A stretch of DNA of 63,107 bases, counting the filler, from Reticulomyxa filosa (taxonomy: Eukaryota > Protista > Foraminifera), in assembly GCA_000512085.1 (NCBI GenBank). It is 20 parts of 20 records of this genome, joined end to end, with 100 filler letters (N's around TTAATTAATTAA, not from the genome) between each part and the next. Parts side by side here need not be neighbours in the genome. Positions count along the whole stretch, not along the records: positions 1,815 to 14,086 come from ASPP01017118.1; 19 more parts are not named here. One strand, written 5' to 3'. Below are positions 1-63,107 of the stretch, in pieces (within the stretch, counting starts at the first letter, position 1; each line of letters begins with the position of its first letter). The translations under genes were made by a program, and so were the position numbers. Under the pieces are notes generated by a model. That model had not been told where the DNA came from and ran no database searches. It saw only the letters and a program-made list of their open reading frames with translations.

Positions 1-256
1 AACAAGAATAGGGCAATCTATGCTCTTGGAGAGCTTATTCCGTAAGGAAGAGTGCTTGGTTCGAATCCAGGAGATTGCATTAAACATTGTCAAAATTGAC
101 CGACACTACGAGACAATATAAAACCAAAAAAAAAGAATGACAACAAAAAAACCCCCCAATTTACAAACAAACACAAAATAATGAAAAAGAAATTGGAGTA
201 AAATGGAAAAATTAAAATTTTTTCATATCATAGTAGCATGAAGTTTTTCAAGTATT

Positions 257-1696
257 TCACTTTGGTTTTGGATTGGTTTGTTTGTTTGTTAATTTCGGGC
301 TACTTTTGATCCAATCGGCTGGATATCCACATTTTGCTTTATTGAGTATTTCAGCAGCTAAACATTTATCATCATTTAAAGATGCAAACATTTTGAAATC
401 AAAGTTCCCCTTTGAATCGATAAGTTTATCGGCCATTTTATCAATGGCAATGATAGCAAGTACAGTTTGAACAAAGCCATCAATCAAGTCATCTATCCCA
501 ATCCCAAGCTTGTTGAAGTCTTTGCGATCCATAATTAGCAACCTAGCAGTGTCCGTGTTCCAGACATTTTGACTCATTTTTTCCGACAGATTAGTGCCCA
601 ACATATCCCACGAGGAATGAGTAGCATGCTGTAAGTCTTTTACCAAAGGTACACGAGCCCGTCGCGAATACAATGCAACTGGTAGCCATCCATCATCTTT
701 GCTATAATGAACCTTTCATATTGTATCATTTTCATCATCACCATTTGTTCCTCTTGCATTTACAAATTTCAACAACATAGGAACACCTTCCAAAAAAAAC
801 AAAAAAAAACTCAGTGACAAACCATCATGCGAATATCTACAGCATACGTATTGCAGTGCTTATCTGGGACCGTGCCGACATGGAACAGCCTTCCCTCGCT
901 GGTAAGCGAGCTCCACGTGTAATTGCCTACCAACGACTGCACAATGAATTTTTCATACGTGGCTTCTGTCTTCATGAAGCTTTCTAATTCTTTTTTGTTC
1001 GTTATTGTATATACCCCTTGGCCAGCATTGCTATAAGGATTTTTCACCTTTTTTTTTAATTATTAAAAAAAACAAAACCACCTTTTTTTTTGAGTTCATT
1101 AAATCAATCTCCAAATAAGTGACATTCATATCACTCAATCTAAATTTCAGTTTTTTAAAAAAAAATAAACACACACACACACAAGACGTAACGACACCAA
1201 CGCCGCCAAATTTTTCAATCCACAAAGGCACTTCATCTTTGGAAACATCTTTGACTGTTTCAGGCGTGCGGATTTGAACATCAGCGAGTCCATCGTGACC
1301 CTCAGTTCCGAGTTCAGCATATCGTATGCTTTGGCAGCGACATTTTTATTGCGCCCTCCGGCCAGACAGCACAGCACAGGATTGAGAATTCTAGTCTTGG
1401 TGGCAATTGGGAAACGACTCCAGGGTGTCTGCGTCACGTAGCGAAATGCCGCTCGCACGGGAATCCATTCAAGCACTTTTCGTTCGTCTTTATTGTCTTC
1501 GGTCACCTCAATCGTCACGCGCTGGTACTTGCCCCGCTTTTTTTTGGCCTCCAATTGTTTCTTCGAGTACGTTGTTTCGCCTCGAACCCACATCACCCCG
1601 TCTTCGTCAAATCTTACCGCCGGGTCTGAATCGTTATCAAAATTTTTCACCACGTATACTTTTTCATTCATCACGTCTGCCAACGACGCTGCGTAA
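257..1696 (-). CDS. ATP-grasp-like enzyme, 5'-partial. Exons about 1696-1193, 1047-823 and 712-257
   Basis: Spliced reading gives ...[12 protein letters not shown]...[16 protein letters not shown]...[27 protein letters not shown]|[13 protein letters not shown]...FIVQSLVG...DIRMM|VHY. The K-P-xxxx-G-x-G loop, hhhQ and D-h-R motifs fit the ATP-grasp fold. GT-AG introns at 1192-1048 and 822-713. One apparent -1 frameshift near 1305. Confidence 0.7.
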
Positions 1697-1714
1697 CTTT
1701 TTTTTTTTTTTTTT

Positions 1715-1814
1715 NNNNNNNNNNNNNNNNNNNNNNNNNNNNNNNNNNNNNNNNNNNNTTAATTAATTAANNNNNNNNNNNNNNNNNNNNNNNNNNNNNN
1801 NNNNNNNNNNNNNN
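1715..1814. other. Artificial contig linker (N44-TTAATTAATTAA-N44). Identical copies start at 14087, 18042, 22011, 28129, 30162, 31489, 35200, 37513, 39807, 41857, 43282, 46016, 47539, 51971, 53360, 56930, 58053 and 60097
   Basis: Nineteen identical 100-bp spacers whose 12-mer gives stops in all six frames. Genes are cut at these spacers. Confidence 0.98.
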
Positions 1815-3577
1815 CCTGATTTTCCTTGAATTATCATCACTTTTTTTTTATTATTATGAGATGACTGTTGTTCTTGTTTTTCACTTTTTTCTTCTGATTT
1901 ATCTTCTTTTTCTTCCAACAATTTAAGCACATATTGATGACAATCATATGTTTTTTCTTTATCATCATCTTTGCTATCTTCATATGCATAATTATTTGCT
2001 TTTAATGGAATATATGTTTCAAGTGCTCGTGATATTGCAATATCATCTTCCATTTCTTGTTTTCTTGACTCTTGTAATATTGACGCAAAGTCATCACAAC
2101 TAGCCGGATTCTTGTCTCCAATGATATTTTGTTTATAATATTCATATAACTCCATATAAATAGCTTGCTCTTTTTCTTTCACTTTTTCTTTCTCTTTTGC
2201 AGTCATTTCCCTCTCTTTCTCTTTTGCATATCCTGGAGTAAAAGTACAAAGTTGCTTGTATACGAACTCTGCAATTTTCAATGATTCTTTGCTATCAATT
2301 TCTGTTTTACTTTTATTAAATAATTGTGGTGGCCTTAAAATTCCAACAGACAAATGAGATTTATAACGTTTTGCTTTTTTTTCTATTTCTTTATCATTGA
2401 TCCATTCACAGATAATATCATTAATTTTTTGTAATGTTTCATCGCTTGCTTGTTTTAGATCTTCATCTTCTAGAGTAATTGGTTCCCATGCTCTAATGCA
2501 TTCATAAAATGAATGACTTAATTTTGGATTGTTAAATACAGTATATTCTTCCAATGTTGTAAATTTTTTCAATGTTGCTTGCATCTCTACATAAACGTCA
2601 TATTGTTTATTATATAATTTAATATTATGAAAGCGATGATGTGTTTTTGATTGCTTTTCAAAAAAGTCTTTATCTTCAGAAACAATTAATTTAAATTGTT
2701 CTGCTTTTTTCATAACTCCAACTGCTGTTTGTAATTTAGCTTCATTATCACACAAAATGGTAAATCTTCCAACATCAAATGCTTTCTTAAAAGCTTTGGT
2801 ATCACTACCATAATCAAATTGAATCTTTTCTAATAATCTTTCTCTATCTTTTACTTTAAATGGGTTTACTATTTTAATAAAATATTTTTGCAGTTCTTTT
2901 ACTAAATTTAATATCTCATTACTTGCCATTGCATTTTCACTTCGACTGATTAAATCTTCTAAACTTTCTGCATGCTGGAAAATTTTATCTGCTTTCAATT
3001 TATATAATAACTCTGATTTAATTGAATACTCACATTTATAATTATTACTTTCTATGCAGGTATTATCATTACTTAAGCAAATAGAATGTTCTGAATTGAA
3101 AAATATTACCTTTGTAATTGATGTAACGGTTAATTGTTTACAATCTGGACAAAGAAAAGATGTCGTATTTGGTGCAAGTGAAATACATTTAAATTCTTCA
3201 TTCACCCATACTGGGATTTTTGCTTTCGAAGCTAAACAATTGCCATTTATGCAATAACCTTGCAAATTTATTCCTGGTCTTATTTCTCCAACTTCTGTTT
3301 TTTCCTCTTCTTTTTTAAATTCATTTAATTTTTTTTCTTCTTCTAAATCCTTTTTCAGTTTCATTAATTCAGAAATTATTTCGTTCGCTACAGCGTACAC
3401 ATTTCCGTTATTTTGTTCAAGTTGTCTTCTTAGTTCTTCTTCTTTGATAGTGCCACTGCATAATGCTCGCAAAATTTCTATCCCCTTTGTAAAATCTTTT
3501 TCTCCATTTTGCATTCCACCTAAAAGTTTTTCATTTTCTTTATAGTGAGGGACAATTTGTTTATATTTGATATGCAC
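1815..3577 (-). CDS. Putative NLR/STAND-like protein, 3'-partial: UBA/CUE-like helix, Cys-rich domain, RelA/SpoT-like nucleotidyltransferase domain and the start of a P-loop NTPase (NACHT-like)
   Basis: Uninterrupted ORF of about 590 codons. Motifs in order: GINLQGYC..C...CPDC, KVKDRERLLEK, AFDVGRFTIL, HHRFHNIKL, VEMQATL, SHSFYECIR. It ends at the contig edge in VMIIQGKSG, a hydrophobic strand plus the beginning of Walker A. True start codon unresolved. Confidence 0.7.
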
Positions 3578-4958
3578 TTACAGTTTTTTAGTGTTGTTGG
3601 ATTCAGATAGCTTAACTGCCTTCAATCTTTCTTTCATCTTCAATTAATTTTGCCATCCTTTTGAATTCATTTTTTGAAATTGTGATGTTTTTTCAGAATA
3701 ACGGAAAATTTTAACCTTGATTGTATATTGACTAATGATACCTGATCAAAGAATGAGATATCCTCTTAGCTCGCTTGTAGATTTTTGATAAGTACTAATG
3801 ATAGATTCGGTCGAAAAGTTTGAGAAAGGGGGAAAGAGAAAAAGGGAGTACACGAGGGGAAAACGCAGAACGTAGTACGTCAATCAAACGTTGCAGATAG
3901 AATTATGATTAATATCTAATAGAAAATTCTGGTTTCTTTTTAATCGTTTTTCAAAATGTATACTAATTGTACCGTTGAAAAAGGATTATCAACGAGTATT
4001 GTGCTGGCTTGATTTGATGAACAAACTGAATTGGTTTGATTGTTTGTTCCCTCTTGTTGTTTAATTGCATTACGTCCTTTAATTATAATTTTTTCCAAGA
4101 CTATTTTCGGTGTTTTCGTTTCATAGGTTTTCATAGCAAAAAATTGTATTTATTGATTAACGAGACTTTGTTTCCCTTTACAATAAAAAAATGTTATAGG
4201 ATTAAAGAAACATTTATGTGTGGTCTAGTTACTGTGATTTGCTTCATGTCGGATCATTCCCACGATAAAACTTAAATACTAAACAAAACAGATCAAAAAA
4301 AGATGTTTTGCGTTGCAATAAATTATTGAACAATTACCGGTTTTTAGTGCGTTTGAAAAGTCTTTTAAGTGGGATTAATTGAGACTAAGATCTGCAAAAC
4401 TCAAAAGTAAAAAAAAATTCTGAATACGCTAGTCTTTTTGCAACGGTACACATAATACCAACACAAAAGATTACAAGAAAATATCCATTGCTGTATATTA
4501 AATTTTTTGCTAAATTTTTAGTTTGATGTACTTTTTGTCGTTGCAAATCAACAAATCGAGCTGTCTTAAAAGTTAACGTGATTTTTTTACTTTAACTTAT
4601 CTTATAAAAAAAGTTGTTTGCATTCAAATAAAAGCACTTTACTTACCACGTCTTTTTATTTGTATGCACCCATCTTGGCATTCTTCACAAATGGTAATGC
4701 ATTATAAACTGTAAATATTATTGCGAGTTCAATAGAAGTGATGTTTGCTATTTTATTTTCTAAAAGAAAAAGACAAAGTAAATTGATATTATGACTACAA
4801 CAAAAATAATCTAAAAACTCTATCTTTGTATACTATTATTTCGCTTTTTTCAAACTTCAAACGCGAGCAATACTACATCCACACCTTCCATATTGCCTTG
4901 ATAAATTAATAAAAGCACATAAATAGATTTAAATCAATGGAGTGATTCCATATTTCAC

Positions 4959-6730
4959 TTATTTGCAAAATTTGTCATATTGTGCACACGTCAATAATAT
5001 CATTTGTGTATATACATCTTCATTTTCTACTTTTGCATTCCATGCAAATTCTTCTTTTTGTAATTTCTCGTCCTTTGTGGGATTAACAAAAGATCTTGAA
5101 AACAGGGTCTCACATTCGTGTTTGTAGGGAGATAACCATGATACGTCACAGCTACTTATTTTATCTACTTTTCTCATAGACGGATGAAAATGTAAAATAC
5201 ATCCTTGATCATTTCTAAACATTTGCGCAACTTGAATATCATCAGAAGTGCTTACATAACTTATGAAAAATCCTGATTTTATTTCTTTAATATTCTCCAA
5301 TCTCACATTTTTCAATCTACAATATAATTCAATTTCACTTTCTTTTCTTCTTTCATGTTTATGCAAAATATTTATAGCCTCCTGCAAATAGAAATCCAAA
5401 TAAGGCCATTTATGATGTCTAAATTGGATTTGATCATAACTGAATTGAACATTACATGTTTACTACAATACAATAAAATTGCACAAATATACCATAATTG
5501 AAGTGGATATCCCATATGTTCGTGAATATCATCTGATACAATATCTTCAATTCATCTAATATTGTTAATATTTTATCATTTAATATCAATTCACCATTTT
5601 CATCCTTTTCATTGTAATTAATTTATTGTTTAGTTCTTTCATAAAACTTTATTTCCTCTTTTTGTTTTTTGTGTATTGAAATGTCATTAAAAAAAATTCA
5701 ACCAGATGTAAATAACAATACATATATGTAATAGATTTAATAACTGAAAGACAGTTTGATAAATCATCTCTATCTTGCCAATCAATTGCACGAAAGTACC
5801 AAATGTGATTGAGAACCAGACAAGCCCACTTCGCATGTGTGTTATCGACATTAGAAAAGTCATTGTAATATTGAATATGAACATTGAATTCCAATGATGA
5901 TTTCTTTGGATTTCCAACTTGCAATGACTCTATTTTTATTTTTTTAATTTTGAACTCAATAACATTATTGTTCGATGTTGATAATTAAATACAATTTCAT
6001 AATCTTTCCATTTTCTATTCGACAACATACACACTGTTGTCGGAACATAATATCTTCTTTTGTATCTATTATTTTTTATTAGAATAAATATCACTTGCAG
6101 TATAACAATAAAACAAACACATATCAATAGTACATGATTTGTTCATTGGCAAATGCTTTGTAATATTTCCACAGGGTTAATAATTGAATATTTTCATTTA
6201 GATTATAACAATTATTATCATTGCATTTTTCAAATCCAAAACATTGTAAATAATATTCTATAATCCCAAATATTCGATAAACATTTTCACGTATTTGATG
6301 ATGCAAAATGTTAAGTAAGTTATGATGACTGATTTGTCGATATTTAATATATTTGGGATATTTTAAAAGATCCTAACTTGTTGGTATTGTAATTGCAGCA
6401 AATTTCTTGCATTTTTACACCTGTTTCAATAAAAATTTGATTGGAATTTTTCCATGTTTGTAATATTTTTGTTTTTTCGACTTTAGTTCCAAAATCTTTG
6501 AATAATTGCATCAAATACTTTTGATGTTCCAATGTTGTGCTGTATTCAATACAATATTAAAAAGATCAACGTACTTTTTGATATGAAAAAACAAGTTTTT
6601 GTAACGTGTTTTCTGTAATCAAAATCAGCATAGTCTTTGTCTCATCACTATTTCCATTGCAGTATTTCCATGCTTCTCCGATAACTTCTTTGTCTATCTT
6701 GGGAAAAATTTGTTGAAGATGTTCGAGCAT
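4959..6730 (-). pseudogene. Multi-exon CUE-like / PUB-like / mono-ADP-ribosyltransferase-like gene with frameshifts (pseudogene or sequencing errors)
   Basis: ATG at 6730 (MLEHLQQIFPKIDKEVIGEAW, CUE-like). The C-terminal domain has ELYCRLKNV, YVSTSDD and SPYKHECETLFSRS, matching the STS and ExE motifs of R-S-E-type ARTs. Single-base deletions near 5537 and 5458. Confidence 0.65.
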
Positions 6731-7326
6731 GGACGAAGATTGAAGCTTGTTTTGCCCCTTGCACGCTAAACATTTGGTTTATTTAATTTATTAGTTGTTG
6801 CACAGTGATTTTATAATGAAACTCAAATACTATTACCAGTTTCCAAATTAGATTATTTATTTAGTTGACGGAAGCCGTCAATATCCTTGCCTTCCTTCTT
6901 ATCTGTCTGCAAATTGTGAATTAATTAAAATTGAGTCAATATTGTTTTGAATAGTCTTATAAAGAGTCACAAAATAATTCCCATGATTTCAAAAACAGGA
7001 ATCCATCTTTAAGAAACAAGAAAAGTAGCAGTAGTGGATTTATTTATCTACATTTTCTTATTTTTGTTATTCAGTCCGTTCCAAGCGTTAAAAGACAATT
7101 TAAACATCTCAGGTCTTTTTATAATGAATTATCCTTTCCTCTAGGGGCAATATTGCCCGACATATGAAGTATTTTTTTTGATCGTTTTATAGATATTTTT
7201 CTTAACAAACAATTATCTCAAAAATTAAAACAACCATTTTGTGCTCTTACAAATATAATTATCCACGTTATTAGCTGTACAAAAATATGGGAATATCAAG
7301 AAAAAAAAAGATATTTGAAGCCTTAT

Positions 7327-8787
7327 TTACATAATGTATTCACTCAAATTTCTCACAGCATTTTTTACAGCTAATGCTCTTCTATCGAATTGTCCCGACA
7401 CAACATCGTATATCTTCCATGCTTCTTCATAATATTTACGTGCATTCTTTTCTTCTTCCATTCTGTAAAAAGTAAATGCCAAATCGGCATTTGCATCAGC
7501 AACAACACAACTTTTTTTTCCAAACAGCAATTCCTTTTTTTCTAAAGATTTTAAAAACCAATCAATCGCTGTTTGATATTCTTTTTTGTCTCTAAAAATA
7601 TTTCCTAATTTTCTATACATATCAGCAACAAATATGTGATTGTTCCCAAAAGTATGTAATGCAATTTGTAAAGCTTTTTCATAATTTTCAATTGCTTTGT
7701 CATATTGTTTTATTCTTTTATATGTGATTCCTAAATTATTATATAAATTAGCAATCCAAGTGTGATTTGTCCCAAAAATAACTAAGCTGATTTCTAAAGA
7801 TTTTTGATACATTCGATTGCTTTATCCCATTGTTGATTATGTAAATAAGCAAGTCCTAAATTATTGTACGTATTGGCGACATAAGGATGAATAATACCAA
7901 AATTTTCGACACAAAGTTTTACTGCTTGTTCTAGTTGTAAAGAAGCTTCATTTAAGAGTTTTTGTTTTGCATATTCATCTGCTTCATTTTCAAACTTTTG
8001 AACTCGTACTGGAATATCATGATGTATTTTGTTATTCCATTGAATAGGTGAAATAGATAATTTCAATGTTTCATCAATAATAACATCTTTTATTACAAAT
8101 AATTGAGTTGTGATCTCTACATGTCCTTTACATTGAATTTGGCAATCAATTGCATATACATTTCCATCAATACTTACCTCATCCAACATTACCAATTTTT
8201 GTTTAATTAAATACATTTTGTATTCTCCAAATTCTTTACGTTCTAATTTACTGCTGTTTATCAATCCAACAAATAAAGATGTATTTGGGTTATTTGATCC
8301 AATAATATTATTGGCAATAATAATTAGGCCTTGTTCATTCTTTTGAATCATTTGTTCGACAGCTTTTGCAGCTTCCACGTTTGCTTTTATCCAAGATACA
8401 CTCCAGTGCTTCCAAAAATCTAAAGTATTCATCTCTTTTTCATTTGATATCGGCGATATTTCATCCTTTTTGTTGTCATCGTCATCATTTTTTGATTCTA
8501 TTTTTTATAACTTTGATTTTTTTATTATTATTAAAAGACAAAAAAAAGATACTTGATTGGAAATAAGCAATAAATTCAAGTTGATTACATCCAATAGCTT
8601 TCTGAAGATGTTCGTCAGTTTCAATATCCTCTCCATTAATGTTAGTAATCTTAAGTTTACATTCATTTTCTTGTTGAACGACCTTACATTCTTCAAGTAC
8701 TTGTTTTTTGAAGTGTACTAGTGCCAAGGCCGACAACTTAAGTTCATATTTTTCTGAAGCAATTGACACAATAACTTTCCAGGACAT
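7327..8787 (-). CDS. TPR-repeat protein (kinesin-light-chain/TPR_12-type repeats) with a short ubiquitin/PB1-like N-terminal domain
   Basis: Repeats of ...HPYVANTYNNLGLAY...AIE.YQKSLEI...FG.NH.WIANLYNNLG. Intron at about 8552-8498. Frameshift in an A-run near 7812. Confidence 0.8.
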
Positions 8788-9391
8788 TACTAAATTTCTC
8801 AAATAAGTTTTTTAAATACACCTCTGTTCAATATTTGCTAGATTTATTTTGACAGTTGGAAAAAACTCGTTACGGAAAAAAAACAGTTATTTTCGTGTTT
8901 TTTTGCAGTCGATTGTAAATACAGCAGAATTTAAAAAAGATTTTGCTCATATCATGCACTAAAGTGTGTTGATCAAGTACACCTAATGTCTGATTGGACA
9001 AATACAAATAAGAATCAGTAGCAATTATATGCGTTAGTAAACGACTACGAATCGCATTGGGTTGGCCACAAAGGATGGCAAACAACAGAGGAGATTTTGT
9101 TCAAATACAAGTGGCGTGCAAAAAGAGTAGATTGAAAAGTTAAAACACTAACAGAACAACCACCAAAAATTGGGAAAAAAAAAAATCGACAACACAATGC
9201 ATCTCAAAACCAGAAAAAAACTTTGTGAGCAAAGGAACAACAACATATCAACTTTTTTCACCAAAAAAAAAACACAAAAGAACAAAAACAACCCCCATTG
9301 TTGGTTGCTTCATTTACAATAAGAACAAAGAGTCTTTTTTTTATTTATTTATTTATTCCCTTTTTTTTTTTAAAAAATGCTTGAGGAGGTG

Positions 9392-12300
9392 TTATTTTCC
9401 AAATAATGAGACAATGCCTCCCATCACGTTCGGTAACGAAATTACTGACTCAGTGTCATCACTGTTTTTTAGTTCTTTGATTCTATGCAAAGCAGAAAAG
9501 GAAAAAAAAAAGGTAAGTGTTTGTGGTTGTTTATGTTTGTGTCATCTCTTTCAAAATAATCTAAACTGTTTTTGCAATTGTTTGATATAATCTCTCAATT
9601 TGTTCATTTCAACCATTGTTTGTCGAACATATTCCACTTTGCTCTGTCTCAAAACGTCAGCTTCTTCTTGTGATCGTTTGATAATTAATTCAAACTGCTC
9701 TTTCCTAAGCAATCCAATAAACAATTTTTTTTTTAAATTTTTTTTTTTAAAAAAAGATCAAAGTAAAAAAAAAAAAAAAAATACTCTCTTGAAACATAAC
9801 ATAGTATTCCACTCTTGTTGCGAAGTTTTGAAAGATTGCTTGAGATGGGCAATATCAGTTTGTAGTGACTCCAAATCTTGAATTTGTTTTTTTGACTCTT
9901 TGAGCTCTTCTTTCAGTTTTTTGTTTTTATTTTTTTGCTTTTGTACAGTTTTTTGTGATTTTTCAGTTTTCTTTTGCAACTCGTTGAGTGCTTTGATGTT
10001 CTCTTTTAGTTGTTGTTCCAAGTTTTGATAGTTTTGTTCGTACGTTTGAATTTTCTGTTGAAACTTTTCTTTTTTGTCGGTGAAGCCTTTTTGGAAACTG
10101 CTTAATTTGTTGACCAAGTCTTCGTTGCCGTGTTTCAATAACTTGTTTTCGGCTTCCAATTGCTTCAATTTTTCAGAAAGCTCGTTGTTGGCGGCAATTA
10201 GTTTGGGGTCATTTTGGATGATTACCTTCTTGCTTTCCTCATGGTTCACATTGCCATTGTGATGAAGATGAGAAGCGCCATTCACGCCGGAGTGGTTCAA
10301 ATTGCTATTGTTGTCGATATTGCCATTGCCATGCATATTCATATTCATATTCAACATATTGCCATTGCCACCGAGCTGTGGAACATGCATACCATTGACG
10401 ACGGCCTTTGCAGCAGCGGTAGCAGTAGCGCTGTCACTACCATCAATATTATTACTGTTGTTGCCGTTGGGCGCATGGGGATTGTTTGTACGCAAAACGG
10501 TAAAGGTTTGCTCCATGGCTTGTGCTAATGACATCTTCGTTTGCTCGTATATCTCTTTGTGACTGGATGTCATGCTTTCCAATTGCTGCTTCGAAAACTG
10601 ATCGTTGCCCAGTTTTGCGTTGAGCTCGTCAATTTGTGCGCGGTAAAATCTTTCCAATTCCTGCAGCTTTTGATTGGCGACCATTTCAAACTGCTCCACT
10701 TCGGCCACAAACTCCTTCTCCTGATCCGCCAACATCTCTTTCAATTGGTTGATTTCCTCGCGGAGATCGTCCTCTTCGCGGTTTTGCAGATCTCGGCCAA
10801 AGCCTCCTTCCAACTTTTCCGCCTCCAAGCTCTTCACGCGGCTGGTCAGCTGTTCAATGTGTTGGTTCTTGATCTCCAACGTGTCGTGCAGTTTCTGTTC
10901 CTGATAATGGGTCTGGTTCTTGAACTTTTCAAATTCGTCACGAACTATTCCTAACTCGATCTTGTATTCTTCTGCATTTGGATCTATCAAAATAAAAAAA
11001 TAAAAATTCAATACAAATTATATTGTATACGTATACACACATATAAATGTATAGTAGTATATGAATATACATATATGTATATATATATATATATATATAT
11101 TATTCTAACCGCTAGCTGCATTGTTCATTTCAACCATTTTTTGTTGGAATTCAATTTCCAAATTGTTACAGCGTTCAAAGATCTTGCTCCACCATTGTCG
11201 CGAACGGTTGATCATTTGGTTCATGCCGTTTTTCAAAGTCTTAATTTCTGTTTGTCTCGACTGGCGCAAAGCTTCAATGTGTCTTTGCAAGTCTTCGACC
11301 AATTGAGCTTTGTCGTCATACATGGACTGCAACTCCGCAAGCGTCATTTTGGACTCGCGATGTTGGAAGGACGACTTTTTATCGTCGACATGCAGCAACG
11401 GTCCTGGATTGCCATTCTTCTCCTCTTCGTCGCTGCTGCTTTGCCAGCTCAGCAATTCGTCGTTTTGTGGCGCGACTGCGACCGTGGCAGGGTCGAGTGC
11501 GTTCTTCCAAGTCGGGCTGTTGCGCGAGTGGGCCTCGGCAGTGGGACTGTTCGCCGGCGTTTCCTCCAAGTCGCGTTTGCGGCTGACAGAAGTGGGGAGT
11601 TGCAAGTTGCGAACATCTGCAATGTCTTGTTCCGTGGCTGGTTGGTTGGAACGATATGCCAAGTCCGACTTCACTTCTCGGATTTCTTGTCTCAGTCTAT
11701 TCACTTCGCCTTGCATGTCCATGCCTGTAAAGCTTGATCGTCGACGTTCACTGGCACGTTTGCGTCTTTGAACCTTTTTATTCCCCCACCATCACCATAT
11801 GATTATATATTGTTTGGATACGAATATTGATTGTGTAAAAAAAGTTGAAAGACTAAAAGTTGGATGTAACCCCCAACTTCTTTCTTTAGAGGATCCAAGA
11901 CTTCCTTTTCAGACTCAATTCTCTCTTGCTTTTCCAAGATTGCACGAATGGCGTCCATGCTTTCGCGTCGTTTTTGCTCTTCGACATTTTTACCGGATGA
12001 GTGAGGAGACAAATGGCTCGACTCTCGTTTGCCGTCTTGCTTTTGTTCATTTGCGACAGCAAGAGACAATTTTGGTCCCGTTTTCTGTATATACATATAC
12101 ACATATACATATACGTATGTATATATAATATATAATATTTTGTGTACAGATGATGTTTTGACGTGAATTTATCCCCAAACAAACAAACAAACAAACAAAA
12201 ATAAAAAGAGTGAATAAACTGTTGAGTCATCATTGACAAAGAGATCGACATCGTCTTTGTTGCCTCCGAGTTCAATATATTTCGACAGCAATTTGTGTAG

Positions 12301-14021
12301 CTTCTTCTCCATGACCTCTTGGTCGTGTTGAACTATTTTCAGTCGATTATTCAAAATGTCTATTCCCTGATCTCTTTCCGTCAGCAAGTTTCCAACGGCG
12401 TCTAATTCCGTGGTCAACTCATTCAATAACGTCTTTTTTTTGGATTTGTGTGTTGTGTGTTTTTGAAAATCGCTTTAAGTGGATTTTCTTTTCTTTTTTT
12501 TTTAAAAAATAAACTTTGGATTTAGCAATGTCCACACTGTGTTCAGTTGGCGAGTTGCTTGGCCTTATGACGGCGGTCAAGTCCCCAATGATTTGACGAC
12601 ACTTTCGAAGATGAGGGGTGGCGGACACGGAGCTGATGGCATTTTTATTGCGCGATTTGTCGCCACCTTTGTTGTGGAGGGCGTCTTGTTCCGTCACGAT
12701 GTTCGCCGTCACACCCGAAAGAAGTATCGGCGATTGTGACGTCAGGCTATTCAATGTGTTGGTCATTTCTCGAATTTCCTCGTCTTTGTCACGGATTTGG
12801 ATATGAGCCTCCATCAAAGCCTCTTCCAATTGTGCCAATCGCGTGTCATTCTATTGCGAAACAGTTTCAAGTTTTGACAATCAAAGTTGCAAATCTATAT
12901 TTTTAAAAGAGAGAAAAATAAAAAATAAAATGCACAAACGTTGGAAGAATTGACATTGGTAGTAGCATTAACATTGACATTAGCATTAGCATTGGTATTG
13001 ACATTGACATTGACTTTGGTGTCAGGATTTGCATTTGCATTTGCATTTGCATTTGCATTTGTATTTGAATTTGAATTTGAATTTGGACTAGGGTTGGAAG
13101 TAGGATTAGCAATGATCGTCTTACGCATTTGCAATTCGTCTTGCAATTTTTCAATGATTTCATTTTGCTTATTTTCGATCAAGTCTTTTTCGTGGTTGAA
13201 GGCATTTTGCAATTGGTTTTGCATTTTTTTGAAATGTGCCCGTTCGTACTTCCTTCGCATTTGCAGCTCTTCCAATTGCTTGGAGATTTCGTTGTAATTG
13301 GTTCGCCACGTCTTCTCCGCTTCCACCAGCTGCATCAACTCTCCACTGGTTCTTTGGAGCATTTGGCACACGTTGCGAATCTCGGTCGACTTGCGCGGGT
13401 CGGGTGTTTCCCTCGCGACTTGTTCCAGGAACCTGATATATTTCGTTGCCTCCTCCGAAGATTGCTTCAAGCCTTGTTCTAACTTGGCCTGTAGCGAGGC
13501 TATCTCTTCTTCCAATCTTTATTTATTTTTTTTAAAAAAATATTTTTGCAAAATAAAAGTGTGGTAAAATAAATTAATAAGTAAAATGTATAATATGCAT
13601 ATATATATTTATATGTACTATATATTTATGTACATATAAAAAGTTTAACCTTGCTTGTTCAGAAGATCTTCTCTCTGTAATTGCTCGCTCTTGTGCCAAT
13701 TCGTCTTGCAAATTGGACTTGCGGTCGCGTAGTTTGCGCAACTTTTCGGACATGTCTTGAATGGTTTGGTGGTATTCCTTGCGCACTTCGGCCAGTGTCG
13801 TGGCGAGGATGTTCAATTGCTCCTCAAACTTTTCGATTTGCTTGTCGTTCTCCATCAACAGGGTACCCGCAGTTTTGATCTCACTTAGCGAGCCTTCCAA
13901 CACTTCGTATATTATTGCCAGTGAGTCGTTCGTGTTATTCGTCACGCTGGCCGTCACCGACATCCACTCGTTTTGGTCGTTCGACTTGCCTAGTTCACTG
14001 TGAGCTGTTCGCAATGCGTTC
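9392..14021 (-). CDS. Large multi-exon coiled-coil protein, 5'-partial, function unknown
   Basis: Successive E/K/Q/L-rich heptad exons (ORFs 13574-14041, 12895-13515, 12419-12838, 12169-12426, 11105-11722, 9758-11011) separated by AT-microsatellite introns. Last exon ends ...GIVSLFGK* at 9392. Confidence 0.7.
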
Positions 14022-14049
14022 TGTTTTAAATAAATAAACAAGTAAATAA

Positions 14050-14086
<37 letters not shown>

Positions 14087-14810
14087 NNNNNNNNNNNNNN
14101 NNNNNNNNNNNNNNNNNNNNNNNNNNNNNNTTAATTAATTAANNNNNNNNNNNNNNNNNNNNNNNNNNNNNNNNNNNNNNNNNNNNATTTTGATTAAATG
14201 TTGTTTTTTCATGGAGGAACACAATAATCTATATAATGTTGCATTTTTTGTGTCAACTTTCTTTTTTATACTACTGTATATTAATGTAGTTATCATAAAA
14301 AAAAAAAGATTTATGACGGTGCTTTAATCTATACAATATACCATATCCATATGACCTGATTAACAACTAGTTGTAATTTAAGTTTTAAAACAGACCACCC
14401 ATCCACCCACTGACCATTACATGATATCGCCATATTATGTAAAACTTGATTGTTCAACTTAAACTCTGGTTATATTATTGACCATCATTTTCAATATATA
14501 ACCGTGATACGATCGTCTTTCTATACTGAATGTCTTCGTATATAACAAACTATCTAGGAAATTTGCAATATAGGACGGCTTCCATACTAGAGACTATGTA
14601 CGACTACTAGTTGATAAATATATTATGTCTTATGTTATATATATACTACCAAATTTTGTTCATGTATTAAATCAATATTTTAAGATATGCACATACTATT
14701 CTGAATGTGATCTTAAAGTTAAATTATAATGCAAAAAAATTTGAAACATAAAACAGCAAATCATATAAATGATCGATTTTCTTAAATATTTACTAATTAC
14801 TTGAAAAATT

Positions 14811-14900
14811 TGAAAATTTTGGAAAAAAGTTGACAATAGTGACTGCATTGTAACAATGAAATTTACCAACTTTTTTTAAAGCATTTTCAAAGAATGTTCC
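14811..14900 (-). repeat. Dispersed repeat module, inverted copy of 22211-22300
   Basis: GAAAATTTTGGAAAAAAGTTGACAATAGTGACT...CAACTTTTTTTAAAGCATTTTCA matches the reverse complement of 22211-22300. Confidence 0.75.
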
Positions 14901-15499
14901 ACCATAAATGTTTTGCACTAATTTTAAAAAAAAACAAGATCAGCAATTGCAACAAATAACAAAAAAATTTGTTGAAAAAATGCATTATAAATAAAATCAT
15001 TGATAAAATTAAAAAAAACAAAAACCAGAACAAAAAAACTTTTATTAGAATCGAGCAACCGTCAACTTGAGAAAAATATTTGTAAAATTGTTGCTATTTC
15101 TTTTTTTTTATTTTGTTTTTGAAAATGTAGAAAAATAACGTAATGATAATTTCCTTGACACCAATGTGCAAATTCACAACAGAAAAAAATTTCTCTTTCT
15201 GTGTGTTCCATACAAAATTTCGATGACACGTAAAATACAAACAGAGAGCGGAGAGAAAGAGAGATATGGCAAGGCAGAGAGAAAATCTAAAACAAAAAAA
15301 AAGGAATAACAACATAATAAACAAATTACATTGGCTAATGCGAGATTACAAGCCAGCTTTTCTTTTCTTTTTGTTTGTTTTGATAATTTTTTTCTCCGTC
15401 CTTATTGGATTTCAATGTTGTCATTGATTATTTTTTTTTTTTTTTTTGTGGACAATGACAAGAAGCGATTTAAACTTTTTAAAAAAAAAAAGTGAAGGT

Positions 15500-16805
15500 T
15501 TAAGAGACGACGGTTTTTGAAAGAGCAGGTGTTTTTGTAAGAGTAGGCGTTTTTGCATTTTGTGTGTCAGTGGGTTTGGGCAGTTCCCTAGGTACTTTCT
15601 CTTGATCAATCAACATGGAAGAAGCACACAACTTGTCAAAATTTTCTTTGGACAAAAAGGGTTCAATTAAAGCATCAATTTTGGCCTGGTCGACAACTGT
15701 GTACCAGGGCCAGTCCAAGGTAATGTCAGAAGGTTTGGAGTACATGATGGAGTCAATATTGTATTCCCACTCATAATCCGCAAATATTTCCTCTCCAGGT
15801 TGGATATCTCTTAATGCAACATAAGCACAGCCAGGAATCCATTCCGATTCAGCCTTTATAAACTCCCATCCAAATTCATTGCATACAAACTGGTCCAAGT
15901 TAATTCGGCTCGTTTCTGTGTCAATTAAAAAATAAATAAATAAAGAAATAAAAGCAAGTCAAATGTATCAAAGATATATCACATATACATATATATATAT
16001 ATATATATATATTTGTTTGTTTGTTTTATGTAACGAAGTCCATGGATATAAGGTTTCATATGTTGGTCATCGACATTGGAGACAAGCTCGGGCCCCCAGT
16101 CGAAGAACACAGGGATGACATTGGGAGAAAGGGAGATGGTGGGATGGTTAATGAAATGACCCAAAGCGAATATGTTATTTTTCAAGGCGTTGAGGACGAC
16201 TTGAGAGCGTGGGTTTCCGTCCACCCAAATTTCGCGCTCCATTGTTACCAAATAATCACGTGCTCCTCGACTCCATCGCAAATTTAATCCGTATTGGTCG
16301 ATGTAACCTTGCGGGACTTTGAAATAACTCAAACCGGGTTGAAATGCTATCACTTGACCACGAGACACTGTCCCTTCACCCAAATATAAACCTTGTCCTG
16401 CCTCTTTTATTTGCGACCTTTTCACCTACAATTTTTTTTTTTTTTTTTTTTTTTTGTCCCCTTTTTTTATAAAAAAAAAAAAAATAGAACTTCGAGTTTG
16501 AAATTTGGAAATGGAGTATCCCAATCCCATAAGCGAGCTGGGGGTTTCATATTATATTCAATACAACTTTGCAAGTGTGCCAGTGCTTGGATTTGCCGTT
16601 GTAACTGGTGTTGTACTTCGTTACGCCATTCATAGAATGGCTTTGAAAATCTTGGAACATACACGTCGTAATCGGTCTTACTGTAAAAATGAAGCAATTT
16701 CATCAGCGGAAACGGACGACGAAAGTTGAATACATGTGATAATCGATAAAAAACTGGTTCTTTTTTGCCAAAAATCCAATCCTGAATCCTTGTAAGAGTT
16801 TGCAT
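15500..16805 (-). CDS. SET-domain lysine methyltransferase (SETD9-like), 3 exons
   Basis: SET motifs SQIKEAGQGLY, LGHFINHP...PNV and YVALRDIQPGEEIFADY. Intron at 16490-16426. Confidence 0.85.
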
Positions 16806-17660
16806 CTTTTTTTTTGATGTGAACAATTTGTATGAACCTTTTTCCCTCCTGTTCAAGTCGCGTTCCTTTTTTTTGATGTTAAGTGAAGGGATTACATTGG
16901 AAGGTGTTTGAAAAAGTATTTTATAATTGTTGTCGAATTACGACACAAACACTAAATTAAAAAACTTTATCATTATATGACACCTGCTTGTGGCCATGCA
17001 AATAATCATTTTGTATTTTTATCAGTAACTAATTTAACCAATTTACTTTAGTATTTCCGTTTTGTTGTTAACTATAAGTCTGTTATTTTATTTTTTAGAA
17101 ACAAAATTGTATTAAAACTATTTGCACTGTACCAACAGAAGGTAGAGCTATGATTGCAATTGTTGTGCTGAAAAAACTTGAGGACATTCTTATTGGGACA
17201 CCAAAAATATAATTAAATAAGCAAAATTTTTATTGACAATAAGATTGATAACCGAAACGAAAACAAAGCGTTCTGGATACGCCTAAACACATTTTTGTCC
17301 CAAAGAGACTGCGTTACTATTTGCAAGATAATATTTGTTTCTTACTCTGTTTTAGTAGTTTTAACGAGTATTGTTTGAAGTTGAAAGTGTCGAGTCGTTA
17401 TGAAGATAATGAAGGCAAAAAAAGCAACACAAGTTAACGAAGTAGAACGCTGTCCAAATGCTTGACGTGCCTCCGCTACATTAATCTAAAAAAAGAAAAC
17501 ACCATTACGAAAAAGCATGGAACAAGGAGAAACAACGAAGATGAAAAGAAAAATGGAACATTAGAGTGCAAAAAGATTTGCTAAAATATTGAATGAGCAG
17601 ACAAATGAAGAATTGTAAAATAGAGGGATAGAGGAGCTCCAAAAAAAAAAAGAGATGTGT

Positions 17661-17960
17661 TTATCTAGTTTTCAGTTCCTTTGGTTCAGGGAATTTGATA
17701 AGACTTCGTTTGGATTTTTTTTCCATTTTGTTTGCAAGAAAATTTTTAGCAAAAGACTTGTATTTGATGGTACAACGGAACCGAGTGAAGCTGTCGCTCA
17801 TCAGAGCCCACAACTCTTTGCGAACATCAACACAGAGTCCCCAGTACATATTTTTCTTTTTCACCAAGGCATTGACTTCACTGGCCTCCGTACCACTCTC
17901 AGGCGTCAGAGGGGGGTGGATATTCAGACATCGTGCACGTAGCATCCCAGGAATGTTCAC
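17661..17960 (-). CDS. Last exon of an RGS-domain protein
   Basis: After an AG acceptor it reads VNIP...VRKELWALMSDSFTRF, matching the RGS C-terminal motifs VNI and LMxxDSxxRF. Confidence 0.7.
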   Translation of the reverse strand: MNIPGMLRARCLNIHPPLTPESGTEASEVNALVKKKNMYWGLCVDVRKELWALMSDSFTRFRCTIKYKSFAKNFLANKMEKKSKRSLIKFPEPKELKTR

Positions 17961-18141
17961 CTATCGGATAAAAGTGAGGAGAACAAAGAAGAAGAAATAA
18001 GGACGAGGGCAAGAAAAAAAAAAAAAAAGGTGACTCCAAAANNNNNNNNNNNNNNNNNNNNNNNNNNNNNNNNNNNNNNNNNNNNTTAATTAATTAANNN
18101 NNNNNNNNNNNNNNNNNNNNNNNNNNNNNNNNNNNNNNNNN

Positions 18142-18541
18142 AGACTCGAAAGACTGCAAGTTTCATAGCACGTTTGTGGTCAGCACAGAGCTGCCGACAT
18201 CTGCGATAGTCCATAACGAAATGCTAACGATATTTGCTCAGGTGAATGTTTTAACAGAACGCTACGTAAAGCAGGGATCACTGTATGAGGTCAATTTGTC
18301 GTACGATATTCGATCCTCTTGCATCGAGAGATGCAAATGGGAAAATGTTATGCATAAAACTCCCCAAGATTTGGCTTCTGTTTTTGATCCTGTGGTTTCT
18401 TCGTTGTATGAACTTATGGAGTCGGACTCTTTCCAAAGATTCGTCTATAGCGAATCTTTTCGTCAATACGTTATCAAATATATTTCTTCTGTTGATGTTC
18501 CAAAAGAGCCACAACAATCACAACCAGCACCAGAGCCATAA
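18142..18541 (+). CDS. RGS-domain protein C-terminus, 5'-partial
   Basis: RYVKQGSLYEVNLSYDIR...VFDPV...LMESDSFQRF. Confidence 0.85.
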
Positions 18542-19305
18542 TTACAACGGGATAATAGTAACAATAAAAGAGAAGTCAGAAGACTAAAGGTGGAAGGAGA
18601 GGAGAAAGAAGAAAAACAAAGAGAGATGAATCGACGCTAGTACGGTATTAACTTCTCGATATTGTGGAGCATCACTTGGTTTTCAACAACGCCTTTTTTT
18701 CTTTTGCAACTTCGCTTTGTAAATTTCCTCATTCAAACAAAATTGATTCAAGATAATCTTTTTTGTTCTTCTTTTTTTTTTTATTTTATTTCTTTTTTTT
18801 TTATTTTATTCCTTTTTTTTTTATTGTTGTTTGTTATGTTTGTTTTGTTCATTTTGTTTTTTTTTTTGTTTTGACAAATTAAACAATATTCTACAACGAA
18901 TCCCTTTGCGTTTTCAATGGGTGTGTTTTCCTTTTAGTTGGACAGGCAATTTGCAAAAGTTGTTTTGAGTATTCACAATGTTCATTTCCCTTGTTTGGCT
19001 TTCACTTATCGATTATTACTTGTTTTACATCCACGGACATATTACAATGCTTGGTTTTTCAAATAATTTTAACAGGTCTATTTAAAATGGACTATTTATT
19101 TGATTTTTCTTGAAAAGAATAAAATAAAAGATGAAAACAAATAAATTGATCAAGTGAAACAAAGAGCGTTGTATCTGACATTTTATTTGAAAATAAGCAA
19201 ACGCAATACACAAAAGTGAATATCAAAAAACATCTTTGGAACTTTGGGGCAAATGACAAAAAAAAGAAGAAATACTGTAAATAATAAAATTCAAATACTA
19301 TTAAT

Positions 19306-20393
19306 ATGAGTGAAAATGAAAGCAATCGAACAGTAACAGCCAAAATTTCAGAAGAAAAGAAAATAGAGGAAACCAAGGAAGAGACCAAGGAAGAGAAGAC
19401 AGAAGTGGATTTGGAAAAGCTACCAAAATCAATATTGTTGTTAGGTGGGTCGTTTTCTCCAGTACACAAAGGACATGTGGAGCTGCTGTTGTCACTACGA
19501 GACTACTTCCAATCCAACAAGCAGTTTCACGTGATAGCAGCGTACCTGGTGCTAACAACAGACAAATACATTTGGGGAAAGTTAAACGAACATGGGATTA
19601 CATTTGATCATCGCCAAAAGATGTGTGAGATCGCAATAAAAGAATATGGGAAAAAAGCAGAAAATTTTGTATTTGCATCACATATTCCATGCCTAAATGC
19701 GTCTCATTACGGATATGTTATTGCAAGTGCCGAAAATGCTCACAAATTTTTTATTGAAACTAAGTTGTTGCAAGATGAATCACAATTGTCACAGCTTTAT
19801 CACTTAAATTGTTGTGGTGGTGATAAGTTGTTGTTGGATGACAAAACAGGACTTTGGAGATATGTTGGTATTGAAAACACGTATACGTACTCATAGAGTT
19901 TTTTAAAAACGAACATGCGCAAAAAGAGGAATATTGCCAAAAATAGATTTATCATTCTTTTTTTTTTTTTTTTTGCAAAAATGTCAAAACAGGAGGTGGC
20001 AGTGAATATAGCAAACTTGTTAGCATTGGTCGGAGTGGGTACACAGAAACAGTTCGCGAGTTGTACAATAAAGACAAAGCAAACAAATTAGTGAATGAAG
20101 ATAAGTTTTTATTCGTGGACATGGAATTGGATGAAGTTAGTTCCACACAAATTCGAACTGAACTTTTCAAGTTCCATCAGGCTCCTGTTGAGAGTCGCAC
20201 CTCGGAACTAAAGCAACAAATTATTACCACTTTGCAAAACAAAATTTCTGCTGCTGAACTAGAATATGCTTTCGAAAATGTTGATCGTTTATGGCTGCAA
20301 GAAAGCGATTTTATCAAATCTAAACCAGAACCGCAAGCAACAACTGTTGAAAAACCTACTAAAAAAAAATGGTTCGCCAAATGGCGCTCGTAA
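19306..20393 (+). CDS. Cytidylyltransferase-family nucleotidyltransferase (NMNAT/NadD-like), 2 exons
   Basis: GGSFSPVHKGH (HxGH motif), CCGGDKL and EVSSTQIR (SST motif). Intron at 19868-19992. Confidence 0.85.
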
Positions 20394-21326
20394 TCAAGCA
20401 GCTTTCTTTCAAATTTATCTAGTTCCGAGTATAAAATACTACTGCCTCAAAAGAAGTGTGTCAAACATAAAAACTTTCTATTGCAAAACCAACTCAATAA
20501 TACTTTTTTCAATGAATAAGTTTAAGAATTGAAAAAATGAAAGTGTATACATATTAAACTATTAAACAATTCCAAATACACCAAAGCAAAAAATAAATTT
20601 CAAAACCAATCTAAAATTGCATAAATCAATAAATTAAATCTAAAAAGAAATAATTCAGCAATAATTAAAAAACGTCAAATAAGTATTAGTTTACCTACCA
20701 CGAAAGGGTAGTTCGATAATGTTCTTTTTTTTTTTCTTTTTTTTTTTAAAAAAATGTGTGCTACTGGTAGAAAAGAAATTGCTCTTAAGGTGGTTGTATG
20801 CAGACGAAAAGTGTCTTGTGTAGAGGAATGATCTCCCCTTTCGCGTTGGCAGCATTATTTTTTGTGTCTTGTTCGTCGTTAGCTCTGTACGGCAATAACA
20901 AAAAAAAGATTACAGTGCAAAAGATCTTTTTTGTGATCTCGTGCACTCGATTTTGTTATAGAAAATGTTCGATAATGCGTGGTTTTTTTTATGTTCAATA
21001 CTTGAGGTCTTTTGGTATTTTGTTGTCTTATATAATCTTTTTGGAGATAGCTCTAGTGACTTTTGTTTTTTCCATTTTGTTTGGTTCTCTTGTGTGAAGA
21101 TAAAAGTTTTGATTTGTTACGATTTAATTTGTGCATTTTTTTTGTTGAGATAAAGTCGCTCTACAATGTCCATAACAACGTCTACGTTGACCAATATTAA
21201 ATGCAGTGCAAGCTTTATAGTCATACAATGTATAACACGTGTCTGCCGCACAGTCCCAAACTTTTTAAAAAACGAAAGCTCTGTTGTTTGCAGCAAATAA
21301 AAGCCTTGTCAGAGCCAGGTATCAAG

Positions 21327-21992
21327 ATGAATACTGAAAACTCGCTTACAAATTCAGGAACGCCAATTGTTGTAATTCCGGAAGGCAGTACTTCAGCCCG
21401 AACAACGTTGGAGTTGGACAACTCGTTGAGTGGTTATTACAGAGAAGCAGGATATTCGCCTTTACCAGTGCTGGATGACGAGAAAGAAGAAGGAAGCGGA
21501 GCAAATCAAAAAGATATTAGCAGAGTGACAAGCAGCCATCGAAGTTATTCAGAAATCATGACAGAGAGCCAAGTCAGCTCCGTTGAGGACACCATTGAAA
21601 TGCCGGAAGTAGTGGCATCTTTGATTAAAAAAGAAAACGCGAAAAAAAATATGGCCGATACGTTTGAGGTTATTTCGACATTGGCCAATAGCAAATCAAC
21701 AACAGTGTTTGAAGTCAAGCATGCAGCCACCAAAGAAAAATGTGCATTGAAACGATTGCAGGTTGATTACATCAGTATACGTCATAATTAGTGAGGGAGA
21801 GTTTTTTTTTTAATATTGCAATTAATTTTGGATTGGTTTATACAAGCATAGAAGAAAGAAGGGAGAAAACAAAAAAACAACCAAAAAAAAAATCTTCAAA
21901 CGAAAACAAATAGCGCAGCCAAAAGTATTCAGAACTGTTGTTCGTTGGAGAGTGCAAATTTTTGAGATTGTTACAAGGAAAGGGAGCTGTTA
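21327..21992 (+). CDS. Protein kinase-like gene, N-terminal part (3'-partial)
   Basis: FEVISTLANSKSTTVFEVKHAATKEKCALKRLQ|RSQKYSELLFVGECKFLRLL fits kinase subdomains I-III (ALK lysine, alphaC Glu) but lacks GxGxxG. Confidence 0.6.
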
Positions 21993-22210
21993 GGTATGTA
22001 GCTTGACCAANNNNNNNNNNNNNNNNNNNNNNNNNNNNNNNNNNNNNNNNNNNNTTAATTAATTAANNNNNNNNNNNNNNNNNNNNNNNNNNNNNNNNNN
22101 NNNNNNNNNNAAACTTTGAAAATAACATTAAATTCTACAAAAATTGAGTTTTCTCAAAAACTACTCAACGTAGAAGACTAATCTTTTTTTTACAAATATC
22201 TACACATTTA

Positions 22211-22300
22211 GAACTTTCTGAAAATGCTTTTAAAAAAGTTGACAAGTTTCATGGTTACGATATAGTCACGATTGTCAACTTTTTCTCGAAAATTTTCAAA
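22211..22300 (+). repeat. Dispersed repeat module with a 13-bp perfect internal inverted repeat
   Basis: AAAAAGTTGACAA (22233-22245) pairs with TTGTCAACTTTTT (22272-22284). Homologous to 14811-14900 in the opposite orientation. Confidence 0.75.
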
Positions 22301-23278
22301 AATCAATAAAATATTCAAATTTTTAAAACAATAATGAAAGATAAAAAACCAAAATGATATTTAAAAAGCACACTATTTGTAGATATTTTTTTAAAAAATT
22401 AAGTTTGAATGTTGTTTTTTCATGCAGAAAATCAATCATTTTTATAAGGTGCCGTTTTAGGTGTCAACTTTACTTTGCATTCTACTGTACTTTCAAGGCG
22501 ATCAAACATATTGATGACACTGAAAATATCGTCATTGGAAAGAAAACATGGATAGATGTTTGTTCAGTTTATTTCAACATTCATAATAATGATAATAATA
22601 AAATTATATATAAACTTTTTTTTAAAGGAAGTGGTGGACATGATATTAAGTCAATCACAAATATGATAACTTGTCATGGTTATGAAGAAATGAATGGATC
22701 ACTCCGTTGCTAATTAGTTTACATAAGTCTAATTGGCCAATCCTGATGCTTGGAATGTGTGTATTTTAAAAAAAAAATTATATGATTCTTACTTTGTGAT
22801 AACAGTCAAATAAGTACAAAAAAAAGTGGATGAATCAAAGTTCGATCATTGAAAATGAAAATGAAGATCAAGAAATGCAAATGAAGCAATAAATAACTAT
22901 CTACCATTACCACAAATCTAAATGTGGATAATAATTGACTCCAATGGCCCAGAAAAAAAGAAATAATGGAAAGGTGAATATACTATTACATTGATATTGA
23001 TGAACGTGATTCTACAACATCATACATAATTTGATTTCTTGGTAAATGATTTATGTATTATTACATAACAGATGTTGATAGATGTAAATAATAAAAATGA
23101 ATTTAATGACTCTCCTTCTGTAATTGCAACTGTGCCAATGCTTTGAATGATCATTCAAATATTGATGTGATTGTATTATAACACATTTTCATCCATCAAA
23201 GGCCATTCATATTTCAAAGTTTATTTATATATTTAATATTATTTTTTAATTTTATTTCTTATTTCTTCAACACACTAT

Positions 23279-23508
23279 TGTGGACGTCTGCTGATAGTAT
23301 TGATGCACTAACTGTAATACGAGATGTTTACTTAGAATAGAATCGAAGTTTCGTAAAACGAAAGTAATTTAAATAATAAAACAAGATAACAAAAGAAAAG
23401 TAAAGAAAAGTAAGAAAGTAAGAAGTATGTTGTTGATGAAGTTTAACCTCCTGGGGATTCCTCCGTTCCATTGACGTTCAGATACTTATAATATGGACTT
23501 GCCCTACA
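23279..23508 (-). repeat. 3' LTR
   Basis: About 230 bp with TG...CA ends. Preceded on the minus strand by the polypurine tract AAAGAGGGTGGAA. Confidence 0.9.
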
Positions 23509-23521
23509 TTCCACCCTCTTT
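23509..23521 (-). promoter_or_regulatory. Polypurine tract of the LTR element
   Basis: Plus strand TTCCACCCTCTTT abuts the 3' LTR. Confidence 0.75.
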
Positions 23522-24823
23522 GCTCCATCTGAGTAACATAAGCATGCTTGATCGTCTGTGATAATGTGTGTGTTTAAGTTGTTCATTATCTTTTTACGCT
23601 ATATGACTACCACTTCATCGACATTATTCAATGGTTCCAACGGTGGAAGTGACTTGTTTAATGGTTCCAATGATTGAGGCAACTTGTCAATTGTTTCCAA
23701 TGATGAAGGTAGCTTGTCAATTGTCTCTAATGGTGGTAACAGGTCAGCTTGTTCCAATGGCATATTTCTAATGGTTCCAATGGAAGAAGTTATTGTTCGG
23801 ACAATGTTTCTGACTCTTTGTTTTCATTTTCCATGTACAACTTTAGCAACTTTGAAACATGCAAAACCTTTTCAAAGCTTTGTTCGCTCTTGATCTTAAG
23901 AGTTACTGGGCCATGCGTTGAATAATTTTATACGGACCAACAAATTTTGTCAACAATTTGTTACATACTATCTGGTCCCCTACGAGTAATAGAACAGAAT
24001 CGCTTATTTCAAAACTATCTTTATGCTTGTTTTTGTTTTCATTTAGTGTCGCCGGAGTTTGTTCATATACCAGTCGTATCAAGATTCCAACCATAGATCT
24101 TAGCAACGATTCCATTAACCTTTCATCCGATGGTTTTAACCTCTTTCTTGCTAGGATATTAAATTCTGCATCGTATTCCAATTCCAACTTTAACGCGAAC
24201 TTTGCTTGTCTCCATCTTAGTAGAATATCATTGGGTCCCTCGTTATGACTTGTGCTAAATTAAAGCAGTTCCGAAATCCTTTCTGGTACGTAATGCTTGC
24301 CTTCAAATATTTTACACTACATATTTCTTACAAAATTCATCAGGAATTTGATATGTAGCCTTCCATGGCAAAAGTTGTCTTCGCCAACTTGGAAATTATA
24401 TCTGCATCCGTTGAAGATATATCGAAAACGATTGGATGGCTCCATTGTCAACTTCATTACTCGTGGTCCAGATGGCGAATATCCAGGTCTGTTCTAACAT
24501 CGTTTCGTGATTGCACCAGAAAATGCTGATCAATCAATAGCTGTTTAGTTGCATGGACACCTAGATCTGACTTGTAGCACAATTTAACATCACCTTTGTT
24601 TGATGTTTTTGCTCTGTCATCGCTTGTGGCCTTTGTGCTCCAACAGTTGTGTTAATTTTTGACCTGTTCATCCAATATCGACAATTGTTTCTTCAACGCT
24701 AGCTGATCATTGACGTCAGTGCAAATTAGTGACGTCATTTCCATGTTACTTTGTCTGTTCTTATCTTGCGTTTCAACACTGTTTTCAATAGGTGATACGT
24801 CCAAGTTTAGCTTTGTTGGCGTT

Positions 24824-24841
24824 CGCTAACAGTGGGTGCCA
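24824..24841 (-). promoter_or_regulatory. Primer-binding site of the LTR element
   Basis: The minus strand reads TGGCACCCACTGTTAGCG two bases inside the 5' LTR. TGG pairs with the tRNA 3'-CCA, and the site resembles the tRNA-Lys type TGGCGCCC. Confidence 0.75.
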
Positions 24842-24843
24842 AA

Positions 24844-25074
24844 TGTGGGACGTCCGCTGATAGTATCGGTGCACTAACTGTAATACGATAAGTGTTTACT
24901 AAGAATAGAATAGGGGTTTTCGTAAAATGAAAGTAGTTTAAATAATAAAACAAAATAACAAAGGAAAGTAAGAAAAGTAAGAAAGTAAGAAGTAGGTTTG
25001 TTGAGGAAGTTTAACATACTGGATTCCTCCGTTCCCTTAACGTTCAGATACTTACAATATGGACTTGCCATACA
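24844..25074 (-). repeat. 5' LTR
   Basis: About 230 bp with TG...CA ends. Followed on the minus strand by the PBS TGGCACCCACTG. Confidence 0.9.
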
Positions 25075-27283
25075 CTATTTATTTTCTTTGCAACAAAAAA
25101 AAAATTATCACAAGTGCGAGAATCAAATCAATGTTTTAAAATTTCCTCCTGTGAATAATCAAAATGGTCTCCAATTCAGTCAATTGTAATATTTATTTTT
25201 TTATTTATTGCTTTGAAAATAGTACTAAAAAAGTGATTTGGATAATGATAATAATTGAATATCAATTTTTTTTGTCACTGTTAATTAAGTTTTAAAAAGA
25301 TAATATTAACAAATTTTTGTTGTTTCAATTTAAATATCATTTTTAATAGCGCAATAAAATTGTATCTTCATATCTAAAAAAAAATGCTAACTTTCTCAAA
25401 AAATACATTATTGGTTGAAATATAATAAACCAGCCATTTGAATGACACTTGTAAGACGATCTCTAATATTGCTTGCAAAAAAAAATCATGGTAGTGCCAT
25501 TTTTTTCTGTCATCCATTTCATTTTATCTCTCCATAAAAATACACACAAGTTCGTATGGAGTTCTGTTGCTTTATGCATATGATACGATTTGTCTCTTGG
25601 AGAGGAAGCCAAATAAGACACATATGTCCATCAAGGCCATTTACGATTTCAAAAACTTTAAAAAATACACACCACTGCACTTTAAAAAAATTTTTTGATT
25701 TTTTTTTTCAATGATATTTCAAATATCATTGAAAAAGTCAAAAATTATTTAGTCCATTAAAAAAAAATTTCATTAAAAATTTGAAATGTAATCTCTTTTC
25801 TTTTGCATCAAATCTCAATGATAAATCCCTAAATTGGTAATTAGCCATCCATACATACCACCATTTAACACGTATCCAAAAACAGCATATTTTGTTCACT
25901 ACCAATGGAAGGAGATGAAGAATAACTCCATCCACATGGTTCCAAAATGGCATGAAATCACAAATCGAGTGTTTGCGGAGATACTTCGCTTACGACGACA
26001 GAAAGTATCGTCCAATTGTAATGTTCAGACCACTGAAATCACTTTGTGACCAGTATGATCAATTCAAACACTGTGATATATCTGTTCGTCAGTCTCCTTG
26101 CGTTTTCGACAAGTAACTGGCAGTCATCAATCCAGTAACATACGACACACCGCTAAACACGTGTCAATTTTGATTGTATATGTCATTCAATTTTGCAAGC
26201 TGGCCAAATAATTGTGTATGATATGGCCGTTCATGCATGATTGCATCACTCCATTCAAATTGAGGTACTGGTTCAACACGTTGATAGTTTGTGGAAACGC
26301 CAATCTTCAAGAATGATCAGATGATGATAAAACTGCACCACGTCCGGTACTAATTCATATCATTTCAAAATTTTTGATCGAGTTTTTAAAAAATAATAAT
26401 AATAATGATCCATACGTAAATATGTATATGTATATATCATTACTATTATTATCAAAATAATAAATGGATAGTCAAACAAAACTTGAGGTAAAAATCATCT
26501 TTAATTAAATTAAAAGTTGGGCAGAAACGATCTCAATCAAATTTTTGAGTCTCCTGTTCATCATAATCGCTCGTATGGACAATTGCGCAACTGTTCGTAT
26601 TTTCAATTTATCATTTATTGCATTATTCTGTCACCACATCGTTTAATACTGCAATTACTCCATTTTATGGATATTGCCTACTTATACTTGATTTCGTAAG
26701 TCATGTAGATCGTACTAACACTTTCGACAGAACTCACAACAATCAAGTCCTTTCTGAAAATCATGAACATTTTCCTTCTTTTTTGAAAAGTCTTTACTTT
26801 CTTCAATTTATTTCTTAATCTTTTTTTTTATAAAGATATCTTTATTTACGTTTTTTCCTTCCCAGGTTTCAAACTGAATATTGATATATTTTTGGTAAAA
26901 AAACGTTTGTATCTCTGTCTTTTTGTGATCATGATACATAAAAAAATGAAAAAAATGGAATTACCCCTTTTTTCATAGGTATTTTCAAAAATACATTCAT
27001 GTGATATTTGTGACGCACTGGTAAACGAATTGTTACTAACTGTTGCATTTCAATTGTGTAATGTATTACATTTACTTCTTAGATTTGAATATTGTTGTGG
27101 TAATGTCTGGCTGCAGTTTTTGTAGCTAACTCAACATGACAAATGGCTTCTCAATTTGTTGTTGACACTTTTAAACGCAAGACAGTTGTTTAGGGCCACC
27201 TCAATACAAAAGTTGGAAAACTTATTTAAAACTTAATCATATATTATATATACGTTCACGTCAATAAGAAAAGAAATATAAAA

Positions 27284-28128
27284 ATGACCTCTTCAGAGCA
27301 ATTAGCAAAGCCCATTCGGCTGAGTGATGGCACAGAAATATTTGAAACAGTGCAAACGAAGCAGCTGTACACAGTGGGTGGTTTTGCGGTGCATCAAAAG
27401 CCGTACCGGCGAAAAATCCCGCAAACTGAAGAAGAGATCCAATCGATAAAAGAAGAGGAGGTGGATATAAACCACAGTAAGAGACAATTTGCAGGAGGCA
27501 AAGCCCGTTCCGTTGTCGCTCAGTTGAGCGAAATATCACGAAATAGCTACGAAGCACAAAGGCATCCTTTATTTTACGACGGTTCGACAAAAATAAAAAC
27601 ATATAGTATTATATATGTATATAATATATATATATGTTTTCAAAAAAAAAAAAAAAAAAAAGAGGATGAAATCCCTTACGAAAAGTATGGACGTTTGCGA
27701 ATGGAATTGCATCGGTTTACTCAGGACTTGCAGGACTATGTGAAAGAGAGTAGCAATGAAGCAGAGAAGCAAACGGTGACATTGTTGACGCAATCGTTGA
27801 AAGAGTTGGCAAGAAATTTAGAGAATTTTCGGAACGAGACGAAATACCAGCCGTTTTTTGAAAAGACGTTTAGCTACCAATTGGAGAGTGTGAAGACGGC
27901 ACAATTGCAAAAGTTGGTCAGCAAAGTGAGTGGATTGAAGCAGTCGCTGTCGGTGTCTCACAAGTCCAATGAAGGCGAAAGCAAGCAACAAGACCAAGTC
28001 GTAGTGCAATTGCATCGATCAGAGAAGCCTACATTGGCATTGGGGACCATTGACTACCAATTCATCACTTACGAAGAAAGAATTGCCAAATTGGAAAAAT
28101 TGGTGGGATTTGTTGCTGACATGGTTTG
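27284..28128 (+). CDS. DCTN2: Dynactin subunit 2 (p50/dynamitin), 3'-partial
   Basis: DGTEIFET, EEEVDINHSKRQF, EIPYEKYGRLRMEL and EERIAKLEKLVG match dynamitin motifs. In-frame intron at 27582-27662. Confidence 0.75.
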
Positions 28129-28255
28129 NNNNNNNNNNNNNNNNNNNNNNNNNNNNNNNNNNNNNNNNNNNNTTAATTAATTAANNNNNNNNNNNNNNNN
28201 NNNNNNNNNNNNNNNNNNNNNNNNNNNNATATATATATATTTTCAAGTGAATATA

Positions 28256-30101
28256 TCATAAAAAAAAAAAAAACAAAAAAAAACCCCAGGTCTGTCGAGA
28301 TGTCGGCATGTTCAGATCAGGAGAAATTGGGAATCCAACCAAATTAATTCTGGCACCATCCACAGTAACGTCCGTCCGATTTCTGCTGTCGTCACCATCG
28401 ATAGTGTTGTACAATCCTAATTCCCTGCTCAAGTAGAATTGTGGATCGAATCCACCGCTATTGGAGTCTTCTTCCATTCTCGATTGCGGTTGTATTTGCG
28501 ACTGTTGTTGTTGTGATTGCAACTGTGACTGTGATTGCGGCTGGGTCGATGATGGTATGGATATCTCCGCGATTCCATTGATTCTACTCACATTGATATG
28601 CGGGACAGTACCACTTCGGCTGCTTCGACTTTCTTCTCTCTTTTCTTCCGGTTGCAAGTCCAAATCAATTTCCATGCTGGTAGCAACGTCCACGTCAATA
28701 TTCATTTCGAATTCGTCGTTATTGTCGCGAGGAGGGTGGTCTTCAGGCCGTTGTCGAACCGCAGAGCGCACCGCACTTTCGACAATCGACTGTTGGTGGC
28801 TGTTGTAAATACCGTCGTTTGTGTTTTGGAGATCGTTGTCGCTGCAATCGTCTCCAAATCCATACAAATTCTGTTTCGCTTGTTTGATGTTGTTGTGATC
28901 CTTGGGATTCAATTCCATCGCTTTATCAAAGCATAGCAACGCTTTTTCTTTTTTGTCTACTTTTTTGTAAACCTCAGCCAATTGAAAGTGTACCTTCCAT
29001 TCCCATGGAACTACCTTCAATAGTCTTTTTTTTTTATTTAAAACATCAAAAAAAAAAATTATATAGACAATGTTTGCAGCAACAAAGAGGATAGATAACA
29101 AATAAGTAAATGATATCATTAAAAACACATGTAACATATGTCGTGTATGTATGTAACGTAACGATTCATATTCATCAATGGCAGCGTCGTATCTCGCCAT
29201 TTGCTTCAATACATTGGCCTTTTGAAACTTGGCACGAACATTGGAGGGTTGGATCTCCAAGGCTTGATTGACATAATGCAAAGCGGTTTCAAATTTGTTT
29301 TGGCTCATCAAAGCCGTGGAAATGCAACAGTAGAGGAGCACGCATTGGCTGTTGATTTCCAAGGCCTTTTCAAAATGGTAAATCGCATACTCATATTGCT
29401 GCTGATAATGATAGATATACCCCAGCCCATACCACGCGTTGTAATGGCGAGGGTCTAATTTCAATGCCTCTCGAAACACGAGCTTGGCTTGGTCAAAGTT
29501 TTCATTTGCCATATGTTCATGGCCTGTGAGGGGAGAAAAAAAAAAATTATTATCATTATTATTATTATTACATAATTTCACGCAATAATTGTTATAATGT
29601 TGTTTAGTACGTATACATACTACAAACATTGAAAAAGTATAACTTAACCTTGCAAGGTGTATGCGTAGGCATAATGAGGGTTGAGTGCAACCGCACGAGC
29701 AAATCGGCGAATGGCTTCGTCATGCGACTTGGACTGCGAAAAGCAGTTTCCAATGACGACCCATGTCTCTGGTGACATTTTGTCCATTTCGGAACAGTGT
29801 TGTGCTAGCAAGGTCAATTCGGTGACCTCTCGCGTGTGCCACAACGTAGTGGAATAGTAATCCAATCCTTCCATTCGATAGGGGTATTTCGCATGCAGCT
29901 GCTTATATTCGCCAATGGCCCTGGAGTAGTCATTCATTTCGAAGAAGCATTTGGCCACACATTCCAAGACGAGTGCGGATTGGCGGTGCACTTGTGGAAG
30001 CTTCATTAAATATTTCAACGACTCTTTCATTTGGTATTGTCTCAAATACAAATATCCCAAAGAGATATTGCGCAATACGTCGTGCCAAAGTTTTTTTTAT
30101 C
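28256..30101 (-). CDS. CDC27: Anaphase-promoting complex subunit 3 (Cdc27), partial, multi-exon
   Basis: PYRMEGLDYYSTTLWH, SPETWVVIGNCFS and YAYAYTLQG|HEH...DPRHYNAWYGLG are diagnostic Cdc27 TPR segments. Confidence 0.92.
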
Positions 30102-30302
30102 TAGTGTTGCACTATCATTGTCATCACCATCATTATCATCATTATCATCATTATCATCATTNNNNNNNNNNNNNNNNNNNNNNNNNNNNNNNNNNNNNNN
30201 NNNNNTTAATTAATTAANNNNNNNNNNNNNNNNNNNNNNNNNNNNNNNNNNNNNNNNNNNNTTTTTGTTGTTGTTGTTTTTTTTTTTTAATTGTGTTACT
30301 AG

Positions 30303-31394
30303 GGACAAAGGTGGGGATCGATGTCCGAAAAAAATACTTCAAATTACTGTTGGAACAAGATATTGGATACCATGACAAAAAGAATAGTGGAAGGCTAAAT
30401 ACAAAATTGCTGAGTGAAACACACGCCATTGACAATGCGATTGGAGCGAAAACAGGGTTTGCATTTCAACGCGTGATTACATTTTGCGTAGGAATGGGAC
30501 TCGCCTTTTGGTACTCGTGGAAAATGGCATTGGTCCTAATCGCGTGTGTGCCGGCAATGATTATGGTCGGTACAATCCAAGGACTGCTGTGGAAAGGCGC
30601 GGGTGGCCAAAATGCAGACCCGTTCGTCGACGCCAGTAGCTTCAGTTATGAAATGATGATCAATATTCGTACTGTCAAGGCCTATCCAGCTTTACTGCAC
30701 ACCAAAGTCGTCGAATATGGAGACATTTTGTATCGACGGTATCCCGTTTCTAAAAAAAGATCCTTAATTATTGGTGTTGGCCTTGGATTAATGTTGTTTT
30801 CGTTACGTTTTATTTATTTTATTTAATGAGACATATATTTCATATTTTGTATTATATATACATATATATAAATATATATGTATATATACTTTAAAATATA
30901 GAATGCTTGGAGTAATGTACGGAATTGGGCTATGGTATGGCTCCACGTTGGTAGAAAAAAATAGCATTCGTGTGGGAGACATGTTTGGATGCTATTTTAG
31001 CTTTATCATAGCTGGCATGGCTCTGGGCGAGGCAGGGTCGGTTGCTACCGATTTGACCAATGGCACCAGCAGCGCCAACCAGTTCTACCATATCCAACAA
31101 CGCAATGTCGAAATGAAACAGGCAGATATTGACGACCCCATTGTAAAGAAACAGCCTTTGAAAGGCGAAATCGAGTTCCGTAACGTGTCGTTTGTGTATC
31201 CAACCTCTCCTGACAAGCTGGTCATTACCAATTTGTCTTTCAAAGTTCGTCATGGCCAAACATTTGCAATTGTCGGTCCAAGTGGGTCCGGCAAATCCAC
31301 CATTGTCAGTCTGTTGGAAAGATATTACGACCCAAAATTTGGAGAGATCTTTGTGGATGGCGAACTGATTCATAATTATGACATCCATTTTTTA
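30303..31394 (+). CDS. ABCB/MDR (P-glycoprotein-like) transporter, internal fragment (TMD1 plus start of NBD1)
   Basis: QDIGYHD...SGRLNTKL, NIRTVKAY, GEIEFRNVSFVYP, Walker A GPSGSGKST and LLERYYDP. Confidence 0.92.
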
Positions 31395-31646
31395 GTTTTG
31401 TTTTCTAAAAAAATATTTCTGACAGAAGAAGAAGGAGGGGATCTAAAAAAAAACAAACATAAAATTATGTAAACTCCTTTTTTTTTTTNNNNNNNNNNNN
31501 NNNNNNNNNNNNNNNNNNNNNNNNNNNNNNNNTTAATTAATTAANNNNNNNNNNNNNNNNNNNNNNNNNNNNNNNNNNNNNNNNNNNNAAGTAGTTTTAT
31601 TTAAATGCATTGAGCTTTTTTTTTTTTTATATATTATTGAAATCAG

Positions 31647-33028
31647 GCAAATTGTCGAATAATGCAGCAGATTATTTGCTGGAAACGGAATATCTGTCCA
31701 CAACGAAGAAATTTCGGGAGCACTGGCAAAGCTATCAAAGCATCAAAATGCCCAACTTGGAGGAGTTGATAATGGCAGAGGTTGGCAAATGCCAAGTAAA
31801 TAAGAAAGTGCTGTTGGAACAAAGCATGTGGCTGTGGTATAAACAACACTGCAGAGACTTGTGGTCGGTGAAGGAGATGATGCAGGATTGGCGTGCTTTT
31901 GTAGGACTGCTGTGGAGATCTGGTCGTTACTATTTCCGAAGGTGGAAAGTCGTGCTGGGCAATTTTCTTATCAATATCTTGGGCGGTGTGGTACTGGGGT
32001 TAATCTATGGAAAACTAGGCACTGATCAAGAAGATGTGCAAAACCGATTTGGTAGTTTGGGATTTCTTACAATGTTTATCGGTATTCAAAGCATTGCCAG
32101 TTCTGGCATTTTCATTGAACAGGTGATTTTTTAGTTACGAAACAAACAAAAAAAATTGCACATTTTTTTTATACGTATACTGGTTATCATTAGATTTTTT
32201 TTTTTATGTGTGATGTCGTTGTTCCGTTCGTGTTTTTCTTTTTGATTCAATTATTTATAAATACATTTATATGTATATAATTGTATTGTACATATGTGTG
32301 TATATCTGTATATAGCGAGAAATATTCATTGATGAACGAAATGCTCGCTTGTATGGGCCAATCCCTTTCTTGGCTGCTCGTAGCCTTCCGGACATGATTT
32401 TGATGCGCATTTTGCCATCCATGGTCTTTGGCGGCATTTTGTTCAGCATGCTAGGATACCAACATCATACTCTGCCCGCTTTTTTAGGTGTCATTGCTTT
32501 GTTGTCTTCCGTTACTGCATTGTTTGTATTCGCTATTTCATGCATTTGTGCAGAATCGTTTACTTCAGGTATATGCATCCATTGTTTTTTTAAAACATGT
32601 TTTCAATCCTTTGTTTTTGTTGGAATTTATTTTTTTTTTTTTTAATCCAAATAGGTGCGGTGTCCATTTTTGCAAATTTGCTATTCATGTTGTATAGTGG
32701 CATATTTATTCAAAATCAAACCCAAATGCCTTGGATCGTTGCGTGGCCTAAATATTTGTCTTTTTATAACCAAGCATTTGAAATTCTATTTGTGAATGAA
32801 ATGCATGGCTTGGTATTTACTATCACAAATGCCGATGTAACTGTCAATGGAGTAAACATCAATACTAGCGGACTGGAGGTCCACTTGACAGGGGATTACT
32901 TCATTTCATTTTTTGGGTTCAAACAAAGCAACAGAAATAGAGATGTTGGCTTATTGGTCACTTGGCTCGTCTTATACTTTGCAATAGGAGTTTTGGCCTT
33001 GCAGTTCTTGCATCGGTCGAAACGATAA
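31647..33028 (+). CDS. ABCG (White-family) transporter, C-terminal transmembrane domain, multi-exon
   Basis: NAADYLLE, DVQNRFGSLGF, REIFIDER, LFMLYSGIFI and KYLSFYNQAFEILFVNE. Confidence 0.88.
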
Positions 33029-33900
33029 TTGTCTGTACCATTGTTTACACGGGTTTTTGTGTTGTGGTTTATAATGGTGGTTGGACGAAGGAAGGGGGAA
33101 AAAACAAATTTGTTGATATGTTCGCCTTCAAGAAGGGTTTATTTGTCAGTTTATCCAACAAACACATAATATAAATTTAGTAACAACACTCAACCATCCC
33201 ACAAATGGGTAACAAAAAAATCTCAAAAAAACTTCTCAGTTTGAGAGATACTTTATGTTCTCTATGTTCACAAAGTAACTGTATTTTTATTTGCTTTCAA
33301 AATGATGAGTAATGGAACTGAAATTTTTCATTGTTTCTTTGCTTTAAGAAAATTATTGTAAATGAAATACTGCAATTTAAACGTTTCAGAATTGTTCTTT
33401 CAGATATTACATGTGGTTTTGATTTGGAAGCGAGAGTTAATTTCTTGTTAATAAATTGTTAAAGTAGATTGGAGATGCCATTAAAAGGTTTGATTAATTT
33501 TAATGATGTTCAGAAATTTGTCTGTTTAAAATGATAAGATTTTCTTTCACAAACGTTTTTGTTTTTTTTCGATTAACTTTGTTGCATGTTATTGCTGTTC
33601 TGAAAAAATATGCATAAAAAGTACTTGATGAATACACTAGAAATAACCACTTCATACTGTATCGTCGCAGCATCCTGCTGTGTATATAACTAGTAGAAAC
33701 TATTCAAAAGACAAATATCTACTAAATTGAAAATACAGGCTGTCAAACATTGACATTGTCTGTAACAAAAGCGTTAAAAAATTTAAAACAAGAAATTTCG
33801 TCTGTCACGTTTTGGACCCCCTTTCATAAAGATTACTTGGGTAATCATGTTTTGGTAGCAATTGATTCTTTTCAAACAGTGAAACCTTGGATTCGACAAT

Positions 33901-35199
33901 ATGGCCTTTTTTACAAAAAATCAGTTCTCGTCTGTAGATCAACAAAATTTGATATGTCCCGAAGACACACAAGAAGACGAGTACATGGATATGCGATCGA
34001 GGACTCCGAGTAAAAGGTTTCTACCTATGAAGTTGCAGCAGGTTACCGTGAACACGTCTCGACAGGGTAAAGCAAAAGAAGTGAGGTTCCAGGAGGAAGA
34101 GAAGCAGAACGAACTTCGCCCACCGGTGCGTTCCTACTCGTATCCAAGTGTGGGTTCAGTTGACAAGTTGCAAGAGCTACCACAAGGGCCATGGGCAGCA
34201 TTCATAAACACATCATTCAATCATTTGATGCACGCCGCCCCGTCTCTGGCCGTACCTTTTACACGACGGAAAACGCGTATAACACGAAACGCAAGAGATA
34301 ACTTAGTTAAAAAAAAAAAAAAAAAAGCAATGATCCATTTTTATCTCAATGTACGTATACATAAATTTAAAAATAAAAAAATAAATAATACGTAATAATA
34401 AGTAAATGATAATGATAACAATAATAATAAAAGGCAGTTGCATGGCGTAAGAATGAAAGTTTTCGTCACATTGTGCGTGAATTAGCACGTGAGTCGACAT
34501 GGAAGACAAATACACGGGCGTTTGTCGCAATTTATGCTTGCGTGATTTTGTGGATTGGGGCTTGGAACATTATTACGAATTGCTACGAGTATTTTCCAAA
34601 GGTGATAGACAAGTATCTGGCACACGACGCCGCTCAAAATTTGGCGTACAGTTGCATCGGCGTATTGATCGTGTGGAGCAGTGGGACATTATATCAAAAC
34701 GCAGGGTTTCAAGGGTCCAACCGGCCTTCGGAATTTTTTTCATATACACATGTGAAACTGTCAGGGCAGCAAAAGGATAGCAATAGACAAGAACAACAAA
34801 GCAAAAGGGGAAATAAAAAAACGGGCCCCACGTCATATACACCTGTTGCAAACGCAAACGCAAATGCAAACGCAAACGTAAACGTACACAGTGTGACACT
34901 TGCACAATGTAGCGATGGTAGTGGTAGTGGTGGTGGTGTAACCGATCCATCTATCCCCCGCATGTAGGTGCTGCTTTGGATCCGACGTCATTGCTACCTT
35001 TGCATTCGCAATCGCGTTCGTATTCGCATACGTATATACAACAATCGCAATCGCAATCGCAATCGCAGCTTTATTCGCAGTCGATATCAAACACTCCTTC
35101 TTTGACAAGGGGAGAGAGTAGTGATGAGGGAAACGCTTACCAAAAGCAGATGAGGACCTCAGTGTTAATCGACAACAGTGATCATGACCACGACCACGA
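33901..35199 (+). CDS. Putative membrane protein, 3'-partial, with low-complexity tracts
   Basis: Two exons with an intron at about 34305-34433. TM-like segments FVAIYACVILWIGAWNII and LAYSCIGVLIVW. (NA)n and (QS)n tracts. Frameshift in a C-run near 34958. Confidence 0.55.
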
Positions 35200-35299
35200 N
35201 NNNNNNNNNNNNNNNNNNNNNNNNNNNNNNNNNNNNNNNNNNNTTAATTAATTAANNNNNNNNNNNNNNNNNNNNNNNNNNNNNNNNNNNNNNNNNNNN

Positions 35300-35431
35300 G
35301 ATAAAGAAGATAATGGAATATATTGTCTTAAATTTATTGTATTAAAAAATAAAGATAAGACAAAGAATGTCACATATGATTCAAATTTGTGTTATGGTTT
35401 AGGCAATGGTCTCATTCGTATTTGGGGATAA
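35300..35431 (+). CDS. C-terminal end of a WD40-repeat protein
   Basis: DKEDNGIYCLKF...LCYGLGNGLIRIWG* is paralogous to the end of 36803-37512. Confidence 0.7.
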   Translation, partial: DKEDNGIYCLKFIVLKNKDKTKNVTYDSNLCYGLGNGLIRIWG

Positions 35432-36802
35432 TTTACTGGTTGTCGAATAAGAAAGTATCTTTGTTTGAAAAGTTTGATTAAAAGAAAAGTAAGGTAATAT
35501 CAAACTTGTTTGATTTAATTAAATGCAAGAGTGGAAGGATGTGTTTTATTTTACTTTGTTGTTTAAAAAAATTGAAAAAGCTGCATTCAATGTTTTTTAA
35601 AGAATTAAAAAGCATAATAAATAAGATTTGATCGAATATTAAAATATGTTGCAACATATTTTAAGTATTACGTTTTCTTCAATACTAAATTTTAATTTTT
35701 TTTTGTACAGTATCGAATATTCATTTCTGTTTTGTATTTGCATCATGTTCGTTACATTACGTCTTCAGTCTAAAATATATTAGTTCAAAAAAGGTGCCAA
35801 AGAGAAAATGTAATTTTATTTAAACGTTGATGACATTATTGTTTCTGTTTATCGTGTATGCATATGATGCAATTAACAAGTTACATATCATTTGATATTA
35901 TGCATTCATTTCAATCAATTTTCTAAATTGATAGTCAATCTTGTCTTTCTGTCAAAATCAAAAAATGATAATCCTTTAGAACGTTTGTTCACATTAATTT
36001 GAGTATATGTTCTTTCTCTATTAAAAATTCAGACTAGTATTCGTGCATAGCATTAACTCGGCCACGTTTGGATGATTATCTGTTTTTGTATTCCTTTGTC
36101 TGGTTTGTGATACAATACAAAATGATATGTAGTGTATAATGCAAATATTTATCATTTATCCAATCTGAATTTTTCATTGTTTGCAAAAAAATGTTATAAT
36201 TCAAGCAAATCATTTCTATCAAACTTAAATGAGCATTCATTAATTGAACTCAAAGGTATACAAAAGTGTGTTTTATTTTTAAAAATAATCAGTTTGTTAA
36301 AATGAAAAGAGTGAATTTGATTGAATTGATATAGTAAATAATTTGAGGATCATTGAATAATAGATGATTTGTACGTAATCAAAGATGGTAAATATGATAA
36401 TGAATGGAAAATATTATTTAAAGAAACATCTGTCTCTAATTGCAAAAGAAACAACAAAATGATGCAATGCTATTGCCAATGGATTTTTAGTTTGTTAAAC
36501 ATAAAGATTGTATCCAAAAAATCATGTTTGCTCAGATTATGCATAATTTGATCATAATTTGTGCGAAACAATAAAAAAATAACTTATTCTCTTTCCAATT
36601 GGGTCGATATACAAAAAAAAACATTTCTTTTTTCAACACATTTGAGACATCAAGTAACTTATTTCATAAATTCATAAATGAATTGTTCTTCTTTTTTATT
36701 AGAAAAAAAAATAATAAATCAAACAACAATACAAATTTTAACATAAATAGTTTTAAATGAATTTTGTTAATGTCTTTTCAATTCAAAAAAAAATTTGGTA
36801 AT

Positions 36803-37512
36803 TTATCCACAAACACGAATTAGACCTTTACCTGAACCATAACATAAATGAACACCACAATCATTTTTTACTTTCTTTTTCAATGATATAAATTTAAGAC
36901 AGTTTATTCCATCGTCGTCATCTCCTTTAATCACATACAACTCATTCTTATTTGATCGAATATCCCAAAAACGAATTGTATTATCAAATGATCCAGAACA
37001 TATCACATTTGAATTACCAATCATATTTTTTGTTACAAATGGTGAATATTCAACAGCAGGCACCCAATTCGAATGTCCACTAAACACTTGAATCTGTTTA
37101 CCAGATCGAATATCCCACAAACGAACACTTCTATCAGATGATCCAGATAATATTGTATTCATTAATTCATTTGATCCATATTTTATACTCCTGACATAAT
37201 TCGTATGTCCTTTGAATATATTGGATTGTTTAGTTGTTTCAATATCCCATATTCGGATATTACAATATGATCCAGAACAAATCGTATATCCATTTCCACC
37301 AATCACACCAATATTATTCATTTTATCATTATTATTGTTTTGTAATGGTGAAATATCAACACACCAAACATAATTTTCATGTCCATTGAAAACATGTAAT
37401 GATTTTGATGTTTCAACATCCCATAAACGAGTTGTTTTGTCATCAGATCCAGAACACAAATATCTACCACCATTAAATGGTGAAAATTCAATTCCATTAA
37501 CATCATCAGTGT
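36803..37512 (-). CDS. WD40-repeat protein, 5'-partial
   Basis: Repeated GH...V..V.(F/Y)S...ICSGS.D.TIR.WD units. Confidence 0.92.
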
Positions 37513-37711
37513 NNNNNNNNNNNNNNNNNNNNNNNNNNNNNNNNNNNNNNNNNNNNTTAATTAATTAANNNNNNNNNNNNNNNNNNNNNNNNNNNNNNNN
37601 NNNNNNNNNNNNGACTCACAAGGTAAGTGTGAGATAAGGGAAGGCGGTGATGTAAAAAAAGTGGTCAATATATTGATGCAAATTTTCTGTTTTATGTCTA
37701 TCATTAGGTTG

Positions 37712-38912
37712 AGAAACGGTCGATTCCAACTGCAGACACACAAACAGTCGTCAATGAATATTCACAACTCCATGTCGCAAGGCGGTGTCAATGCTTATAT
37801 GGTGTCGTCGATGGAAATAGGATGGACCTATGTCGGACACGACTATGGTACAATGCCGACACAAAACCATTCGCAAAATGTTCAAACATGCGCTCAAGTG
37901 TATCTCCATGTTCACTTATGCCGTTGGTAATGATATGTTGCCTTATATGGCCGAGCTGGTCGAATGGATGTTCCACATGCAGCCTCTTGGCCCAACTGCT
38001 CAAGACACTGTCCGCCGTCTACACGCACAGCGCATGCGTCGTCATCCGGACAGTCTGTCAAGTATTGTGTGAATCGTCACCGTGCAGAATGCACATAGCA
38101 CTGTCATGAGATTTAGCAACATTTTGCGCAGTTGGTATGTGTTGTCGTCGTCTTCTGCCCACAAAGATGAAAAGACTACAGAATTGCCCCCTCAATTGCT
38201 CAGAGCCGGAGTCGTTGGAACCGAGCAGAAGCTCAATAGTTATTTTGTCATGTATTACAACATTGATGAGTATCTATTGAACGCGTCTGACTTGACGCAG
38301 TTGCTGAAAGCATCTGAACGAGTATTGGGACAGTCGTATTTGCCGTTTGTATCTCCGCATCAGCACGTGCAAAATGGTACATGCATGTACATGTATATAT
38401 AAAAATATAAATAATAGCAATATCTTTAAATCTTTTTTAAAAACAAAGGATTAGTCGCACGAGTCAGTGAAGACTCATTGTCTACCAGTCCCCATTAAAC
38501 TAGTCCAGCTTGTATCGCCACAACAACAAAGTATAGTCCATCACTACCACACGAACTGATAAAACTTGCGCTTCGCTCATTGGCCATATTCAACCTACCT
38601 GATGTCAACTGAACGTGCTGAATTTCATTCGCCAAACTGTGACAGTACCCCTCGAGGCGCAGTGACGTGCTCCAAGTTGCTGCTTCGCGTAGATTAAGCA
38701 GATGGAAACGGAGAAGCATATCTCAATGCGCAAATAAAAGAGCTAGTGCGATGACTATGAGCACGCCCGAGTACAAGAAGGCCATGATCTTGAATGAAGA
38801 AGATGACAAGAAGATGAAGGCAATGAAAGGTAAGTACAAGAACAATGATAATGACGCAGCCGTCGACAAAAAGAATAGCAAAGACAAAGTAGCCAAAAAA
38901 AAGCAAGTGTAA
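37712..38912 (+). CDS. Hypothetical protein, partial, with several frame breaks
   Basis: GC-richer coding-like segments (ORFs 37661-37930, 37830-38072, 38082-38402, 38667-38912) and an intron at about 38378-38449. No motif recognised. Confidence 0.4.
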
Positions 38913-39906
38913 ATACAAATACAAATGTCAATGCTAATGCCAATGGAGAGGAAAACAGTAACAAAAATAAAGAGGAAATGTGGTGATATTTTTTCACTTT
39001 TCCCTTCAATCATTGGTCTCTACAAATTCTGTTATCGTACAATCTTCGTTTTCTTTTTCGTTCATATTTTCCTGCACCTTTTGCAAAAAACAATAAACTC
39101 TACTCGCAATATTTCTTTCTACCAGATGCCTCTGGTGGATCTCCACAAACACCAGGCTATTCTAATCAACGACTGTGTGGAGTGACTGCTGTCCATTGCA
39201 ATGAACGACCGATAATCAATCATAAACGCACAGCCACCTCAGGATTTTTTTGTATTTTTTGACAGTTGCTTTCGACAGAAAGTCATTGTTAATTTTGGCC
39301 ATCGTATTAAAAATTTCTAAATTAAAGTCTTCAATTAGTTTATTTAATTATCGTTTTTGGGTGCGGTTCATCCATCATGGAATCCAGTCAAGTATTCAAT
39401 GTCTTCGTTATCGGCAGCCAAACGAATCAATTCTATTTATTTATGTTATGTATTTGTTGAATCGATTTGATTTAGACATTGGCCATCAACGACGCTGCAA
39501 CGGACAAGACCAGTTGGGCATTGTCTTTAACTTGATGAACCCCAAGCCGTCATAATGCCACGCGTGACAGGCAGCTAAAGATATCGATCTCGAAAAACGC
39601 TTGTCTCTCTGCCCATCAAATTTTGCAGATATTGAAGGATTTCTGGATCGTGCGGGGCGCCATGTTTGTCATCGCCCTTGCACAGTTCAGCCAAATCAAA
39701 CGTCATCACTTTGTTGTATCCGCCGATCGGAGCATGGTCTACTAATTTCGATAGCGTTGTTTTTCGAGTATGAGACATCGCTTTTAATGTTAGCTTTGTT
39801 TTTTTTNNNNNNNNNNNNNNNNNNNNNNNNNNNNNNNNNNNNNNNNNNNNTTAATTAATTAANNNNNNNNNNNNNNNNNNNNNNNNNNNNNNNNNNNNNN
39901 NNNNNN

Positions 39907-41856
39907 AAAAGATAAAAAAAAGAGACAAAATGGAAAGAGAAGAAAAAAAGTGTAAGTTGTTGAAAATGCTCCTCATGAAAATCGAGCAAATTACAAAAAA
40001 GAGAGAATCGTTCAATACAAGTGGTCCATTTCGTGGAGGAATTTTGCGAAACTCCGTCAAGGTATCGTCAAGCAAGAAGACGAACAGTGTGATGACGATG
40101 AATAGAAGAAGATAACGCAGAAGCAACATCGAGTTGTTTTTAAAAAGAAATAGTCGTCTGGCTTTGCTGATTTTGAGCTTTAAAGATATTGTCAATTATA
40201 TATCCAAAGTCGCCACTCGCGGGCGTGGACTTTACATAGCGCGCATCAATGAAAGATCCAGAACTAGCGTTGCAACCGAAACGTTTGAAAAAATTATCCC
40301 CAATCAATATCGGCGTATACAAGTATCCTCGAACAATTGTTGGTGTTGCGAAGATCAAAAACGACGTTGAATTGAGATCTACTGGCGACAAAAAACAATC
40401 AAAACTTGTCGTGGAAATCGTGCAAAGTGGTGGAGTAGTTTTAAGCGAAACTTAGTCAATACACTGGATAGAAGGAGATGAAGATTATGAATAGTATATT
40501 TAAAAAAAAGACCGAAGTTAAATATTGTTGGATTTGTTTAAAAAAAACAACAACATATCAGGCAGCTTTTTGAGCTGGGAGATGGAAATTACCTTTTATA
40601 TATGGAAACGCGCAAAGCCTCCAATATCATACATGAAATAACTTCACATACGTGCTCCAGTGAAAGCGCAGAACGAGTGTAGAAATTTATATCGTTTGCA
40701 ACCCGAAGTATTGGAAAGAAGTCAGTCGCCGTCAAAGTCAGCACACAAGTATATGAAAATAATTGTAGACTCGCAAATCGCCAAAGAGTGCGCCCAACAT
40801 TGATCTGCCTGCGCCAAAAGCAAGTGAAGCTCAATCGTTATGGAAATTGCACTAATTTTATAAGAAAAAAAACAATAGAAACAGGTAGTATGCGTGCGAA
40901 CATTCGCAATTTTGAAGTTTGGATCGTGCATATGCCGATAGAAGAAGTGAATGCGCCAAGAATGAAAAAAAATAATAAGAATGATACCCAATCAATATCA
41001 TATCGTCAATTGCAATGTTGGATATACTGGAAAATCCGCTCAAACTATATACTTGATGATATCATCGCTCTTGCAATAAGAGACAAAGTCTATAAGCTCT
41101 AATGGATAAGATATTCACAGTTCAATCCGGACGATGGAGCTCTTGGCCGCCAAAAGCGAAAGCAAGCTTATCAAGAATAAAAAAAAGAAAGAAAATAATG
41201 CGCGCAAAGTAGAGGTGATACCGACGTTGTGGTGTCGCAAAGGTGGTAGAGAAAAAGTAGGAAAAAAGTGGAAGGCGATTAAGTTGCTAAAAAATGTCCA
41301 CTCTCACGATCGAGAAAACACCACATCGAGAGAATCGTTCCATGTGAGAGTGTTCAATTTAGTCACGGAGTTGGCGCGAAAGTCTGTCAATACATAGCAA
41401 GCAAGAAGAAAAGATGATTGGTATGATGCGATGAAAAACATTGAAATCATCGCGCTGGATCTTAAAAAAAAAAAGAAAAATTTTGCCAGATTTGCTGAGT
41501 TTGGTTATTAGTCCTTCACGCACGCGAGTGGCGACTTTACGTTTCTGGACATGGTCGAACTGCAATCTATCAGCTCCAATGAACAAGGTTGTTATAGAAA
41601 TAGAACTGTTCGTGTCTAGACTGGTTGTGTGCGTGCGCATATTCGCAGCTTTTGGTTTTGAATCGTGTGTGCTGCTGATGGAAGAAATGGTGATCTCGCG
41701 AGTGGCATAAGTATTAATGATCGAAGAAAAGGCAGAGAGATGGCTGTTCGCATTTTCTGACTCCATCACCGTAAGAGGCTCTTGCGTTGCATTATTCGGC
41801 AAAAGATAATCGGCGCTTGTCCGGAAGTCTCTGGAATCGAATGAATGACGTGTTGG
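39907..41856 (+). repeat. Degenerate repeated units of a decayed coding family ('VRAHIR..FWIVH' motif)
   Basis: Motif copies near 40890 and 41630. Colinear similarity to 47640-51150 on the opposite strand. Broken reading frames. Confidence 0.65.
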
Positions 41857-41956
41857 NNNNNNNNNNNNNNNNNNNNNNNNNNNNNNNNNNNNNNNNNNNN
41901 TTAATTAATTAANNNNNNNNNNNNNNNNNNNNNNNNNNNNNNNNNNNNNNNNNNNN

Positions 41957-42082
41957 ACATCGTGTGACAAACAACATACATCGTATGATAAACAATTCAC
42001 ATCGTATGACGGACAGCATACATCGTATGACAAACAATTCACATCGTGTGACAAGCAGCATACATCGTATGACAAACAACCA
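41957..42082 (+). repeat. Coding minisatellite, 6 x 21 bp (TS[YC]D[KG]Q[HFP])
   Basis: ACATCGT(A/G)TGA.... units in frame with the TLDc ORF. Confidence 0.9.
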
Positions 42083-43281
42083 AATCTTGATTTCAAGGCC
42101 GTTATTACTAGTTCTCCTGCATGTACAGAACAAATAGAAAAAATGAAACAAGAGCTCTTTAGAATATCTTTGGAACAAAATCGTATGAATGCGCTTATTG
42201 AAAATTTAGACTGCAACAAAAAAAGGGCTTTACAAGATATTGAAAATTTCTTTGATGAGATTAAGCAATTACTACAAATACAAAAGCGGGCTGCGTTGTA
42301 CAATGTAACTCATTATACAAACGAAAAGAAGAACGAGCTTACGAACTATTTGAAATACTTGCAAGAATGTTCGACACGAATGAACGATTATATCAATGAA
42401 CTTATATTTTGGGATAGCAATAAACCCAGAGTGGATGGGCTTACAATACCATTTTGCTCCAATTCGCTCCAATTGGATCAAGCAATGTATGATTATGATA
42501 CATCGGTTATCCTTGGATTAAATAACGACAAGGACAACATTTCCTGCAGTCTTCAACAAATACTTAACCAAAAACTGGTTATTGTCGAACAGGGGTCTAT
42601 CAAAGTGGAAGACATTATTATTCAAAGAAATGATACTGATAATCCAATGGCTTTAGTGTATTGGTGCGTGGATGGTCTAACTATAGACGATCGTTCTTCT
42701 TTTGAATTGGAAGTATCTTCATGCAATGAAAATGATAACAATGACAAATGGTACATAAGTGCTATGTCTCCGGGAGCAAATACACGTGGTGTCATTATAA
42801 TTAATGATGAAAAAGAAAATAAACTCAAGTGGGGGAATAAATATATTATACGAATGAAATTCCACCGCTTTAAGATTTCTCAAACTCCCTTTTCAGAGAA
42901 TTATTTTGTATATCTTACTGATAATTTTATTGATTCCAATATTATTAACGCTAAAGAAATAAAGGCTTTGGAATCGTTACTGCCACAAAACTACAGTAAA
43001 GTGAAATTATTATACCGTGGGAGTGAATATAATTTTGATGCAAAAGCATTTCGTAATAAATGCAATGGAAAAGAACAAACAATTGTCATTGTGTTATCTG
43101 AACTTAATTATGTTTTTGGTGGGTACACGGGCATACAATGGTACGGTCGTAAGACAGAACGAATGCTTACATTTGATCCCCATTCATTTTTATATTTGTT
43201 GAGGAGAGACAATAACAGCATTTGTCAAAAGTTCCCAATCAAAGAGGAACATGCAAGCAAGACAATTTCTGGGGGTAGATG
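41957..43281 (+). CDS. Coiled-coil / FN3-like / TLDc-domain protein, partial at both ends
   Basis: Open frame from the contig start. B-box C-terminal-like coiled coil. TLDc motif KLLYRGSEYNFDAKAFRNKCNGKEQTIVIVLSELNYVFGGYTGIQW. Confidence 0.85.
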
Positions 43282-43469
43282 NNNNNNNNNNNNNNNNNNN
43301 NNNNNNNNNNNNNNNNNNNNNNNNNTTAATTAATTAANNNNNNNNNNNNNNNNNNNNNNNNNNNNNNNNNNNNNNNNNNNNTTTACGAATTTTAAGATTT
43401 TGATAAAGTTGGAAAAAAAAAAAAATTATATACACATATATATGTATATGCATATATACATACATACAT

Positions 43470-45140
43470 ACCAGCATTATTTTTTTGAACCATCATTGGC
43501 GAAAAACGGCGCGCAGGTCTGTCAGTTGGGAACTTTCGGTTGAACAAGCTTCCACTGGACGCATATCCTCTTGAAAACTTGAGCATAGGCGAGTTGAAAG
43601 AGCGTTCAGCATTGGCAGTAGTGGAGCCTGCTGGGACAGCATTGGCATTGTTGGAACTACCAGTATTGGTAGAGGGCTTGACGACATTGGTGTCTTTGAT
43701 AGTATCGTCGAGGATAAGCGAGAAGTCATCGGCGTCATCGGTAGTGGCTCCATTTTTTTGCAAAGGGGTGGTTGGCGCAGTAATGACGTAGTTGAGACTG
43801 GAAGTGTTGGCGATGGGAACACCACTTTCGGTATTGTGATGACGATGAGGGGGAAGAGTTTGAGTGGATAAAGAGATGATATTGTTATTGGTATAATGAT
43901 AATTCTGAAGTTGGATGCGATGAGCTAAAACAAAGACGCTCATGACATCAACATCATGAGGTCGGACGAAATTGACTCGACTGATAATCTGATCCGTCTT
44001 ATTTGTCGACTGACGCAATAACAAATACTCTGGCGTGACGCGACTCAAGAAAGCCTTTAGTTGACTCACAATTCGCAATACGTCATAGCTCCTCACACTG
44101 CAACCTTTGTATACGGACGGATGCATGCGTAGACTGATTATGATATCGCGCATGTACTGCTCTACGCTATTGTCGACGTATACGTTTTTCACGTGCTGGT
44201 ACAGCATTTGGATCCATTCATGGTGCGACTTAAAGTACAGGTAGGGAGTAAAAGACGGAGAGAGATGAGAAGCAGAAGAAGGGGGATGAGAAGGATGAGG
44301 ATGAGAAAGAGAAGAAGGAGGAAGAGGTGACTTGGAATCATATTTCAAGGGTGCCTTTGTGAGATGAGATTCCATCTCCATTTTCTTTTGTTTGTGTGCG
44401 TGACGATATCTCAATTTGATGTTTTGCTCGATTTGCGCTTTGGAGGAATGAATCCTTCGAATGGTTGCATGCAACTTTGCATACTCGCGCAGCTGCTTCC
44501 ATTGCTTGTGATCCAGTACATGGTCTATGACAAACATGTCATTCAATAAATGATTGCTATAAAAAGGAGCGTCGATCGATTTGGTGCAAATGATCATTTG
44601 ATCGTTGGTAGTGATCATGTAATACTTGCCACTCCCGTCCATCCTCGGAATCTTTTTCACGCGCATCAATTGCATTAGCACTTTTTGCATTGATACGGAT
44701 AACAAGTGAATGTTATGAAATATCACCACGTCACATCGAAGCAATTCAAACTTACTCTTATCAAACTTTTCTTTGTTTGTTTTTCAGTATTATTTTTTGT
44801 TGTTATTGTTTGGTCAATGTATTGAATATCATTAGTTGTTCGTTTAGAAAGGAAAAAGGAAAAAGGAAAATCACCTGAGGCTTCTTTGACGGCAGTGGAG
44901 TGGTGGGAATGAATGGACTTGGAATTGGAGTTGATCGGACTAATGGAAGCTTCGCCATTCCATTTGTATTCGTGTGGCAATGACTGCGCCCGCAACAGCT
45001 GCTTTCCTCCTCCCATTTTGGGCGACAACTCAGCTACCGGAATTGTATTTTTGGTGGCAGAGCTATTTTGAAGAGACAATACTATATTGTCGTTGTTGTT
45101 ATTATTTGCTTTAATGTTGTTACTATTATTGATATTGTTA

Positions 45141-45187
<47 letters not shown>

Positions 45188-45326
45188 GTTGTTGTTATTA
45201 TTGCTATTGTTAACATTGTTGTTAATATTATTGGTGTTGTTACTGTTATTGCCGCTGTTGGCATTATTACTATTATTATTGTTATTATTATTAGTATTAT
45301 TGTTATTATTATTGTTATTATTGTTA

Positions 45327-45358
<32 letters not shown>

Positions 45359-45960
45359 GTTGTTGTCGAGATCACTATGCGTAGTAAGGATAACAGTGGG
45401 GTCATCGTCTTCCTTTTCTTTGCTCCCTTGGCTCGGATCAATACTGGTACTCTTCAAGTTGGTTTCGCTGATTGCCAAAAGTGGAATGTATTCCCTGCCG
45501 TGTCGAATGTCTTTTTCGTGCATTCTTGCATCATTCTGCTCGCTCGAGTGTTCCTCTTCGTTATCAACGTCGGGGTCGAACTTTCGTTCGCTGACGTTCA
45601 ACGACTGCAGCACGTCGTTGTAGTCGTTATAGTTTGAAGCGTGAGCATGCGACAGAGGATGGGATTGGCCGGAGACAGGATAATACGTGTGATGATGTGG
45701 ATATGAGTGAGTGGATTGAACATTGGCATTGACATTGGAAGCATTGGCAAGATTGTGGAGTTTGGATTGGCTAAAGGCTTTTTTCTTGTTGATAGGTGGA
45801 TCAATATCAATGGGTTTTAAAATGACACAAACACTCGAAGGAGGACTCGGTGGGATCAGTGATCTGCGATGACTTTCTATTCTGTCCTTCATCATTTTCA
45901 CACCACGTCTATTGCTGCTGTATTCAGCTCCAATTTCTTCTTCTTCTTCGTTGTCGTTAT
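43470..45960 (-). CDS. Protein with a degenerate MoxR/chelatase-clade AAA+ module (AAA lid; Mtc2-like) and a poly-Asn tract, partial
   Basis: DVVIFHNIHLLSVSMQKVLMQLM (Walker-B-like without DE), VKNVYVDNSVEQYMRDIIISLRMHP, GCSVRS and FVRPHDV...VLAHRI. Intron at about 44875-44771. Confidence 0.65.
45087..45365 (-). repeat. (AAT/AAC)n microsatellite encoding poly-Asn
   Basis: Long imperfect TTA/TTG trinucleotide run inside an exon. Confidence 0.95.
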
Positions 45961-46115
45961 CATTACCATTATCTCTCCGTCCCCCTTCTTCTTCTTCTTC
46001 TTCTTCTTCTTCTTCNNNNNNNNNNNNNNNNNNNNNNNNNNNNNNNNNNNNNNNNNNNNTTAATTAATTAANNNNNNNNNNNNNNNNNNNNNNNNNNNNN
46101 NNNNNNNNNNNNNNN

Positions 46116-46984
46116 TTCCATTTTCCATTCAATAACATACACACTCTTCTTGGAATATCAACCCTTATTTTATATCTATTTAAAATGATTGGTTATATCA
46201 TTTGTTTTATTAACAATAACAATATAAACACATATAAAAATACATTGGTTGTAGATTAATCACTGATTGATAAAATCTCCACAAATGTAATAATTGAATA
46301 TGATGGTATTGATAATACCAATTATTATCTTTTTTTTTTTTGAATCCAATTTTTTGTAAATCTGCTTCAATACCTATAAGTACTTGCTCAAAATCTGCAC
46401 CTAATGTATGACATTTCTGAAATAAATAGTTGTATAAAGCTTGTTTGTGAATTTGACGATATTTGATATGTTTAGGATATTTCAAAATATTCCACAAAAT
46501 ATGCAAACACATTTCTCGAATTATTTTTAATTCATTTTCTCCTTGAAACCTATTATTTTGTAAATAATTTTTTTCTTTATTTTACATTTATATTTTATAC
46601 TTCATTCAAATTTAACCCATGCAGATTGGAAGTTGCGCATATTTCTCTTAATTTCTCTTGTGTATCAACATAAATTTCATTGCAATTTCTCCATATTTTC
46701 AAAATAGTTGTTTTGCTATCTTATCATCAAATTTTTCTAATAAATTCATCAAATACAGTTGTTGTTGGGAAGTTGTGCTATAATTAATGTGTATTATTAA
46801 AATTAGTTTTAAAAAAAGATATTTGAACAAGTTTGTTGTCAAATGCGTTTGTATGACTTAACGTATTCTCTGCGATGAACGTCAAGATAATTGTTGCTTT
46901 CTCCAAGTCTCTCTTACACAAGTCCCATGCCTTTGAGATAATTTCTTCTCCAATTTTTCTGTATGATTGTTGGAGTCGCTCCAT
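46116..46984 (-). CDS. 5' part of a CUE-like / PUB-domain gene, paralog of 4959-6730 (possibly degenerate)
   Basis: MERLQQSYRKIGEEIISKAW...IAENT, YLMNLLEKF, PUB-like LWNILKYPKHIKYRQI...IGF and YKIRVDIPRRVCMLLNGKW are colinear with the contig-2 ART gene exons. Confidence 0.7.
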
Positions 46985-47639
46985 TTGAGATAGAGAACTT
47001 ACTTAAGATAAAAAAAAATAAAGTGAAGAATCTTGAACTTATTGACACACAAAAAAAATTTCAAAACTTTCTTTAATTTGTTGACATGTATAATTCCTCG
47101 TTCATGATGAAAACGACTTAATTATTTTATTGGTACTTGCCAAAGAAATAACTGAATTATTTTTATTGACTGCAAATATCAATTAGACGAAATTGTTAAA
47201 GAAAACATTCATCGCATTTTTGTTTTAATGAATTTCGAGTTTGCTTTTGTTTGAATAATTTGTTGCTACGTAAAACGCTTTTTTATTTTTTTGTTTTTTT
47301 CAAAAGGGTTATGTCACGTCAGTTTCTTAAAAAAATTCAGCAACATTAACAAAAAGATAAAGCCAATATATTATCACTCCACTTAAAGAATCTCAATGTA
47401 TACTATACAACATGACATTTTTGTTTGTGGAAGTTTGTATCAAAGAAAATGTTATACAATAAAATTTATCTTTGAGCATCCAAGTGATATCATAGTAGAA
47501 GGACTGTACAGTAGATAACAGCAAAAACCGTAATGGAANNNNNNNNNNNNNNNNNNNNNNNNNNNNNNNNNNNNNNNNNNNNTTAATTAATTAANNNNNN
47601 NNNNNNNNNNNNNNNNNNNNNNNNNNNNNNNNNNNNNNT

Positions 47640-50600
47640 AGTTATTGAATATGTACATATATTAAAAAAAAATGTATATATAAAAAACTTTTTTAAGTAA
47701 TGGAACCAAATACAACGACAGGTAACAGCAACTTGGGACAGGTACACATAAATGACCAACCAAATACTGTTTGGAAAAGGAGATTGGAGGGGTCTAGGCT
47801 GCTGATATAAAATGTTGTTCGGCATGATCCAGCGCCACCAACACATTGCCAATATCCAAAATTTTTTCTTAATTCGCTAAATAATGGCGTAACTTTTGAA
47901 TGATCAATCCAATTATTGACGACATGACCGATGTTGTTACTTTTTGTAACAAGTGTGCAATAGCATTAGCTTCTCATTGCGTACCAAATTAAATCGTGTA
48001 ATAAAGTAGCGGTACCCAAATATATTGGTGAGCATAATATCAGTCCAATGAATTAAAACAATTGAAAAAGAGTGAAAGAGAACCTGGACTGTGTTTTGTT
48101 GTTGCTATCATAGGCATCACTGGCGCTGTGCTTGACATCGCCACACCCATCAAGAAGCTTCCGTTGAGGATGCACTATGTGAAAGTAGTCAATGAATAGG
48201 AGTGCGCAAAGCCACCACTTGCAGATGTGAATAGTCATTTTATAACGAAAGTAAAATTGACATAATGTCTTTTTTACTTTTTAAAACAAATCCAACGCGT
48301 GCCTCAAATATTATTTTTATTCATCATCATCATCCAATTCCTCCTATCTTCATTCTCTTGTTTGCTTGTGATAATGGCTTGGAGTTTCGCAATTGTCTTC
48401 TATTTCTTTGCTAATTCAGTTGCTGCTATCGTTGTAATATTGCAATATTGATATCGTTTCATTTCCATTTTACGCGATATTATCACATCTTTTTTCCTTT
48501 CTTCTTAACGAAGCTTGCCTTTGTAGTTGGATAGCGCCAAGATCCAGACCGTCGACAAACAAAAATTCTCATAGTTTAATCAACGATTCCAATAGCACAG
48601 AAAATTCGTTCAGTCGACCTTGATAGGAGACATACTTTGAACTTGGATAATGATCGTTGTTGGAAATTTCGCCAATCTATTCAACAATTTTTGGATTAAC
48701 GATACGATGAAGGAAGGTACCATTTCTATTTTCTTTTTTTACTTTTGGAGTATTCTTTTTTATTGCTTTCTTGAGTGCCATCTAACAAGTCTCTCTCGTG
48801 GTCAATAGTCGATACTGGAGGCAGTTCGTTAAAGATAGCTTACTATCCTCCCATTAACACGTGCATGATCCAAAATTCAAAACTTGCGCATGTGTGCACG
48901 CACACACAGATAGTTTCGATTGTTGTCATGGGCTTATAAAATTAGATTGCAATTTCCATTACGACCAATTTTCCATTGTTCGTTGGCGCCAGTATATTGC
49001 ATTTCGACACAACCTTTACGGATAATTGGCGTAGCACAGCGTCAGAGACTTGTGTCTATTCACGTTGATGATAAACAAATTCTTTATAATACTTCAGGCT
49101 ACCACTGATATATTCGTTCAACACTTTCCACTGGGATGCGCTATGGTAAGTTTGTCTACGGTTGCGAGTGGCGATTTTGCGCGGTTCGAGATTTAAAAGA
49201 GAAAATCAATAACCAAGTTCAATGAAGCCTATCAACTGTTATTTTTTTTTTCTCCTTTAACAAATCCAACGCAATATGGACCTAACATTCTCTTCCTTTT
49301 TGTTTATTATCCTCCTCCTCTTCCTATTCTTTCTTGCCAGTGTCTGGAATTTCGGCCCAACTAAATTAAATCATTTTTACATTGGATGATCCTCCCCGAT
49401 GTAGTGCTCGATCGCAATGTCGATTATTTTCTAACAGCGTCCACGTTCTTCTCTTCTTCATCTTCCAGTTTTCGCGTTCTTGAGTGCTACCCCCGTCAGT
49501 ATACGCACGATCCAAAATCTAACCGTGCGAATGTGCGTGCACACACGCAGTTTCGGAACGATTGCGCAATTTCTGCGTTAACAAAAATTAGAGCAATTTC
49601 CATAACAACCAAATGGTCTTTGTTCATTGGCTCTAACAGATCGCAGCTGGACATCTTCTTTAGTGCTGTGCCGCGCCGACAATTATCCGCAGAAACTTTT
49701 TGTGCACTTCTGTTGATGGAAAACGCTCTTTCCAATGCTTCGGGCTACAACTCCTTGAAATTACCACTTGTTCAGAATTTTCCTTTGGGGTGAGATATTT
49801 GAAGTTATCCACGTCAGCAAGTGGCGACTTTGCGCGTTTCCAGGAATGAAGAACGTTTCTATGGACAAACTCAACAAAACCAGCAGACTGATTATTTTTT
49901 TTAAAAAAACAAATTTAAAGCGATACGTACTTATCCTCCTTCTACTCATCTTCCTCTTCTTGCTTACTGGGTCTTGGCTCAAATTCCGCACAACTCCTCC
50001 GCCAAACCGAGCCACTTTCACACGGAATGATTCTCCATATGTAATCGTTTTCTCGATCTTTATGTGCATTGTTTCTTAACAACGTCCGCACCATTTTCTT
50101 GCTCGCCTTCCGCTTCTCCAGTCCAATCGCTGCTGCTGTTGTGAACATCGCCATGTTTATATCGTTTTCACTTTGCGATATACCATCATCTTCTTGACGA
50201 GCTTGTGCTTTTGTATCGGACGGCAGCAAGACCCAGATTGTTTGAGATTGGTCTGGGACAACCTTGATCCACTGTCCCAGTGCCACCATATAACGAACGT
50301 CTTCCAAATAAGAAGTTCATTCGACCTCGTTGTCCTTGTAATTAGGGACATATTTTGGCTTGGATAATGCTTGATTGGAAGTTCGCATATCGCAATGCGC
50401 CATTCACTGTTTGAGGCGATCCATCAGCATTTTTCTTTTCTTTTTCGTTATTGGACGTATTCTTTATTGCTATTTTTCATTTCTTGTGTGCCATGACCGG
50501 ACGTTATTTTTGAGCATGCCCAAGGTCCCAACAGTTTCAAATTTCAAAACTAACTATTCGAATCCAACTCCACCGACAAATTGGCGACCCACACTTCATT

Positions 50601-51150
50601 GCTAACCAAGTGATGTTCAATGTCGCCGGTAGACCAAGATTAAAATCACAAATTTGCGAATGTGCGCACGCACACAACGAGCTTTCATTGTTATTCTGCG
50701 CTTACAAAGTTGGCGCAATTTCATAACGACGACTTTCACTTGCTTGTTTGCGCCCATAGATCGAGTCCGACGACTTCTTTGGTAATGTGCCTCGCCAAGA
50801 ATTTTCTCCAAAGACTTGTGCGCATACACTGATGAAAATAAGTACTTTCCAAAGCTTCGATTTGATCTTGCTGGACATTGACTCACTTATTCAGCATTTT
50901 CCATTGAGTCATGATACGACAGCTAATCTACCAATTGAACCAATCACGACATAACATCCAAAGTGCGAAAGCGCGCACGTACACGACTAGTCCGATCTCC
51001 ACTCATCAGCTGTCCATCATCCTCTTTCTCTTTTTGTTTGCCAGCGATCTTGGCAATTTTCGCAACTTTTCCATAACTATAGTTGCATCAACGACGTCAG
51101 GCCACTTCCACTTTATAAGTTTGATGTTCGTGCGTGGGCCATACGCACTT
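47640..51150 (-). repeat. Tandem array of degenerate units (roughly 0.6-1 kb) of the same decayed family as 39907-41856
   Basis: VRAH-like motif near 48890, 49530, 50660 and 50970. AACAAATCCAACGC at about 48286 and 49259. GGAAACGCGCAAAG is shared with 40604-40617 (reverse complement at 49828-49841). Confidence 0.7.
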
Positions 51151-51179
51151 CTTCCAAGGTTTTTCGGGAACATTTCCCA

Positions 51180-51480
51180 CTTTTTTTTATTTTCTTTACA
51201 TTTTTTTGCTCTTTTTTTTTTTTCATATCTTCTTCACCTTTTTTTGCTCTTTTTTTCTTTTTTCTTATTTTTCTCATTTCAACTTTTTTTATTTCATTTT
51301 TACATTTTTTTTCATTTTTCAATATTTTCATTTTTTAATTTCTAATTCTTTTTATTTTTAAATAAATTTTTCACTAATTATTTTTTTCTTTCTTTTTCCC
51401 ATCTTTTTACATTTTTTTCTTTTTTCTCCCTTTTTCTTCAATTTTTCCATTATTTTTTCTATTTCTTTTCCCCCCCAAAT
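51180..51480. repeat. T-rich low-complexity tract
   Basis: About 300 bp made almost entirely of T runs with C/A. Confidence 0.8.
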
Positions 51481-52138
51481 TTCCCTATCCCTCTCATCTC
51501 AACAGAAATAAAAATAAAAAAAATAAAAAACAAAAAAACTCCCAATCATTTCGACTATCGAACTCTATAAATACATCACAAATGAAATAATTTTTTCATT
51601 TAAAAAACAAATAAACACATACATTTGCATTGGAGCTGAAAGCTCTTATTTCAATCTATCTATATTTTTTTTTGTACGGGGAGGAGGGAACACATATAAT
51701 TTTTTGATGGGGGGCATGCCTATTCACAAAAACACAAACATGCGTTTTATTAAAAATAAAAAAACAAAAAAATACAAACTCTATCATTTTTTTTGGAATG
51801 CAGGTTTGGCTTCAACCCCGATGTTTTGCTTTGGAGGGACGAGGAGGACGTATACTTTTTATTATTTTGTGACATAGGGTTGCGGCTGTAATTGATAACA
51901 CACAAAATCATTATGTTAAAAAAAATAAAAAAAAGAATAGATATAACAAACCTTATTTTCTCCTTGCGGANNNNNNNNNNNNNNNNNNNNNNNNNNNNNN
52001 NNNNNNNNNNNNNNTTAATTAATTAANNNNNNNNNNNNNNNNNNNNNNNNNNNNNNNNNNNNNNNNNNNNGCCGATAACATGGAAGACGACAACAACATG
52101 AGAGCCGACAACAGCGTTGAAGATGACAATAATATGAG

Positions 52139-52378
52139 AGCCGACAATAACATATGAGCCTAAAACAACGTATAAGTTAGAATTGACTTAAAAGTCAAAA
52201 CTAACTTAAGCGTCGACACAACATCATATGCAACACAACATCTCAATATCAAGTCCGATAATAATTTGATAGCCGACAATAACATATTAGCCGAAAACAA
52301 CGTATAAGTTAGAATTGACTTAAAAATCAAAACTAACTTAAGCGTTGACACAACATCATATGCAAAACAACATCTCAA
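52139..52378 (+). repeat. Tandem duplication with a 132-bp period, preceded by 18-bp-periodic units
   Basis: AGCCGACAATAACATAT... starts at 52139 and 52271. 52071-52156 reads ADNM-EDDNNM-RADNSV-EDDNNM-RADNNI*. Confidence 0.85.
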
Positions 52379-52469
52379 ATCGACATTCCAAACTGACAAA
52401 ACATCTCAAGTCGACACAACATTCCACGATCACATAAACACTAATAAAAAATATTTATATATAAATACA

Positions 52470-53316
52470 TACAAGCACCAAATTCAATATTAATTTCCGC
52501 CAGTCGAGTTATTTTCACCATTGGGTGCGTCACATGATGTTTTCCACTCGCATCACAGCAATCACACAAGTAGTAATTCTCACACACTGAACATTTATAA
52601 CGAATGCCACGAATCGGGCATGCAACGCACATATCACATTTCACGTTCAAGTGAACTCCTTGTCTCCGTTGTGTTCCTTAAAAAAAAAAACAACAATTTA
52701 TTGGAACACATATTTTTATTTGCGTAACAACCCCAAATTTTTTTTTTTAAACCAAACTTCCTCACGCCACATATCGACATGCATTTTCCATAATCCATTG
52801 TCTTTTCCATCAACAAAGGACAGCGTTACCAATTCGAGCATATCTGAAACCCAAGCACTAACGGCTTCTTCGTCTATATATTCGATATTTGTATTATAAC
52901 AAAACAAATACTTTTTGAAAAAGTCATGTTTGACAATTGCCTCAAATGGTTTTTCTGTCAACACTGATGGAACCACATCAGCCAAAGACACTTGCTCGCC
53001 ACGATCTTTACGCTCGCGCAGAACGCTTATTCTTTTCACTAACTCTGGTAACAATTGTTGAACGTTGTCGCTCATTAAAAATGATACTACATGAGGCCTA
53101 TAATTTTTTTTTATGTAAGAACTTTTAAGCTTTGGTAAAAAAAAAAAATGCATTACAAAAATACATACATACAAAAAAAAAAAAAAAAAAAAAAAATTAA
53201 AAAAATTAAAGTAGTTTAATTTTTTTACCAATCACAACATTCTGGTTCTTTTTCATTGTCTTTCTTTGATTCCTCCGTTTTAATCTCACTTTTATTGGCT
53301 TGCTTTGGCGACTGCT
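52470..53316 (-). CDS. ZZ-type zinc-finger protein (p62/NBR1-like), internal exons
   Basis: VKCDMCVACPIRGIRYKCSVCENYYLCDCCDASGKHHVTHPMVKI. Confidence 0.75.
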
Positions 53317-53537
53317 ATCCACAAACAAAATTCATTTTTTTTATTTAAAAAAAAAAATANNNNNNNNNNNNNNNNNNNNNNNNNNNNNNNNNNNNNNNNN
53401 NNNTTAATTAATTAANNNNNNNNNNNNNNNNNNNNNNNNNNNNNNNNNNNNNNNNNNNNAAAAAAAAAAAAAAAAAAGAAAATATAACAGTAGAGATGAG
53501 GATTATCATATCTAAAAAAAAAATAATAAAAAAATAG

Positions 53538-55100
53538 GGGCATGGAATATTTAGTACACAATCCATTTGCATATTTTGTTGTAGACGCCTCATTTTATTT
53601 AATAAAGCTTATTATGTTTGTGGTGTTATGGGGTCGAGCTCCTTGTACGTTTGTTTGTTTTTTTTTTAATGAACCCCCCCTCTTTATATATACATGTACA
53701 TATATAATTACAGCATATGACGATCGAATTGCTTTGCGCCAAGAAATGTTCAATGGCGGTATAATAATTGTGTTCACATTGATGGTATACTTGGTCTATG
53801 GAATGACGCTGTTGCTGAACGTATCGCGATATGTCCGACTATTAACCAGTCTCCCGCTATTTGCGATTGGAGTGAGCGGGTTCGTTTTGGTGAATACGTG
53901 GTGGCTGATCGACTACTCGGGCGTCCTCCATTCCATGGAAAAGGAAGACTATCGCAACGATCTCCACAAAGCCAATGCCGACAACGTGCAAACCCACGGA
54001 AACAGTGAAAACGGAGTGTCCTCTTTAGTGTCTCATGCCGTTAGTTTAACGGAGGTCATTAACAATAACAAAGGCTTTGAAGAGTTTATGAATCATTTGT
54101 ATCAAGGTATGCAAAATGCATTATTATTTTTTATTTTTTTATTTTTTGTGCATGCGCGCATGTGCATGAGTTTTTGTGCATGTGCTATTTGTCCACGCTC
54201 TTAGAGTTTTCATTTGAAAATCTACTATGTGTTGTTGAATGCAGTTACGTTCTTTTTTTTTTTGGTAACTCAACATATATATATATATATATGTATATAT
54301 ATTCATACATGTATATGTATTGTATGTTTTGCTTTTGATTTGTTTGGAACTCCATTGATTGTATTGTGACTTTTTTTTTTTTTTCTCCCTCTTTAGTACA
54401 ATTTAAAAAGTTTATGAAAACTCTCGTCCAAACGCCATCAGCGACGGGAGGTGGGACAGACGCGTCAGTGACGGCCGTCGACGCAAAATTTGAAATGCCA
54501 GAAAACAGTTGGATAGAACTCTTTTTAATAAAGAATCACGATCTGCCCAAATCGCAAATCGTGTTTAGTGACTGCGAACCCTCGGTCAAAGTGCTGAAAC
54601 TATGCCAAAAATATATCGTCAACGGCGCTGAGTTTCAAGTTAACGTGCTGAAAATATATGCCATCAATTTTAAAAAAATAAGATAAAATATCTCTTATTT
54701 CGTTCCAAGTTGAATCATCAATTTATTTGTTTATGTTTTTTTTTTTGTTGATAAATAAATATGCATAGGTGAATATTAGCTTCAACACACGTAACCAATT
54801 GGAGTACTACTTACAAAACAATATGCTTTCAACTATGGATTTACATCAGCTGTCTTGTATTTTTGACAAAACGGTCGTGGAATTGATCCGTCTCATGAAC
54901 GACTCTTACGCAGTTGAAATCAACATATTTCTTCGAACAAACATACACACACGGCACACTATGAAAAATTTTAATTGCTCTTTTTTTTTTGGTTTGTTTG
55001 TTTATTGGTTTTTTTCTTGGGACAGAGATTCGTTAACTCATCCGATCACAACCGACTATTCGAACATATCAACAAGAATCAGCCCAAAACACATTCGTAA
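53538..55100 (+). CDS. Multi-TM (7TM-type) RGS protein, 5'-partial, multi-exon
   Basis: Hydrophobic TM segments followed by the RGS domain: SLTEVINNNKGFEEFMNHL|EFSFENLL...KYIVNGAEFQ|VNISFNTR...IFDKTVVELIRLMNDSYA|RF. Stop at 55098-55100. Confidence 0.85.
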
Positions 55101-55706
55101 TGCGAATGTAACGAAAAAAAAATCACAGAAAAAATACATTTGTTTCGTTATTGCCATCTCTTCTTATTTTTATTTACGATTTTTTCCTTAAAAGCAAGCT
55201 GTCTTTGATGTGACTGAGTTTTTGGATGATTTTTTTTGTTGTTCGCTTTTTTTTTTTTTACTCTGCCATTTTTATGTTTGCGTGTTGGTTTTTTATATTA
55301 GTAAATTTTGGGTGTTATTTCTTAGTGGGCGACATTAAACAAATGACCCCTAAAAAAAAAGGATCTTTTTTTGTATCATGTGATATGTTATGTGTTTGCA
55401 AATGCAGTATTGGACTCCGCACAAACTTGCACAATATCCCATCCCCCTTTTTTTTTAAAAAAAAAAACATCACTGCACTGAGGCAAATCTAAAAAAGATA
55501 AAACATTAAGCGACGACAAGAATTGTGTTTTCCAAACGTGGGAATATAAAAGACAATAATAAAGTTTGGACAGAGGCCGAAAGGGTCGGGAGTATTTCTG
55601 ACAATTTCTTGAACCATAACATTAATTTAGAAAAAATCAAAACAGTACCGAAAACTCGAACAAAGCAATAGCATAAAAAAAAAAAAAGTCCAAACTGTGT
55701 ATTATT

Positions 55707-56483
55707 TCAATCGTCCACGTCCATGGTTTCAGTGGTTTTAGCATCAGTTTCATTTTGCACTGAGATGCGTGTGGACCAATCTTTTTGAGTAACTGATTGG
55801 ACTGCGACTGCGCCTGTGTCGACAGGACGATATGGGCCACGACGTTGACACGATGACGAAGTGAAGATTGGCTTGAATAAGACCAACGCGGCAATCAATT
55901 GACATTGCTGATGCACTTCTCTTTCTTGTGTTTCCTTTTCTTCAGTGACAAAGTCGTCAAACCGATATCCATTCAAGCCTTGCACAAGCGCGTTGGCTAA
56001 CTCCTTATCGAACATACGAACCCATGCTTTTCCACACAAAGACGGAAAATAACCCAGTTGCAAAACACCATTGCAAGGAATTTCACTCGTTTGGTTTTTA
56101 TTCTTTCCAATTGATAACGACCGGTAGATCAAATCGATCAATCCAAAATGCTTCACGAAACATGGGATGTTCCATAACACTACACACGTCGCTTCGTTTC
56201 TCAATGCTTCATTCGCATATACGGAATACTCCTTGATTTTGCTTAAAGTGGTTGCTGTGCTCCACTTTCCATCCACACCTTCAATCACACCGTTTTCGAT
56301 GAACAGGAACACATTTGGCTGGCTTTTTTCAATGCCAAGCGCTTCCACTTGTCGTGTCTCTTTTTTAGTGGTATCATCCTTTTCAACTTTTTGTTCCGAC
56401 TGTCTGCTCCTCTCTCTATGTTTGTTCCTGGCACAAATTCCCCCCTTTCCATCGCCGCAAAACTTCTTTTTAGATTCATTCAA
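55707..56483 (-). CDS. Putative RRM-containing protein
   Basis: TCVVLWNIP (RNP2-like) and GKAWVRMFDKELANALVQGLNGYRF (RNP1 plus helix). Confidence 0.55.
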   Translation of the reverse strand: MNESKKKFCGDGKGGICARNKHRERSRQSEQKVEKDDTTKKETRQVEALGIEKSQPNVFLFIENGVIEGVDGKWSTATTLSKIKEYSVYANEALRNEATCVVLWNIPCFVKHFGLIDLIYRSLSIGKNKNQTSEIPCNGVLQLGYFPSLCGKAWVRMFDKELANALVQGLNGYRFDDFVTEEKETQEREVHQQCQLIAALVLFKPIFTSSSCQRRGPYRPVDTGAVAVQSVTQKDWSTRISVQNETDAKTTETMDVDD

Positions 56484-57029
56484 ACAATATACGCTTCTAA
56501 GTTTTGTATTTTTCGATCCAGTAAAAATTATGGCTTCATTTTAGGGGGGTTTCCAAAGTCTTTCTACTTTTTGTCCCGTTCTTGATGTTACCTTTTTCCA
56601 TATTTTTATTTACTTGTAACTGCAACTCGCAAAATATTTTTTCTGTTTTGCTTTGAAAAGTACATTTCTTTGACCTTGCTAGTGACTCTTGTTTAGCAGT
56701 AATTTAAATTGTGTTACTATACTTTGAAAAACTTTTGCGTTGTGTTTTAAAATTTTATTTGGCTTTAAAAATACCAAACAATCACGCAATTTGCGGCATA
56801 TGTAGTAGTGCTTTTCCCCGTATTTTCAATTGAATTATCTCCAGGGAAACTGTATCATTCTTATTCCCTTCTTTTTTTTTTTTTTTGTCTGTCAAAATTA
56901 GTGTAAGCATGACAAGGCAAACCTACCACNNNNNNNNNNNNNNNNNNNNNNNNNNNNNNNNNNNNNNNNNNNNTTAATTAATTAANNNNNNNNNNNNNNN
57001 NNNNNNNNNNNNNNNNNNNNNNNNNNNNN

Positions 57030-58052
57030 CAGCAAATGCAACAAATGCAACAAATACAACAACAGCAACAACAGCAACAACAACAACAACAACATTCCAC
57101 TCTCAATAGCGTTAGTCCTAAACGCCATACTCTACAGCAGGTATATAATAGCCCCTCTCATCCTCTCGCTTTTGTGTCGACCAACCCCGTTGGTGCTCCT
57201 CGCAGCGGCAGCAATCACAGTACCCCCATCACCATTGCTGGATTTTCTAATGTTTTCTCCTCCTTCCCTCCCAATCCCAGTGCTAGTCTCCCCATTAGTC
57301 CCAATTATGGAACCGTCAATCAGTCCATGTTCGTCCCCTCCCCGGCTATCCCTCAAGGCGCCACCTATCCCGTTCACCAAAATGTATCTGGTTGTGTTGT
57401 TGTGTTTTGTCTTGCAAATGATATGCATATGAGAGATTGACAATAAATGTATATAAATATGTACAAATACATATATGTATATGTATATACTACATGTACA
57501 TATGCATGCATATATTGCTGCAAATGTATGAAAAAAAAAAAAAAAAAAAAATGGACAGGTAATAGCACAAATGAAAAATCAAAGCGAGTTGGTGATTCAT
57601 TCCAATCCGGCGAGTGGGGACGACATTTATGCAGATGTCGATGTGAAGCTATTGCAAAACGGCTTGGATGATCCGCTAAGCAGCCTTCCTTTGTCGCAGT
57701 CGATGGACAATCGATATTTATCGAGAGAGATAACCGACCACCCGTTGTCCAAGGCCAGCACGATCGAAAACGATAACATCCCCAATCACAATAGCAATAA
57801 CAACACGAACGGCAAAGACGACTACGAGAACGTGGCGACTGGTCTGCCTTTTCATTTGAAAAAATCGACTTTCCGTTTGCAATCGAGTCCTGATCACAAC
57901 CCTGATGAGGACGAGGAAAGGACAGAAGCAGAACAAGAGGAGGACGAAGAAGATGACGCGGAAATGGATGAGGAGAGGACTATTCAAGATAATATTCACA
58001 ATCAAAATAATGACAATAGCAATAACAATAATAATAATAATAATAATAATAA
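57030..58052 (+). CDS. Low-complexity (Gln/Asn/acidic) protein fragment, 2 exons
   Basis: Poly-Q exon, microsatellite intron at about 57384-57558, then an acidic/poly-N exon. No domain seen. Confidence 0.5.
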
Positions 58053-58152
58053 NNNNNNNNNNNNNNNNNNNNNNNNNNNNNNNNNNNNNNNNNNNNTTAA
58101 TTAATTAANNNNNNNNNNNNNNNNNNNNNNNNNNNNNNNNNNNNNNNNNNNN

Positions 58153-60096
58153 GCATAATTTGTCCACAATTTGATCATGAAGACTTTTTAGAATTACTGT
58201 GGCATCTTTTTCTTCTTTTTTCTCTTCACACTCTTTCATTGTTCCCTGATTTGGAGTCCCCAAAATGCAAAATAATAATCTCAATCGTTTTTCTTTTTCA
58301 GTCAGTGACTCTGGTTCTTCTATCTTCAATTCATTTTAAAAATTTTTTTGTATCATTGAAAATGTGAACAAAACAAAACATTCAAAACTTGCAAGGCCAG
58401 TTCTCTATTTTTTAAATCTTGTTGCCAATCGAACAAGTAAAACCCCAACTTTTGGAATTCCTCCAATTGCTTTTTATTCACATTTTTTATATCATTAATC
58501 AATATCGAAATACTTTCTGTGAAGAAATAACAAATAAACAAATAATTAATATTTGAAAAAAGACTCATTTCACATATAAACACATAGACAATTAACCTCC
58601 ATCTTGATTGATCAAAAAACAACATTCTTTGGAGTCATGCCACTTTTCACATAAATAAAATCCTTCTTGGCCAGTACTTTCAATTTTTTGTTCTTTTTCT
58701 TCCACATTCAGTTTTATGTTATTATATTGACGGCAGCATAATATTTTGGCCATTTCAATTACAGACTTGGTGACTTCATGTCTCCATTGAATAGACTTTG
58801 TATCTGTTTCCAAAAACTGATCCTTTAACAATTTCGACTGTACTAAAGGTACAAACTGCCGATATAAATATTTGAAAAAAGAGCATTGATGCGCTGGATT
58901 TGATTTACTTATTTCATTAAAGTGACTTTCCATAAATCTTCTCATTCTACCCTTTTCAAGATCGGGCATGGCGTTAGGATCAATATTTTCTTGTCCTTTC
59001 TCAGAACATCTTGAAAATGCACACACATCTATTGTTTTTTTTTTTTATAGAAAAAATGTAAAACAAATATCATTTGAAAGAACTTCAAATTTCCATTGAA
59101 AAATTTTTGCATCCATTTAATGGCATATTGTGCCTCTTTTCCAAATTCAAATTCGTTATTCTGAGCAGATACTTGAACAGTCGCAAATTTGACAGTAGAA
59201 AAGAATAAATAAAAGAACATTTTGGGTAATAAAGTACGCCTTGCACGATCCAAAGTAGAGGGAATTTCAATTAAAAAGATCATATTGGGATTGACATGGA
59301 AACATTGGGACATTTGGGAATTGGAATTGATATGTTGCAGAAACAACAATTCAAATAGAAAATCATTGATACGTTTTGAAACACAAGATGAAATGTTCAA
59401 ATGATAAATGATCAACGTACTCTTTTCATCAATGTCTGCATCTTTCACTTTATTGGAACAAGGATGATAACTCCAAAATCTATCCATTATTTTAACCAGG
59501 TCGATATTTTTGCTGTTAAAAGCAACACAAATTTCATGGACTGTCTTGGTTTTGTGTATTTCTCGAATCCTTTGGATATCTTTATGAATAAGTCTACTTT
59601 TTCCCATTGCAACTTGTTCTGATTTATACAGCTGTATCCATGGTGGTTCTGTGGAAATATCATGCACTCGACTATTGTTCCATTGATTACGATAAAGTTG
59701 AGACAATATTTGATTGGGAAGCCTTTGGAATGATAGATCGTGAAGCGTAACTTGGAATGGAGCAAGAATTTTACACAAATCATTTGTTGCATTGGATGAC
59801 ATAACTGCAAACATGTAAAAATTATTCTTCAATTGTTCCAATCGAATATCATTCAACAACAGCTCGTGTATATCTTGACAAATGTGGTTCAATGTTGTAA
59901 ATGCTAACTTTTCTGGATATACCAAACAATACAATGGTTTCGTTGAATTACGATTTGCTTCGGTCATTGTTATATGCGTTGTTGTGATTGTTATTGTCGT
60001 TGTTGGTGCTATTCTTTTGTTATTCGTGATGGCCCGAAATATTAAACAGGCAATATCTTCTTCGGTTGTTGTCTCATTGCAAATCAAAACATGTTC
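58153..60096 (-). CDS. RNF213 (mysterin)-like giant AAA+ ATPase, internal fragment, multi-exon
   Basis: ICNETTTEEDIACLIFRA, YCLVYPEKL, IQLYKSEQVAMGKS (Walker A), IIYHLNISS...DFLFELLFLQHI and FLIEIP follow the order of the RNF213 AAA1-AAA2 region as recalled. Confidence 0.75.
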
Positions 60097-60196
60097 NNNN
60101 NNNNNNNNNNNNNNNNNNNNNNNNNNNNNNNNNNNNNNNNTTAATTAATTAANNNNNNNNNNNNNNNNNNNNNNNNNNNNNNNNNNNNNNNNNNNN

Positions 60197-61120
60197 GTTG
60201 TCATTGCAGATGGACCAAACAAGACAGAAATGGGGTCCATGTTATTATGGTCGTTTGTATATTGACTATATATCAACGACGGACTATTCAATGGGTCACT
60301 CGTTGTCGACAAGATCCGGTCCACTTTTTGTTGACCATAGTGGTTCTGCACTTATCTCTGACACTTTATTTTCTTTACAAATTTTTTTTTTTTTTAAAAA
60401 AAAAAAAAAATTTATATAGATATATAAATATATACGTATACGTATACGTTTGAAAGAAAAAAAAAAAAATTATACATATATGTACATATATATATTTATT
60501 GTATTTTAGTAAACCAGAAAAGTCCGAATTGTGAATGATAGGCCTTGACGAGGTGGTCTTTGGGGTTTGATCGTATGTGTTTGGGATGACGACGTGCTCG
60601 AATTGCTGTGATAGGCCAACGAGTTGGGGGTTGGCCGCTTTCGGCTTGGACCTTTGGTCGGGGTGGTCGGGATGAATCGACGGATAGACCAGTCGATCCA
60701 TGGTTGTTTTGCTCACTCGTTTTTTATTTAATATTGATATCGCTTGGATCGATGGAGAGCTTTCTGCGTTTTGCTGTTGCTTGTTACATTGCCGTTTGTC
60801 GACATTTGCAATTGCATTTGCATTTGGTTTTGATATTGCATTTGACCTTGGCCTTGGCTTTGGCTTTGGCTTTGACCTTGACTTTGACTTTGACTTTGAC
60901 TTTGGGTTTGTGTTTGTGTCTGAGATCGGATCTCTATTTCACTATTCGACATATTTTTTGGGTCGTTTGTATTTGTATTCAAGTTGCTGTAATCGGCTTC
61001 GGAACGATCCGAACGTCGCCACTTTGACACACAATAACCCACACATATGCACAGCAACAACAAGCATAGACAACCTCCCACACTTCCTAATATTAGCACA
61101 AGAAAATTGAACGAATTCAT
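60197..61120 (-). CDS. Single-pass membrane protein with a (QS/QM) low-complexity cytoplasmic region, partial
   Basis: TM segment LVLILGSVGGCLCLLLLCICVGYCV followed by KWRR. Hexamer repeats. Downstream exons continue to the contig end. Confidence 0.5.
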
Positions 61121-61364
61121 CCTTATTTTTACACTTTCAAGTACAAGGTTAATGCTAATGTTGATGTTCCATTTTTATTCAAAAAAGAAAAATTTCCCAA
61201 GTCGGAAAACATTTTTGAAAGTTTGGCAAATTTTTTAATGATTTTTCTGCTACAAGTGTTGAAGACGGATACAATCAAGCAATAACAAAAAAAAGAAAAG
61301 AAAAATTGCATTCTGAAGTTATTCTATAAGATTTGCAAATATTTTTACATGGGGAAAAAAAAAA

Positions 61365-62371
61365 TTATTGTTCCCGAACATGCTTTCTCTTTTGGTACTG
61401 AGAGTAGGCGCAGCAACTAAGTAACGAAAGAACAATACAGGCGCCTAGAATGACAATGACAACGCCAACAGCGCCGGCCTTTTGGAAGATGTTTTTTTTG
61501 GAGGAGCCCCCTGACTCCTTTTTTTTGGTTTGATTACCGGTTTCGCCACTGCCGGTGCCATTGCGTGTGGTAGTCAGCGAAGTGGGTGCCTTGGTCGGAG
61601 CCAACGAGGTGGGTTTACTCGTCGGGGTTTTGGTCGGTGCAGACGTCGGAGGATGGAACGGACAAACCGATGCGGATATCCCATCAAATACGTCAGGCGA
61701 CACACTTGCAGACAAACTTATGTCCATGTAACTGCATCCTGGGGATGTCGTGCTGTCGGACAATGAGCCCAATGTCGTTGGAGGGGCTACTGATACTTGT
61801 TGTGAGTCCACCGTCATTCGTCTAAAATATATTAATATACATATTATATATACATATTATATGTATGTATATACACACATATACATATGTGTATATTAAT
61901 GTATCAAAAAAAAAAAAATAATAATCATTGATATTTTGAGTTGGGTTTATTTAACATATGCCAAAGGTATCAGTGCATTGTCGGGCAATGATATATACAT
62001 AAGAAATGGTGCCGACGTCAGTGCCGGAGATAGTCATTGAATTGGAACCGGTTGATGTCCCCGAAATTGTGTAAAAAAATGGGGAAACACAATCGCTTGA
62101 ACTTCCTCCGTTCAAATAATCTTTATTGCATAATACCACTTGCAAAGTGCATGTAGTAGAGTCAAACGGCCCGCTCGAAAATTCAAACGCGTAGTCTCGA
62201 GACACTACTGTCCTCACTGGTTGTTGGAATTTGTTCGCAATTCAAACACAAAGGAAAAGTATTGCACTTTTTTCACACATTGGAATAGATAAGCAGAAAA
62301 GAAGTATAAATTTTCTTGTTACCTCCAAGATGCAACGAAAACAGAAATAAAACAACACTAATTAAATCCAT
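61365..62371 (-). CDS. Type I membrane protein: signal peptide, small beta-sandwich (PLAT-like) ectodomain, Pro/Thr stalk and TM helix
   Basis: MDLISVVLFLFSLHLG|VRTVVSRDYAFEF..., PTSAPTKTPTSKPTSLAPTKAPT and VGVVIVILGACIVLSLLSCCAY. The second splice junction is unresolved. Confidence 0.6.
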
Positions 62372-63107
62372 CTTGGATTATTTATGACAAAGGATATCTC
62401 CTTTTTCATTCTTGTTATTAGCTCTCGTCAAACCTGTTTTTTTCAAAAGAAAAGAAAACCACCTTTCCATACAGTAATAATTACATGTGTCATAGATTGC
62501 AAAAAAGATAGGTCAAAAATATTTCTAACGTGAAATGAGTATTTTGTTGATTGTCGCGCTCTGAAGGAGTTTGACATATGCGGGAAGGAAAATGCAGTGC
62601 CCATAAAGTAAATTTGTTAAACAAATTCAATTTTCTTTTTCTTCTTGTGAATTTGATGAATTTTTTAGAAACAATATTTGAAGAACAAAAGACGCAGCTG
62701 CACATATAAACTCACAAAATGTGAAACACAAACTAAAGAATGCATTTTTGGAGCAAATACGACTTTAGCTTGGTCATCTGCTTCAATGAAAGTTGCTCCT
62801 TCATTGTCTGTTGCCTTTCCCATTTTCCATTTAATTTCTAACATTTTCTTTTTTTAAGTTCTTCAATCGTTTACTGATGCACAGTGTGTGGTTACGGAAT
62901 ACAATGAAAGAACAAAATAATTAAAATGCTATCGACACAAAAACTTTTAAATGGATGATTATTTTGTTTTAAAATTCCACTTTTTTTTCTTATCGTGCAA
63001 TATGTTTATGTGAGCACGAATCAATTTGAATATTTTCCCACATTGACATACATTATATACATTATACCACCTTTGTAACATTTTTTTGATTAGAAAAAAA
63101 TTCATCT

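Follow-up and report, generated by a model that had tools for sequence, protein, structure and literature searches.

What does an open reading frame encode when it runs for hundreds of codons and is then cut off by the end of its contig, and how much of the missing part can be read from its relatives? We asked this of a locus in Reticulomyxa filosa, at positions 1815-3577 of a window of 63,107 nt, filler included, which is the whole stretch of DNA analysed here and joins parts of 20 records of assembly GCA_000512085.1. A sequence-only reading had proposed that the locus is an NLR/STAND receptor with a RelA/SpoT-type synthetase effector from a rhizarian-like protist. The source organism is indeed a rhizarian, and the receptor assignment gained support from three sides: a fold match for the effector, the junction with NACHT, and the WD40 repeats of the paralogs.

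The frame and its truncation

Translation of this part of the window gives a stop-free frame of 587 codons on the minus strand (nt 3577-1815); we number residues from nt 3577, and no ATG occurs in frame before nt 3514 (Table 1). The frame is 99% identical to the R. filosa NCBI protein P0001, whose gene model includes an upstream exon that contributes 13 more residues and treats 21 nt as intronic. NCBI names this protein "viral A-type inclusion protein, partial", and public gene names across the receptor family are likewise uninformative or wrong. Rfam and tRNA scans of the 1815-3577 piece found nothing.

The last residues are ...KKKVMIIQGKS followed by two bases, GG, which reach the contig's first base; the final residue is a glycine because GG encodes Gly whatever the third base. 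The frame had been described as leaving its contig in VMIIQGKSG about 200 aa past the last synthetase motif, and it does so after a gap of about 220 aa.

Table 1. Features of the frame at 1815-3577, with positions in the window and residues counted from nt 3577
Feature	Residues (aa)	Position (nt)	Strand	Basis
5' part of an NLR-like gene		1815..3577	-	587-codon frame ending inside NACHT Walker A at contig end
UBA/CUE-like three-helix bundle (plausible)	22-81	3335..3514	-	AF2 model, pLDDT 84.6 (alignment A2)
Four-Cys beta domain, C-x4-C ... C-P-D-C	97-203	2969..3289	-	alignment A2, AF2 model
Tas1-like RelA/SpoT small alarmone synthetase domain	204-393	2399..2968	-	Pfam, profile, fold, residue conservation
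Pfam RelA_SpoT core	242-334	2576-2854	-	Pfam alignment
Synthetase motif KVKDRERLLEK	241-251	2857-2825	-	translation
Synthetase motif FDVGRFTIL	267-275		-	translation
Codon of Asp268 in FDVGRF, presumed Mg-binding catalytic Asp	268	2774..2776	-	aligns with D of Tas1 KDLARNTII; Asp in 88/92 distinct family sequences
Synthetase motif SKTHHRFHNIKL	310-321		-	translation
Synthetase motif YVEMQATL	329-336		-	translation
Codon of Glu331 in VEMQ, presumed catalytic Glu of ExQ motif	331	2585..2587	-	Glu in 82/83 sequences; within Pfam-aligned stretch
Synthetase motif SHSFYECIRAW	354-364	to about 2486	-	translation
Lys/Glu-rich linker, synthetase domain to NACHT	420-575	1853..2320	-	no Pfam match; 60-64% identity among full-length paralogs
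Beta strand and NACHT Walker A start, VMIIQGKS(G)		1815..1840	-	truncated by contig end; paralog register

The synthetase domain

Five RSH synthetase motifs had been reported at about nt 2870-2485 in canonical order, and all five are found there. We do not take them for a chance resemblance, because four kinds of evidence agree: the Pfam match, the scores of the paralogs, a profile match in the PDB to Tas1 alone, and an alarmone-synthetase fold. First, Pfam RelA_SpoT (PF04607) matches the 1815-3577 copy at E 8.7e-4, with 20 bits for the protein and 24.6 bits in a genome scan, against a gathering score of 27. Second, that gathering score is reached by the paralogs P0002 (30.2 bits), P0020 (27.9) and P0040 (27.0), and by at least 13 genomic copies. 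Third, the sole match to a profile of the family among PDB sequences was Tas1 (E 0.0019); a single-sequence search of PDB sequences with the 1815-3577 copy gave no match. PADLOC and NCBIfam scans of 23 copies of the domain returned scattered chance-level matches only.

Fourth, the AF2 model of the domain (pLDDT 78.5) has a RelA/SpoT nucleotidyltransferase fold, the match that had been suggested as a check on the motif assignment. All of the top 50 Foldseek matches to the model were RSH enzymes. The best structural match was Tas1 (6ox6_A; VIA-align Z 12.8, rmsd 3.4 Å over 170 residues; Foldseek E 4e-6), followed by RelQ and RelP (Z 10-11), SAS1 and SAS2 (Z 10-11) and CapRel (Z 10), whereas other nucleotidyltransferases reached only about 7. 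Taking sequence and model together, we conclude that the five-motif region is a genuine RelA/SpoT-type synthetase domain, with a predicted activity.

Active-site residues and departures from the canonical motifs

Across roughly 90 distinct sequences of the family, the counterparts of the RSH catalytic residues are strongly kept: K243 in 87/89, R247 in 83/89, K251 in 89/90, D268 in 88/92, R271 in 87/90, E331 in 82/83, Q333 in 84/86, H355 in 84/88 and Y358 in 87/88. In the 1815-3577 copy D268, E331, Q333, K243, R247 and K251 are all intact, and each of these is retained in 93-99% of the family sequences. Among full-length paralogs, identity is highest in the synthetase core (73-85%) and lowest in the WD40 region (44-58%).

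Two positions depart from the canon. The Arg of ExQxRT is replaced by Thr (E-M-Q-A-T-L), and the Tyr of the G-loop YxxxH is replaced in the loop T-H-H-R-F-H, position 314 being His in 70/93 copies and Tyr in 19/93. These replacements speak against a standard (p)ppGpp synthetase, though not against the fold. With Thr in place of the Arg, and with His in most copies where the G-loop Tyr would stack on the acceptor guanine, the family may not use the substrate of known RSH enzymes, and even its catalysis could be different.

A possible objection is that the RelA/SpoT-like domain is a pseudoenzyme, a scaffold or an oligomerisation adaptor, and that the true output lies in the UBA-like/four-Cys module or in partner proteins. 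The loss of both the ExQxRT Arg and the canonical G-loop Tyr is what such a domain might display, the Pfam scores are marginal (20-30 bits), and the protein has two more conserved N-terminal modules whose function is predicted at most. Yet the counterparts of the Mg- and ATP-binding residues of RSH enzymes (the six listed above for this copy) are retained in about 95% of some 90 diverged copies, and the greatest conservation in the protein falls on the synthetase core, which is unexpected for a decayed active site. Moreover, Tas1, which is an active enzyme, has the same non-canonical variants over the aligned N-terminal motifs. We consider the pseudoenzyme reading improbable and treat the domain below as a predicted enzyme.

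N-terminal modules

Upstream of the synthetase domain, the sequence-only reading had placed an extra UBA/CUE-like helix and a Cys-rich domain. The Cys-rich domain is there; the helix is plausible, as one part of a UBA/CUE-like three-helix bundle in the model. In a wide VIA-align search HBS1-like and DSX domains headed the matches to the helical segment, most of which were UBA or CUE domains, among them 1otr (Z 6.5), the TNK1 UBA (Z 6.4), the SMARCAD1 CUE (Z 6.3) and the Dcn1 UBA (Z 5.9); the UBA/CUE matches have Z scores of 5-7, all below 8, with rmsd 1.5-2.2 Å over 45-57 residues. Pfam found no UBA or CUE domain in the frame even at E≤1-10. The segment is conserved in the paralogs L032 and L034, and it may couple the receptor to ubiquitin.

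The second module is modelled as all-beta (pLDDT 82-95). Its residues C88, C93, C122, P123, D124 and C125 (numbered as in alignment A2) are invariant among the 26 copies of that alignment, and the C-x4-C ... C-P-D-C pattern that they form is a probable zinc site. We leave the domain unclassified because Foldseek with the N-terminal model gave no significant fold match for it, nor did VIA-align. Weak resemblances to FHA, jelly-roll and beta-gamma-crystallin-like folds (Z 5-6) were not accepted.

A large NLR-like family with NACHT and WD40 repeats

The R. filosa assembly holds at least 151 copies of the family; of 552 candidates 150 were scored, and the longest frame has 1,883 aa. An NCBI protein search with the 1815-3577 protein returned about 50 R. 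filosa paralogs. These relatives show what lies past the break. In all 25 of the paralogous frames that reach beyond the junction it reads V[MI]I[IL]QGKSGSGKS[LI]FCRHLE, and Pfam NACHT (PF05729) then follows above threshold, with 34-49 bits in family copies; it had been suggested that paralogs be checked for xGK[ST] and NACHT after QGKSG, and for sensor repeats further downstream, which were found as well. Uninterrupted paralogs of about 1,750-1,880 aa continue from NACHT into pentapeptide repeats and then 10-16 WD40 repeats, and Pfam assigned 12-16 WD40 repeats to each of five uninterrupted frames of 1,751-1,883 aa.

The WD40 unit is 42 aa long and conserved except at positions 6, 7, 9, 10 and 25, which are hypervariable. 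Adjacent repeats in one paralog are 69-76% identical in DNA by tandem-repeat analysis, and we do not claim concerted evolution because repeats in some fungal NLRs are, by comparison, near-identical. For the family, the analysis shows its architecture and fold, the retention of active-site-type residues, and WD40 positions that are hypervariable. Of the NACHT domain, the 1815-3577 copy itself displays only VMIIQGKS(G), and its own continuation into NACHT and WD40 cannot be shown because the contig ends.

This truncation invites the objection that the copy is dead, or belongs to a repeat family whose spread had nothing to do with recognition; the locus would then hold a pseudogene, or a repeat collapsed in assembly, and have no receptor function. 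The family is highly repetitive and the assembly fragmented, and several paralogous frames stop shortly past the synthetase domain. Stop codons fall within the domain in about 15 of the 150 scored copies listed (~10%), and some members are therefore pseudogenes. The halt of this frame at the contig end, however, falls in exact register with the Walker A of the paralogs, as a mere contig end would have it. In addition, the frame keeps 587 codons free of stops at 28% GC, where chance stops are frequent, and every key residue in it is intact. We give the dead-fragment reading little credence.

Combining this copy with the uninterrupted paralogs, the parts run in the order UBA-like bundle, four-Cys beta domain, Tas1-like synthetase, charged linker, NACHT, a short pentapeptide-repeat stretch and WD40. 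Our preferred reading, which we hold to be probable though well short of certain, is that the 587-codon frame is the N-terminal portion of a protein from a very large R. filosa NLR-like STAND family with this order of parts and with a toxic synthetase output triggered through WD40.

Proposed mechanism

Other NLR/STAND receptors, together with toxSAS enzymes, provide the analogy from which we infer the following steps. The WD40 propellers would bind a non-self or danger ligand, upon which the NACHT module would oligomerise, and the synthetase domains would be turned on by clustering or by release from autoinhibition. They would then move pyrophosphate from ATP onto an acceptor. The acceptor would most likely be an adenine nucleotide, in which case (pp)pApp would be made and ATP depleted in the manner of Tas1; otherwise it would be the CCA end of tRNA, the target of CapRel and FaRel2. 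In the syncytial R. filosa, the affected cytoplasm would be arrested or die as a result. The catalytic activity of the domain, its product and its role in death or signalling are all drawn from this analogy.

The same receptor might instead make a diffusible second messenger, (p)ppGpp or a related pyrophosphorylated nucleotide, that acts on downstream proteins rather than as a direct toxin. Classical RSH and SAS proteins are signalling enzymes and come close to Tas1 in their fit to the model (Z 10-11), the effectors listed for bacterial NACHT proteins include generators of nucleotide signals, and the minority of copies with Tyr at position 314 resemble the guanine-binding G-loop there. Weighing against a messenger, the toxin Tas1 is the best match in both sequence and structure, and more distant relatives occur in toxin-type contexts (eCIS-core, phage Mu F/SPP1 gp7 and DUF285 fusions). 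Nor did R. filosa-like contigs contain an HD_4 alarmone hydrolase (PF13328) able to reset such a signal. The only PF13328 matches in the assembly were on three contigs of <900 bp with 61-65% GC, which we take to be bacterial contamination since they carry canonical bacterial RelA_SpoT alongside. The missing hydrolase fits a toxic output slightly better than a reversible one; it is weak evidence because the assembly is fragmented, with about 102 Mb in 50,809 contigs. We regard the messenger as unlikely, though a more serious contender than either objection above, and keep the toxic output as our preferred reading.

We put forward a broader proposal tentatively, judging its chances to be somewhat short of even. 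A foraminiferan may have built hundreds of NLR-like receptors with a Tas1-like pyrophosphokinase output, either by a route independent of the fungal one or by drawing on a separate source in bacteria. Poisoning of the (pp)pApp type or tRNA pyrophosphorylation, so far a chemistry of bacterial warfare and of defence against phages, may then serve this eukaryotic syncytium as its main cell-autonomous death effector in immunity or allorecognition.

The NLR repertoires of plants, animals and fungi, and now those of bacteria, have been studied in depth; our literature search found no description of one for Rhizaria. We know of no experiment on what the RelA_SpoT effector does in fungal NLRs. More than 150 RelA/SpoT-NACHT-WD40 genes in one organism offer many natural variants of a single effector for asking its role in a eukaryotic NLR, and they bear on whether alarmone- or toxSAS-type chemistry operates in eukaryotic cytoplasm. 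In fungi, a syncytial, fusing body plan is accompanied by NLR sets that are large and variable. The R. filosa family extends this pattern, which suggests that such sets serve allorecognition or defend a cytoplasm held in common.

Comparison with known systems

RELA_SPOT-NACHT-WD40 NLRs are documented in fungi (Dyrka et al. 2014, PMC4986451), where RelA_SpoT is an N-terminal effector domain, as the sequence-only reading had stated; the design is found here in a rhizarian protist. The likeness is one of domain order (effector, NACHT, WD40), to which can be added the regular 42-aa WD40 unit and hosts that on both sides are syncytial and network-forming. The two differ in lineage, Fungi versus Rhizaria (Foraminifera), and in weight: the RelA_SpoT class makes up <1% of annotated N-terminal domains in fungi (PMC4986451) but is dominant in R. 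filosa, with its at least 151 copies. The R. filosa proteins furthermore have the extra UBA-like and four-Cys modules upstream and the pentapeptide stretch between NACHT and WD40. Their synthetase domain has diverged: an exhaustive search with its profile reached no more than 93 proteins at E≤1e-3, and of the 20 distant hits that were run through Pfam, just one, a metagenomic protein, also carries NACHT.

Pseudomonas aeruginosa makes Tas1 (Apk1; PDB 6ox6), a (p)ppApp synthetase toxin of type VI secretion. Synthetase motifs 1 and 2 take the forms K-x3-R-x3-K and D-x-[GA]-R-x-T-I both in Tas1 and in the R. filosa domain, although the two are no more than 16-18% identical. The bacterial effector is secreted and is paired with a cognate immunity protein, whereas the R. 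filosa domain lies inside a predicted intracellular eukaryotic STAND receptor; Pfam detected no delivery domain in the 1815-3577 frame or in the scanned paralogs.

The bacterial toxSAS/CapRel biology that had been invoked for this locus is also documented (FaRel, FaRel2, CapRel; PMC7229694, PMC11782079). These enzymes have the same small alarmone synthetase fold, and their logic may be shared: a toxic pyrophosphokinase stays inactive until triggered, in CapRel by a sensor fused in the same polypeptide. The CapRel sensor is a small C-terminal pseudo-ZFD, where that of R. filosa would be NACHT plus WD40 propellers, and the R. filosa family differs from toxSAS in having no antitoxin gene context and no match to PADLOC models. 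Finally, alarmone synthetases have been named among the effectors of bacterial NACHT proteins (Kibby et al., bioRxiv 10.1101/2022.07.19.500537). Like those bNACHT defence proteins, the R. filosa receptors fuse NACHT to a nucleotide-modifying effector, here a predicted one; unlike them, they belong to a eukaryotic host, carry a long WD40 sensor array and exist in hundreds of copies.

The frame and its synthetase domain

The minus-strand frame that begins at position 3577 stays open to the first base of its contig, and it is ended there by the contig edge rather than by a stop codon, because its last bases (ATG ATA ATT CAA GGA AAA TCA GG) encode MIIQGKS followed by a partial, obligatory Gly codon. 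The frame is 99% identical to the Reticulomyxa filosa NCBI protein P0001 ("viral A-type inclusion protein, partial"), so the guess from sequence alone of a rhizarian-like protist as host was right. The NCBI model of P0001 begins with 13 residues encoded in an upstream exon and splices out 21 nt as an intron; the conclusions below depend on neither.

Features of contig C17118 (window coordinates; aa numbers count from residue 1 at nt 3577) and of selected paralogs
Feature	Position	Details
Contig C17118	1815-14086	12,272 bases; 33% GC
Frame of interest	3577-1815 (-)	587 codons, 0 stops; 28% GC
UBA-like segment	aa 22-81	predicted three-helix bundle
Cys-rich region	aa 97-203	predicted all-beta domain
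Five RSH synthetase motifs	aa 241-364; nt 2857-2486 (-)	all present
Pfam RelA_SpoT (PF04607)	aa 242-334	E 8.7e-4, 20 bits; below the curated threshold of 27 bits
ORF with R / STS / ExE-like motifs	4959-5399 (-)	no Pfam match; PDB sequence search empty
TPR ORFs	7794-8432 and 7327-7812 (-)	TPR_12/TPR_10 repeats, NPHP3 type, E 4e-35
Run of coiled-coil ORFs	9758-14041 (-)	weak HOOK, ATG16 and IFT57-type coiled-coil matches
Paralog L025 (R. filosa assembly, G000:C6763:832-4479)	frame 1-3063 (+)	FDxGRF at aa 181 and aa 563; single P-loop at aa 854
Paralog L035:2406-3668 (-)	aa about 1,000-1,050	pentapeptide-repeat stretch PF00805, 27.7 bits (threshold 20.2)
Paralog protein P0002	aa 507-722	synthetase domain

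The five motifs picked out by the sequence-only reading are real and form part of a RelA/SpoT-type synthetase domain. Paralogs score 27-30 bits with PF04607, and at least 13 genomic copies exceed its threshold in a six-frame genome scan. When 23 domain copies were combined into a profile, it matched a single sequence in the whole PDB, Tas1 (E 0.0019), a (p)ppApp synthetase toxin secreted by a type VI system; the family's K-x3-R-x3-K aligns opposite Tas1 KSRERAMQK, and its FDIGRFTIL opposite KDLARNTII. The RelA/SpoT fold, on which that first reading had staked its proposal, is present in the AlphaFold2 model of aa 200-420 (pLDDT 78.5). The best 50 Foldseek matches to this model were all alarmone synthetases, Tas1 first (E 4e-6). 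Structural re-alignment gave Z 12.8 for Tas1 (rmsd 3.4 A, 170 residues), 10-11 for RelQ, RelP and an exported Streptomyces synthetase, 10 for CapRel, about 8 for long Rel/RelA/SpoT enzymes and about 7 for unrelated nucleotidyltransferases.

Probable continuation into NACHT and WD40

A word-indexed search of proteins turned up about 50 paralogs in R. filosa, NACHT being present in many of them, and a genome profile scan gave at least 151 matches (150 scored of 552 candidates; about 15 carry stops); these copy numbers are lower bounds that include pseudogenes, the assembly being very fragmented. Many matches lie within uninterrupted frames of 1,570-1,880 aa. At the site where our copy is cut, all 25 sufficiently long paralogous frames carry the Walker A motif V[MI]I[IL]QGKSGSGKS[LI]FCRHLE. 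Downstream of it comes PF05729 NACHT, scoring above threshold. A Pfam scan of five of the six uninterrupted frames fetched (1,751-1,883 aa) showed 12-16 WD40 repeats per frame, roughly at aa 1,040-1,830. The expected run-on from QGKSG into a P-loop and NACHT is what the long paralogs display. Because this copy is cut in exact register with them, we infer that it would likewise continue into NACHT-WD40 beyond the contig edge.

The pentapeptide stretch of L035, the sole paralog checked for it, separates the NACHT region from the first WD40 repeat. Some paralogs, such as L025, hold two synthetase modules within one frame, and in P0002 a long N-terminal region, which has two zinc-ribbon-like matches, precedes the domain.

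N-terminal modules

An N-terminal model was predicted from 26 copies (pLDDT 84.6). Where the first reading had proposed a UBA/CUE-like helix, the model has a three-helix bundle that resembles mainly UBA and CUE domains in structure (1otr, a CUE-ubiquitin complex, Z 6.5; TNK1 UBA, 6.4; SMARCAD1 CUE, 6.3; Dcn1 UBA, 5.9), although an HBS1-like and a DSX domain take the first two ranks. Such Z values fall under the aligner's stated confidence level and Pfam found no UBA or CUE, so we call the predicted bundle UBA-like in fold only. The segment lies outside the main frame in most paralogous frames compared, and may there occupy an upstream exon. In L031:600-6248 (-) about 50 residues of atypical composition, inserted in frame, interrupt it and may be an unspliced in-frame intron. 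The proposed Cys-rich domain occurs in every copy examined, with an invariant C-x4-C ... C-P-D-C; structure searches with its model gave no convincing fold match.

Neighbouring genes and a second NACHT clade

The ORFs at 4959-5399 and 7327-8432 are same-strand upstream neighbours of the NLR fragment, and may form one gene with TPR repeats and an ADP-ribosyltransferase-like end; the nearest ESM Atlas clusters to the former are NAD-protein-arginine ADP-ribosyltransferases (score 0.95, 175 shared features). The coiled-coil run is broken by GC-richer low-complexity stretches (Asn/Gly/His-rich, Asn-Ala repeats; local GC 47-52%), and ORFs of this type would fit the name "viral A-type inclusion protein" better than does the NLR fragment that bears it.

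A NACHT scan of the genome gave 315 candidates in total. A second clade, on contigs C15901, C11739, C12889, C1568 and C7270 (L048-L052), has NACHT scores of 61-79 bits, higher than the synthetase-family copies, in frames of up to 1,259-1,895 aa. Pfam recognised no domain in the 10-165 residues before its P-loop. The NLR-like genes of R. filosa thus fall into more than one class.

Conservation and proposed action

In about 90 distinct family copies, the positions matching RSH ATP-binding, Mg-binding and catalytic residues are nearly invariant: K243 (87/89), R247 (83/89), K251 (89/90), D268 (88/92), R271 (87/90), E331 (82/83), Q333 (84/86), H355 (84/88) and Y358 (87/88). Among six full-length paralogs, segment identity is highest in the synthetase core (73-85%) and lowest in the WD40 region (44-58%). 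Across 81 WD40 units, a 42-aa scaffold is conserved and positions 6, 7, 9, 10 and 25 are very variable (3.2-3.9 bits entropy), a pattern typical of recognition-type WD40 propellers. A conserved enzymatic head with a diversifying repeat tail is the signature of an NLR-type receptor. Because the Arg of ExQxRT is replaced by Thr and the G-loop Tyr is usually His (Tyr in 19/93 copies), the domain is probably not a (p)ppGpp synthetase of the standard type.

The analogy with STAND receptors and with toxSAS enzymes, which make (pp)pApp or pyrophosphorylate tRNA (PMC7229694, PMC11782079), suggests as the most probable course that the WD40 propellers would bind a ligand, the NACHT module would then oligomerise, and the clustered synthetase domains would switch on and, with ATP as donor, pyrophosphorylate adenine nucleotides or tRNA, leading to arrest or death of the affected cytoplasm. 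The alternative, a resettable signal, is weakly disfavoured relative to a toxic output because hydrolase domains are confined to three contamination-like contigs: HD_4 occurs in the assembly only on C8583 (L037), C32270 (L038) and C7084 (L047), all under 900 bp (492-885 bp) and of 61-65% GC. The first two encode a canonical long RelA/SpoT enzyme (HD_4 plus RelA_SpoT, the latter 70-79 bits), C7084 has HD_4 without RelA_SpoT, and HD_4 scores 174 bits on C8583 and C7084; all three are probably bacterial contamination. R. filosa is multinucleate and forms networks, and we hypothesise a parallel with filamentous fungi, whose NLR expansions are linked to non-self recognition.

Relatives and comparison with known systems

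When 1.84 billion representative proteins were searched exhaustively with the profile, only 93 matched at E<=1e-3 and 44 at 1e-10, the stronger ones, where identified, being R. filosa or unnamed metagenomic proteins. In distant matches the RelA_SpoT-like domain is fused to eCIS-core domains, a phage Mu F/SPP1 gp7 domain, DUF285 or TPR_10/TPR_12 repeats, and in metagenomic P0093 (L045) it follows ankyrin repeats and precedes NACHT. Two named matches come from other protists, Triparma laevis (P0110, fused to TPR and C1) and Guillardia theta (P0104, at the C-terminal end of a 1,281-aa protein). Judged by these domain contexts, the family's synthetase domain falls on the toxin and conflict-system side of the RSH superfamily.

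In full-text searches, no paper paired Reticulomyxa with NACHT or RelA_SpoT and no relevant one paired Foraminifera with NACHT; Reticulomyxa plus NLR matched solely an unrelated cnidarian apoptosis paper. Alarmone synthetases are listed among the effectors of bacterial NACHT proteins (bioRxiv 10.1101/2022.07.19.500537), and RELA_SPOT-NACHT-WD40 is a rare fungal NLR architecture (PMC4986451). The design is thus already known. None of the profile-search matches examined was recognisable as a fungal NLR, so they give no evidence of kinship with the fungal RelA_SpoT NLRs. The R. filosa family differs in occurring in a new lineage and in having a very large expansion, a divergent Tas1-like effector and two extra N-terminal modules.
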